NCBI GenBank assembly: GCA_000708835.1
Contig: DF237167.1
Location: 62,001 to 126,000, forward strand
DNA: 64,000 nt
Source of the DNA: Klebsormidium nitens
Lineage: Eukaryota > Plantae > Klebsormidiophyceae
Direction of reading: 5' to 3'
Under the pieces are notes generated by a model. That model did not search any database and was not told where the DNA came from. It saw only the letters and a program-made list of their open reading frames with translations. Shown here in pieces: positions 1 through 64,000 of this stretch (the stretch's first letter is position 1; each line of letters starts with the position of its first letter). The position numbers were made by a program, and so were the translations under genes.

Positions 1-1184
1 AACCCCTTGCTTAGTAAAGTTACTGGTATGCGTACCCTTGTTAGCGGTCGATCCAGGCTCTATAGCTACAGCCTACCAGTAGGTAGTGTGGTACAGATTT
101 TAGAACTGGACCACTGGACGGTACGTATTGGTGGAGAATCTGAAGGCTGAAGGGTAACGGTGCCGTACTTACGTACACTGTAGAGTACTCTTTGTACGTA
201 CCTTTTTATTTCCTAGAGAAGACTCGAGAGTCGAACGTACACCGTCCCCTACGCTTGGCTGAGCTCACTGGCAGCAAATGCGAAAAAGCACACGTCAACA
301 CGTGTCCCATACCACTTGTACACTTGCTCTTCATCGGCCCGGTGGAACCAGAAAATGGGCATGTGATTGGCATCGGCATCCTCGATATGTTGGGGCCAGG
401 AATCTAGCATTTGGCTAAGATTGTTTGAAGATCGAACAGGAAGGAATACGGCATATTGCAATTTACTGTACAAAATAAAGTCCCCTACAAGGGGCCCTCA
501 ACGGCTGTACGGTGCCAGGACCACTGAATGCGGGCCCCAAATGCGGTCCCTTGGGTGGAACACCCAAATTGACTAGTGGTCAAAGCCGACCCATTCCATC
601 GGTCTAAACCGGGAAAACCCAAATTCTTTAAATGTTAAGGACGATCAGCAGACACAATTAACGCGCGGACCTTCAGCGTGCGCCAAATTGACCACAATCT
701 AGAAAAAGTCGTGTAGCAGAACCATTTTCCTCCCGGCCTTGAGTGACGCTACATTCGACCCTACTCATTCAGTTGCGGTATTGGTCCGCAATGATGGCGC
801 TCCATAATGATGTAATACTCACAGATAGAGCATCCTATAAAGGACCTCGTCCGCCGCTCAGACCTATCGGATACGGGCAAGCACGATCTCCGTTATGGAT
901 TTTCCGTGTGAGGGATAAAGAGCAGTACATGACAAGCTGCATGGTGAAAGCTCCGCGGGGCGGCTACTCATCGAAGCTCAGACTTGCAGCAATTGACTGT
1001 ACGTTGTTTCATAGCATAGGCACATGAAATCAAACAGCTAGGGGGCAGGCTCCAAACTGCAGTACGCTTCTCCACCTTGAATTCAGGCTGCTTTTCTGAG
1101 ACATCTAGAAATTGTCTTGATAAACTGAGGGCATCGACCCTTCGCTTACAACCACCAAAGGAGTGATCCTCGATGTGTCATCGC

Positions 1185-4100
1185 TCATGCAGTCGATGGG
1201 TGCCACATGTCCAATCTTTCCAACCCCTTCCTCTTCTCTTCGGAGCCAGCCAGGTAATTAGCGTGGACCCAAAACATTTTGCCTTTATTCTTACTGAACC
1301 ACTCCTCCTTCATTCCGTACGCCCCACTGGGGAACCGAACCCTCGGCAGAAGCTGCACCGCAACCCCCCTGCCCGCCAAGATCTCCGGCGAGTTCGTCAC
1401 TTTGTTAAGGCTGACTTGGTCGTTCCCGTGGACCCTGCCGTTCTCCGTCTGGTTGTGTATCGCTTCTATCCACGTGTCGACGAATGTAATCCCGACCTGC
1501 GTAGGTTTCACGTGCATGAAACACGTGCACACATTCAGGCCCACAGTGTCCTTCCCGAGCTGCCGGGAGCCCTCCATGTCGCCCTCGGTGCTCGAGCCGT
1601 CGTCCGTCACGCTGACGTCATATGCTGAGGTCAGGATCTGGTGCGGGTCGCGCAGCCAGACGGTGTCGATGTCGCTGTAAATGACACTGAAGCCCATTCC
1701 GAGCAGGTCGCGCATGTGGTACGCGCGCAGCACCGTGAGGTCGTTGAAGGACTGCGAGCCAAAGGCGGCGAAGTCGTCGGAGAATTTGTCGGACTGCGCC
1801 TCGGATTGGAGGAGAATCGCATGGCCTGGCCAGTGCGCTTCCACGAAGTCGAACGTGGGCTGATCGATAGTGAATGCGATGACGCGGCTCGCCAAACCCA
1901 GGCGTTCCAGGCTCCCGACCCAGTTGCTGCACGAAAGAAAAGCGGGGGTTCTGTTGCAGCCGCGTAGGCATCCAGCTTAGGATTGTCTGCATAACACCAC
2001 TGTTGTGAAGAGGTTGATACTCCTTGCAGTTTCCTGTTTTGGTCCTCCAGAATTCTGTACAGTTTCTCAAAGTTTCTTGTAGTGACAGCTCAAGGCAGGT
2101 GAATGAGGCAGCGTTCTGTTCTTCCCAAGCGTTTGTGGCCCTTTTTGATATGAATCAAAGCGTGTTTCCGTGTCGTAGATCGTCATCGCTTTCGAGATTC
2201 TTTTGTGGCTGCATGAAACTTCAGCATCTTTGACGGCGTCAGTCTCCTCTTCATTGTCACTTTCCTCCGTCCACAAACCCAATTCGAAGTTTTCGGTTTT
2301 GTTCGCAACCTTCCTAACAGCATGAATTGAAAGCGCGAACCTTCCTAACAGCATGAATTGAAAGCTGAGCCCGGATGACTGAGATTTGAAGAAGTCTTTT
2401 CAGGTCACAGTCGCTGCATTTTCAAGGCAGCCTTTCGAAAAAAGAAGCAAACGTCAACAGATTGAAGGCAGCCTTTCGTAAAAAGAAGCAAACGTCGACA
2501 GATACCCCGTCGCCTTTGGCAGCCCCTTCGCAGAGCGGTCGACTTGAAGAATGGAATACCCGGGCGTGGCAAAAGGCCCGCTGCAGTCCGCTGCGGTAGG
2601 AACCTGGCAGCTAATCTCCGCACTACCTTGCATACAAAATGCATAGACGGTGCAACGGTGTTTGGATCTTTGGTCAAGGCTCAAGAAGCTTTTAAACTAG
2701 AGGCGATCAGTCCCACCTGTAAAAGTCATAGTATCCTTTGTTGACAGTGCATATGATGACGGTAGAGTTGACGGCAACGGACGTGGCGAGTTCCCGCAGC
2801 TTTTTCCTCTCCCGCTCTGCGTGGTCCGTGTCCGCTCCCGGGGCCTCTTTGGAGGGTTCAGAAGCGCTCGGTTCCGGAGCCTCTGTCAGGAAGTGCGACT
2901 CCGTGACCGAGTCGTCTTGCAAGACGTGCTCCACGTCGTTCCACCTCCGCTGCGGTTCCGCCAGTCCGTTGCAGAATTCCTCGACGGCAGCTCGGGGCAG
3001 GTCGCCGGCGGGCGTGAGGGGGATCCCCTTCTCCAGGAAGCTGTTCCGCCGGTGCTGCGCGTGCGGCGACGCCCACTCGTGCTCGAAGAAGTTGTACGGC
3101 AGCAGTGACGTCAGCGCGCACTGGCCCGGCTGGTCCTTGCACGAGAGGGGCCCCGTGAAGGAGCTCCAGGACCCGGCACTGTCGAGGTACGGGACCCCGT
3201 TCTTGAGATGCTTCGCGGAGAAGCTGCAGTAGAATTTGAACGCCCCGGCCGGCGAGGCACCCCGACCGGCGGTGGTGCCCACGTGGCCCAGCAAGCCGCC
3301 GCGCTCGTCGTGCCCGGTTGTGACGAAAGTTGCGTTGACCGGCGTCGGTTCTCCGAGCCCTGCCCGAAAGCAAATCCAATTGCAGTCAAAACGGGTTTGA
3401 CAATTAATTGATGGCCCAAACACCGTCGCCCACGTACGCTGGTAAAATCGGATGCGCACTCAGATGTTGTCAGGATGCTCTTATGTTCTCCTGCAACCTT
3501 TTTTTCAAACGTCGTCAGCCACGCAAAGCATTCTTTGTCCAACAACAAGCTTGGTGCTTCTCCTCGCCAAGCACTTCCTCTGTCGAGGTTGTTTGTGCAT
3601 CAAAGCCGACTTGCCCAAATTGCGGTCTTTGGAAGGAGAGCTTTGCCTGGAGAATCCAACAAAACATGTTGGCAGAAAAGTGGGCGCACACAAATTGAGC
3701 CAACTCGATCCACGAACTTCAGTCTAGTGTTAAGAAATACTAGGTTCCTGTTTTCATGATACTTCAAGGCCCTACCGGGAGTCCAACAAACGGAGCGGTC
3801 GTGTAAGGACTTCCAGGGCTGACTATGAAAGGATTTCTCTCCAGGACATGAGCGAAGGCAGCTCAGCAGTCGGACACGTGTGGCTGGAGGGTACGATTCA
3901 TGGATGCATACTCTTCGGCCCAACAAATATACAGTTGAACAGGGAACCTGACAACTCCGCCCTTTACCAACGCCCGCCAAACACATGGTCTCTGAAAAGC
4001 ACATTGGTGGCACTAACCATAAGATTTCGATGCAGCAAAAGCTGCTGCCAGGTGGCCGAACGTCGTGGCGACACGTGTTGGCGACACAGAGATGAATGCG

Positions 4101-7100
4101 TGAGAGGTTTCCGCGGCAAGGAAGAAGTCTACCACGGCCGCCCATCGAGGGTCTTTGCCCCAGTCGGAGGCCAAGTGATCTTCCTGAATCGGAAGTCGTT
4201 CCTCTTCGGGGTGGTGGATCTTGTAGAGTGTCGCATTGAAACGGATCACCTGACAATTGGAACACCTGGGTTTGTAAAATCATGCGTGTCTGTTAAGGCG
4301 TCTCAAAGTCCGCGTTGAGATCATAACGTTTGATTCGAAGGTCCTGTAACACAGAACGTATCTTTCAAGGATCCAAGACCGATCTCAGTTGAGAATGCGT
4401 GGACACACAAATCTTCTCGTTAGGTTCCTGAGTTCACGCCTGTAAGAAGCAAAGCGCAATGCTTTCTGTATTCTTCGCTTCTTCAAAAGGCTGGGCGACT
4501 CCTTTGCGTACACATCACTGAACGGAGAGAATGATCATTGACACTCGGAACAAAATAACCCTTGCCGCATTCACTCCCTAGAGCCCTACCTTTGCAATTC
4601 CTTGAAGCGATCGAGCGAACTTCAATCCGGCTGATGGCGTGTCGGTGACGAGCAGAACGGTTGGCAAAGTGGTGGTTCCATCTGTGAGCGGAGCAAATAT
4701 AGTGCTGAAAATGGTCGAGACTCGGAGGCCAAGAACTCAATCAATACAAGCAGAGGCCTGTATGCATGTTCCCGATCTCTTGGATGTGCAACTACGACTC
4801 TGATGCTCTTCAAACAAGGAGGGCCGTCGGAAATGATGACGACGAGAAATCTTTGCCAGCATTCTGAGCCAGGTACGGTGTGTCTCACTCCGGACTAAGT
4901 TTGTAACCAGTCTCTCACCAGTTTGACCCGCTTGCTGTAGTGCGTTCCGCGTGCAAACCGTCGCTTGCGCAACGGTGTCGGGGCAATCAAGCTGCATCAT
5001 CCGCATGTGTACGGACACGACAGGAGCGCCGTCCTTCAGAACCCTCGAGACGGCACGAGCTATAACCGGACGGGGGCTTATGAGCGCCCGCAGCGCTTCG
5101 CCTAGCAGGTTCGGCCGTGTATGGGGTAGCATGGGTTCTCCAAATAGTTCCGCTGCTTTCCTTCGAATATGCGGGTGCCTGCAAAATTAGCGCAGTTAGT
5201 CTCAAGGTCCACGTGTCTTCCTCTCCATGGTCGCTCCTAATGGAAGCCAGCTCGGCCGGAAAGTGGAATTGATAAAGAAAGGAGTCCCGCTGAAAGCAGA
5301 CCTGCGCGTCGACGCGAATCCAACGGTTTTTGTCAGACGCCTTTCGGCTAGGTAAGCAAAGGGATCGTGTCCCACAGGAGCATCCGCCATCAGGCATTTC
5401 GGGTGCCTTGTAAACCTAAGGGCTTCTTTTTGGTGCACCAGTCATGAATTCCAAAGTGCGTCGTGAGTTTTGTTGCTTACGTTTTAGCACTTCAGATTTG
5501 GCTCCAGTATCAAGCTTGTCTAGCTGCCCAGTCTTCAACCAGCTCAGCTGTGAGAGGTCTGAGAAGAACAAATTTGGCATGCGAGACGTTTTGGTTGGGG
5601 CAGAATAAACCAACACATGCAGTCATTCGGAAGTGCACTAAAAGCTTGTTTTCGTGCCGTGCTAATTTGGTAAAAAGCAACAACAATCTCATTCAAGGTC
5701 TCTACAGCTCTCAGTTGATTGGGACTTCGCAATTCTCAGGTTGGCTCTGCAGCCGTTCAGAAATGCTGATTATCATTGAGACGTACGTGTGGGCTCTTCT
5801 ACCACTTTACTGCTGATAGAACGTGTCCGAGTCGCCACCCAACTGGAGGATCTCGCATACAAGCTGACGGTCCTGCTGCCGTCCAAAGACACCCCCCTGA
5901 ACCAGTCCTCTTGGAGAAGAAATTCAAACCCGGCCTGTTGGCATCTCCCGCTTTTTCACGAAACGACCCTAGCTGCGTTCACGGACGACTGCTTAACCGT
6001 CTCGGTTAAAAAGGAGAAGCTTTTCGGGGAGATATTTCGAAAACCTGCCGCCGGTGCAAGGCTGTAAACGAAACTCACCGACTTCGAGTGATCAGAGCCA
6101 GGTTGCCCATGTCACCCAAGTCGGTCACTTGAATCAGCGGCACGTCCCACTTCGTCAGATCGTCGCACATAAAGGAGACCTGCGCAGTGTGTGCGTGCAC
6201 GTCTCCGGCCATGTTGCGCAGCTGCCGGACAACTAGAGGGCGGCCGAATTTGGAGGCACACCCGTTGGTCGCCCACAGCTGCTTCAGGCGGTCCATGCTG
6301 AACAGACGCGCGTTGAACTCGATGAATGCCTCCGCTGAGCGGCCGCCGTACGTGCCGTCTGCCGTTTCGAGCTCACCCTTGTAGTCTGGCTGAGAGGACC
6401 TACGTATACGTGAAGAAAAAGGTCATAGTTCAGATTGAGTTGGCGCTTGTGCTCGTTCTGCTTGCGTTGGAAAAAGCATGAGACGACTCCATTGATGGAA
6501 GTCACATCTCTAGGGTTGGGTATTCGTGCCTAAAAATCGACGGCTTCTGGTTAAGAACAGGAAGGCACCCCACACTCCATCAGTGGTTTATTTGAGACTG
6601 CATCAGGAGAGCAGAAAGAACTGAATCTGCTCTGCCTTTGTTCGCTTCGAGGAGCAAAAGCCCCTGCATAGAGCGAGAGCAACGACTACAAGAGTGCCAG
6701 CAGTACGAGAGGTGCAGCAGAGCAGATTCAGGAGACGCTAAATTGTAGTACGACAGCCTCGAGTAGCTGAGTGCCTGTAGACACTAGCGGAGACGAAAGG
6801 CTCACAGCAGGAAGAAATTTACTTGCGATCAAAGCTCCCCTGCAACTGCCCAATAAGCATGACAACTTAAGTCTATCTGAATCTCTGCAGGGCACGTTCA
6901 TCTTACCTCTCTTCACCCCATATGACGGTTCGATTCAAAATCATCCCTAGGATGAGGGGCCCGATTCCACCTTCGTAGAACCCGTTTCCAAGGCCATTCT
7001 TTAGGTGGTTGCTATGGCCAAAGACAAACTTGTGCTGGCAGAACTCCCGCGGTTCTAGCTTGGCTATCTTGTCGGCGGCTGCACAGATCGGAAATGGGTA

Positions 7101-8731
7101 TGCTAAAGTTCCCCAGTAGCAGCTTGGATTCGGAGGACAGCTGCGCACGATGGTTTCCGGCTGGAAAGGATCAGAAAGAGTGTTCATGTACATGCGATAC
7201 TCGAGTTGAAATTGTTTCGCGACTGCTAAGCAGCTAGGTTGACTGGTGCCTTTGTGAACTTTGTACAGAAGGTCAATCGTAGCTCAGTCGTTTTGCAGCA
7301 TAACAAGCACGCGACGCACTTATGCCTGGCCAGTCCGCGGCTGTGCACAAACCGGGACACATGTGAAGCCATTTCGATGACAATGGATCACTTTGGAGAT
7401 CTGGGTTACTTTTGGTCTCCTCCTTGGAAAGTCAAGACAGCTGCAGACTCCCAATGGCTTCGTGCTTGCAATAAGCTTCATGGAGAAAGCAGACACCACC
7501 GCGACGTCACTCAGAAGTTTGGGAATAACAATGATGAACGTGCTCCAATCTGCTTTGGTGCGGTTGAGTTTGTAGATGCATTGGGCCTGGCTTACCCCAG
7601 CTCCTCTGTGCAGGTTTGCAAACGAGCACCTATGAGGATGTATAATGCCGAAGCTTACCATGGAGGTCCAGGAAAGTTTCGATCCGGCTCCGAACGCCGA
7701 GGCTTGGGCAACGGACATCAGCTGTCATGCTTGCGCCCATTTCCTCCGCTGTTGCACATGTGTGCAACGTGTTTGGGGCTGAAGAGTTGCCTGCAATAGC
7801 TGCCAAGCGCGCCTCCTTGCGGCGCACCATGGCATCATTCAGACTCGCCCACTGATCCTCGGGGAGACCCTTGTTGAACAAGTCTCCCGGGCAACCCTCA
7901 AATTCTGCAACCTTCTCCCCTGAGTGAAAAGCCTGGAGACGCCGCCCGTTGAAAGAGGGCTGCTTCACGCTGCCAGGGTCAGCTGTGCACCGCTGACCAG
8001 CGGTTGAGACGTGGACCAACCTCCCCGGATGAAGAGCTGGACAGAAAGAAGTGCCAGTTACGAACTTTCTGGGTTCAGTTGACGCAACTGACCATCACCT
8101 TCGCCGACACTGGTGTGTGCTTGATGCAGACTTGTCAGATGTGACCGGCAGCAGAATGCGGGAGCGGAGTATTTTCTGCTGTTTTTAAGGAAGGGATTGT
8201 CCAACTCACACATTGGGTGTCCTTCTGCAACCTCAGAAAGAACTCAGACAGTATTGAGCAGCTTGTTGACGCTTGCTGATAACGTGACAATCTCGTTTGC
8301 AAGGTCTACTGTTCATAGCTGTGAATGTACAATCGCCTTTCAAAACTTTCAGCAGAGTCGTTAACAGTGGCGTCTGTCTACTTGAATCTGACTCCAGCTC
8401 TCATGAAGCAGAGATTGGCGTTGCTGCTCGTGTAAGTCGCTCTCGATATCTTATCTGGATGATTCCACCTCCTCTACCATTTGAAACACATTGAGGGATG
8501 CGGGATTTGCGCGATTGAGCTGGACTTACCAAGACAAACGCACAGAACCAGAAGAAAGGCAACTCCCATCGGGAAGTGGTGGCGGGGGCTGCAAACCCAT
8601 CCTGTGGCCCAGGCCCCAGCCTTACCAAGGTTGCGAGGGAACGCCCTCTTAGGACCGCCCTTACAACTGGCAGACCTGCCGCCAGCAGAGACTACCGCTT
8701 CCAATAGGCGCGTATCATCGACATCCATCAT
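1185..8731 (-). CDS. Bifunctional type II membrane glycosyltransferase: At3g56750-like (putative fucosyltransferase-like) domain fused to a GT77/Nucleotid_trans (PF03407-like) domain; 9 exons, ~1013 aa
   Basis: Exons 8731-8530, 8036-7659, 7078-6907, 6399-6079, 5178-4919, 4681-4590, 4249-4018, 3359-2717, 1926-1185. All introns are GT..AG, phases match, and the total is 3042 nt. N-terminal TM segment MGVAFLLVLCVCL. At3g56750-family motifs as I recall them: CATAEEMG, EFCQHKFVFG..GLGN, KQLWATNGC, RPNLLGEALRALISP, VSVHMRM, DWGKDPRWAAVVDFFLA, FTGPLSCKDQPGQCALT. GT77-like motifs: TVIICTVNKGYYDFYSNW, YSDIDTVWLRDP (DxD), GNDQVSLN, LPRVRFPSG, HANY. Confidence 0.88.
2307..2503. repeat. Two short intronic tandem duplications (31-bp and 41-bp periods)
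   Basis: AACCTTCCTAACAGCATGAATTGAAAGC at 2307 and 2338; AAGGCAGCCTTTCG(A/T)AAAAAGAAGCAAACGTC at 2424 and 2465. Confidence 0.9.
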
Positions 8732-9416
8732 CGCTGCTCACAGCTTCTACGAAGCTCAGATCCCGTGGCCAATCCTCAGAGCGGGCTCACCAACTATTGG
8801 GGGTCAGCTCCAGCTCTCTCATTTGCGCTCACATCTCCCGCTCTGAAAGCTCAAATCACGCAAGGATGAAGATTCAATCACCCTGTAAGGTCAGCTGAAG
8901 GCGTAAGCGTGGATTGGTTTGCAGCCCACTAGACATTTAGCAAAGCCTGCAATCTTTTAGGCAGAGTGTCATGGCTGCGTAACGTGATCAGTCTCAGTGC
9001 GGCAGCAGGAGCTAGTCTGTGCAGGATGTCCTGGTTCGGTGTCGCGTCGGGCTCCCCGGCGCTCATTTGACAAAAGCCGATTCAGGACTGAGCACTTCAA
9101 ATTGGGTAGGTGATACATATCAAGCGTCTTGACTCTTGACAAGTCCTCTAGACCGCTCATGATAAGGTGTGCCGGTACACTCCATTTTTCAGGACAATTT
9201 CAGGTGATTTCACCGCATGATATGCCCGATGCTGTGCACGTGACGTTGCTGTGATGGCTGTACGAGCTCGATTGGGCCAGATGGGCTGGCACCTATTAAC
9301 TCAAAACATTCGGGTGTCTGTGTAACACTACCGTACCGAACCTGAGCAAGACCTTAGCAAAGCTGACACCGACAGTGACCGGACCTGCGTCGTTCTCCAA
9401 CCTGCTCGAGCATGAT

Positions 9417-9746
9417 NNNNNNNNNNNNNNNNNNNNNNNNNNNNNNNNNNNNNNNNNNNNNNNNNNNNNNNNNNNNNNNNNNNNNNNNNNNNNNNNNNNN
9501 NNNNNNNNNNNNNNNNNNNNNNNNNNNNNNNNNNNNNNNNNNNNNNNNNNNNNNNNNNNNNNNNNNNNNNNNNNNNNNNNNNNNNNNNNNNNNNNNNNNN
9601 NNNNNNNNNNNNNNNNNNNNNNNNNNNNNNNNNNNNNNNNNNNNNNNNNNNNNNNNNNNNNNNNNNNNNNNNNNNNNNNNNNNNNNNNNNNNNNNNNNNN
9701 NNNNNNNNNNNNNNNNNNNNNNNNNNNNNNNNNNNNNNNNNNNNNT
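9417..9746. other. Assembly gap (330 N)
   Basis: Run of N in the sequence. Confidence 1.
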
Positions 9747-11692
9747 TCTGGTGAATGATTCACCAGAACCCGGAAATACATTATCTGACGGTCACAAATG
9801 CCCAAACATACTATGGCCTGTGGCGCGCGCACAATTGGATATGTTGGGGGCTTCCGTTGATATTATCGGCCGGCACTGCAGAAGTACTTAGTGCGTCGAC
9901 GAACCGGGCAAGACGACCATGCAGTCTATTAACGGCCGGAATCTAGGTACTACGGTAGGTAGGTACCTAATTAATCAGCCTGGCGTACACATGGGGGTTC
10001 AATGCCGCCAAGACGGTTCTGCGGTTCCGACGACTGAGTGGAGCTTGCGCCGTTGATGTATGATTGAACGGAACGACAACTTACGCGCGCGCGAGAAAGT
10101 GGTTGTGTGGATCACCTCGACTCGGAGAGCTCCCGAACTTTCTTGTATTACGTTCGATCATTCTCGTCGCGGAACTTAATCGTTCTGTCGTACTAGCACT
10201 TCTGCAGGTTTAGTGTACGTCATTGGCGACCATTGAACCCTTCAGACTCCTAGAAGGTTCTGCAACAGTCAAAACAGTGAAGACCTCGGCCAATACCGGT
10301 GGCTAGGTACATGAGGCTCAGTAGCTAGGGTACGTTTGGACTGGTAAGCAAGCTGGATAAGCTGGTAGTACAGTGGGGATACAGTAGAACAGGAAAATCC
10401 TGAAAATCAGCGAAGACGCGGTCAATTTCAGAAGAATATTGATCGCCATCACGTGCACTGCGCATGCAGAAAGCATGCTCAGGATAATCAGGATCGATGA
10501 TATGGAAACTAAGTTGGATTGTCATCCCTCGTAGTACCGGATGCACGAGTGATCGGTTCGTCACTGGTACTACGTAGTATACTGCCAGTACTGGTACTAC
10601 TTTGCTTAGTAGGCGGCCGCCGCCGGCAGCCTGCATGCCGTCTGCAGCAACCTCGGATCTCTTAGTGCTGCCAGTAGGCATTCTAGTACCTTTCTAGATC
10701 GTTACGGATGCATTGTCAGCTTGGCATGCGCCAAATGTCCGGCAATTTGGGATAGTCCAGATACGTACTTAGGCTCAGATCCTGCAGATCCAAGCCCGAC
10801 GGAATCAGGGAGGAATTCTGACCTTTCGAGCTCCAATTGTCTTTCAGGGAGTGATGCATGTGCTCAGTAGCGACATTCAGGATATCAGTAAGGAGATAAT
10901 ATGTGACAAAGATTTGGCCAGTTGCGCCAGTTCAATACTGCGGCATTGGGTGCGAGTGAAGCTTTTCCAAGACTCTATTCGGGCTCTGTTTATCGTGATC
11001 ATGCTAGTGCGAGTGAGTAGGATTGGCGCTGGCAAACGGGAGACTGCAGAGCCGCCTGCATTCAGACGCATTGCACTGACTGGCGGCACATGCCAAGAGA
11101 CCGGTAGTTTGGGCACTGAGGGCCCTCTTGCATGAGTCTTTCAAGGCTCCATGTCAGAAACGCCAACTCCAATCAGAGCAAGTGCTAGCTACATGCAGAG
11201 TGGAACCAATTCTACTGTGGAAGATTTGCACTCCTAAGCTATAAACCTGCCTTTCCGTAGCATACGCCACAAGCCACTGCTACTTGAGAACCTAAGAGGT
11301 GAAATTTGATTACTGTGTGACTTCACTGCAGAGCCTCTGCAAGGCACCCTTCGGTTCAAGCGCTCCTAACAATATCTGGATGGCAGTCGCTTATGCAGGC
11401 TGAGTTTCCTAGGCGCCCTCGCTAGTCACAGCGAGGATCTATCCCTCCCAAAATAGTGCACCTGAATACGTATCTCGCAGCTGCTCAAATCATATTCAAC
11501 TTATGAACCATCTGAGAAGCAGACAATCAAACGTTTCGTGGGAAATTGATTAGGGCGTTCAAAGCTGCATTTATGATACCAATTTAGTAGCGCCAACGCC
11601 GCCCAACCCACGATGTGGGCTGCTTTGAGTTTATAAGCTCAGGACGGACCTTTGTCATCAGCCTGCCAAAACCTCTCTACTTTGGGTTCCCA

Positions 11693-14054
11693 ATGCCGCC
11701 ACCAAGCGCAAATCCTGTCCGGCCCCATAGAACCTCCTTGAAGAATTGGTTTCGGAAAACCTTTGTCTCCCCACTGCTTTTCCTGGGTTTGGTAACCCTG
11801 ATCTCCGGTGCTTTTGGTGGGTCATGGGGTTTCACCCTTGCACGACGGGCGAGTCACGGAGTGCGGGAGGACGGCACGCAGAGGAGCGAGCTTCAATCAG
11901 ATCTAGAAGGGACTGTTGGTGCAGCGTCACTTCTCCAGAGCGTCAAATTGAACGCACAATTTCGCACAATCCTGATGCGTCCTCAGAAGCATGGGAAACT
12001 TACAGAAGCCAAGAAGAGCAGCCGAAGTCAGAAGCTAAGTATTGAAACTGATGAGGATCGCGGCGAGCTTTTAGGGACGGGGGCAGCTGCGGAGAGCGGC
12101 CTAAGAGTGCAAGTGATTGAGGGCGGGCTCAAGGGATCCCTCCACGAAGAACCGGGATTCGTGCGCTGGCGCGACTCCGTCATTCTCCTCGGTTCTTTCA
12201 ACGTTAGCAGAGACTATGCCCCGGTCTTGTCAGCCACCCACCATGAGCTCCTAGCGATTGGCAGCACCAGAACCACAATCTACAATCTGACGACCGGTGA
12301 CGTCACAATTGGGCCGGATTTCCCCGTGCTCATGCACCACCCGGCCGCAGCAATTTCCCCCGGGGGGGTGGTCCATCTGGTCGGAAGTGCCGACTGGAGT
12401 GACATGAGTAGTCCAAACAACGACGCGTTTCATTTCACTTGGGATGTCGAGGGGGGTGCAACGGACTGGATTGACAGGGCGCGGGTTTTGGGGGCGGCGG
12501 GGGGGTTCAGCTGCGAGTTTCTCGGGGAGTTTATGTACTGCTGCGGAGGGGGAAGACGGCTTCAGGAACGGACGGGGGATCTCCTTCGGGTCTATAATCC
12601 AGCAAACGACAGCTGGTCGGAGGCTGCCCCGCTGCCTGAGGTGCGTTAAATGTACTTGATTGTTTCAAAGGTGCTATGTATGCGTATTGCCGGGACCCCA
12701 CAGAAATTCAAGCTGACTCTGGTGGTGCAAGTCATTTTGAAGCCTTGTTGCAACGGTATGTATTAATTCTGTCTCTGAGCTTTTGGGACCTCAACGTACA
12801 GCATAGCACCTGAATTGAGAAGCTCGTAGAGCAATGGCAGTGGATGAATTACGAGCCCATCAGTTCACACGAGTCTCGCACTTTTAATGAGAGCTTCCGG
12901 ACAATTACGAATTTTTTCTGCATTGCGTATTCAGACCTCAAGGCCAGATTGTGAAAGTGGCACAACTTCTCTTTTGAACTTTGCAGATACTCAACATATC
13001 ACATTTGTGCAGCGCTGGGTCCCTCCACGAGCTTTTGCAAAGCTTGTCGATATTGCTTGATACACATGATCTGCTATCTCTGACTCCTGGGCAACATCGT
13101 TCTCGTCGCAAGGATTCACGTCGAATCTAAGGACCGCCTTTCAGCAGTCTCCTAAATGCCTCTGAATGCCAGTCAACCCAGTTCATCGAAGTGCTTCCCG
13201 GTTTGAATGCTTTGCGTCTTTTTTTCCTGCAGCCAGCGGACCACGTCACACTGCTCGTCTATGAAGGCGAACTCTGGGGAGTCGGGGGCGCGTCAAGTTT
13301 CAACCCTAGATATGGAGCCTATAACCCAAAATTCACGTCACACGACCACTACCGGCACTCCATCACCCAGCTCGCGGTCTATAACCCGAGCACTAACCAA
13401 TGGTTGGTTAAGCAACCACTGCCGTACTCCAGGGCGGCCCCGATTGTCGCTTTAGTTCAGCGCCCGGGGAAACGGGCGAGCATGTTAATGGGAGGGGGCG
13501 AGGTGTATCTGGGTTCGAACGGGATGGCGGTGACGTCACTGTCCGAGTACGACTTTGGAGAAGACGTCTGGTGAGTAAAACTTGGGTTCAGTCACCTTTG
13601 TGAAGTACGAAGAGCGCCTTTCTGGTTCAGCTTCGGAATCCGATTTTACCCGATGCTACTTCCTGCCAAGGCCTTCGACGTGTACACCTTCTTTGCCTGT
13701 AATTCTTCAAAGCGATTACACAGAGGTTCCGCTTGCATTCGTATCATTAAAGTTTCCTCCACGCTCCAAAACATGTGTCCTGCGCGCAGGTTCTGCCACG
13801 TGGATCCGCTTCCATTTCCGGTCTTCGGAGCGGGTTCCGCCCTCTGGAATGACAGATGGTACATCCTCGGGGGTGGGGAAAGCTACAATCTGGCGGCCAC
13901 GGACCGCGTCATGATTGTCGACGTGGCCAATCTGCCTACCCCAGAGCCGTGCGCCGGTCAGCAGGGGAGACAGGAAAAGACGTGGTGGCAAACTAGAGCC
14001 GCGAGCTGGCAGAAAACCTTTCCCTACCCCAAGCAATTTTTGGAGAAGCGGTAA
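11693..14054 (+). CDS. Kelch-repeat (beta-propeller) protein with N-terminal membrane anchor, ~516 aa, 3 exons
   Basis: Exons 11693-12640, 13233-13570, 13790-14054 with consistent phases. TM segment FVSPLLFLGLVTLISGAFGG. Kelch signatures: MYCCGGG..LRVYNPANDSWSEAAPLP, LWGVGG..VYNPSTNQWLVKQPLP, WYILGGG. Confidence 0.85.
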
Positions 14055-16379
14055 GACTGTCAATGTCGAGAATCCCTTCAGAGTCGACTGAGAAACATCG
14101 TGAAGTTACGAACTAGGATGCAGGAATGCCACAATCGCCCAGCTTCCACCGTTACAAGGTTATATTAGAACGCGCAGAACGAACATAATTGATTGGTACA
14201 CCCGAAGAGCTTGCTTTCATGAGCAACCACTGCTTCATAACCTTCCAACCACGAGTCTGTCATTGGATTGGTATGATACTGTAACCTGTTTAGACGCCTG
14301 CGGCCTGCATGCATTTAAAAGCGCTTCATATACAAGGTACACAAAACACAACGGCACTCTCAGCAAAGCAACGGTCGGAGAGCGTATGCCCAATATTAAT
14401 AGTGTGCTCTCAAACCGAGAAACAGGCGCTTTCATAATATGATAAAAACGGGTTGGACATCATGAGATTCCAGCGTTTACTTGGTTGATCGACCCTCGGT
14501 AACTCCGGCGCATTCCCGTCCTGCACTACACGTCCAGAAGACGGATGCTTTCCGTACTCCCCGCCTACTACGTACATGTTGATGCATTACTACCAGGCCT
14601 TGAGCTTTTTGCTGGGCCGGAGTTTCCCAGTGGAGCAGGCACTAGCTCAGTGCAGCAGGTGCAAGAGGAGCTGCCGGAGTACAAGGAGAAGCAGCGCTAC
14701 ATTAGGCGCGCGCGCGTGTCTGAGCGCGCAAGCGTACATCCTAAAGGCTCCTTAAGGGGGAGCCCGATCCCGGAATTTGCAGCAGCTGTTAACCGAAGCC
14801 CAAAAGGCGGGTTCGAGCGTCAGAACTAAGCAGTCTGCCGCGTCAGCTCCGCTTCCAGTTCCAATTCTCGAAAGGCTAAGTTTCGGGCTACAAGATAGAG
14901 GGTCAAGGCCGCCCTGATGGAGGCGACATACATTTACATGCCACTCTGAAAACTTGCAATTGCACGGGTTACGGCAGTGAGCTCAAGTTTCATGGGCAGG
15001 CTGCAGCACATAAAGCTACTTCGCGGATCCTCTCCGAGGTTTACAAACGCCACCAGCAAAGGGGTATTGTCGCGGCCCTGGAACGGGTAGAGATAGCGAG
15101 AGCGGAATTGACGCTTATAGCCTAGCTTAGAGTAAGTCGGTAAAGACGCGGAGCATGACGTTGAATGCGGTCACTGAGTCTTGCCGGTTCATTCGTTTAG
15201 TCGACACTTGATCAATCATTCAATGATGTCATGATGTATTTTGATCACGATTCGATATGAAATCCGGAAGAAGAAGGCAATCAATGCAAGTGACTCCAGG
15301 TCACTCAGGCCACTAATCGTACTTCATCCTTCAATGAAAGTTAGCTAGATGCTAATCTACAAGTTCCGAAAGCGTCTGCAGACATGTCACTGTGGCACCA
15401 GCTCCAAGCTCAACGAGTTCAGAACTATGCACTTAGCACTTAAGCCTGGTACTACATCCTTCATTCCAATCATTCAGCCCCGACCCTGGCACGGCATGGC
15501 ATTCGGAGACTCAAGTAGATGCCATGATGGGGGTCTACCGGAATCATGTGGGCGTACGTAGTATCGGTCATGGGTTAGGGTATTATGACACGATCCGACC
15601 GTTTTACCGTTAAAAAAAAGTGGGTCTGTGTCGCTGCTTCGCATCCACATTAACTAACAGCAGCTTAGGGCTAACATTGTAAATTGTAGCGTCACCCTCA
15701 CAGTAATCATCCGTCGTAGATTGAACATGCACGTCAAAGGCTGTCCGACTCTATCCTTTAACACCAATCGATGACTACATAAGCCGTTCTCAAGCCCCGC
15801 GAGCTTCACCGGTAGACCAACTCCGTTACTAAAAGTATCAGAGATCGAAGTAACCCCTCACAACAAACCACAAAGCAGTAGTAGCTCCCGCGCGCGCCTC
15901 TGATTGTAGCCCGCTTACTAACTCGACGGCTGGCCTTGGTCATGCTGACGTCTTCGCCAGTAGAAAGTCTGAAGAGATCCAATATAGGTAAAATCAGTTG
16001 AGTGTCCCAGCGAATCCGCATCCGGTATTGGCGCTGAAGTTTGAACAGACCAAGGCGACCTTGACCCGAGAAATCCTCCTTGCGGCCCGCCGGTTTCGCA
16101 AAGTGACGGTAACCAACTTGTGCAACTGCAACACGTGTGTGCAATGGCGGTGCCTTCGGGCGGGGCCAATCTGAATCCGTCGATTTTCTAGACCCAACTT
16201 TCGAGTACCCAACACTTTCAAGGGCTCATCAGAGTCAGAAGAGAGAAGCGCCCACTAAGTGAAACACGCTTAGCGCTTCCGAGTCAATTCATACATCAAA
16301 CAAAGATTAGACCGTCTTTCCTTCTGGCATAGGAGGCATCCAGCTTGTAGCGGATAACAAGGCTTCAGACCAGACCTGA

Positions 16380-19300
16380 TCAGGCAAGCTTGCCTCGGGC
16401 AGAAGAAAGGAGACAGAAGATTCCCGCGAGCTTGGAACTGAAGTGAGAAACAGCATAACGATTCAACCTACCGCTTTCAGCAGTCTTGAGCGCCGTACAT
16501 TCATGCTGCTCCGATAGATGCGAGAGCCGCTTTTGAAGGAGCGCACAGATGACGAGAAACCCGGAACACATGGCGAACATGGCCGTCAGCGAGAAGGAGC
16601 TCACCTGCAAGAAAAGATACCATGACGTCACCAGCCGGGCCGCTGACGTCCACATCCGATGTCAAGCTGATGTTCCGGTCGTCAATCAAGCGCAACCGAA
16701 AAGGCAGTGACCGCACCTACTCGAGGTTACTACGACTATTCAGGCTTCGGTATTTGGTCCTATGACGGCTGTGCATCACTTTGCACGCCCCTAGCAAGGA
16801 TGAGAGCTGCTTACTGTCAGGATACACCAGGAACGCTCTTGAAGGGCTTTTGGTTGGATCGGAATACTATCAATATCGATCACAACCGAAACTTCCTGAG
16901 AAATGGCAAATCTTGGTGGAAGGCAAGGAGTACCTAGTCCGAGAACCTATTTCTTGCCCTTTCGGATGTTTTTGTCTGAAATTCAAAGCAAGACCCGCAG
17001 AAATTCCACAAACGGGGGACCGTCTGATGGTTCTGGCCACCCTTTCAATCTTTCTCTAGCGCAGCCTTCATCGGTAAATCTATTGACTCTTCAACGATCT
17101 TATCATCCGGCTCTAAAGAGTCGCTGCTCCGTTTTTTGGGCGGCGTTGTTTTGATATTAAGCCTTTCCAATAGGACTACCGCAACGGCGTTGAGTCCAGC
17201 GCACATTCCAAAAACAGTGACGCCTGTGTAGCTTTTCACCTAGATCACGGCATGAAGAAAAGGGACCGTCAGACTTGAGAAAATTTTGGAAAACGATCTG
17301 TAAGAATCAGCACTGGCATGTGTAAAAAGTATCTGTTAAATGCCCAAAACCACCCCGAGGACTACATACGTGAACACGATAAAAAAGGAGGAGGAAAGCT
17401 GCGTAGGGGATGGAAGGGAGAGCTGAAAGGTGACATGCCAGATTATTTACAAACCAGTGCAGAATAAAGATAGCGAGTATCGGGCCTAGAGGAGCCTAGA
17501 CGATTAACCGTTGGCGAGATGCTCGTGAGGAACTCACAGCAAACGCGGACGGGATGTGAAACGGAACGGGAAGGACGAAGGAGAGCGGCGTTTGCTTTGA
17601 GAGTCAAATCACAAAAGATAAAAAGACCGGGAAGGTGAGCGGGACTTCCTTACGTTGTACAGGACGAGGCAGACAAAAACGTTGAGCGGAATCCGGAACA
17701 TGTTCATAATGGTCGACCGGCTCTCCTCGGGAATGTACTGGGAACGCAACTTCATGATGCTGGGCCAGAAGATTCCGACACACACTTCAAAGATCAGGAA
17801 GCCCAGCAGTTGCAAACGGCCCCCTGGTGTCAATCCCCCGCCAGAAGTAACCGTGGGCTCGTATATAAGCTGCAAGGTCAAGATGAGAGCCAGGTTAATC
17901 AATGGGGTTATTTAGCCCAGTAGACGCTAAAAAAGCAACTAAGCTACTTTGCAGATGGATAGATCACATGATAAGACATGAGCTTAGCAATATGGCCAGA
18001 AAGGGTGAGGAAAAGCTCGGGATGCCGCATGTATTAGTGCGCACAAAGACGCTAGCTTCTTTGAGAGGATGACGGTATCCATACTTACTCGAAACGTGAT
18101 ACGGGTATCCTTACGAGCTAAATGGATTCACGAGTCTTGAAGTATCAGTATTTAAAGCCCGGAAAATACGTCAAAATAGCGCCTTTGGAACGTACTTTGG
18201 AACGTACTTTGGAACGCACAAAATCAGGAACACTCAATCGCTCCTAAAAGAAGGAATCGGCGTCAGCGCTTTTGTCCAGAAGGCGGGGATGGAAACGAAA
18301 CCAAAGCTCTAACTTACGACTTTTTGATATTTCCGTATGGACTGCAGATTTGCTTGCAAATCTCTCCTGGGCATGTCCTTTTGCCCGGGAGTCAGAGGGC
18401 TACGTTCATCCAGCCTCGAAACACCAGATTGACAATTCGCTGGTAGTGAAACATCCTTTGATTCCAGACGGAATCAAGCGAAGACGAAAATCAGGTTCAA
18501 ACGATATGCCATATTGCTATGAAACCACAAAACCCTATTCTTGTCACTTCTGTAAAAGAACAGGTTGTTGGACCTAGTCAAACAGTGCTGACCAAGACGA
18601 ATCGTGGAGGAGCTTTGCAGGGAGTGCTTTTTTTAGGTGACCTCTGATTGATCGAGATCCAACCTCCCTTGTCTTTCCCGCTCCCTTCAAAGGAGCGAGT
18701 ACCAGATTTAGCGAGGCCGCTTCCGGGTTAATCCGGTCCCGCTTTAGAACACTGCTGAGAATGGTGTTAAGTTATCCACCTGGTTGAAGACCGGGACCAG
18801 AAGCGCGGCGCTTGACACCATAAAGACGTATTGCATGTAGTACTCCACGCGCGTCGACCGGGCCATCAGACGGGAGGCGATGCTGCTCCCGATCATAGAC
18901 GCGAGCATAAAGGTGGCGAAGATGAACCCGTGGGGAATGTTCTGTCCATTTGGGCTGAGAGCGGGCGTCCACAGGAACACGAACGTGTACATAGACCCTT
19001 CGAAGAGAGCCTGGATCGCGCCGAGAAGGGCAATCTTCTCATCTGCGCAAGGAAAAGTGGCACGGTTGGATCAGTAATAGCAACTGTTGGACACTAGGCG
19101 CGGGCTCTCGAGAAAGGCTGAGATCAGATGGGCCCTTGGAAGAGCGACTTTAACGCCCCTGAACTTGCTACTTCTGGAACGCGCGCAAGAGGAAAGGTAA
19201 TGCTGTGTCGGGATTCGGAGTTGTGGTAGAAGGAGCGGGGAAGACGGACAGTGTCATCTCTCGCGAAGCAAACCGAATTTCGGTAGATCTTTAATGCTGC

Positions 19301-22300
19301 CAAGTAAAACGTCATCGTCTTTCCGCAAGATGAGAACGTCCCCAAAGGGCGACTGCTTTCCCAAGTTCTCCGTTTTCCTATGGCAGGGAAAACGGAACGT
19401 CCATCAGGCTTCGCCCGAGTCGTGCGTGTATAGCCACTTCTAACGCTGCAAGCGTCGATGCGGAACAAGCGGTGTGCTGCCACGCTTCAAAGGCAAATAT
19501 TACAGAAGAAGCACGTGGGGGAGCACACTTGTAAAGTTCACATCGGTCGCCCTAAGACGAGCATATACGCAGATCCGCCGTTTAGGCATAATGCAAATCC
19601 GCGGAATAAAGTCAGTGTACTGCAAGAGCGGGCGGAGATCAGCCGGAGCCGTCAGCTCACCAGCCACGATCGAGTTCCACGCCTGCTGGAACTGCTGCTG
19701 CAACGTCTTCTTCTCGTCCGTCTCCCCGTAGTTCTCGGGCCACGTCTTCAGAATGACGCCGCACCCGATCGCCAGGAAACACGCGGCGGTGTCAAACGGC
19801 GCCACAGGCCCGAGGTTAAGATCCACAACTAGGAAGTTGGCGAGGAGCCCCGCAAGAATTGCGACCAGTCCATTGCCCAGGAAGATAGCTTTGGAGAACG
19901 TGAGGGACAGCCACTGGGGCTCAAAATTGTGCTGCGGAGAAGAGCGATACGTTCGTTTCGCACCTTCAGCGGGTTACTTGACATTCTCCAAGTGATCCTT
20001 CATGGCAGTCTATTGTTTAGAGAGTGTTAGGCAACTACAGGCGTCGATCAGAAGGGAGCTAGCAGTCGCAACAAGCGGAACCACTTCCAATGAGAAGTGG
20101 CTTCATTGTGAACCTTTGTAAGCTTGATCGTGGTTCTCCTCAATGACAGTCCTTGGATCAGCTTCCTTAGGCGGTCCGAAACGGTCCGCAACAAGATCGA
20201 GGAAGTATCCTCCGTGCTTACGTTCTCACCCATCTCGATCTAAGGAAAATTGGATCGCTGGTGAACGCTCATCAATACCGTCAACGGCCCTTGTGATACG
20301 AGAGGGTCCTTTCAAAAGCAGCGGAGAACCAAAGCGCGTCTAGATTGAAGCGAGTCTGGTCAAACTAGGCATGGATTCGTGGGTGGCCCATGTAGCTGTC
20401 CCAGTAACCTTCAAGGCTGCAGATTTGATTTTCCTTTACTGCGAAACAGCAGGTGAGACTGCGGCGGAATGAAAGAGTCGGTTGGAGCTTTTTGGGCGCT
20501 GACTGGGGATGCATCTGCTCGACTTTACCCAGGGGAGAAGATGCCGCGCTGGGCCCAAGCAGATGTTTGGAGGGACACTTCCACACTGTTATTGCGGACC
20601 AAGTATATAGCTGACGGCGAGGATTGCAGGCTTGTAACGATCTTGCAACTCTTCGGAACAATACCTTACGGCCATGTGACTTTCTTTGACTGGCGCACGT
20701 AGATTTTTCCTTTGCAAACCTTTCAGCGCACCAGTCCAACGAGCACAAAACCGGGTTGCATACCCTGGTCCACCAACCCTACAATTGCTTCTGGTGGGCC
20801 TGGAAACTTTGTAAGATGAACATGATCTATCTTGACCTGCATCTGGACCCAGCAAAAGCCCCAGTGCAGCTTCACATACCTTGAAGTGCTCCGCGACCAA
20901 CCATGATTCGAAAGCCGAGAAGAGCAGGCTCGTTGCGATTCCCCCCAGGATGCGACCGACCAATAGGAATGCGAACCTTGGGGAGTGCTTCGTCCAGCAG
21001 CTGAGTATGTAGGAGACACAGTAGAGGACGCTTGCGAGCCTCCGACCGCTGCAGAGGGGCAGAAGAAAGTTTGCTTGCTTAAACAATTGAGCGACGGTTC
21101 CAGGCGAACTATGGCCGCTAGAACACCTTACTCAACCTACTACGGAGACAAATTTCATATCTCGGTGCACGTGTTCTGGTAAAAACAGAATCTGTTGGGC
21201 AAGCAGTGGAGCACAGCTTACATAAAGACTTTCAATGTGAAGAGGCTAGCTTGTCTTCCAGACACTGTTCGCAGGAGACACAGAGGCTCTCGACGGCATA
21301 CCTCAGGGTTTCAGCAGTTTTTGATGCTTTGGAAAAGAAACACTTTTTGAGCTCATTTGCATACGATGGGGGTTCCAAAGACAAAGAAGAGCGACCCTAC
21401 GCTTTCAACAGACAAGCGTGACCTGTGACCTTGCTCTATCGGAAACATGCAGATGAGACCTGATCAGAAGTCTCTGCTGAGTTCATTCACGAGATTTTTT
21501 GAATGGGGCCAGAGATGCGGAGACTCACTGCTTGTCTGCCAAGGACCCCACAATTGTTCCGAATACCATCGACGATCCAAACCCTGCAATGAAGAGCCGT
21601 CCAATATCCCCCTGGTCGTATCCATAGTGCTGATATAATGCATAGACGTAAGGGCCCTGTAGCCAGTCGCCAGCTGCACGCATGAAAATTCAAGTAAGGT
21701 TCCCCTTTCACCAAAAACCGCTCAGGCCTCCAACCCCTCTGGTCCACATATACCACCCCTCTGGTCCATATAACCACCCATGTAAGCCTTTTGTGGAATC
21801 AAAGGTGGCCAGAATGGAAGTCAGTCGGTAAAATTGGAGCAATTGCATTGAGTTTGTTGCTCGCAGATGAGCTCTCAGACTTTTCTGCGAAGGCCATCTA
21901 GACGAACTTCGGCTAGAGCTGCAGAGCATGGTGCCAAAACTTGCAAGAAAGAACTGCAAGCGTCTTTGCAGGGTCTGTTCGTACCAGCAAAGTGCAAAGA
22001 GGACCCAGACACACAGATAGTGCGAGCTATGCTCACGGTTGATGATGCGACATAATGCCGAGAAGACTCAGGACATTCGCCAATAAGAATGGCAACTAAC
22101 CAAGCTGAGCTGAGCAGCCAGAGCAGTTGTTATTGCCGGTGAAGTATGTAGCTAGTAGCTTGAAGAGGCACTTACCCATCATCAGGCTGTATACAAGAAG
22201 GTAGTTGTTCTTGAAAGCTTCAAAGCTGGGGATCGTGACAAACGTGTCCTTCTGCCCTTTTGACAACTCTGAGACACCGCAGATTGCCGCCAGAGCCCCA

Positions 22301-22326
22301 AACACAATGTAGTAGAAGTTTTCCAT
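16380..22326 (-). CDS. GoSAMT: MFS transporter of the DUF791/MFSD5/MOT2 family, closely resembling plant Golgi SAM transporters (GoSAMT1/2)
   Basis: Exons 22326-22176, 21673-21529, 21048-20880, 19931-19661, 19042-18780, 17869-17654, then last exon 7B from 16604 (3' end unresolved; open frame to 16380). Hallmarks: FKNNYLLVYSLMMAGDWLQGPYVY, GRILGGIATSLLFSAFESWLVAEH, GPVAPFD, DEKIALLGAIQALFEGSMYTFVFLWTPAL, FWPSIMKLRSQYIPEESRSTIMN. Confidence 0.92.
17045..17239 (-). CDS. Candidate alternative terminal exon (7A) of the MFS transporter
   Basis: Pyrimidine tract and TAG acceptor at 17240, phase 0. Encodes VKSYTGVTVFGMCAGLNAVAVVLLERL..., homologous to exon 7B VSSFSLTAMFAMCSGFLVICALLQKRL, and ends in its own stop. 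Confidence 0.6.
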   Translation of the reverse strand: MKSYTGVTVFGMCAGLNAVAVVLLERLNIKTTPPKKRSSDSLEPDDKIVEESIDLPMKAALEKD

Positions 22327-24119
22327 GATGAAAGCTGTGCTGATCCAAGCTCGCCGTTCTAGCGCCGTTGAAACATGACGTCCTTTATCTTTCTAATATT
22401 CCAGACACTCCAAAGACGGGAGCTGAAGCGGGCTAGGAACAGGTCGAGCTGGCCACTAAGCACCGGCGAAGACGCGAAGCCTGAGCAGGATACTAGGTTG
22501 GGTTTTAAACTGGGAGAACGAGCTCCCAAAAACAATCATTGCTCTTTAATCAGACAAGAACAGCTCCAGCTCGGCCACCTGTTGGTTGGCCAGGAGATAT
22601 CCACCGCAAGTCACAAGTGTCCAAACAAATCTCTCGATCTGGTGGTGCATTGCAGACTGCAGTCGCCCACAGTATCACCGGCTTACTGTGTTCAGTGGCA
22701 AAGCTGGCGGTGTCGCTCAGAACATTTCAAGTTTAGGATCCCTGTCACTGACATTAATGACATCAGTGCAGTGTGGGACTTAAGGAAGATGATTTCTGTC
22801 TGCTCAGCTAGAAACAGTTTCAAGAGTGAGATGAGCACAACAACCACTGCAAGTTCAACTTCAAGTGAGCAAACAGATTAACATGAGGATCCGCACGCGC
22901 GCGTCCAGGTATCAAGACCCGTCATACCGGTTCGGTTGATGTCAAGTTCTGAATAGAAAAGTACTGTCTATTTACAATTTGGAGCTCCCTGAAACTAACA
23001 TCTCTAAGAGGAACCGGCACAGATCCCCGGCTCTAGCCGGCTGACTTCACGTGGGGCGCGCCCAACCGCGGCAAGACTAGGGACTACAACCGTGACCGTT
23101 TACAAGTAGCCCGCGCTCTAGATTGATATGTACCGGTACATGCGAAATAGGTAGCTGCAGAAAGCCGGCGCTTCCAAGGCAATCTACATTGCCATTGGGA
23201 AACCTGAGCCTCAATGTCAGGAATAGCCGCCATGATGATGAAGATGTTCGCAGCACTGGTTCCAGGGAGCGCAGTTGCAGACCGTCCCTTGCGCACTACC
23301 AAGCTCAATACGATTCTACGCCGCTTCTGCTCTTACCACCGCAGAAAGAAGAGAAGTGAGCTCAACAGTGCAGACAGCTATAGCTACAAATGAATCTCTG
23401 GTCATGAGGGACATGAGCTGGTCGTGACCTCAATGAACCACTTGAAAGTCAACAGACCTTGCCCAAACCAAGTGGACAGTGCCATTCCAACATTCTCCTC
23501 TCCGATTGCTCCGCAAAAGGTGCTCAGGAAGCAGGTAAGACATACTCGCTGTCTCAGCAATCATGCGGATGGTTTTGCATTTGTGCCGCTTTGCATATTC
23601 ATAAAAGCGGTGCACAAATATCTGAAGCATGCTTGCACAAAGTGGGGTGCGATAAAGATTGGAAGTTTTAGGCGGTATAATGCTGACTGGGTTTCGTTTT
23701 TGGCGCGAGCTTTTGTCACAGTCCTGCAAATTGTGGAAGGCTGATCTTGAAATCTTTGCAGAAGGCCAAACATCCAGCAATTGATGCCTTCTTGCCAAGG
23801 ACTTCATAGATTACAGCTCAGACTGCTAAAATCTGAGCTGCTGAAAAATTTTCCTCCATGATTGGCTCAACCTCAAAATGCTGTCAATGCGCGTGCACCC
23901 CTGGCCTAGTCATCCCACAGGCCTTTCGATTGGCTGTTTGAAAAGTGGACTAAAGTGCTGTTATCTCATCGGTTGCTTCAAGACCTTGCGCTCATCAAAA
24001 TGGTACCTGTTATCGTGTGCTCATGACTGCGTTACTGTAAGCCAGACCTACGTCAGGAAAGCTAGGCCCTTCAATATGTACCTTCGCAGACATGTGCTTT
24101 GTTGTCTGCAGTAGCCACA
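22327..24119. promoter_or_regulatory. Divergent intergenic region shared by the GoSAMT-like transporter and SAM synthetase; includes the SAMS 5'UTR intron
   Basis: The two ATGs point away from each other, 1.8 kb apart. G-box-like CACGTG at 23048-23053. Acceptor TTGTCTGCAG just before the SAMS ATG, and a possible UTR donor GTGAGC near 23357. Confidence 0.55.
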
Positions 24120-27100
24120 ATGGCCAAGGAGACCTTCCTCTTCACATCTGAGTCGGTTAACGAAGGCCATCCAGACAAGCTGTGTGATCAAGTGTCCGAT
24201 GCAGTGCTGGATGCATGCCTGGCACAGGTAACCTTTTATGCTCTAAAGTATGGACCCAAGCACCCCTACCATAAAAGTAAAGTCATGCAAATACTGAATC
24301 GTAAGACAACGCTGCTGGCTTGCTCGTTGATGATCGTGAGCATGAATGATGAGTCGTGTTTAGATTCTGGTAGCTCCGCATGGTGTTTGGTTTAGGCAGA
24401 TAGTGAGACTCTTGGGTATGACGAAGCTGCTGTTTAGCTGTGGTTCCACGACCCAACCTGATTCAGGCCGTGCCGGGTCATCTGGATTCCCAAGGCTCCC
24501 TTCAATGACTACATCCTTGTCTCTATACAGGACCCGGACAGCAGGGTGGCCTGTGAAACCTGCACCAAGACTGACATGGTTATGGTCTTTGGTGAGATAA
24601 CTACCAAGGCCAAGGTCGACTATGAGAAGATTGTTCGAGATACAGTGCAGGAGATCGGCTTTACTTCCTCTGAAGTTGGGCTTGATGGTGCTCATTGTAA
24701 GGTCAGGCTTTTATCCACCTTCCTTATCCAGTCTTTTACTTTTCGAGCATGACTTGCATATGGTGCATCAAAGTGTAATGTTTCTCGTTCGTCGACTCCC
24801 AAGCTTTGGTCTCTGAGCTAGTAAGAGTCAGTGCATTCTGGACCACTTCTTTGAGAAGCTACTTCATCAGATTGGCAGATATTGTTACAATGTCTTACAT
24901 CGTACAGGGCTCATGCCCCTCGAACCTGTCCAACTAAAATCCCTGGCAGAGTTAACAATATATATTCAAAATCTCCTATTCACCAGAAAGACACTTGACA
25001 TGCATGCACCTTTTAGCTACACTCCTCACTACTCCTTTCTGCCTCTCTACTCTTGCTGTGGTCCAAAATATACCTTATCGACCGAGTTGCACCTCTGCGA
25101 AGTCGTTCTGACACACTTTCCTCTGAGGTCGTGTATGTTCGAAATTGTGTAAGATCGAAGTGAGCCTGTCTAGAGCAGGCTCGGGTCTTTTGAGCTGCAT
25201 TGGTCAACAACCATGTTCTTCGCAATCGGTTTAGCATACAGGAAGAAATAGTCATAGACTGTGACTCTCTTTGATCCTTGCCGAATCTGGGTACACAGAA
25301 GTACCTAGGTTGAAGCACACTCCAGACATCACGCGAACGGCAGAAGCAAACTTCGCCCCTCTTTTCGCAGGTCCTTATGAACATAGAAGAGCAGAGCCCT
25401 GACATTGCGCAAGGTGTGAATGCGAAGAGACCAGAAGACATCGGGGCCGGAGACCAGGGCCACATGTTCGGTTATGCCACAGACGAGACTCAAGAGCTGA
25501 TGCCACTCACGCACGTGCTTGCCACCAAGCTGGGAGCCAAGTTGACGGAGGTAAGGCAGGATTGGGGCTGTATTCAGGTGCTTTTCTTCTGATAGAGCCG
25601 TTGTAAACTTTGTGCCTCGGAACAGATACTTAGCTGCAACAACGACTTGGTTTCCCGACTCAAACAATCAAGGCTGACCGCTCCTCAGGGACCGCTCTTT
25701 GAGGCATGACACTACGCCGTTTTCGATCAGATTCCGGCCGGCTGCTTGTTGGCTCCGGATAAGTAGACGCAGAGCGATCATAGCTTTCTCCTTCATTGTC
25801 TTTAGCATTTTGTGTATCCTGCACAACAACCGATCACCTTTCCGATTCCGTATCTTGGAACGTACCCAATCTTTTGTTCGGATTACGACGGCGAGCTATC
25901 TCGCTGCCCTTGAAGCAGCAAGCAGATCCGGCGTTTCTGCGTCGTTCCCTTGGTGAGAGCGGCCTAGCTCGGAATCAACTGAGTGTTCAGTAATGATTTA
26001 ATGATACCCTCGACTCTGCAGGTTAGAAAGAACGGCGTCTGTAAATGGTTAAGACCGGACGGGAAAACGCAGGTCACGGTTGAGTACAAGATTGAAAACG
26101 GGGCGACTGTTCCTCTGCGTGTTCACACCGTTCTCATCTCCACTCAGCACGATGAGACAGTCACCAACGACCAGATCGCGGCTGAACTTCAAGAGTGAGC
26201 CTTTGCTGAAAACCTCGATTTGGCTTTCCTCTTGGAACCAGATATGTAGTGATTCAAGCTGACAGCCTGACGCTGGAGGTAGCAGCAACGTAGGGGGTTG
26301 GTCCGCTTGTGCTGTCAGCGGGTTTTTTGTATGTTCGGTTGAAGAACATTTGCGAAGGGTTTAGAGGTGCTAGGGACAGGAATTTTCTCAGATCCTTTGC
26401 TTCGTACTAGATCAACATTTATCCGTGTGCGGACAGACATGGGACCAAAAATTCCATACAACGAATCGAGTAGGCGAGGAGCTGTCCTTTTCTTGTCGTC
26501 ACGGTCTTTTTAGCTATGTCAAATATAATAGGCGAGGAGCTGTCCTTTTCTTGTCGTCACGGTCTTTTTAAGCTATGTCAAATATAACAGGCATTAGAGC
26601 GCCTTTCCGGACTGGAACATCCCTTCCCTCGTATCAAATTGGCTCGGCGTAACTTGCACAGAAGTTTCTTACAAACTCTTGTAGGAGCTCAGGCTTCCAG
26701 GTCTCTGTTCTCAAAATTGACGGTTGAGAGCCTTATCATTGCAGGGATCTTGCAGACGTCTTCGAGCCAGCGCCTGCATGAGCTTTCCAAGGAACTCGCA
26801 AGCATTGCACATGCCGTCAGATGCCTGGCAGGATTTTAAGCAGTAGGACTCTTGTCTGCGACATAATCAAGTCCCTTCGATCGGCAAAGCTGGGGGCCTT
26901 GTCACAGACAAAGCAGACAACTTCATTCCGCTGTTTGAGACGGAATATCCGGAGTCGATACCGAGTTACGAGAGACAGCTGAGCGGTATGGTATTTGTCT
27001 GTGGTCCTCCTTCAGCGGTGATGTCAAGGCAGGAGCGAAACAGATTACGCGGCCCTGATTTGCACATTTTCTTCGCACGTACCGCTCAACAACTTACCCC

Positions 27101-29107
27101 GTCCCATTGATCCAGACCTTATTTCACCGCCAATTCCATTCCTGACTTTTCCACTAACCAGATTGCTGCCAAGCGCTGACCTCGCTTCTGACCCAGCCGT
27201 GCTTCTCGTTGCAGGCACGTAATCAAGCCCGTGATTCCTGCTAAGTACCTGGACGATCGGACTATCTTCCACCTCAACCCTTCTGGCCGTTTTGTCATTG
27301 GAGGGCCCCACGGGGATGCTGGCTTGACCGGCCGGAAGATCATCATCGATACCTACGGAGGCTGGGGGGCGCACGGGGGCGGTGCCTTCTCCGGAAAGGA
27401 TCCCACAAAGGTGCGCTAATGACTGACAGAAAAGCAAATCGAGAAGAGTCTAATGCTGAAGAGCAGCTCTCGAAGTTCCTCTGTGCACTGAGCTCTGGCC
27501 TTGAATGAGCGACTGAATCGAAAAGGGGGCATCAATGGCGTGTAATAAAAACCAAGGGAGTTTGCATGGCCGGTTTGGACCTTTGAAATCAAGAATACAC
27601 CCGTCTTCCCATTATGGACCTGCCTGATCGTTGCGTCTCAGCGGTTTGGGACCTGGTCTTACAAACCATGGCAGGAAAGGTGATTGGCCAGGCGCAATCC
27701 CGCAATCAAGCACGGGACTAAGGTTCCTTTTGCAACTTAATCAAGGGAATACTTCGTTTTTCTGTACCTTCGCCCCTTGCTGATCACCCCTTGATTCAGC
27801 TGGGTTTACGTTGTGAATTGGACTTCTTTCCAACGTTGCAGGTTGATAGGTCCGGTGCATATATCGTCCGACAGGCGGCCAAGAGCATCGTTGCTTCCGG
27901 TCTGGCTCGAAGGGCTCTCGTTCAGGTAAGCTTCTGCAGCGATCACAGGAACAGATGCGTTATCCGTTTCTCTCTACTTTGCGAGGCCCAGGGTTGTAGC
28001 TTCAAATTCATTCTCCCAAATTTATTGTGTGGAGGAGAGCCGTAGGCGCGGAGCATGGACTGCGCTCTTCTCCGAGTGCGCTGGGCTAGCTTGCCTTGCC
28101 AGTACTTCAGACAGAAACAAGTACTCGAAGCGCATGCTGGCAAGAAAACGTTGCTCAGCGATCAGGTTTAACTCAGCGCGATTGACTATGAAAAGCAAAC
28201 GATACCCTCAGTTTGCGCGCATAAGCAGCTTCCATGCACAGAGCGTGCGAAGGCGCGCAGCTCTACTTGAGCATGGCTTTCCCACACATTTGACTGCACT
28301 CGCTAGCTGTATCTGGAGTTCGATCTAGCTCGACTTGCCAAAGGACTGGTGTTAACATTGTTCCGCAACCACTGTAGCATTGGTCTGGCCATACCGTCTA
28401 AAAGCCTTGCGTAATGGCTTTTCCCAGGTCGATCTTTCGAGTGCTCCTTTTGGTCCGGCCAAAAGCAGCGGCCATGCAAAAGACACATCTAGCTTGCTCA
28501 CCTTGCACACCGTCTTTTGAAAATTCCATGAACGGAAGTACCTGATTCAATCACTTTCCCTTTTGATTGTACTTTTTCTCATTGAGAGCCGAACGACCGT
28601 ATCAGCTGTAGCAAGAAACACGCCTTTAATGAAAATATTTGCAACTCTCGAAACGGTCCTTCTCGCCAGTCGAAGCCGTTTGCATAAGGCGTGCGCCAAG
28701 CAGGATTGAGCGGCTTGAATATGTCTGCTGTCACGTGCCAAGTCTCATTTACTTTATGAAGGCCCTAGACCTCCATTTTTCAGCGTTTGATGTGCCCATC
28801 TGGGCTTTGCGAACTGCAGAGCTTCATCCGTCACCCTGTTCTTCTCTTCCAGGTTTCGTATGCCATCGGCGTTCCCGAGCCTCTGTCGGTCTTCGTCGAC
28901 ACATACGGCACTGGAAATTACCCCGACTCCAAAATCCTTGAAGCAGTCAAGCAAAGCTTTGACTTTAGGCCTGGCATGATTGCCATCAATCTCGACCTGA
29001 AGCGGGGTGGCAACAGGCGTTATCAAAAGACCGCAGCGTACGGGCACTTTGGGCGCGAGGACCCGGACTTTACTTGGGAGATTGTGAAGGCTCTGAAAGT
29101 ACAGTAA
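24120..29107 (+). CDS. SAMS: S-adenosylmethionine synthetase (methionine adenosyltransferase), 388 aa, 7 exons
   Basis: Exons 24120-24227, 24531-24701, 25371-25550, 26022-26194, 27215-27410, 27842-27925, 28853-29107 (1167 nt). Motifs [57 protein letters not shown]. Confidence 0.98.
26471..26587. repeat. 58-bp near-perfect tandem duplication in SAMS intron 4
   Basis: TAGGCGAGGAGCTGTCCTTTTCTTGTCGTCACGGTCTTTTTA(A)GCTATGTCAAATATAA at 26471 and 26529. Confidence 0.92.
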
Positions 29108-30561
29108 AATTTCCAGCGTTGCTATGCACCTTGGTCGCGCCAGAGTGTTTTGAGCTTTAAATTCTCTGGATTCACCAATTAATAGGTCTATGCTTAGCTT
29201 ACAGCTTGCAGGGACTTGACTCACGTACTAGCAATCATCCATTTGTTTCTGATCTAAGCGTGGACTCAAATACCGTTCGTACCGTGTTCACCGGGAGATG
29301 AAGCATACACACATACATACATACTTCTTTTATAAGGCCGTAGCGGTTAAGCCATGGACCTGGAACGCTGAACAATTTGTTCGATGAGTTCGGGCGTTTA
29401 TTTCGACGAGCTAGCTACCTACTCCATATCATCTCCTACTGCTGCACGCGGCTACACTGATAGACTGCTCTTCTAGTCGATCATGCAACCGTTATGAGTT
29501 ATCGTTCAATCGAACCGTTGTTCACTAACCACCTTTCTAAAGTGACTGAGGTCGGAAGGTCTTCGGTCTTCAGCTTGACGGTCGGGTGTCGACATGCAGT
29601 GCATAGCAGCGGCCCCTGTTCTAGTAGGGTTGTCGTAGCAGTGGAGATGGACTAGGTGGTCGGAGCTCGCCTGCGGCCTGGATTTGAACACTCATCGAAC
29701 CGATTGTTCAGCAAAGCCGGGTTAGCCTAGCACAGTAGCCATGATACGTTCTTCTTTCTGAGGGCCATGGGCCAACAACTTTCAAGGAAGGCATATTCTA
29801 ATTCGCGGGCGCCCGGATCCACCTAGTGGGATCTCGTCGGAAGTTGTACCCCGTGTCAGTTGCGGTGAGGGCCAGTATCATGCGTGACCGGTCAATCATT
29901 CGGAATCGTAACAAATGATTGATCCGGCTCCATACACCATGAAACTTGCATCATCTGGCGCCTCAGGCTGGGCCGGTGGCCGGATCTTATAGCGCGCGCC
30001 CCGGGCAGCTCATGACATGAAAACGACCGGCCGTTGCAAAGCGCGCACGTTGGAATCATTGAATGACTGGACACATGCATGCACCTGGCCACCGGATCAT
30101 TCGATCCAAACGTACAAATATGCAGATGCATCACTGGTAACACCAGCTAGCTAGATATAAACGTTGAACAAATAATGTATTCGGCAACAAGCATCGATCT
30201 GGCAAATTAGGCGCGGCCGCCGGCACTACAGTAATCTCAGGTAGCTGGATTGACGGCGGCTGCTTGCCAATCCATGTACTATACGGCCCGGTGTTCGTCC
30301 GGTCATGCGTGGGTTCTACGCGTGTGTTTCTCATATAGAGCGACCGTTTGGTTGACGTACTCGATCAAAAGAGACGGTACCGTTCGTGGAGTGACATAAT
30401 AACCGTATTTTGAAGCATGTATACCGGCGACAGTCCTGGCAATCTTTTGTGCATACAGTACTTTATGTAGACATGTACGCGTGTAGTCCATGCAGATTCC
30501 GTACAATGATTCTACCAAGATTGCAGACAAAGCCTCAGTGGTACTTCAGCTCGGAGCTGAT

Positions 30562-30612
30562 ACTCACAACTCACATACTCACACTCACACTCACACACAC
30601 TCACACTCACAC
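30562..30612. repeat. (ACTCAC)n/(AC)n microsatellite
   Basis: Direct reading: actcacaactcacatactcacactcacactcacacacactcacactcacac. Confidence 0.85.
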
Positions 30613-33600
30613 TGATGGGGCCGGATATTTGGTGAAAACGGTATGCGTGCTTGCCAGAAGCTTTCACAGTAGGTTCCACAAATCAAGGCTACTTGGGGAC
30701 TACTATCTTCTCGTTTTGGACCGGACAGCATGCTATCCTGATTCGGAGCGCCTGCTTGGCGACCATGTTGGCGGCTAGTACGGCCTTGCTTTCCCGAGCG
30801 ACTTGGGCGCTGACTGGCGAGACTCGGAGTTGGCCTCGGTTGGCACCAAGTTGGCGGGCGTCGGCTGCGGAAGTGCCAAGAAAAGCGGAATCAGAAGAAG
30901 GTCCAAAAGGAAACGGACAAGCGCCGCAAATCCGTCGGCGGTCCAGATGTAAAAGGCTAGGTTGATCAGACGAAATTCGCTAGGTCGATGAGCTCGATCA
31001 GCTCCGATCCTCGAGACAACAAGTAGCGTGGAACCAGAAGAAGAGCATATTTAAACACCTGTCGCGGCCTACACACAATGCCTAGTAAAAGCAAGCGCTA
31101 AGGATATCAAGCAAAAGACAGGGCACAACCACACCCAACCAAGCCTGGCTAAGTTTGACTTAGATGCCATTCTACCAGACTAGCTGGTTGCGCTGAAACA
31201 CCACTTAACTTACTCATGCATGTTAGGGGCGAAACCTCTGTGATGCGGAGGATTGAGCTGTCCTGGGGTACATCTAAACACAGCCCTAAAGTGAGACCCG
31301 AGAATGAAGATTCTAAATTTGAACCCGAGTGTTTTTTGCCAATTCACGGCGGCCACAAGCGATTTGCTCCAACCATTGTTAAAGGCGACGCTGGTCTTTC
31401 AGAAGTCAATGACGACAGGACAGAATCCGTTTCGCATGCGATTGTCGACGAGCCTGCGCACAAGGAGCGAGCTGCAAGAGACGCTGCTGAGTCCTGGAAT
31501 GGGGTTTGTGGGGCGACTGCTTATGTAGACCAATCACAGCTGCCCCCTCTGGCCCCAAGCTAAGATGATGGCTAAATGAGGGAGCGCTTACGTCAAAGAA
31601 GACCTCCTCTTTGATGGTTCAGCGCTTGCTTCTGTTCTTCACGGCTGCTGTCAACGCGCTGCACGATAGGCACAAGGGTGACGTGTTGCTGCAATCGCTG
31701 GGCTCCAGAAGATAAAGCTGGTCCAACCTGCAAGACGAATCAAACTTCTCAGTCCGGCTCATTGATTGTGGTTACCAGGTGTTACATTTGCTATTGGTAC
31801 AGACAGGAAAAGCAGAGACTCTTTTATTGGACAAAAGTCACTCAAAGTGGGGCAACAATGCCCTCTTTTTCTAACAGAAATTAGGGCTGCCAACACCTGC
31901 GGTTTCGTTTTGGCAACATGGAAGCTGCACGTGTTGACAGCTCTTAGGCCGGTCCATTCAAAGTTTCCTCACAAACGTCCCCACAGACGGGGCTTGTATC
32001 CGAGTCCTTCAGTGGCTTCGAATCCATGCTGGTCATCGTCCCCCGATTGCCAGTCAGTACGCACGCTCTCAGTTCCTTGACACTAGGACGTGTTCTCGGG
32101 CTGCAACCTTTCAGTGTGTCAAAAGAGATATGGCGCAGGCGGCAACACAAGCTCCTAGGGACGTCGCCCGAAGACGATGAGCATTGGCAGAGAGCGATCC
32201 ATGCGGAACCCATCGCACGGTTCAGAGGGGCGGGTTGGTGGGGCTGACGTTGGCGATTGACGCAGCCAGTTTCTCGCCGATAACTTTCGTTTGACTTTAA
32301 ATGCTTGTCACTTAAGATAGGTACCCGGGGAGAGATAAGTTGAGTTAGTTGGATGGTTAGGGTGGGTTCGGGTGCGGAGCGGATAGATGTTTGGGTTAGG
32401 ATTTTCGGTCTAAGGGCCCGGGTAGCTCGTAACTTGGGTCACACGCCCGTTAGGTCACATGGAACTTATCGGTTTAAATATTTCTTGGCTGGGCAGTGAG
32501 CGTGCCTAGTGACTGTCGCGAATACTGAGACAGTATGATCAGATATGAAACTGCAAGCATCATAAGCTGGTTTGTTGGTGCCCAAAATAAAACGGCAAAA
32601 ACGTGATAGCAGAAGTCAATTCTAATCCCCCCCCCTGATGATGCTGACAAATGCAGCAAGCTTCCCTCGTGCCCTTTGAGAAGGTCTCGAAAATTCGCTT
32701 TCATATCGAGGAACGTGTGCGCCTGACTGCAATTTGAAAGTTGAAAGAAGGACAACCAAGGAAAGACCACGTCATTTGCTTACGGCTGTAATCAGCTTGG
32801 CGATCGCTCACGTAATGACCGCCGTCATGGGCGCAGGTGTATTGCCAGTCGGGAGTCGGCCCGCTCGCTTTCAGCAGCGCCTTGTTGTGGGTTAGCAGCA
32901 CCCGGGTTCGGTTCCAGAACAGGCTGCCGTGAAATTGGTAGAAAGCGCAGTCACGTCCCGCCTGCCTTCCTCACCGTTGGCTTCGCTCAATGACGTGGCA
33001 GGTTCTGCAAACGCCACATCAACTGTCAGTAATGGCAACTCTTGCGTTGTGCCCCGCACAGGATCTCCCACAGCTGCTAACGTGGCAGCGGATCGATTCA
33101 GAGGCAATGAACATGAATCGTATGAGCTGCTTATGGGCTGGTTAGGAAGTAGTTATGTGACCAGACTTGGGAAATAACCAGCTTCGAAACAAGGGTAAGC
33201 CCGGTTGTCTGTCCAATAATCCAAGTTTTTGCTCTGGTAATCAGCCTAGTTAGCAGCCAAAACTTCTTAAGTCGAACCAAGAGCCGGCATCACCAATCCG
33301 TGCGCCCGCGGACTGTTCCCGACCACTAGTTTGCTTCTCCTGTTCCGCACAATTGAGGCCAGAGGCGCTTCAACAAACTTACTCAAACTCCTCAGACCAG
33401 GGGCGAGCGAGGCTTTCAGCTAGTGAGTTTGCGTGCTTTGCCATTTTGTTCTAGCTTAATCCTGGCACGGAGACTCTCTGAGTAAGGGCGGTAGAAAGCT
33501 TTTGCGAGTCAACCCGCCATCTGTGGACCGCTAGAGTCTGGTCCTCAAACAGGTAACCCTTTTTCGGTTTCAACTGCTTCAAGAATCTTCACTTCTCACA

Positions 33601-33935
33601 ATCTACGCAAGACCTTTCCCTTACAATTTCTTCGAACAACCTTGCACTTGGGACATTCACTTCGCAGGTTCCAAAGCTGAGCTTCAAGTCCGAGAAGCAT
33701 GACAGCGACTTTGCGACACACCTACGAATCAGCCGGCTGTTTGACATCACCAGCGTGCATCCTCCGTGACATGTCTCTTCAAACTAGCAAAGTAACCTTT
33801 AGCAAAAGTAAGCGCCGACAATAACAGTGAAAGTCTGAATCACAAAATCAGCTGCTTTGCACTCGTACCCACCCAAAATCCCCAAACTAACCCCACCCGT
33901 CCTAGGCCGGTCAGCTTACTTTTGCTAAGGCTTAC

Positions 33936-35290
33936 TTTTGCTGATTGAAGCTCCGTCTCCGTGACCATCTCGCCGCCCCAGTCGCTGACGGTGACCACGC
34001 CGGAGTAGGGCGGCGACCACTCCACCTTCACCAGCACGCGGTGGTCGCCAAAAAAGGAGGTGGACTGCTTCGTTCCGCTCATGCGATATCTGCAGTACCA
34101 AAAAGGGGGAACAGCGAGCTCAGGACGGAACGCGCTGGGACAGCACGGATCAACCAAAAGAGGCTTACACGCTGCAAACCCGATGTGGAAGGTTTTGTCC
34201 AGCTCATGCCGTTCCTGGAGTGGGAAAAGGGTAGAATAAAGTGCTCAGGACAGGATGCACTAGGACGGAACGCACCAGGACGGAACGGATGAACAGATTA
34301 GAGGCTTACAAGCCGTCGCCGGAAAAGGAGGTTCACGAGATCGTTCCGCTCATGCCATATCTGCAGTACAAAAACTGCGGAACAGAGAGGTCAGGACGGA
34401 ACGCACTGGACCGGAACGGATGAACAGAGACAAGGCTTGCAAGTTGTCACCGAACACTAGGTGTGCACGGGTTTGCCCAGCTCATGCCGTAAGTAGGACA
34501 ACGGCACTACCTAGCAGGACGGAAAGGGCTGGGACGATACGCATTCATACTGGAAGACGCTCACATGAAAAGTGGGGAGATGAGAATCCCATACCGCAAA
34601 CGAAAATCAGACACGGAGGTGCTGAAGGGAATGGGATTGTCAAAAATCTACTCCGGGGAGGCAGGCGCGAATGCTACCGGAAGCAGCCACTTGCCAAGTC
34701 TAACAGATGATGTAGTAAGGTAGAAGTCCAATCAAAAGTTGGGGTACACAGTTTGAAAGCATTGTTCCGTCATGCGGTGTGCCAAATCGCTACAGAGGCA
34801 GATGTCAGCCCAATGAGGGTCCTTACAAAAAGGGGTTGTCCCAATAGCAAACCATTTATGCTGATGATACAAACAGCGACTGGTGGGGATTCTAGAAGGA
34901 TGGCTGCTAAGAAACATTGCAGGTCATAGGGAAAGGAGTTGATTCGTTGCCGCCAGGCTACCAGAATCGATCATCACACTTCTGGCGGTCCGCTTCATGT
35001 GGCGGCAGAGAGCCCGAAGCAGGAGGAAACCGGTGACTCGCAGATCAAGAGCCCAGCAATAACCACCCCGTTACAGAAATACTACCCGTGCGATTCCCAA
35101 GTGCCGTTGGCGCCATTTCAATTCCCTTACGCGCCTACGGACGAATCTGCGCGCGCACTCACCTGAAGCAGATGGTGACGTCACCGGGTGTTCACTTGCG
35201 GATCAGCTCCCCGCTCTTGTGCACGTGCGTCATCTTGTCAACTGCTGACCACTGCTTTGGGCGCCGCGGCGCTGTTCCGTTTCCGCCCAT
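33936..35290 (-). CDS. Exons of an unidentified gene (possibly degenerate)
   Basis: Exon 34089-33936 has acceptor CTGCAG and donor GTAAGC and encodes YRMSGTKQSTSFFGDHRVLVKVEWSPPYSGVVTVSDWGGEMVTETELQSAK with GC-rich codons. An upstream exon ends at 35163 (GTGAGT donor) in compatible phase. No family recognised. Confidence 0.45.
34070..34520. repeat. Degenerate ~135-bp tandem repeat containing copies of the adjacent exon's acceptor and 5' end
   Basis: GCTCATGC anchors near 34077, 34203, 34348, 34481, with repeated GGACGGAACGCA. CGTTCCGCTCATGCCATATCTGCAGTAC at ~34342 recopies the exon junction at ~34071. Confidence 0.8.
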
Positions 35291-35300
35291 GGAGCGGAAT

Positions 35301-35575
35301 AGCCCCCCCAAGCGGCAATGCTCGTTGAGAGGGGGCACAACGCCCTCCTCATCCGCCCGCCCTCCCGTCTTCTGGCCGCTAAAGGCGTCAAGAGATTCTG
35401 TTTTGGGAGTGGAAACGCCAGGGGTCTTGCGGAAAAAGCCCCTCAAGCCGAAATGCTCGTTTGAGGGGGGTACATCGCCCTGCTCATCCGCGCCCCGCCG
35501 CCGCCGTCTCCTGACCGCTACAAGCGTCGAGAAAGTTCTGTTTGGGGGAGGGGAGCGCCGAGGGCTTTGTGCAAG
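35301..35575. repeat. Two diverged ~135-bp tandem units
   Basis: AGCCCC..CAAGC.G.AATGCTCGTT.GA.GGGG...CTCATCCGC...CCGCTA.A.GCGTC.AGA...TTCTGTTT.GGG at ~35301 and ~35437. Confidence 0.8.
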
Positions 35576-36899
35576 CGCTGCACGATATGTGCGGGATCAA
35601 CCTGGCAGACAGAGCGCGGGAGTTTGTCAGTAAGGAAGCATTAGAGCCAAAAAATGTGTGTGGCCAAAGAAAGTTTCTAATGTAGAAGTTCTCAGGAAAG
35701 GGGAGGTCGACCTGGCAGAATGTGTGCAAACTGAGCTGTCTAAAAAGTGCTTGCAACGCTTGGTACCTGGTTCGCTTCTTCTACTGGTGAGAGTATGTAC
35801 TTTCTTTGTCCACGTCCTGAGCTCTCTGCGCCAACAAATCAATCACTTACGGCAATCCCACAACAGTTTCTTGGCCTTAACCATGGTCAACCTTGAGCTC
35901 GTTACGGGCTACTTGCAAAGTAGTTACGTGTCCAACAATCAGACTTGGGCGGTATCCAGCCACAAACCAAGCGTAAGACCGGGTTTCTTGCTAGTTAACC
36001 TAAGAATCAGGTCGGATGATCAGCCTGGTTAGCAGCCAACAACTACTCTAAAGGCTGCCGCCTTTTTGTGCCTCAAACCACGTGGTTAACGGAAACCAAG
36101 TGGTTAACCTGGTAAAGGCTTGAGTATCATAATCAGGGGACAGACTGCACCTACCTCGTCAGCTCTGTTCTCGAGCAAGTCGGTCGAGCGAGGGGGATCC
36201 CTTCAATCGTAGAGCTCATTGCCACCACCTGTAAGCCAAAGGGCCTCAACGTCAAACCTCTTTCTCTTCTCTTGTACTGAGTCTCACTTTTCTTGCCGTA
36301 TGACGGCTCAACGCTGTTGTTGCCAGAGAAAGCTGGAGTGTGGACAAAGAAAGCCTGCTTATACTGGCTCGTTTAAGGGCTTATATCATTTGTCACCTTT
36401 GCGACTTTTGTCCCTGAGGTGTTCCCTGAGGTGTGTTGCTTGGAGCGAGACGGAAAGGTGGGAAGTCTAATGAGCTAATTGCTCTTCTAGAAAACACAGG
36501 CCTAAACTTCGACTAGTTTGCCCTGATCCGTCATTTCCGTTCGCCTGTTCTGCAATAAAGTTGCACCAGAGATGTGGAGATGATCGATGTGCTTCCGCAC
36601 AAAGTGAGTGCGCACAGCTTTTCAGGTGCGAAAGAAGATAGGTTCCTTAGCTGCATCAGGCAGCTCCCTCTGGCCCAACCCAGATGCTGAACTCCTAGCC
36701 AGAACTAAGAAGAAGGCAACGCTTTCCGAAAAGACCACTCAGTGCTGTGGCTCACACTAAACGTGTGCGGCAAAATGTTAAAGCTGCCTGCTGCATTCCA
36801 CTGGGGGCCTTACAGTATAGGCACTTGACGCACTTTGCCCTCTTTTGCCCGGCCAAAAACGAGCCCATCGACAGGGACAGGTAGCAATTGGGGAAGGTT

Positions 36900-37750
36900 G
36901 AGGCAGAGCGGAAGCCTTGCTAAAGACCTGGACGTCAAAGCACAAGTGTCTGGTCGACACCTGGAGTGGGAAGTGTGGTATCAAAAGGGGACTGGAGTTC
37001 GTAAAAGACAGCGTTCTTGGAGACTGTAAAAGAGTGACCTCGAAAGTTTCCATAAGCCTTTGCCCTCCCCAACCGCTTTCCTCAGCAATTCATCCTTTCC
37101 CGTCATTCTTCCCTTCAATCTTTCCCTTCGGTTCGGCCAAGTGTAGCACATTCTGTCTCAGTCCAGCATTGTGCGCTTATCCAGCATAAACTGACACGAG
37201 GTGACTTTTTAGCAAGGGTTAGAAAAAGCAGGCAGCTCCTGCCAAAGACACTTTCTCAAAGGCGCCTTTGCAGCTTCTTTGCTCCACCAATTGTACAGCT
37301 GACGACTGATGTCACCACATTTGTTGCCACAGAAGAATCGGGGCGAATAACCTGGGGACTGCCGCATTTATTATCTTTGCTTCTCCATGCCAAGAAGGGA
37401 AAAAGCCAGTACACCATACTGGTGGCAGAAAATGGGGCAGCCAAATTCTGTCCATTGAACCTATTCCAAACCCTTCTCAAATGTCTCACCTTGTCGTTGA
37501 GGGGCTCAGCTGGTGGCCCTCAGTTGCGCCAAGACGGCAAGCCGCACCGCCTTCTTCCTGCAGCTCATTCCCACTCGGATTTGCATAGCTGGCCATGATC
37601 TTTGCTCTTGCTTTCGCACTGTGGAGATGGAAAGCGGCGGCAGCACGTTGTTCGCTGCTCGTTTGCTGACTGGGTTCAACGACTCAGAATGCCAATAGGT
37701 CACAATCACAAGAATCAGAGCAGAGCAGAGTAGAAAGCGCAGGTCAGGGA
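36900..37750 (+). mobile_element. Possible decayed tyrosine-recombinase (DIRS/Crypton-like) fragment
   Basis: Interrupted frames give RHLEWEVWYQK and LLLHAKKGKSQYTILVAENGAAKFCPLNLFQTLL, loosely resembling the lid/'CPV' region of YR integrases. Many stops; no termini seen. Confidence 0.28.
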
Positions 37751-39070
37751 ACTGAGCCTGAAACAGGCGCAGCTGGGAAAGACATGACTAAGGAAAGAAA
37801 CCGCCTCTGAAACTTGTGGCAGGGCACCACCTTCGAAACTTTATGACAATGTGAGCAGCACTTGGTTTCCCATTGCATTGGCAGTGGCGGCACGCAGCTG
37901 CATCCTGGGTTGTCGGCGTATGGTCCTCCGGTCACAGACAAGGAGGCCAAGAAGTTCCCAAAGGCAGCGCTATTTTGGCCTGTAAGCAGTATCGGCTAAG
38001 GGTATTTTTACCTACGCTCTCGAAGTTTGGAGCATTTAATGCAAGCAATGAAGATCAGACAGACTCTGCAGCCAGCCAAGATTCAGAACTTGTCACCGTT
38101 TGACAGTAAAAGTGAAACCCTAAGTCTTAATCTTCCAAAATCTGCCAGCCTCTACTTCTGCACTCCTGGAACAATTAGAGGACAGCGCCAGAGTCCTGCT
38201 TCATTGAAGAAAAACCGTGTACAGGATGAAGGCAAGCGGCCAGCTGCTGTCCACTTGCGCCTTGAGAAGACTCGAGCAAACAGCAGAGTGAATTGCCTCG
38301 AATTGGCACTATAATGACAATGTTATCAATGAGAGAGCTTCTTGCTTAATTTGGCCCCGCCAGCGCTACGTTTGGCGCCCGGTTCTGCGAAACATGGGAG
38401 ATCAGGTAAGAAGCGCGCCCAATGCTGTCTCGGATGAATCGAGGTGTCAGAATGCTTCTCACATTTTGCTTGTTTCCAGAGGTTATTAGGTCCTTTTGAA
38501 AGGGGTAGGTCATCAGGGATCCCTCAGCAGCATCACCACCGAAGTAGGCGTACTTTTGTGAGCTGTGACACTCAACATCCAAGCATTCCCAAATTACATG
38601 CGGATGTGGTATAAAAGCAACCAGGCGAGGCTGCCGACACCTAGAGCCTTTACTTGTATGTCGCTCTTCTTGAAATGGTCGTTGGTTGCACTATCTGGCT
38701 CTCTTTACCAGCATTCAGCCCTCATCAGTTCGGTGCGGATAGTTAGGCCATTCCATATCAGATCCCCGGTCCAGCCCCCTTTCAATTGGACATGTGAAGG
38801 AGAATTGTCCGCTCTTCTCTATTGGTATCTACTACCAAGCATGGGCTGAGTCTAGGGGCAAAGCTCCAAGTTTTCACGAAAATCGCGGTTTCTTCAAGCG
38901 AACCAAGGAAGGAGTCTTGAGCCACAAGAAAAGATAAACACTTGTTCTTCTTGTCTACAACCCCTGGGGAAATCTGGGTCGGTTGGGGACCAGAAATTGG
39001 GATCTAACTTTGGATGGCTTGAGCCTGATCACTCTAGCCCTTGTTCTGCAGGTTTCTCTACAGAGGAACA

Positions 39071-41136
39071 ATGAAGTCTACGGAATCTCCGAAAGATGTC
39101 GCGGCGGTGGCCAAGGGCTGGAGCAGCAGAGACGTCCGCATCTTGTTCCTTATCGTGGTGACCTTCGTTTTGATTGTCGTCGTCATGGTGCCCCTTCGCA
39201 CCAACGGCGGCATGGCTTTCCTCAATGAGAAGCCGCAGGTCAGTCATCACTGTATTCTTTACCCCACCTCTTTCAAGTGAACCATTTTAGCAGGACGGTG
39301 AACAAGAAAGAGGTCGTACCAATATGCTCAAGCCCAAAGCCACAGGGATTTGGAACGAAACATAGTGAGACGACCCGCTTCAATCAAGAAAGCTTGGTGA
39401 AGCAATTACCAGATAGGGGGTTGTGTTGATTGTGTATTGCAACTCTACTTCCTTGAGTAGGTGCGCCGTGCCCCTCCACATCGAGCTGTGTGCACGCAGA
39501 GTTGTCACCTGTTTCAAGGTGCTGCTTCTACCAGATTAATGCGAAAAGCAGACAAAGACGCTTGCTCTCTCGAGTTTGACCAAAAGGAATACGTTATTGC
39601 ATGTTTCAGGTTTCTAGGATAGAAGTTGCAGCAATTGAACCCGGAATTCCCTGGCGTCAGTACTGTGGTGCATGACTTTTGCTTGGTTTGAGGGGACTCG
39701 TGACACATTCGCGGTTAGGTGCTTTGACATCAAGAAGGGACGCTAAAATCTTGGACAGAATAGACTCGTGCTAACTTCTGGTTACTAGCTTGGGTTAGCA
39801 TTTGGCCTTCAGTAACCATTCATTTGGGTTAAGATGGTTGGAAGGTCAACTGCTCCTGGCTTGGGACCTGCTTGCGGGTTAGAGTTGGTAGCACAGCCGA
39901 TTTATCAAAGCCTAGCCTTCTCCAACGATAACTCTTCTTCAGTGGACATCACTGTTGCACGTAGGTTTAAGAAATTAGACTAAGCAACAGAATTTTTCCG
40001 AAACCAGGCCATGGAAGACACTGAGCTAGGTTAATGCCACCGGACTGCGGCACTTCCGCAAAAACGAGTCTGTCACGTTTTATGACCCTACCCCCACCAC
40101 AGGAAGTTGTGGCTGCTAACCAGGCTGAGTCCATCGACTTGAGAGTCAGGTTATAAGATATTAACCTGGATTTATCCTTGTTCCAAGGCTGGTTACTCGA
40201 GTCTGGTTAATGAACATGTAGCCACTTCCTGACCATCCCCGAAACGGCCCAGACCCATTCATTGTTAACGGCCAGAAGCTCTCGATCATTTTCCTGCAGG
40301 TTTTGGACCCAAACTGCCGCGGAGGTCTTGGCGGGCCAGAGTGCGCGCAAGAGGCGTACTGGCAGCGCACGTCGGAGAGCCTTTCTCGCTGGCGGGGTGG
40401 CTTGTTTCCGCGAATGGCGGCGCTGTATCGTGAAAGCACCCAATGCAACAAAACGGCGTGTCCTAAAAAGCCGACGGAGCCCTTAGGCCACAATCGCTTC
40501 TCTTTGTTCCAGCCCTTCGTCGACTGCCCCCCGGGCATGCCGCTCAAGCGGTGGGGAGCAAAGGGGGATGGCGGCAAGTGGCTCTGCGGCGTCGAGGTCC
40601 TGAAGGAGGGGTGCGTAATTCTTTCGCTCGGGAGCAACGGTCACTTCGACTTTGAGGATGCGATGCTCGAGAACACGCCCTGCGAGGTGCATACTTTTGA
40701 TTGCACGTATGACGGGGCTAGCCGAGGCCCGCGCCATCGTTACCACAAGCAGTGCCTGGGAAGCCCGGAAAAAGGGGCGGAAGACCCGGCGTTCATCACG
40801 CTTGCACATGCGGTGCGGGACAATGAGATCAAGGAAGTGAGCTTGCTAAAGATGGATATCGAAGGGTTCGAGTACGATGTGATGTCGCTGTGGCAGGATA
40901 GCGATCCGTTGCCCGCGCAAGTGTCGTTTGAACTGCACTACGGTGGTGTGTATGACGGCACTTGGCCGGGCCCCAAAGCCAAGACTGTCATGTGGAGTTG
41001 GCGGGATGTGAGCTTGAGCGAGTTGGTAGTCTTTATGTCGCACTTGGCAGAGTTGGGGTATGCGATTATCAACAAGGAAGATAACCCGCTGTGCCGCCAT
41101 TGCAGCGAGTTCACATTGATCAGGGTAAGGCGATAG
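39071..41136 (+). CDS. Type II membrane SAM-dependent methyltransferase (Methyltransf_22/METTL24/FkbM-like), 334 aa, 2 exons
   Basis: Exons 39071-39238 (TM segment ILFLIVVTFVLIVVVMVPL) and 40300-41136, phase 0. Motifs GDGGKWLC, ILSLGSNGHFDFE, CEVHTFD, LLKMDIEGFEYDV, PAQVSFELH. Confidence 0.88.
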
Positions 41137-42146
41137 AGGGGGGGACCTTAGAAGAAAAGAAATAGTAAAATTCCACCGACGTACACACGGCAAAGATATG
41201 TGTTAAGCCAGAAATTTTTCGAAAGTGTTTGCAGCAGCGGCTGTTTATTGTCGTCATTGTACAACATGCAGTCCTAAAGTTGCCACACATTGAAACATGG
41301 CCGTCCGATACTTCGAACTTAGTCCAGGCATGCAAGCGAAGACCGGACCGTCCGTACGTCATATCCTTAGTAAAGGTGGCAACGCGTCCGGCCGTTTTGC
41401 AGCCGGGCCTTGCGTGCAATGAAGATCGGACATGCAAATCTATGCCGACATGCAGAGACTCAATCTTGCACGGGTTCATGTTTCAGTTTGCATCAATATC
41501 ACGCCGGGTGTTTCGCTTAGGCTACGCTTGAAAGAAAACTTGAAAGCTTCAAGGCTTAGTCTCAATCATTAAATCACAATGATGACGGTGATCAATGCGT
41601 TACTTATTAGGGAAGCTCAACCAATGTGCAGCTTGCCGGGCCTGCTTCGACGCTGCACGATCGTATTGACCGATCATTCGTATGCGCCTAGAATCATGTC
41701 CACGGCGCGATAAACCGAGTCGGATACTTGTTAACCCGCGGGAGCTTTGTATAAGCTTTCATCGAGAACCGGCGGTCATTAGTGCCGCCACTCACGCATC
41801 AATGCGCTTAGTCCAAGCGTGTTAAGGCAACTTACATGCATGTGTTCGTGATTGAAGTTGACTTGAAAATTTCAACCCCGCCGATTTGTGCGAGAACGTG
41901 CGATTCAATGATTGCAACTGGGTCATTCAATTATCTTTAGAGGATGCATATGGTAATCGATTAAATACCATGTACCGAGAAACACCTGTCACCGTGTGGT
42001 TTATACTTATATGATCATGTCCGCTTTGCGTTCTAAGCTGTGTGGTGCAACTTCCAAGCGTCCTGGACTCCTTATGGACGACACCGACTGGCATACCTCA
42101 TTTGCAACACTCCGACTTCTCGACCGACCGTGACATATGCACCAAC

Positions 42147-45100
42147 TCATTTACGCTTTCCCAGAAACTGCTTGGGGTAGGGGAAGTTCTGCTGCCAACT
42201 CGCCGCTTTGTTTTTCCACCACCCCCTGTCCTGCGATCCCTGCTGAGCAGCGCACGGTTCTGGGGTAGGCAAATCTGCCACGTCGACAATCATGACGCGA
42301 TCGGTGGCCGCCAGATTGTAACTCTCCCCACCCCCGAGAATGTACCACTTGTCGTTCCAGAAAGCGGAACCGGCTCCGAAGACCGGAAACGGAAGCGGAT
42401 CAACGTGGCAGAACCTGCGCGCAGGCCATGTGTTTAGCTTTGAGCGTAAGAAGGGCGTTGGCATTCGGACCCCGTTGGCGACACGAAAGCAGGTGAAAGC
42501 TCTCCGTCGTCGCCTTGCTTGACCGCAGGTCATCAAGTGACGGGAGGCGCGCGACAGGCGTGACAGCGCTACTGCTTCGCAGCGCAGGTTGCCGGGAGAT
42601 TGAGCCCCGCTAAGCCATGTACAAAGCAAAAGCCTCGAGATGTCGAGATTCGAAACTTGTTCGAAATCTCGTTCTACTCGGTTGAGAAAACAAAAGCGCC
42701 CGAGTCTTCAGATTCGGGTGCGCCTTTACAGCTTCCTCTTTCGTCAAACAATCAACGGCTCCCGGAAAGCTTGAGAGAAACTTTTTTGAGCTCAGTTTGT
42801 GGCCTATGCCTGTGCGCTTGGATCCTACCGTCACCCGGAGCGGCTCTTTAGGCGAGCAACGAGTATGTCGCCACGTCTTCAGAGGTTTGTTTCAAGCAGA
42901 AACTGAGTTTCTGGTTCGGTACGACGCAAACCGTTTTAAGACGCAAAAGCGTTTTTTTTGCAAGCCTGCTAAATTCTGACCAAGAAGTGCATTAAAACTG
43001 TGACTTCGGAAAGGTGTAAAATTCAAATTAAACGTCGGGTCACTCAAACATCGCCACTGGCACGTGAAACGCTCTTTTTTTTTCTTTTGAGAGGCGATTT
43101 TACCTCAACATTGAAGGTGGCCAGCTCCACATATGTCCAAAGGTTCTCGAACCCAAATGAAAGGTGGCATCGAGTGAAGCTGTCGCATCTTGATGCCACA
43201 TATGAACCTGCGCTTTTCTCACCAAACGTCTCCCTCGAAGTCGTACTCGGACAGGGACGTCATCGCCATCCCGTTTGAGCCCAGATACACTTCGCCCCCT
43301 CCCGCCAACATACTCGGCCGTTTTCCCGGACGCTGAATCACGGTTACGATCGGGGCAGCTCTGGGGTTAGGCAGCGGCTGCCTCACGGACCACTGGTTAA
43401 CGGCCGGGTTATATACCGCGAGCTGGGTTATGGAGTGGCGGTAGTGGTCGTGCGTGAATTTGGGGTTAGGGGAACCGTAGCGCGGGTCGAAAGTTGACGC
43501 GCCCCCGACTGCCCAAAGCTCACCTTCGTGAGCAATTAGCACGATGTGATCTGCCGCCTGCAGAGCGCAATGAAGACAGGTGTAAGGGCAGTGAAGTTGT
43601 CATGTTGAGGTACCGTAGGATCCAATAGTGAGGTTGGAGACGGGGTTTTAGAAAGCCTGTCAGAGGGATGAGATTCAAAGGCCGCGAAATTGTCTTTTTG
43701 AGCGGTTCTGAAACTGCGCAAAGCGTGCTTCTCTGGTATCTGGAAGCTCTGAGATTCACCACAGCTCATCCTGAATTCGACTATTGGTTCGATCACGGGT
43801 CTCGATCGCGGAAGGTATTTAGAAACTCTCTATCTGCGACGCGGAAACCAGGCTCTTTCGCTGACAAAGGTAGAAGCCCAGAAGATAGACTGCGAAAATC
43901 CGGAAGCGCCCGTGACGTCATCTACAGGACCTCGGAGGGCGTATGAGGCATATCCTTTCGGCAGTAAGCGAGAAAGCCGCTTGTCGTGTTTGTCTTTCTC
44001 CCCCTCGTTTCTGACTAGACTCATCAGCTCGTATCGGGCTCTTCCGTGCCAGAACAATAATCGGCAGAGCTCCGACAAGGATGGCCCGAAAACGGAGTTT
44101 GAATAGGATGGTCTAGTGATTGGTGTGCTTGAAACCAGGGGCTCGAAACTTCGCCACAGTCCTACGACTTAGCAACGCCTGTACCCAAAAGCTATTTGAC
44201 TATGGGACGATAGTTGATCAAGAATCCTCGGCCAATCATGAATCCCTCTTGATAAAGCGGGAAGTCCCGAGAGGGCCTTAAAACGTCAGAAAATCTCTCG
44301 GTCCGTGAATCAAGTGTCAGTGGAGAAGAAGCATCACAAAATTCTAATGCTCAGCTCGAGTACGGTCCCTGATCAAGCTCCATTCAACTTCGACGCTCTC
44401 CTAGTTTCTATGGCAGAAGAATTCTGTTTGGCTTTCACGACCCTCTCAGTGGGACACGCAAACAACTGGTTAGCTGTTAGCTATTCTTCTTTCACGAAAG
44501 ACAACGTTTTAGACATAGGCGCCTTACCTCAGGAAGCGGCGCCGCATCCGACCAGCTGTCATCCCCCGGGTCATAAACCCGCACCAAGTTTCCGGTCCGT
44601 TCCTGAGGCCGCCGCCCCCCCCCACAACAGTACATAAGCTCGCCCAGAAACTCGCACGCGAACCCCCCCCGCCGCTCCCAAATAGCGCGCCCTTTCAACC
44701 CAGCTCGTTCCGCCACCCTTGACGTCCCAAGTGAAATGGAACGCGTCGTTGTTTGAAGTGCTCATGTCGCTCCAATCGGAGCTCCCGACGAGATGGACCA
44801 CCCCCCCGGGGGAAAGTGCCGCGGCCGGGTGGTGCATGAGCACCGAAAATCCGGCCCGGTTGTGACGTCACCGGTCGTCAGGTTGTAGATCGTGGTTCGA
44901 GTGCTGCCGAGCGCTATTGACCAGGAGTGCGCGGCAACTAGAACCGGGGCTTGCTCCCTGCTGACGTTGAACGAACCGAAGAGGATGACGCAGTCGCGCC
45001 AGCGCACGAAGCCCGGTTCTTCGTGGAGGGATCCCTTTAGTCCGTCTTGAATTACTCGCACTTTCAGGCCGCTTTCCGTATCTGCCTCCGTATCCGTTCC

Positions 45101-45623
45101 GGTCTTTCCCCCCGACTTCCGTTCCGTTTCCAACCCCTTTTCAGTCCCCTCAGCTATTCCCCTTTTCTCAAGCGGCTCTGCGTTTTCTCGGACGGTTGCA
45201 GCACCTTCGGGCGTATACAAAATTGAGCTCAATCCTGAATGCTCGCTGCTTCCCTCATCTCTTTGAAAGCTCTTCTTCTGACTTAGGGTGTTCTTTTCTG
45301 TGTCTGTGCTTCCCTCCTTTTGCGTCAGAGGACGTAACAGAATCGTCTGAAACTGGGCGTTCAGTTTAACGCTTTGGAGAAGTGATGCAGCCCCCACATT
45401 GCCTTACCAAACCTGACTGAAGTATTCTCCTCTCTGTGCCGTCTTCTTGTAACCCAAAACCCGCGCGTCGCGCCAGTTTGAAACCCCGGTAACCAGCAAA
45501 AGTTCCGGTGACTAGGGCTACCAAACCCAGAAAAAGCACTGGGGAGACGAAAGCCGCCCGGATCCTAGTAGAGTTCGTTGAGCTCCTCCGAGCCCGGACC
45601 GGCTGGGAGCTAGGTGACTTCAT
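42147..45623 (-). pseudogene. Second Kelch-repeat membrane protein paralog with three frameshifts in exon 1 (pseudogene or sequencing errors)
   Basis: Same three-exon structure as 11693-14054: 45623-44528, 43557-43223, 42414-42147. Relative to the paralog there is a +1 near 45406, a -1 near 44845 and a +1 in a G-run near 44665. Exons 2-3 are intact. Confidence 0.75.
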
Positions 45624-47359
45624 TGGATGCCGAAATTGGGCACCTTTTGTTGCGTCAGAGCAGGTACTGGGCGAATCTAACTTTAACAAGTTTGAAGCAC
45701 CCCACATATGGAAGATGATCGCCCCCAGCGCGGGCGCGACTGTCTAGAAGCCCATCTGTCCTTTTGGGCCGGGTTAATCAAGCTGCTTCAATTGAACGTT
45801 TACTTCACTCTTTAGTTAAGGAGAGCCCTGTTCTCTGATAGTTGGGCCGTCGCTCACAAATAAGCGGTATGTTGACAACGTTTGACCAAAAGTATACGCG
45901 AAAAGAGCGTTAGAATCGAGTCGCGATCGGGCGCCTTTGTTCTAGGATTCTAAAGGAGGGTGCAGAATCAACGGGGGCTGTAAAAGTAGGCATGCTACAA
46001 GGAAGATTGCGCTCAGAAAGCAAGGGTCACGTGCAAGGGGCTACTATGTCCTTATCCCTACAGAATCGAAGGAAAAAGGGGTGGCATACCTATCCAAACA
46101 CGTTCCCTATTTCTGTGTCTTACCATCAGGCTAAGATGGTGTTGTGTATTGAAATGGAGAGCGCAAGCGTAAAGATAAGGCTTGAATCACCAATTAATGC
46201 TGCAGACATGTATTTCTATTGTGAACTTAGCAGTGCCGCAAATCTTTGTAGACCGTCCGGCCTGACCGGATGATCATGACTGGGCTTGATGACCAGGCTT
46301 CCGAATTCATGATAAATCTCCACAATACAATCTGATTGCAGGGACGTCATCTGGATCATGCTGAAGTCAGCGATCTGCTGGGTGCTCTGCTGCACAAACC
46401 GGTGCTAACCCCAAGTATAGGTTCATTGCAGCAGTTGGTATAATTCCAAAAGACCTGTCTCAGAACTCTAGCGGTTCACATGGGCCCGAGTACTTCAAGG
46501 CTTGAGCGCCAAACTTGCAATCCGTATTCCCGTATCGACACCATGCCAAGATTCAAATCACCATGATCTGATCCTTAGCTCCCCAGCTCCCCTCTGTGCT
46601 AAGGCTTATCAGGTTATATGTATGATGGTGTTACGAGTACAGTGATGAGCTTAGAAAAACGACAGATTCAGGAGATGAATCGTTCTCATCATGTATCGTT
46701 GTACCTGCACGCTGTGTTGTCATCTCGGGTAGACTCACACCACGGCGATGTTCACGAATTGCGGTATGTGCACGCACTTCTACTATAACATGCACATCCG
46801 AAATGCTAGTAGATACCAGTGCATGGTTCCTCTGACATACGTACGTGCCGCGGCCTAGTACTACGCCCCAGGTAAGATCAATATTAGCTGACGAGCGTGC
46901 CGCCCCTTCCTTCAGCTGATAGCCTCAGGTTCAATGCATCTGCGCATATGCCATGCACGCTGCCATGCCACTCGCACATGACCTATGACCTGGCAAACAG
47001 CAATATCTGTTGACTGGGCTCAGCGGCTGGACCCTCATGCGCAAGCTAGATTTCATAAAGCTGACAGTGATATAATGCAACTATCCAGGCGGACCGCAGA
47101 ACTTCGCGATGGTCGAAACCGCAGCGCTACCGTCCGATTTCAACATATGGACTCCAGTCTGCAACCTTTAGCCAGGGGGTCGCAAACTTTGGCAGGACCG
47201 GTTCCAATACTGGGGTTCAGACAAACCTTGCCTAACCAAATATAAACGAAAGATCGAGAGCGTTCATTTTTTGACGTCAGAATCTGAACGGCAGCGCTGC
47301 GATTCCTGGTCGTCCCCCAGCCATTTTGTAGTTCTGCCGTCCGCCTGTATCTAGCCTGC

Positions 47360-47432
47360 TACAGTAGCTGGCCTGATTTACTACCGGAATATCGGCGATT
47401 AAAGTCTAGTGCACTCCCACTGCACCACTGTA
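47360..47432 (-). pseudogene. Degenerate tRNA-like sequence (pseudo-tRNA or SINE head)
   Basis: 73 nt; TACAGTG/TACTGTA acceptor-like stem, GTGCA-GTGGGAG-TGCAC D-like arm, broken anticodon arm (CTAGACTTTAATC), decayed T-arm. Confidence 0.33.
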
Positions 47433-48209
47433 CTATCAAGCCTCGCCCCTTCTCTACACCTTCTTTAATTCCGATCCCAGGTCTGCTGCGAAAGGATACG
47501 GACTTTGAGAATGTCCGACTATGGTGAACCAGCTCCATCATGGTCCACCTAGGATCTAGGACAAAACTTGACCTAATAGAAACTCAGTGGCCGGTTCCCC
47601 TGCAACCAATCTCGTGTATTTTCCGCGCGCGCTCTAAAACGTGACTTATCATCGAACGGCCTCGGGGCTTCTCAGCAGGTTATGGACGGCGCTGCTAGCG
47701 CCAGATTCGAACACGAAAGAAATTTCAGCGACTCCCCCGGTAGGCCGAAAAGTACAGTAAAACCGGTAGCGCGGTGATAACGTGTCGACGATTATTCTTT
47801 TACCTACTTGTACACTTGTATTTAATATGTGTTCTGAGTCCTAACTTGACTGCCGTCCTAAAGCGCGTCAAAAGGCGTCATATTACCACCGGGCATTTGC
47901 CCCTTGCGCCTTTTCCGGGTTTATATTTACACAGGCATTACATCAGCACCTGCGGGCACAATTATTGCGTCGCTGCATGGACCCACGAAGCGGCATGTGG
48001 CAATTGCTCGGAAGCAAGCTATTCTAGTAGAGAAGCCGCGCTAGCAAGCCGAGCTTTGACCTTGGACCTTGGTCGTTCTTCTTCAAAATTTGTCAAGCAA
48101 TCTTTTGCGAAGGCGTCAAGTTCATGCTTGGCTGCCAACATAGAATCTGACTTGTTGAATCCGTCTTCTCACTCCCTTTCTCCATTCAGAAAGGTTAACC
48201 CAGAAAGCA

Positions 48210-51200
48210 ATGGCGCCTCGCTCAGCCCTCCTTTGTCTTCTCCTTCTTGCTACTGCCACCACCACCCTCAGCAGACCTGACATCACGCTGACGTCACACA
48301 TCATCTCTCAGAGGAGACTGCTGCAAAATGGGACGACCAGTTCTGCTCCTGGGCCAGCTGCAGCCCCGGCACCTGTTAACTTCGGCAATGGCACTGCTGC
48401 CGTGCCGGTGTCTCCAGCCTCCAGTTTTGTTTACAACCCGAGCGGAACGTACCCCTATGTCCCAGCATTGTTCGTGTTTGGTGAGCTTATCAAGCATTGA
48501 ACCTCCTTACTTTTTTCTTTCTGTTGTTCTTTTCTTACGCTGTGTCTGTGGTCAACTTTGGGTCTTATGGTTAGCATACTCAGCATTGGAGTCACAACTT
48601 CTTCTCTTCCGTTCTCAATCACCTTTTTGCGGCATTGCGCCTCCACCTGAGACTGTCACCCCTCTGCATTCAAAGCTATCACCTTTTCGCGCTATTTTCT
48701 TGCGGTCAATTCAAGACGTGGAGAGACACTTGCCAGGCGTGGGGGCATTGCAAAATCCTGGTGCTGCATTCTCAATCTCAGTGCTGCCTACTCTCATTCC
48801 TGCCTGATTAACCACTACTCATATTTCTAAATTGATGTCTGCATGCATCGAATATTTGGCATTCTAATCTTTCTATCAACTGTGTCAACGAGTGTGCTCG
48901 CCCACCGGCTTTTGTGGTGGCCTTTACAAGAGTGTTGGGCGTCTCTTTGCCTGCTTGCATCTGTAGAGGATTCCCTCCCAAGTAAGGTCTTGAAATGTTG
49001 CTTGGTTGTAGTGGATGACAGATTGGAAGGGGTTAGACATAGACACAAGCACAGAACTAGCAAAGCTCACAGATTGAAGGTTGACAACGACATCTGAAAG
49101 TTCAACATACTGCAAGCAATTGAACGCAGGAGTCCAACTAGGCAGGCCGCAAGGCTTCGAGGTTTCCTTGTCTGCATAGCTTCTCCAACATGCACCACAG
49201 TTATGCACAAACCTCCCGACCAACATTTGTGCCATACTAGAAACTTCTTGCTTCGCTTCACATGATGAAAACACTAGCCTCTGCGGAAACAGCCAAACTC
49301 ACCCTGGTCCAGACTGACCGTTAGATTCTTCAGATCGCCAAGTCCAGCTTGCACTACTTGCAAGACAAATCCAGGCTTTTTGTCTAAAAGCAGTTCTCGT
49401 ACTGACCAGGTTATTCATCTTTCTTGTAGGTGACTCTTTGGTAGACACCGGAAACAAGTGAGGATGATCGCCTTCTTTACCCCTGTTGCTTCGTGTTAGA
49501 CCTCAGTAATTAACCTTCCATAGAGCTAAGTTTTGAGAATTTGAAGCCCTGTAATACTGAACACAATGCATCTTTCAGACAGTCTCACTCCTTTCCAGCC
49601 ACTGTGATTGGAGCTCTTGAGGTTTCAAAGCTGGTAGCTTCACAGAACTGCATTTACTCAACTGCATTCAAACGCTCTATGGTCAAGGAGCCAGAATTTG
49701 AATGGGAACGGAGTGCCGAAATGCCGATCTCTGAGAACAGATAAATCACCTCAGTGCTCTTGCGCGGTAGCCGGCCATTTGAAGAGAGTAGTTGAGGCCC
49801 CTTTCAAGGCAATAAATCTGCAAAGGCGCTTCTGCGGCATGCTGTTCAGCCTGAATCGCCCTCCAAAGCCTTGCTTCTGTCATCAAGCTCATCACGCTTG
49901 AATTATAAGCACTCCCTCTTCGTTACTGAATTTCCTTATCCTTGCAGCGTTCTGTTGGGCTTGCCATCTTACGTCGGCCTAGGGTATCCATACGGAGTTG
50001 GGCCAAGGGGCCGACTGAACGTGACGTAAGTCGTTGAGCTTCCACCTCAGTTTTCTCTCAGGTTTTTCACCAAGTGAATTGGACTTGCAAGACCGCTTAC
50101 CTTGTTTTCAAACAGCTTTTATTGACTCGGTGATTCATAAGACGGTCAAATACTAGAGCTTTTGGCTGAATTGCTAACTGTCGCGCTCGAGTGCGTAAAA
50201 AACGTCTAGTCTGCATCGCACAACGGTTGCAGACTCGATGGCAAAGCCCTTTCAGCCTCAAGAACGGCTTGCCTATGAGGAGAAAGCTTGCTACAATGTT
50301 CTTGCTAGACTCATCCAGGTTTTCAGGGATCCCGTCACCTTCATTTCTGCTTGCCGCGTTCGCTTTTCCAAGGTACGGCACTATAATTGTGTATGACCTG
50401 GCAAGCTTATGGGCCTTTGCTTTACGAGGAACCACTCCGGTTGGGTTAACCCACCTCAAACCCGACTCAAATCTAGCAAGCTAATCTGAGTGAAAAGAAT
50501 CTATGTTCTCTCTGCGCAGCGGACGCCTTTTCAACGGCCCCGTCATTGTTGATTGCCTGGCAGAGTTTATGGGCCTCCCTTTATTTTGGTTGAGTAAAAC
50601 TAAGAAAAACCCGGCTCAAACCTACCCACTTAACCTGGGTGTTAAAGAATCTCTGATTCCTTTGCGCAGCGGACGCTTTTTCAACGGCCCCGTCGTTCCT
50701 GCCTGGCGGACTTTATGGGCCTCCCTTTATTCCGGTTGAGTAGAAATAGACTCTCAACCCGACTCAAACCTACCCAGCTAATACCCTAGGTGTTAAAAGC
50801 CAACGTTGCTTTTGTAGAGCAGACGCTTTTTCAATGGTCCCGCCGCTGTGGATCCTGGCGGTATATGGGCCTCCCTTTTCTCGGGTTGTGTAGAACCAGG
50901 ATTTGAAACACGGCTCAAATCTACCCAGCTAACCTGGGTATGAAGACTCTCTGGCTTTCTTTGGCAGCGGACGCTTTGTCGACTCTCCCGTTGTGATTTC
51001 TGGCTGAGTTTATAAGCCCCCTGTTCACGACTAACTACTACTCCGGTTGACCTAACCTAACCTAACCTACCCTAACCTTAAACTCGTCTCAAACCCCCCC
51101 AGCTAACCCGATTGTTGACCGTTTCTTACTCTCTTTGCGCAGCGGGCGCTTTTCCAATGGTCCCCTCATTGTTGACTATCTGGCGGAGTTTATGGGCCTC

Positions 51201-54200
51201 CCGTTTACGACCCCTATCCTGCTGCCGGGGGGTAATTTCTACTCGGGGGCCAACTTTGCATCCGGTGGGAGTGGCGCGCTAAACTCGACGGGGACTCCTG
51301 GCAGAGTGTTACCGCTCTCTAACCAGGTAAGTTTTTGGGTTTCTCCGGTCGTTAACCAGCATCGTTAGTCTTTTTTGAGGATTTGGTCCCGTTCAGCGCA
51401 AACCGTTCGTAAGTCTTTGTTCGGGGCCCAACTTTGCATTCGGTGGGAGTGGCGCGAAACTTGACGGGGACTCCTGGCAGAGTGTTACCGCTCTTTAACC
51501 AGGTAAGTTTCAGCGCTTTTCCGTCGTTAACCCAGTGTCGTTAGCGACTCATAAAGTGCGTGATATCAGAATGGCGGAACTCTCATTGAGTTTTCTGGAG
51601 TAAACTCTGTGTCTGAAGGGAGTGGCGCCCTCACTTTGACAGGGACAGCTGGCAGAGTGTTACCGCTCTCTAACCAGGTAACTTTCGAGGCTTTTCCGTC
51701 CTTAACCCAGCGTTGTTCGCTCATGAAGTGCGTGATACTATTATGGCGGAACTCTCGAGTCGAGTTTTCTGGAGCAATCTCGTTGTCTGAAGGGAGTGGC
51801 GCGCTGAACTCGACGGGGACTCTTGGCAGACTGTTGCCGCTCTCTAACCAGGTAACTTTCGAGGCTTTTCCGTCCTTAACCCAGCGTTGTAAGCGACTGA
51901 TAAAGTGCTCGATACCAATTTGGCGAGAACCGTTAGTCGAGTTTTCTGGTGTTAACTTTGCGTCTGGTGGGAATGGCGCGCTCAACTCGACGGGGAATCC
52001 TGGCAGAGAGTTACCGCTCTTTGATCGGGTAGTTTTGGGCCTTTGCCGTCCTCTTACCCAGCATCGGAGGTGCCCTGAAGCGGGTTTGGTCCCATTCAAC
52101 GGACCCCATTCTTTAGTCTTTCTTCGGGGGCCAACTTTGCGTCCGGTGGGAGTGACGCGCTTATCTCGACAGGACCTCCTGCCGAATTGCAATTTTGTGA
52201 CGAAAGGACAGGAGACATTATTTCGGTGTTGCTTGCCCCGTTTTGGGGCGACCACGCTCGGCTTTCCACCTTAGTTTAACGGAGAATCCTGAGCTTGACG
52301 ATCCCTCAAACGAGAACTTTTTCCTACATCAAAATCCTTCCACAGAGGAAAGCGATACGCTGAGACCTGATCAGGAGAGTTACAGTGTCCAACTTGTGAT
52401 CGAGAGGAGACGGCACAGCCTGACATATGCGCTCCCCTTATGCAGACCCAGCTCTTCACCCAGCTCGTCCGCGACTCCATAGCTTATTGGCAGAACGCGT
52501 CAAACGCTAACGTCATCACGCCCTTATACCCCCGCCCCGAGACGTTTGGCGCGGCGCTCTATACTTATACCACTGGATCGAACGACCTCCGAGGCTTCAC
52601 TGGGAACGTATCTGACTTCCCCGCTTATGCACAGAGCATCCTGACGTCTATCGGGACTTCAATCACGGTAAGCATCCATCGCTTATGACAAAGCAGCATC
52701 CATCTGAGTTTTTTCGTCTGAGCGACAGTAGAATTGCAGCAGCAAAGCGTCAGCAAAAGCGTCAGCAAAACGTCAGCAAAACGTTATCAAAAGCGTCAGC
52801 AAAAGCGTCAGCAAAAGCGTCAGCAAAAGCGTCAGCAAAAGCGTCAGCGAAGGTATCAGCTCGCTTTGTTGACCAAGGAATCACAGCCAGCCGCGACAGT
52901 CTCTGAATCGTTGTCTTGCTTTTCCTAATCTGGCTTTTTTTCACGCTCCAGACTCGTAATGACCCAATCAAGGATGAGCAAACGGAATTTCTGTTCAGGG
53001 CTCGTAGTTCCAAAATAAAGACGGAAGGACCATTCTTTGAAAAAATCATTTTGAATCGGATGGCTTAGTTTCTTTGAAGCCGATTAGGCGCCTCAGTTTT
53101 TTACACGCCTCTGAACTGTTCGATGGGAAATCGAATGAGCTTGATAAGGCCTTGCCGACTAGTCACGTTCTGCTTCGTTATGGCGCCTCCACCGCACTCG
53201 CCAATCAAAAGAAAACCATGTCTGCCAAGACTTGGACGACTCCACAATTACCTGTTAGTTATCTGTTTCCGACTCTTATCAACGGCCGTAACTCTCTGTG
53301 AAGTCTTTATTCGAGGTCTTGACCAACGGCGCATAATCTTCGTTGCTCGGCGAGCCTCTCCCTGTTGCCTGCCGACCGCATACGATATGAACCGCGCATA
53401 TCTCCTGCTTTCGGACGCTCGAATCACGCCTTGATCTTACGTACAAAAGCGCACCACTTTTGCTGAACTTTAATCTTATGGTGCCCATCAGTCGAGCGCG
53501 AAGTCTGCGGTCGACTTTCCTTTCTAGCAGGCCGTCCGTTTTCTGACTAATTCCTCCTGAAGTGTCGTGAAGAGATCGACGTACGCTCTCCATATCTGCA
53601 ACTACCGAGTCCGTCGATCTCAGCAAACACAAAACACTACTGACGTCAATGTTGTGGAGTCTACTGCCTCGATCTGACATACGGCCCGGTTTATCACAGA
53701 CCGCGTACGCTTATGGCGCCCGCAACTTCCTCGAATTCAACGTCCCCGCGACACACGTCCGCTTATGCTTTCTCAATTTCTACGCGGTTCAATAGCAGAA
53801 ATTGAGGGCACTATGGCGCTCTGCTGAAATCAGTTGCTTTTTACGATAATGCCCGACAAAAGCCCCCCTTCATTGCAGACCACGTACGCTTATGGCGCCC
53901 GCAACTTCCACATAGTTCAATCTCAGCAGTTAAGGGATAGAGCAACCAAAAGACACTGGGACGTGAACTTGACAAGGTCGACTACCTCCTTATGCCTGAC
54001 ATATGCCCCGATTTTCCCCAGACCATGTACGCTTATGGCGCCCGTAACTTCCTTGCATTTAATCCCCCCCACGACAGACGTCCGCTAATGGCTTTGCAAA
54101 CCACAAAATTTCAGCAATCCAAGGACTTTGCTTACGTCGATCTTTTGACGTCAATCGCCTCCTTATGCCTTACAAAATCCCCGATTAATGCAGACCACGT

Positions 54201-57061
54201 ACGCTTATGGCGCCCGCAACTTTCTCGTATTCAACGTCCCCCTAGTCGGCTGCGTCCCGGCGGTGCGCAATCTCAGCGCGACAGGCGAGTGCTCGGCGGC
54301 CGTGGTCGCGGCCGCCCAGGGACTAAGCGCGGGTTTGGACACCCTGGTCGGGGCGCTCAGAGCGCAGCTCCCCAACTCGACGTTCGTGGTTTTTGACGCC
54401 TTGAACGCGACGACGGCGGCCATAGCGTATCCCGCCGCGTTTGGTGAGTTTTCCGTCGAATACATGGTTGGGCTTCACTGATGTGATTGTCGGAACCTCG
54501 GATCCCTAGATTCTTGGGTTTTGAGGTTTGGAAGTTCCAGGGTTAAAGCACGGGTTAGGACACCCGGGTCGGGGCGCTATGGGCGCAACTCCCCAACTCG
54601 GCATTCGTGGTCTTTGAGGCGTTGAACGCGACTACGGCGGCCATAGCGTATCCGGCCGCATTCGGTCAGTTTCAAGATTGAAAGCGTTGAAAGCCTGAAC
54701 AATTGGAAGTTAGAGTTTTGAGGTGCTAGTTCTGGCTCTGAGTTTGGGGGACTTGGCTGAAATTGTCAAATTTCCGAGTTCTAGTTCTAGGTTCTTGTGA
54801 TTCTGGATTTTGGGTTTTGGGTTTTGGGTTTTGCGTGGGTTTAAGCGAGGGTTTGGAAACGCTGATCGAGCCGCTAAGGGCGCCGCTCCCCACGTCAACT
54901 TTCCTGGTCATCGACGCCTTAAATGCGACGACGGCGGTCATAGCTTATCCCGCCCACTTCGGTGAGTTTCAAGTTTCCTATTGAAAGCCTGAACATCGAA
55001 GCCCTGGGTTTTTGGATGTCAAATCTGCGGTGCTAGGTTTGGCCCTTACTAGTTTTGGCCCTGACTTCTGAGGGGCTTCGCTGAACTTGTCAGGATTTCG
55101 AACCCCGTTTCCAGGTTCTTGGGTTTCAACATTAAGGTGTAGAATTGAAAGTGGATTTAGGCACCCGGGTCGGGGCGCGGGGCGCTGAGGGTGCAACTCC
55201 CCAATTCGACGTTCGTGGTCTTTGACGCGTCGAACGACTATGGCGGCCATAGCAGATCCCACCGCCTTTGGTGAGCGTTTGGTTGATCTTGTTTGCTAAT
55301 TTCGACTTTTCCATCCCCGAGGGTTGTGTATTTCATTATGGATTTTCGGGTTCGGGGACTCAAAACTGCTAAAAGCTGGGAGCTGGTGCGAGCTCCAGCT
55401 CTTGGGGGCTTCATTGCCACTGTCAAGGTTCCGAACGCTATTCTATCTTATTGAGTTCTAGGGTTTAGGGTTAAGCCCGGGTTTACGCGCGGGTTTGGAC
55501 ACTTGGTCGGTGCGCTTGGCTCCCCAACTCGACGTTTGTGGTCTTCGTCGCGCTGAACGCGACAACGGCGGCCATAGCGTATCCCCGCTGCGTTCGGTGA
55601 GCTTCTGGTTGATGATGGGAGTTGGGAGCTTTCGATTTTTGTGTTTTCAAGGCTGTGATTTGCATTTTGAGTTCCGGAGATCGAGACTCAAGGTTTGCTG
55701 GAAGCTGGGGGCTGGTGCTAGCTCTAACTCTTAGGGGCTTTCTGGAATGGTCAGGGAATCGAAAACTGACTGTCTGGGTTTGTGGAGTTTTAGGGTAGGG
55801 GTTAGAGCGCGGGTCTAAGCGCGGTTCTGGAAGATTCGTATTTTTCGCTTAGGGCGCAGCTTCCCGAATAACCTGTTGTGCCTTTCGATGTGCTAAACGT
55901 GACGATGGCGGCCATAGCGTATCTTCCCGTGTTCGATGAGCTCCCAGCCGGCTTGCTTGTTTGGGAGCGTTGGGTTTGGCGTCCCCGACTTCAAGCTTTT
56001 GGAATCTCAATCCGAGATTTTTGGGATCCAGATTTATAGCGTCATGTGTGCGGTGATCAAAGTTGAATTTCGGAAAATTCAGCGAAGCCAGTCAATCAGA
56101 GCCGGTACTTCAATATTGCAGCACCTAGCTAGGGCCTTGAATTCAAAGATTTGGATTCACCAGGGTTCAGATGAGCGTCTGGAGTCTGAGTTTTCGTGAC
56201 CAAAGGACTGGCGGTTCAACCCACGTTTGTGCTCTTCACAATCTCGGACGTCTATTTTTCGCCAGATCTCCCGTCCTGCTATCATTTGGGCTGCCCGTCA
56301 GATCAGATAAACATCTGATGAAGCAACCTCAGAAACAAAAGTGTCAAAATTTGGTAGAGCGAGTGTTCACTTTGGGTTCGACGAAGGTCGACTTTTGCGT
56401 CGGCGGATCGCGTCGACTTCACTCCATTTCAGAAAAGTTTGAAACTGAATGCAGAACGAAGGTCGCAAAAAGACGTTTAACCCCAGGTACCACCGCCAAC
56501 GTGTCGCGCTGCGTCGTGAGCGGTCCTGCCAGGACTGCAGAATTGAATCCTTAGACGTAATCAGAGACTCTGGCGCTGTTTCTCAACAAGTGACCCTTGA
56601 TTCGCGCGCCGATTCTCAAGCAACAGCCGTTTTGCCGCGAATAAGAGCCAGAGCAAACCAAGGACACTTCCAAGCTGCCAGAAATAGGCGATAGACAGGG
56701 ATGGAGACTGATTTCTCTTTCTACATCGGCCTCAACAAAGCCGAATTGTTCAAAAGCGATCCCCACAGTCTCAGAACCCTAAAGAGAGCTAAAGTGACTT
56801 CCCGTCATGCCAGGTCTTACGAATGCCAACTCGTCGTGCTGCGGCGCGGGCGGTCCCGCCAACACGGCGATCACGTGTGGCGCCCCCGGATCGACCGTTT
56901 GCCCAAATCCCGAACAGTATTTATTCTGGGACACTCTTCATGCGACGACCAGTTTTTATCAGCTGCTTGCGAGAGAGGCGTTCGGAGGCAACACTTTCAT
57001 CCGCCCGAGAAACTTGCTCGACACTTTTGTGCGGCCCAACCTGCTTGGGTGCGACGCTTAG
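48210..57061 (+). CDS. Secreted GDSL esterase/lipase, 426 aa, 7 exons
   Basis: Exons 48210-48480, 49430-49457, 49948-50025, 51143-51326, 52446-52667, 54194-54443, 56814-57061 (1281 nt, phases consistent). Signal peptide. Blocks FVFGDSLVDTGNN, TGRFSNG, GANFASGGSG, GSND, GARNF, and FWDTLH (catalytic D-x-x-H). Confidence 0.93.
50490..51142 (+). repeat. GDSL intron 3: four degenerate copies of acceptor + 5' part of exon 4 (~150-bp period)
   Basis: AG/CGGACGC.TTT.CAA.GG.CCC...TTTATGGGCCTCCC copies with AG ending at 50519, 50669, 50819, 50967; true acceptor ends at 51142. Confidence 0.92.
51327..52200 (+). repeat. GDSL intron 4: five degenerate copies of the 3' part of exon 4 + donor (~175-bp period)
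   Basis: GGGAGTGGCGCG...GGCAGAGTGTTACCGCTCT.TAACCAG/GTAA copies with GT at 51503, 51678, 51852, 52029, plus a donor-less fifth copy; true donor 51327. Confidence 0.93.
52736..52860. repeat. 12-bp minisatellite (GCGTCAGCAAAA)~9-10 in GDSL intron 5
   Basis: Direct reading of the tandem units. Confidence 0.95.
53690..54193 (+). repeat. GDSL intron 5: three degenerate copies of acceptor + 5' part of exon 6
   Basis: CAG/ACC..GTACGCTTATGGCGCCCG.AACTTCC copies with AG ending at 53699, 53878, 54021; true acceptor ends at 54193. Confidence 0.93.
54444..55940 (+). repeat. GDSL intron 6: five degenerate copies of the 3' half of exon 6 + donor
   Basis: ...GACG.CGGCGGCCATAGCGTATCC.GCC..TT.G/GT.AG copies with donors at 54665, 54962, 55271, 55597 and a dead ATGAG at 55936; true donor 54444. 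Confidence 0.92.
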
Positions 57062-58746
57062 GGTCTGATCGATGCGATTTAGACCGTATGGTTTTGACAA
57101 GGAAGATTTAAGAGCGGGATGGGTCTGGATTTCGATTGTAGTGCCGTTTTTGCGACGCGGAGTGCACGCATAGGAATAATCGCAAGTGCATGGTCAAGGT
57201 TGAGGTTATGTATAGTTATGCTAGTGAGAAGGGCTCAGGCCGAAGTGTCAATTAGACAGGATAATTCTCTACAGGAAGTAGATCAAAGCGCGCCGAGCCT
57301 AGCAAGGACAGTGATTAGAGAAAGCCTTGAAGAGCTGGGAATCAGGCGCAGCGCAGACAAAGCTCAGCTACGTATGCACGACGTAGTGACAGCTAATATT
57401 ACTAAAGCTAGGCAACTGAGGCAGGACAGTTTTGTCGACAGAGTTACCGTGGCTCCGCTCGTTTTGGATTTGTTCAATGCGTCTTCGATAGAATGTTGAT
57501 AACATCTGCGGATCCTTGACTCCTTTCGGCGTTCAGTGTACCGTACACCGTCGACCAACATCAAGGTTGCATATGTTCAATTCGATCGGACTCGGATTAT
57601 TGCTTCGATCTTCCAAATTAAGTTCCACTGATGCCCTGTAGCCACTGACCTTGCAATTATGATGGAAGGCCTGATCGGACTGATGGAATCGATTCTTGTC
57701 TGACCGTTTGATTACCTTTGTCGGGGACCGCAGGGCCCTTTGAACAATAGGCTGCCGCCGCAATGCGTTGGTGGCCGTTCATTAGAGTCGTACTTGATCA
57801 CTCGAGACGTATACCGTGGACTGCCATATCGATGTGTTGAAGCCCGCCTACTTTGCAATAACGTCCATCATCAGTTCTGTTTGAAGGTATTGCATGATAT
57901 AGCTTGCGTTCATGAATTAATCTAAAACCGAACGTTTATATGCGAGCTGAGCCTACTGCATGATCTGACCGTACGTGCCATATTATGACATGGGATGCGT
58001 GTACGTTACATCCAATCAGCTAGAGGTACGTTCGGAGCGCACGCGTCCGATCCGATGATCATCATTGGCCGTGTGGATGCATGCATGAGATATTCAACAG
58101 TATGAACGATTGAACCATGCATGAGGTTCAGATCTGTCCATAGCATGCAGAGTGCACGGTGTACGTTATACACTATTCCGTTTCACTTTTAAGGCATGGG
58201 GTTGCAGGCGGAACTTAAAGCCACTCCAGTAAAAACATGATTGTAACTGTCAACTTCGTCAGCGCCAACATGACAGGCCGGTTGATGCATAGCCATGCAC
58301 ATATGTAATGGGTCAATGAGCCCGAGCTGGTGCAATTTGCCAGCGCGCGCTTTCGGAATCCTTTTGATAACCACTTCATAAACGTGAGCGGCTTTGTAAA
58401 TTAACTCCGACATATCTCTTTGACCAAAAAACTTTTTCAGAATTTGTAATCGCTAGCTTGCTTGGGGCAATCCAGAGGTCCAACTTATCGTAAGAGGACT
58501 CCGGTCCAATCTCGACCGACCAAACGAGCAAAATCCTACGCCTCGCGCTATACAATTTCCTTACTAACAAACTCGGCCAACCGCTTGTTATGTCAGCCTG
58601 AGTGTAACGCTCCCCAGCCCATCAGCGACCACCGTTACAACTATACTTTATGACACGACTCTAAATGGGCGTCTACTCCGGGCCTTCATCCTTTCAGCCA
58701 GGGTGTAACGCTCCGGCTCAGCCCGACGCGTGCAAACATTACCGTC

Positions 58747-61700
58747 TTACTTGTTGACGCACCCGCCCGAGACGCACATCTGGGTGGCGGGGTTGCAGCA
58801 CGAGAGCGTTGCCCGGGAGTCGCCGCACTCGATGAGACCAGCCTGACGGCAGCCGGTCTGGGGCTCCAATTGACCGCGGATCGCACCGAAGGTCTGGAAG
58901 CTGCACGGAGCATACAAGTCACGTCAGAATGTGGATTTCATTGGGTCAAGAACAGGGTTCGGGAACTTGCGAGTACAATGGATAGGCGGCCTGGTGGCAA
59001 CCGGTCTGGGGCTGCAGCTGACTGCGTATCGCACCGAAGGTCTGGAAACTGTTTCAGCTGGAAGGCAACTTGAAACTTGGGTTACCCACAAACGAAAGGT
59101 TGAAAGCTGGATGGATTCAGAAGTCGTTCTTTTCCAACCTGGCCCAACGTTTAGTAACCAGACTGGGGATCCGACTGGTACTAAAGGGCATCAATGACGT
59201 CGAAGCAGTGGGCAGTGAGGCACAAAAATTTCAAGGCGCTTGTGAAACCTACGACTTATACTTGTAACCTGAAGAAAGATGGGAGATTTTCTGACGTGAA
59301 GGGCCTCGCAATCCACTCGACCGACTGCACGAGCAACCAGAGAAGGGCTTCGACATACAGCAGACAGGAAGTTTATAACAGGACCTCTTTCAAGACTGCC
59401 CAAAGGCCTATGTCTCTGGTTACTAGGTTACTGGTTTCCCTACCTGACAGTAACCCCGTTGATAACCCTGGTCTCGGGGGTGTGCAGGTCGACGTAGTAA
59501 CCGGCGGGGTTAGCCAGGATGTCAGCGATAAGGGCGGGGGTAACCGCGGTGCTGTTGTTAATCGCGTTGTTGATGGCGCAGGTAGTCACGCTGTTGCCTG
59601 CGGGAAGTGAAGAGGGCTTGTGAGTGCTCTCGTTGTCGCGGCGCACCGGAAGCTTCGAAGTCTGACAAAATCAAGTCTGATCATACCATCCGTCCGTAAA
59701 ACTACGTACTCGTTCGGAGTGACGCGTCTTGACAGTCGCCAAAAGTGGAACAGCTCGACGATCCTTTCAGTTCAACCCTTCGTTAGGACCTCGTGACTGG
59801 AGTAACTTTGGGACCAAACCCGAAGAAGAAACAGTCGACAAGGGCATTGGCAGACTCAATACAGGCTGGCATTGCATATAAAGAAGACCAGAAAACCACA
59901 GATTACACCGAAGAGGCAGTGAGGCTGCGAGATAATGGGTGATGGAAGTTCAGAATGACTGTCTCGAGTACGTTTTGCAGTCAACAGCGCCCTTAGTCGA
60001 GACAGATGAAGGCCTCTGTCAAGTGGGATTAAGCCTTAACCAAAGTCTTAGCCAGCTGACTATACTTACTAAAGAATTAGGGTGGCTCTTGCCAACACAG
60101 TTTAACTGGAAAATTATCAGACCCAAAACCAAGGTGTTGACCAGCCAACTCTACATGTGTAGCTGGGAAAGGCGTTGGGGTTGCTCTTGCCTCAAGCTAT
60201 TAGAAATTGTGGTTTTAACCCTACCCTAAACCAAGGGTTGAACCAGACAAGGTTACCTGTGTTCATGGGGAACGCGTTGGGGGTGCTCTCGTCAACCCAG
60301 TTGACGACGACGGGGCCGCGGTTGCCGAAGGCCTCCTTGTGGATGTGGTAGCGGGTGACCGTTGCAAGGTTGGTCCATGTTGCAGTGAGGCAGATCTGAG
60401 AGCCAGTGACAGTCACAACGGAGGTACCGCTGCCATCAAGGTCGCCTGTAAAGAAGACAGTGAAAAGGTGTTAAAAAAATAACACTATATTTGAGAAAGT
60501 TCAGTCGACATTTGTCAACACTGACAAGGAGCAGAGGAGAGCAGAGGAGGGGTTTGAAAAAAGGAGAGGTGAAAGTAAGAGAAGTAGGAAGTGGAATTGG
60601 GGTGTTAGAAACTGAAGTGCTAGTACCGCCAAGAAAAGGGCCAAAGCAAGGACAGAGACCCTGACAAAGATGAGTCTTTTGATGAAGGATTGATCATCTA
60701 ATGCTTGCTGACAAATAGCGCTGGTTTTGCAGGTTCAAATATCCTTTTTGGCGATTTCAAAACTAGCAAGGTACGGATGATAAACCAGGGGATTGAGGGC
60801 CTGAAATCTTATGGAGAGTCTGCCATTGAAAAATCCCAGTTAGAGAACGCCTGAATTGAAGGGGCGCTACCCTAATGTGCATGCCAGGGGGCTTCCCTAT
60901 TGAGGTTTGGGGAGGTTGTAACTACTGGTTGGACCAACATGAGATTGAACAGGCTTCTTTTCTAAGCTGTGTACAGCAAACAAATTGCCAGGGCTGAGGT
61001 CAGCTTGTCAAGTCTGAGCGGCCGTGACTCGTATGTGTCGGAATGTTGGTTAACGGATATGAACTGGATGCCGAGAGTGAAGAGGAGGAGAGAAACTCAG
61101 ACTGCTGATGTAAAACTCAAAGTGAGAATGAAGGGGAGGAGGAAACAAGCAGAGAAAGCAAAGCTAAGCGGACGAATGAGCCAGGAGCCAGGAGAAGTCA
61201 AGGTCATTTATGGAATCCTTAGTGCAGGTTAATGAGCACACCAGAAGGGATTATCTTGTCGAACAGGCAGGATAAAGCAACAGAGCTCGGTAACCCCAGT
61301 CCAGCTGAAAGCATGTAGTAGTGTTTCCTGCTTGAGATATGCAACTGAGATGTCATTTTCCCGGCTGCCGAGCTTTTGTGACAAATGCATCAAAACAGCC
61401 ACCTTAACATGGACCTTGTCCACATCTGCTAGCTGTAAGTGTAAGGTATCTGCTGTGATGATGTCATCATTCAAAAAGCACAGCATTGCCTTCTAGCGCT
61501 CAATGCAAGACCCAGGACACAGTGTGACGTCATGCATTCTGCTGCACCCTGAGGTCTTCCTGGAGTGCTTGTGCTACGGCTCCTCGTTAGGTGACATGCC
61601 AAGCTGTCACTACATTGACATGCCACCCTCTCATTCCATTGACATGCCAAGCTCTTTCCTTTAAGAACAATGCCCCTGCTTGAGACGCCCTTGAAGTACA

Positions 61701-62010
61701 GACCCGTCTTCACTTGGGTTTCCCTGTTTCAGAGTTCCTCAGAACCGCAAGCATACCAACCAAAACTGTAAAGTGCAAGGATGTCTTAAGAGCCTTCAGT
61801 GACCGAATGAAGACTTCAATGAACAGGAAAAAGTGAAAACAGGATAACGATGTCTGCAATGCTGTAATACTCACCATTGGCAGTGGGAGGGGTGGCAATG
61901 TTGCTGATGACGTTGCTTCCATACAGGTACGCGTCGAAGCGGTCGGCCTGAGCCACAGAGGCCACCGCAAGCAGGGCGGCGATAACGATCATGCACTGAG
62001 AGGCAGCCAT
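58747..62010 (-). CDS. Secreted CHRD-domain protein with a C-terminal six-cysteine module, 210 aa, 4 exons
   Basis: Exons 62010-61875, 60445-60257, 59597-59444, 58900-58747 (633 nt, phases consistent). Signal peptide. CHRD hallmarks GDLDGSG, YHIHKEAFGNRGPVVV, ILANPAGYYVDLHT, GAIRGQL. Tail CRQAGLIECGDSRATLSCCNPATQMCVSGGCVNK. Confidence 0.85.
58946..59190 (-). repeat. CHRD gene intron 3: degenerate copies of acceptor + 5' part of the last exon
   Basis: CAG/TTTCCAGACCTTCGGTGCGATACGCAGTCAGCTGCAGCCCCAGACCGGTTGCC at 59048 versus the true exon at 58900; a fainter third copy near 59160-59185. Confidence 0.85.
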
Positions 62011-63073
62011 TGTTTCCTGAGCAGCTGAAAAGCAAGGACTCTGTTTTGTTGGACTGGAGGTTCTGTTTGTCCGAATGCGAAGCTGAACGAGGAAGCAATG
62101 CCAAATGTCTGGAGGTCTGCAGCAGGATTATCTGGCTTGCTGAAGACCAAAGTCTGGACTTCTCTGCTGAACTCTCCTGGCTTCAACCGTCAGCTACTGA
62201 GCTAGCATGAGCTGCGCTCAGCTCAACGCTAGCTTCAGGATCCACCTCACGGTCAGCTGCATTCCGCCCACGTCACGACGCATGGCCTCATACACCGAAG
62301 TCCAGTATTCAAAGACCGGTAGATGCACATTGCATGATCAGGGATGTTGGAATCGGGGGCACTTCCGGAGGGTGACTGCATAAAAGGCTCCATTGAGGCT
62401 CACGGTTCCCCGGGAGCGCCATTGTTCTAGCTACCGGTACTTGACCGGGCAGTCAAATGAAAAGACGCTGGCGGCTTGAGCCTTTTCCAAGCAGATGACG
62501 ACATGGTTGATGAGGACATACTTGAGACGGCCGGCGGGACTGCCCTGTCAACAGTGTCAATCACCGAGCAGAGGACTTGTGGCGGTATAAGGTTAGCATG
62601 GGCTCAAAATGATTTGCACCGGGTACTTGATTTGTGAACACAGAATCCAATTTGGATCGAATCAAATCATCGGCCGGATCTCGCAGCATTAAAGTTTCTA
62701 GGTTCTTCCTTGACGTAGGCAAAGATGCTGACCTCACATCCGCAATCCTAGGGATCTCAACGTCCAAATTCCAGTGCTACCGTCCGGGATTCGTACCCCG
62801 CCCATCGCCACGATGACCGGTTATTGCCTTGTGGGCTGCGGACTCGACGTTAAAGTTCAGCCTCCAAAAGTCCTGGTCACCTGACCCAGGCCCCCCGGGG
62901 TTGGACTCTATCGGATTACCGGTATTAATCCGCGCGCTTGCGACGTCCGCAGTCAGATGTTGCATACGTAATGTGACGGCATGCTGTCGTGTTGCCAAGA
63001 CGTCAGCTGAGGTAACGACGTCAAAATAAAGGTACATATATTGTAACGCAGATCGACAACTTCGATCACCGTT

Positions 63074-63147
63074 TCCTGGTTAGCTCAGTTGGCTAGAGCG
63101 CAAGGCTGTTAACCTTGAGGTCGCTGGTTCGACCCCAGCACCAGGAG
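63074..63147 (+). tRNA. tRNA-Asn (anticodon GTT), intronless
   Basis: Full cloverleaf: TCCTGGT/ACCAGGA acceptor stem, GCTC/GAGC D-stem, CAAGG-CTGTTAA-CCTTG anticodon arm, GCTGG-TTCGACC-CCAGC T-arm, discriminator G. No encoded CCA. Confidence 0.96.
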
Positions 63148-63172
63148 CTGTCTCGGACCCCGACGCCGCTCC

Positions 63173-63177
63173 TTTTT
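63173..63177 (+). terminator. RNA polymerase III terminator (T5)
   Basis: TTTTT starting 26 nt after the tRNA end. Confidence 0.7.
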
Positions 63178-63300
63178 GCTTCGTTCGGGCTAACGAACTC
63201 CGCCACTACTCAAGCAACGTTGCGCCTTGCAAAGCAAGGCGGTGGTCGGTCATTTGGTGCCTCGTGAGTATCTTGCTATCACACATCGCTTCGTTATGTT

Positions 63301-63609
63301 AAGGGTACCGTCACTTTGAAGTGGCAGCGGGGTAGGTATTCTGATGCATGGGGGGGGGGGCTGAGGCTTGGTATCCGGGTTGGTATCCTGGATCGGTCGG
63401 GGGAAGGGGGGCTCGAGGGCCTTTTTACATCTAAATCAGGGCGATTTCCCCCATATTTTGACCCGCTTTGTGGGTTATGAGGCCTTAGGCTTGATGCAAA
63501 TTTTGACTGGTTGAGCCCCCCCGGAGGGGGCCGGGGGTTGTGGCCCTCTAAGAAAGTGGTCTGTAGAATACGTACCCCGGCGGTGCCACTTCAAAATGAC
63601 GGTACCCTT
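63301..63609. mobile_element. MITE-like non-autonomous DNA transposon (~309 bp) with ~45-bp imperfect terminal inverted repeats
   Basis: Left end AAGGGTACCGTCACTTTGAAGTGGCAGCGGGGTAGGTATTCT; right end AGAATACGTACCCCGGCGGTGCCACTTCAAAATGACGGTACCCTT (its reverse complement). Non-coding, G/C-run-rich interior. Confidence 0.8.
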
Positions 63610-64000
63610 GAAGGAGCCTGTGGTCCACAAAGGCTCATAAGTTTGATTGCGTCTCGTTTGCGTAGTACTCCGCATTACTGCGGCTATCACTGTTCCAGCA
63701 GCTCACGAGCACCGCGACGCTTGGAACGCCGGCCCGGCTGCTCAATGATACGCAACCATAGATATATGGCCAGCCGCCATCATTGTGGCCATCCGTCTGC
63801 ATGCCAGCAAAGTTACAATGGGGGGCAATGGGGCCGCGGCCGATTACCAGATTGGGCTCCGCGCACTTATTGATTAGTATAGGTTCAAGTTTTTTGGAAA
63901 TTAAAAAAGATAAACCAGATGTCTCAAGCTAGAGAGTCTCAAGCTAGATCGCAAGAGGACCATGCCGCACGCTAATGTCCTCCTAATGTCATCATGCCAC

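What the first reader, a model, noticed from the sequence alone, without database searches (positions are those of the whole stretch)
1185..8731. Two-domain glycosyltransferase fusion: At3g56750-like domain joined to a GT77 domain within a single exon
Seen in sequence: exon 3359-2717 runs without a stop from the At3g56750-like C-terminal motif (FTGPLSCKDQPGQCALT) through an acidic/Pro linker (EAPEPSASEPSKEAPGADTD) into the GT77 start (NSTVIICTVNKGYYDFY). The fusion is therefore not an artefact of joining neighbouring genes. One TM anchor serves both domains. Established: GT77 contains RRA arabinosyltransferases and RGXT xylosyltransferases; RGXT transfers xylose onto fucose in RG-II. Inference: the fusion may perform two sequential transfers and gives a functional clue to an uncharacterised plant family.
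Basis: partly seen in the sequence, partly recalled or inferred. Interest (0 to 1): 0.75.

Follow-up and report, generated by a model that had tools for sequence, protein, structure and literature searches.

The report
Two-domain algal glycosyltransferase fusion gene
A green alga related to land plants makes one membrane protein that joins an uncharacterised fucosyltransferase-like enzyme, kept by all land plants, to a second sugar-transferring enzyme (GT77), which hints that the two work on the same sugar chain.

Summary
A nine-exon minus-strand gene (8731..1185, 3042-nt CDS, about 1013 aa) has an exon (3359..2717) that runs without a stop from the end of one glycosyltransferase-like domain, through a 65-residue acidic/Pro-rich linker, into the first strand of a GT77 domain. 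Spliced RNA contigs from three samples cover this exon without gaps. Single contigs join it to upstream and downstream exons.

The N-terminal domain is a complete Pfam DUF7810 (PF25102). A model of a relative matches only fucosyltransferase-superfamily structures (FUT8 Z 17.5, AtFUT1 16.2, NodZ 15.6; next fold Z 7). The HxR motif is kept. The C-terminal domain is PF03407/GT77 with DxD.

The label "At3g56750-like" is probably wrong. That protein (403 aa) cannot hold this ~480-residue domain. Length, anchor position and best template fit At3g26950 (548 aa).

I found no other DUF7810-GT77 fusion: none among 32 relatives in 1.84 billion representative proteins, and none in 11 genomic loci of the nearest relatives. 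Sequential two-step transfer is inferred, not shown. The GT77 subclade and any RG-II link are unresolved.

The scan noted other glycosyltransferase fusions in this genome, but not this one. The joined spliced protein was not searched or folded.

The parts
8530..8731 (-). Exon 1 (inferred): ATG at 8731, cytosolic tail, and the only membrane-anchor-like segment at 8531-8575
   Evidence: ORF frame and consensus donor G|GTAAGT at 8530/8529. Kyte-Doolittle 15-residue maximum is 2.67 here, against 1.65 or less in every other exon. The splice to exon 2 was not seen in reads.
7659..8036 (-). Exon 2: stem region and start of DUF7810 (conserved CxTxEEMG at 7735-7758)
   Evidence: The 3' end is fixed by the RNA loose end at 7079, which reads into ...CTCCAT at 7660. 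The 5' end (AG 8038-8037) is inferred. PF25102 profile 4-38.
6907..7078 (-). Exon 3: DUF7810, G-x-G-N / NRT block (6975-6995)
   Evidence: RNA joint 6397|6905 (cut +2) and AG/GT contexts. PF25102 profile 40-91, 28.2 bits.
6079..6399 (-). Exon 4: DUF7810 N-terminal subdomain
   Evidence: RNA joints 5177|6078 and 6397|6905. PF25102 profile 108-177, 40.8 bits.
4919..5178 (-). Exon 5: DUF7810 with fucosyltransferase motif I, H-M-R at 5001-5009
   Evidence: RNA joints. PF25102 profile 189-273, 66.4 bits. The H and R of HxR are identical to columns nearly invariant in the family.
4590..4681 (-). Exon 6: DUF7810 motif II block (LLVTDTPS, 4632-4655)
   Evidence: RNA joints 4247|4588 and 4681|4919. It aligns to the conserved VSDTPS block.
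4018..4249 (-). Exon 7: DUF7810 donor-binding blocks (DWG..PRW..VDFFLA at 4115-4165; RVATTF at 4058-4075)
   Evidence: RNA joints. PF25102 profile 304-379, 58 bits. 69 bits to the family HMM.
2717..3359 (-). Exon 8, the junction exon: DUF7810 C-terminal subdomain (to about 2965), 65-residue acidic/Pro-rich linker (2770-2964), first strand of GT77 (2719-2769)
   Evidence: No stop in frame. Covered end to end by contigs of X2 and X3. PF25102 profile 386-480, 58.2 bits.
1185..1926 (-). Exon 9: body of the GT77 (PF03407) domain, DxD (D-I-D) at 1665-1673, H-x-N..G...K block at 1233-1268, stop TGA 1187-1185
   Evidence: PF03407 115.9 bits, profile 3-206 of 208. These motifs are invariant in an alignment with four metagenomic relatives. 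RNA joint 1926|2717.

Best explanation
This is one real, transcribed gene for a membrane protein of about 1013 residues.

SHOWN:
- Its parts, in order: a short tail; the single hydrophobic anchor (about residues 53-69); a stem of about 90 residues; a complete DUF7810 domain (about 160-685); a 65-residue acidic/Pro-rich linker; a GT77 domain (about 750-1013).
- The DUF7810 family has the fold of the fucosyltransferase superfamily (GT23/GT37/GT65/GT68).
- The DUF7810 domain keeps the HxR donor-phosphate motif.
- The GT77 domain keeps DxD.

INFERRED:
- The protein is a type II Golgi enzyme with both catalytic domains in the lumen, on one anchor.
- Both domains are active and act one after the other on the same acceptor glycan.
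- The likeliest order is this. The inverting FucT-like domain adds a 6-deoxyhexose, most simply L-fucose from GDP-fucose. The retaining GT77 domain then adds an alpha-linked sugar to it.
- That order matches two characterised GT77 enzymes. RGXT adds alpha-1,3-xylose to fucose in RG-II. Dictyostelium AgtA adds alpha-1,3-galactose after a fucose-adding enzyme.

My confidence in the architecture is about 0.9, in both domains being active about 0.6, and in the fucose-then-GT77 order about 0.3.
For: Gene model and transcript. A single RNA contig bridges exons 5-9, and the junction exon is continuous.

Domains. PF25102 is collinear from profile position 4 to 480; PF03407 gives 115.9 bits.

Integrity of the first domain: 99 of 152 columns conserved at 90% or more in 40 family members are identical here. 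These include H and R of HxR, DWG..PRW, DFFLA, R..TT and all eight conserved Cys.

Fold of the family: AF2 model of the relative P0006:445-984 has pLDDT 78 and pTM 0.85. Foldseek's top hits are AtFUT1, FUT8, NodZ and POFUT1. VIA gives Z 17.5 / 16.2 / 15.6 / 13.5 / 12.5 to FUT8, AtFUT1, NodZ, POFUT1 and POFUT2, then drops to 7.3.

GT77 motifs are invariant against four distant relatives.

Only one anchor-like segment exists.

Precedent: AgtA is a GT77 alpha-3-GalT acting after a bifunctional Fuc-adding enzyme, and consecutive enzymes of that pathway are often fused in protists. RGXT enzymes are alpha-3-XylTs of RG-II.
Against: No activity, donor or acceptor is known for any DUF7810 protein.

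A FucT-type fold does not prove fucose transfer. From my own knowledge, plant PF10250/GT106 relatives transfer rhamnose.

Some columns invariant in the family are changed here (WW to FF, GWGHVW to SAG-SW).

The GT77 subclade is unknown. Other GT77 enzymes (RRA, XEG113) are beta-arabinofuranosyltransferases acting on Hyp-arabinosides.

The fusion was found in no other organism, so nothing shows that selection keeps the two halves together.

In Arabidopsis, At3g26950 is not tightly co-expressed with RGXT4 (mutual rank 1496).

The RNA evidence is assembled contigs from one study. Contigs cannot show transcript ends.
Confidence: 0.6

Rival explanations
1. One enzyme plus one helper. Only one of the two domains is catalytic. 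The other has become a carbohydrate-binding or scaffolding module that positions the substrate.
For: Several positions invariant in the DUF7810 family are changed in the C-terminal subdomain.
Against: The motifs that matter for donor binding are intact in both halves: HxR, motif II and III blocks, DxD and the H-x-N block. Overall, 65% of highly conserved family columns are identical.
Confidence: 0.2
2. Accidental lineage-specific fusion of two neighbouring Golgi glycosyltransferase genes. The activities are independent and serve different glycans, and the fusion carries no pathway information.
For: No second example of the architecture in any searched collection. Scan notes report several other multi-domain glycosyltransferase fusions in this genome, which suggests a general tendency. 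There is no tight RGXT4 co-expression for At3g26950.
Against: The second domain lost its own anchor and stem and depends on the first for targeting. The reading frame, linker and both motif sets are intact, and the gene is expressed. Fusions of consecutive enzymes are common.
Confidence: 0.15
3. Artefact or separate products. The genome or RNA assembly is chimeric, or the two halves are normally made from separate transcripts through an internal promoter or polyadenylation site.
For: Only assembled contigs were available, from one study, and they cannot show ends. In run X1 the junction exon is covered by three overlapping contigs rather than one. The window's own protein was not met in the representative library.
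Against: Contigs from two further samples cover 2717-3358 in one piece with zero mismatches and continue across spliced junctions on both sides. Word depth is even across the exon. A GT77 half made alone would lack any anchor or signal.
Confidence: 0.05

Closest known systems
Stand-alone plant DUF7810 (PF25102) proteins, probably the At3g26950 type
   Same: Full-length collinear match to the same Pfam model, the same conserved Cys pattern, HxR and donor-binding blocks, and an N-terminal single anchor.
   Different: Plant and Spirogloea members end about 10-40 residues after the domain and carry no second catalytic domain. The alga's copy is divergent (30-45% identity in blocks) and continues into GT77.
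Fucosyltransferase superfamily (FUT8/NodZ GT23, AtFUT1 GT37, POFUT1 GT65, POFUT2 GT68)
   Same: Fold of the family model (Z 12.5-17.5) and an HxR motif at the start of the donor-binding half.
   Different: No sequence-level match to any solved structure, even with a profile. About 12% identity in structural alignments. Donor sugar unknown.
GT77 enzymes: RGXT1-4 (RG-II alpha-1,3-xylosyltransferases), RRA1-3 and XEG113 (extensin beta-arabinofuranosyltransferases), Dictyostelium AgtA
   Same: PF03407 match over the whole model, plus the DxD and C-terminal H-x-N..G...K blocks. Like AgtA, the GT77 domain is fused to another module.
   Different: The plant enzymes are stand-alone type II proteins with their own anchor. 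AgtA is cytoplasmic and fused to a WD40 propeller. Here the partner is a second glycosyltransferase. The subclade is not assigned. The word search found no relative of 135-430 aa at E<=1e-5, and the best metagenomic relatives are 24-28% identical.
Two-domain Golgi glycosyltransferases (LARGE1 GT8+GT49, EXT1/2 GT47+GT64) and the Dictyostelium bifunctional Gal/Fuc transferase of Skp1
   Same: One polypeptide with two different catalytic folds that make adjacent linkages. For LARGE and EXT this is my own knowledge; the Skp1 enzyme and the habit of fusing consecutive enzymes are.
   Different: Different families. Those enzymes have proven activities, and LARGE/EXT build repeating polymers. Nothing here shows polymerisation.

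Membership tests
Pfam PF25102 (DUF7810) | Match to the family HMM above the gathering score (27 bits), over the whole model | tested here: met
   Exon by exon: 18, 28.2, 40.8, 66.4, 58 and 58.2 bits, collinear from profile position 4 to 480 of 490. The joined protein was not scanned.
Pfam PF25102 (DUF7810) | Conserved residues of the family (Cys pattern, HxR, DWG..PRW..DFFLA, R..TT, GPLSC..Q..QC) | tested here: met
   99 of 152 columns conserved at 90% or more are identical. WW to FF and GWGHVW to SAG-SW are exceptions.
   No At3g56750 sequence could be obtained. It is 403 aa with an anchor at 17-37 and best template POFUT1, too short for this ~480-residue domain. Angiosperm DUF7810 proteins are 540-570 aa, like At3g26950 (548 aa, template NodZ).
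Fucosyltransferase superfamily (GT-B variant of GT23/37/65/68) | Fold | tested here: met
   Tested on a model of the relative P0006:445-984, not on the alga's own protein. Z is 17.5 to FUT8, 16.2 to AtFUT1 and 15.6 to NodZ; unrelated GT-B folds reach Z 7.3 or less.
Fucosyltransferase superfamily (GT-B variant of GT23/37/65/68) | Motif I HxR with the catalytic arginine | tested here: met
   H-M-R at 5001-5009 aligns to the family's nearly invariant H and R. I did not confirm residue-level superposition on the FUT8/POFUT1 arginine.
Fucosyltransferase superfamily (GT-B variant of GT23/37/65/68) | Use of GDP-fucose | not testable with these tools
   Needs an enzyme assay.
CAZy GT77 / Pfam PF03407 | HMM match above the gathering score (22 bits) | tested here: met
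   115.9 bits, E 3e-33, profile 3-206 of 208. 28 of the 30 nearest Atlas clusters carry PF03407.
CAZy GT77 / Pfam PF03407 | DxD metal/donor motif | tested here: met
   YSDIDTVW is invariant in the alignment with four distant relatives; D-I-D lies at 1665-1673.
CAZy GT77 / Pfam PF03407 | GT-A fold | tested here: inconclusive
   The AF2 model of exon 9 alone with a 5-row alignment had pLDDT 46.5 and was not used. No solved structure matches by sequence or profile.
GT77 subclades (RGXT, RRA, XEG113, others) | Phylogenetic placement with named members | not tested
An Atlas neighbour named 'At4g15970' is only a lead.
Bifunctional two-domain glycosyltransferases | Two catalytic domains in one translated polypeptide | tested here: met
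   One reading frame and one spliced RNA contig across both domains.
Bifunctional two-domain glycosyltransferases | Both domains active, on successive steps | not testable with these tools
   Only motif integrity could be checked.

The most novel reading that the evidence does not exclude
The fusion is a Rosetta stone. On this reading, the conserved and so far orphan streptophyte DUF7810 enzyme (probably At3g26950 in Arabidopsis) makes the sugar, most simply the fucose, that a GT77 enzyme then decorates. In land plants DUF7810 would then be one of the missing fucosyltransferases of a GT77-dependent glycan, such as RG-II side chain A, where RGXT puts xylose on fucose.
Probability: 0.12. Interest if true: 0.85.

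Novelty: new variant of a known kind. Interest (0 to 1): 0.5.

Why it matters
DUF7810 is kept from Klebsormidium-grade algae to angiosperms. It was listed in 2012 among fucosyltransferase-like candidates for pectin RG-II synthesis, if it is At3g26950. I found no functional study of it.

A natural fusion to a GT77 domain gives a concrete, testable idea of what it works with. It also offers a single soluble construct in which both activities and their product could be assayed together.

The clue is weak for now, because the fusion is seen in one organism only. This genome also seems to fuse glycosyltransferases often.

Tried and rejected
1. Word search with the GT77 exon: no relative of 135-430 aa at E<=1e-5, so no named GT77 sequences and no subclade tree.

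2. Atlas feature search with the junction exon: only scores below 0.85 to unrelated clusters. Discarded.

3. PDB sequence and profile searches for both domains: nothing meaningful. The CDK5RAP2 hits at E 0.03 fall on the charged linker and were rejected as compositional.

4. AF2 of exon 9 alone: pLDDT 46.5, so I ran no fold search on it.

5. Metagenome scan with the GT77 exon: four loci at 24-28% identity, none with DUF7810 nearby.

6. Two word searches seeded with Mangifera and Tarenaya DUF7810 proteins, meant to bring up the Arabidopsis member by name. No Arabidopsis, Capsella or Camelina row was listed, although Brassica, Thlaspi and others were. The At3g26950 assignment therefore stays indirect, and the gap is unexplained.

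7. Intron tandem repeats: not copies of the exon ends by eye, so not the 'echo' architecture noted elsewhere in this window.

8. The joined spliced protein was not sent to any search or fold tool. All protein work was done exon by exon, by reference.

Full report
**Observation**

The minus strand of 1185-8731 carries a multi-exon gene. They lie at 3109-3159, 2824-2883 and 2719-2769.

The exon proper is 3359..2717. It is bounded by AG at 3361-3360 and GT at 2716-2715. The next exon begins at 1926, after AG 1928-1927. The split codon ag|c keeps the frame into the GT77 body.

The nine-exon model is:

| Exon | Coordinates |
|---|---|
| E1 | 8731-8530 |
| E2 | 8036-7659 |
| E3 | 7078-6907 |
| E4 | 6399-6079 |
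| E5 | 5178-4919 |
| E6 | 4681-4590 |
| E7 | 4249-4018 |
| E8 | 3359-2717 |
| E9 | 1926-1185 |

All boundaries checked (E3-E9) are canonical AG...GT, and E1 has a consensus donor. The exons sum to 3042 nt, about 1013 codons, with every phase fitting.

**Transcript evidence**

Four runs held about a third of the sampled words of 1150-7149. That is what the exon share of this stretch predicts. I laid three of them, X1-X3.

Their contigs skip exactly the predicted introns: 1926|2717, 3358/9|4017/8, 4247/9|4588/90, 4681|4919, 5177/8|6078/9 and 6397/9|6905/7. The ends are CT..AC on the plus strand, which is GT..AG on the gene's strand. These records are therefore spliced RNA, although the run type is only guessed in the index.

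- One contig of X3 (1998 nt) runs from the 3' end through E9, E8, E7, E6 and into E5.
- One contig of X2 does the same from 1601.
- One contig of X1 joins E8 to E7, E5 and E4.
- E8 is covered end to end, without gaps or differences, in X2 and X3.
- A loose end at 7079 reads into the sequence just before the donor at 7659. This fixes the E2|E3 joint.

Limits of this evidence:
- These are contigs from one study, so they cannot show transcript ends.
- The E1|E2 joint and the start codon lay outside the 6,000 bases I could lay.

**Domains**

Scanned exon by exon, PF25102 (DUF7810, 490 positions) is matched collinearly from position 4 to 480 across E2-E8. PF03407 (Nucleotid_trans, CAZy GT77) is matched over 3-206 of 208 in E9, at 115.9 bits.

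Only one segment looks like a membrane anchor. It is the end of E1 (8531-8575; hydropathy 2.67, against 1.65 or less everywhere else). A stretch of 65 residues, acidic and rich in Pro, Ala and Ser, lies between the last DUF7810 block and the first GT77 strand (2770-2964).

**What DUF7810 is**

A search of 1.84 billion representative proteins with E8 gave only 32 hits, with at most 41% identity. Those with a source name come from land plants (Mangifera, Ginkgo, Adiantum, Tanacetum, Ensete) and the zygnematophyte Spirogloea. The Atlas cluster of this fold has 287 members, all streptophytes where the phylum is known. Angiosperm members are 540-570 aa 'uncharacterized' or 'transmembrane' proteins.

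I aligned 40 members (A1) and modelled the relative P0006:445-984 (pLDDT 78, pTM 0.85). The best Foldseek matches in the PDB are Arabidopsis FUT1, FUT8, NodZ and POFUT1.

The second aligner gives:

| Structure | Z |
|---|---|
| FUT8 | 17.5 |
| AtFUT1 | 16.2 |
| NodZ | 15.6 |
| POFUT1 | 13.5 |
| POFUT2 | 12.5 |
| Next, unrelated GT-B folds | 7.3 or less |

. There is no sequence-level match to any solved structure.

The family is therefore a member, by fold, of the fucosyltransferase superfamily. This is what fold recognition suggested in 2012 for a set of Arabidopsis orphans.

The alga's exons, aligned separately to the family HMM, keep the HxR of motif I, the VSDTPS-like block, DWG..PRW..VDFFLA, R-V-x-T-T and the GPLSC..Q..QC block. 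In all, 99 of 152 columns conserved at 90% or more are identical, including all eight conserved cysteines. The changes include WW to FF and GWGHVW to SAG-SW.

**Which Arabidopsis gene**

I could not obtain that sequence. The published data give At3g56750 as 403 aa with an anchor at 17-37 and best template POFUT1. They give At3g26950 as 548 aa with an anchor at 12-32 and best template NodZ.

A domain that spans about 480 residues after a stem cannot fit in 403 aa. Three further points fit At3g26950:
- The Brassicaceae DUF7810 proteins are about 550 aa, with an anchor near residues 14-34.
- The family model is closer to FUT8/NodZ than to POFUT1.
- At3g26950 is annotated 'transmembrane protein', the name several DUF7810 entries carry.

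I therefore think the label should be At3g26950-type. This is indirect. It is odd that no Arabidopsis row appeared in two searches that did list other Brassicaceae.

**The GT77 half**

YSDIDTVW (DxD), a conserved Cys, LP..FP.G and H-x-N..G...K are invariant in an alignment with four metagenomic relatives of only 24-28% identity. The word search found no relative of 135-430 aa at E<=1e-5, so this domain is divergent.

Atlas neighbours are PF03407 clusters of haptophytes, streptophytes ('At4g15970') and giant viruses. That is a lead only.

I could not place the domain among the RGXT, RRA and XEG113 clades. A model of E9 alone was too poor to use.

**Is the fusion found elsewhere?**

- None of the ten hits that I scanned with Pfam (all five with more than 60 residues after the match, and the five longest) has PF03407.
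- None of the DUF7810 rows listed does either.
- Eleven genomic loci carrying the nearest C-terminal DUF7810 exons have no GT77-like sequence within reach, even at E<=1.
- In the closest locus (L005), the next gene is an rRNA adenine dimethylase on the other strand.
- The four GT77 loci from metagenomes have no DUF7810.

The architecture is therefore so far unique to this alga. One caveat: the window's own protein was not met in the library either, so coverage of this lineage is incomplete.

Earlier notes of this scan name the genome Klebsormidium nitens and report other multi-domain glycosyltransferase fusions in it. I did not test either point.

**Mechanism**

Shown: one frame, one spliced RNA, two complete domains with intact donor motifs, and one anchor.

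Inferred: a type II Golgi protein whose two luminal domains act in succession.

The most economical order is FucT-like first, then GT77. Two characterised GT77 enzymes act right at or after a fucose. RGXT enzymes are alpha-3-xylosyltransferases of RG-II. Dictyostelium AgtA is an alpha-3-galactosyltransferase that extends the Fuc-Gal disaccharide made by a bifunctional enzyme, in a pathway whose consecutive enzymes are often fused.

Points against over-reading this:
- Other GT77 enzymes are beta-arabinofuranosyltransferases of extensins.
- A FucT fold does not prove fucose transfer.
- RG-II is regarded as land-plant specific, although RGXT orthologues are reported in charophytes.
- At3g26950 is not tightly co-expressed with RGXT4 (mutual rank 1496).

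**Verdict**

The family label should be corrected to DUF7810 (probably At3g26950-type), and the function is still untested.

This is a new domain combination within the known kind 'two-domain glycosyltransferase'. It is of moderate interest as a handle on an orphan plant family.

Noticed in passing
window 2307-2365 and 2424-2503: Two perfect or near-perfect tandem duplications (31 bp x1.9, 41 bp x2.0) inside intron 8 of the gene. By eye they are not copies of the flanking exon ends, unlike the 'echo' introns noted by the scan at 48-62 kb of this window.
   Followed up: partly
window about 9385-9750: Run of N (assembly gap) about 650 bp upstream of the predicted start codon. The promoter and 5' UTR of the gene may be incomplete.
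   Followed up: no
window 11615-14054 (+): Neighbouring gene with a predicted N-terminal hydrophobic segment and a weak Kelch motif (PF01344, E 0.0016, below the gathering score). Possibly a Kelch-repeat membrane protein.
   Followed up: partly
window 20589-21086 (-): Exon of an MFS_5 (PF05631) transporter-like gene, E 6e-23.
   Followed up: partly
P0028 (Spirogloea muscicola, 1245 aa) and P0006 (Logan, 984 aa): DUF7810 proteins with a 450-720-residue, highly acidic, low-complexity extension between the anchor and the catalytic domain, with no Pfam match. This is a different way of enlarging the same enzyme.
   Followed up: partly
No Arabidopsis, Capsella or Camelina DUF7810 row was listed, although Brassica, Thlaspi, Eruca, Sinapis and Cochlearia rows were. 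This is either a quirk of the candidate filter or a real absence in that lineage. It bears on whether At3g26950 is the family's Arabidopsis member.
   Followed up: no
Fold search atlas row 3: A cluster of 912-aa proteins combines TOD1/MUCI70 (PF04765) with an O-FucT (PF10250) domain. This is another glycosyltransferase-like fusion involving a FucT-type fold.
   Followed up: no
L005:1934-4731: The nearest relative of the alga's DUF7810 C-terminal exon (41% identity) sits in a gene-dense 9.8-kb contig of an unidentified phototroph (ferredoxin-thioredoxin reductase, Spt4 and RrnaAD nearby). It has few introns and no GT77.
   Followed up: partly
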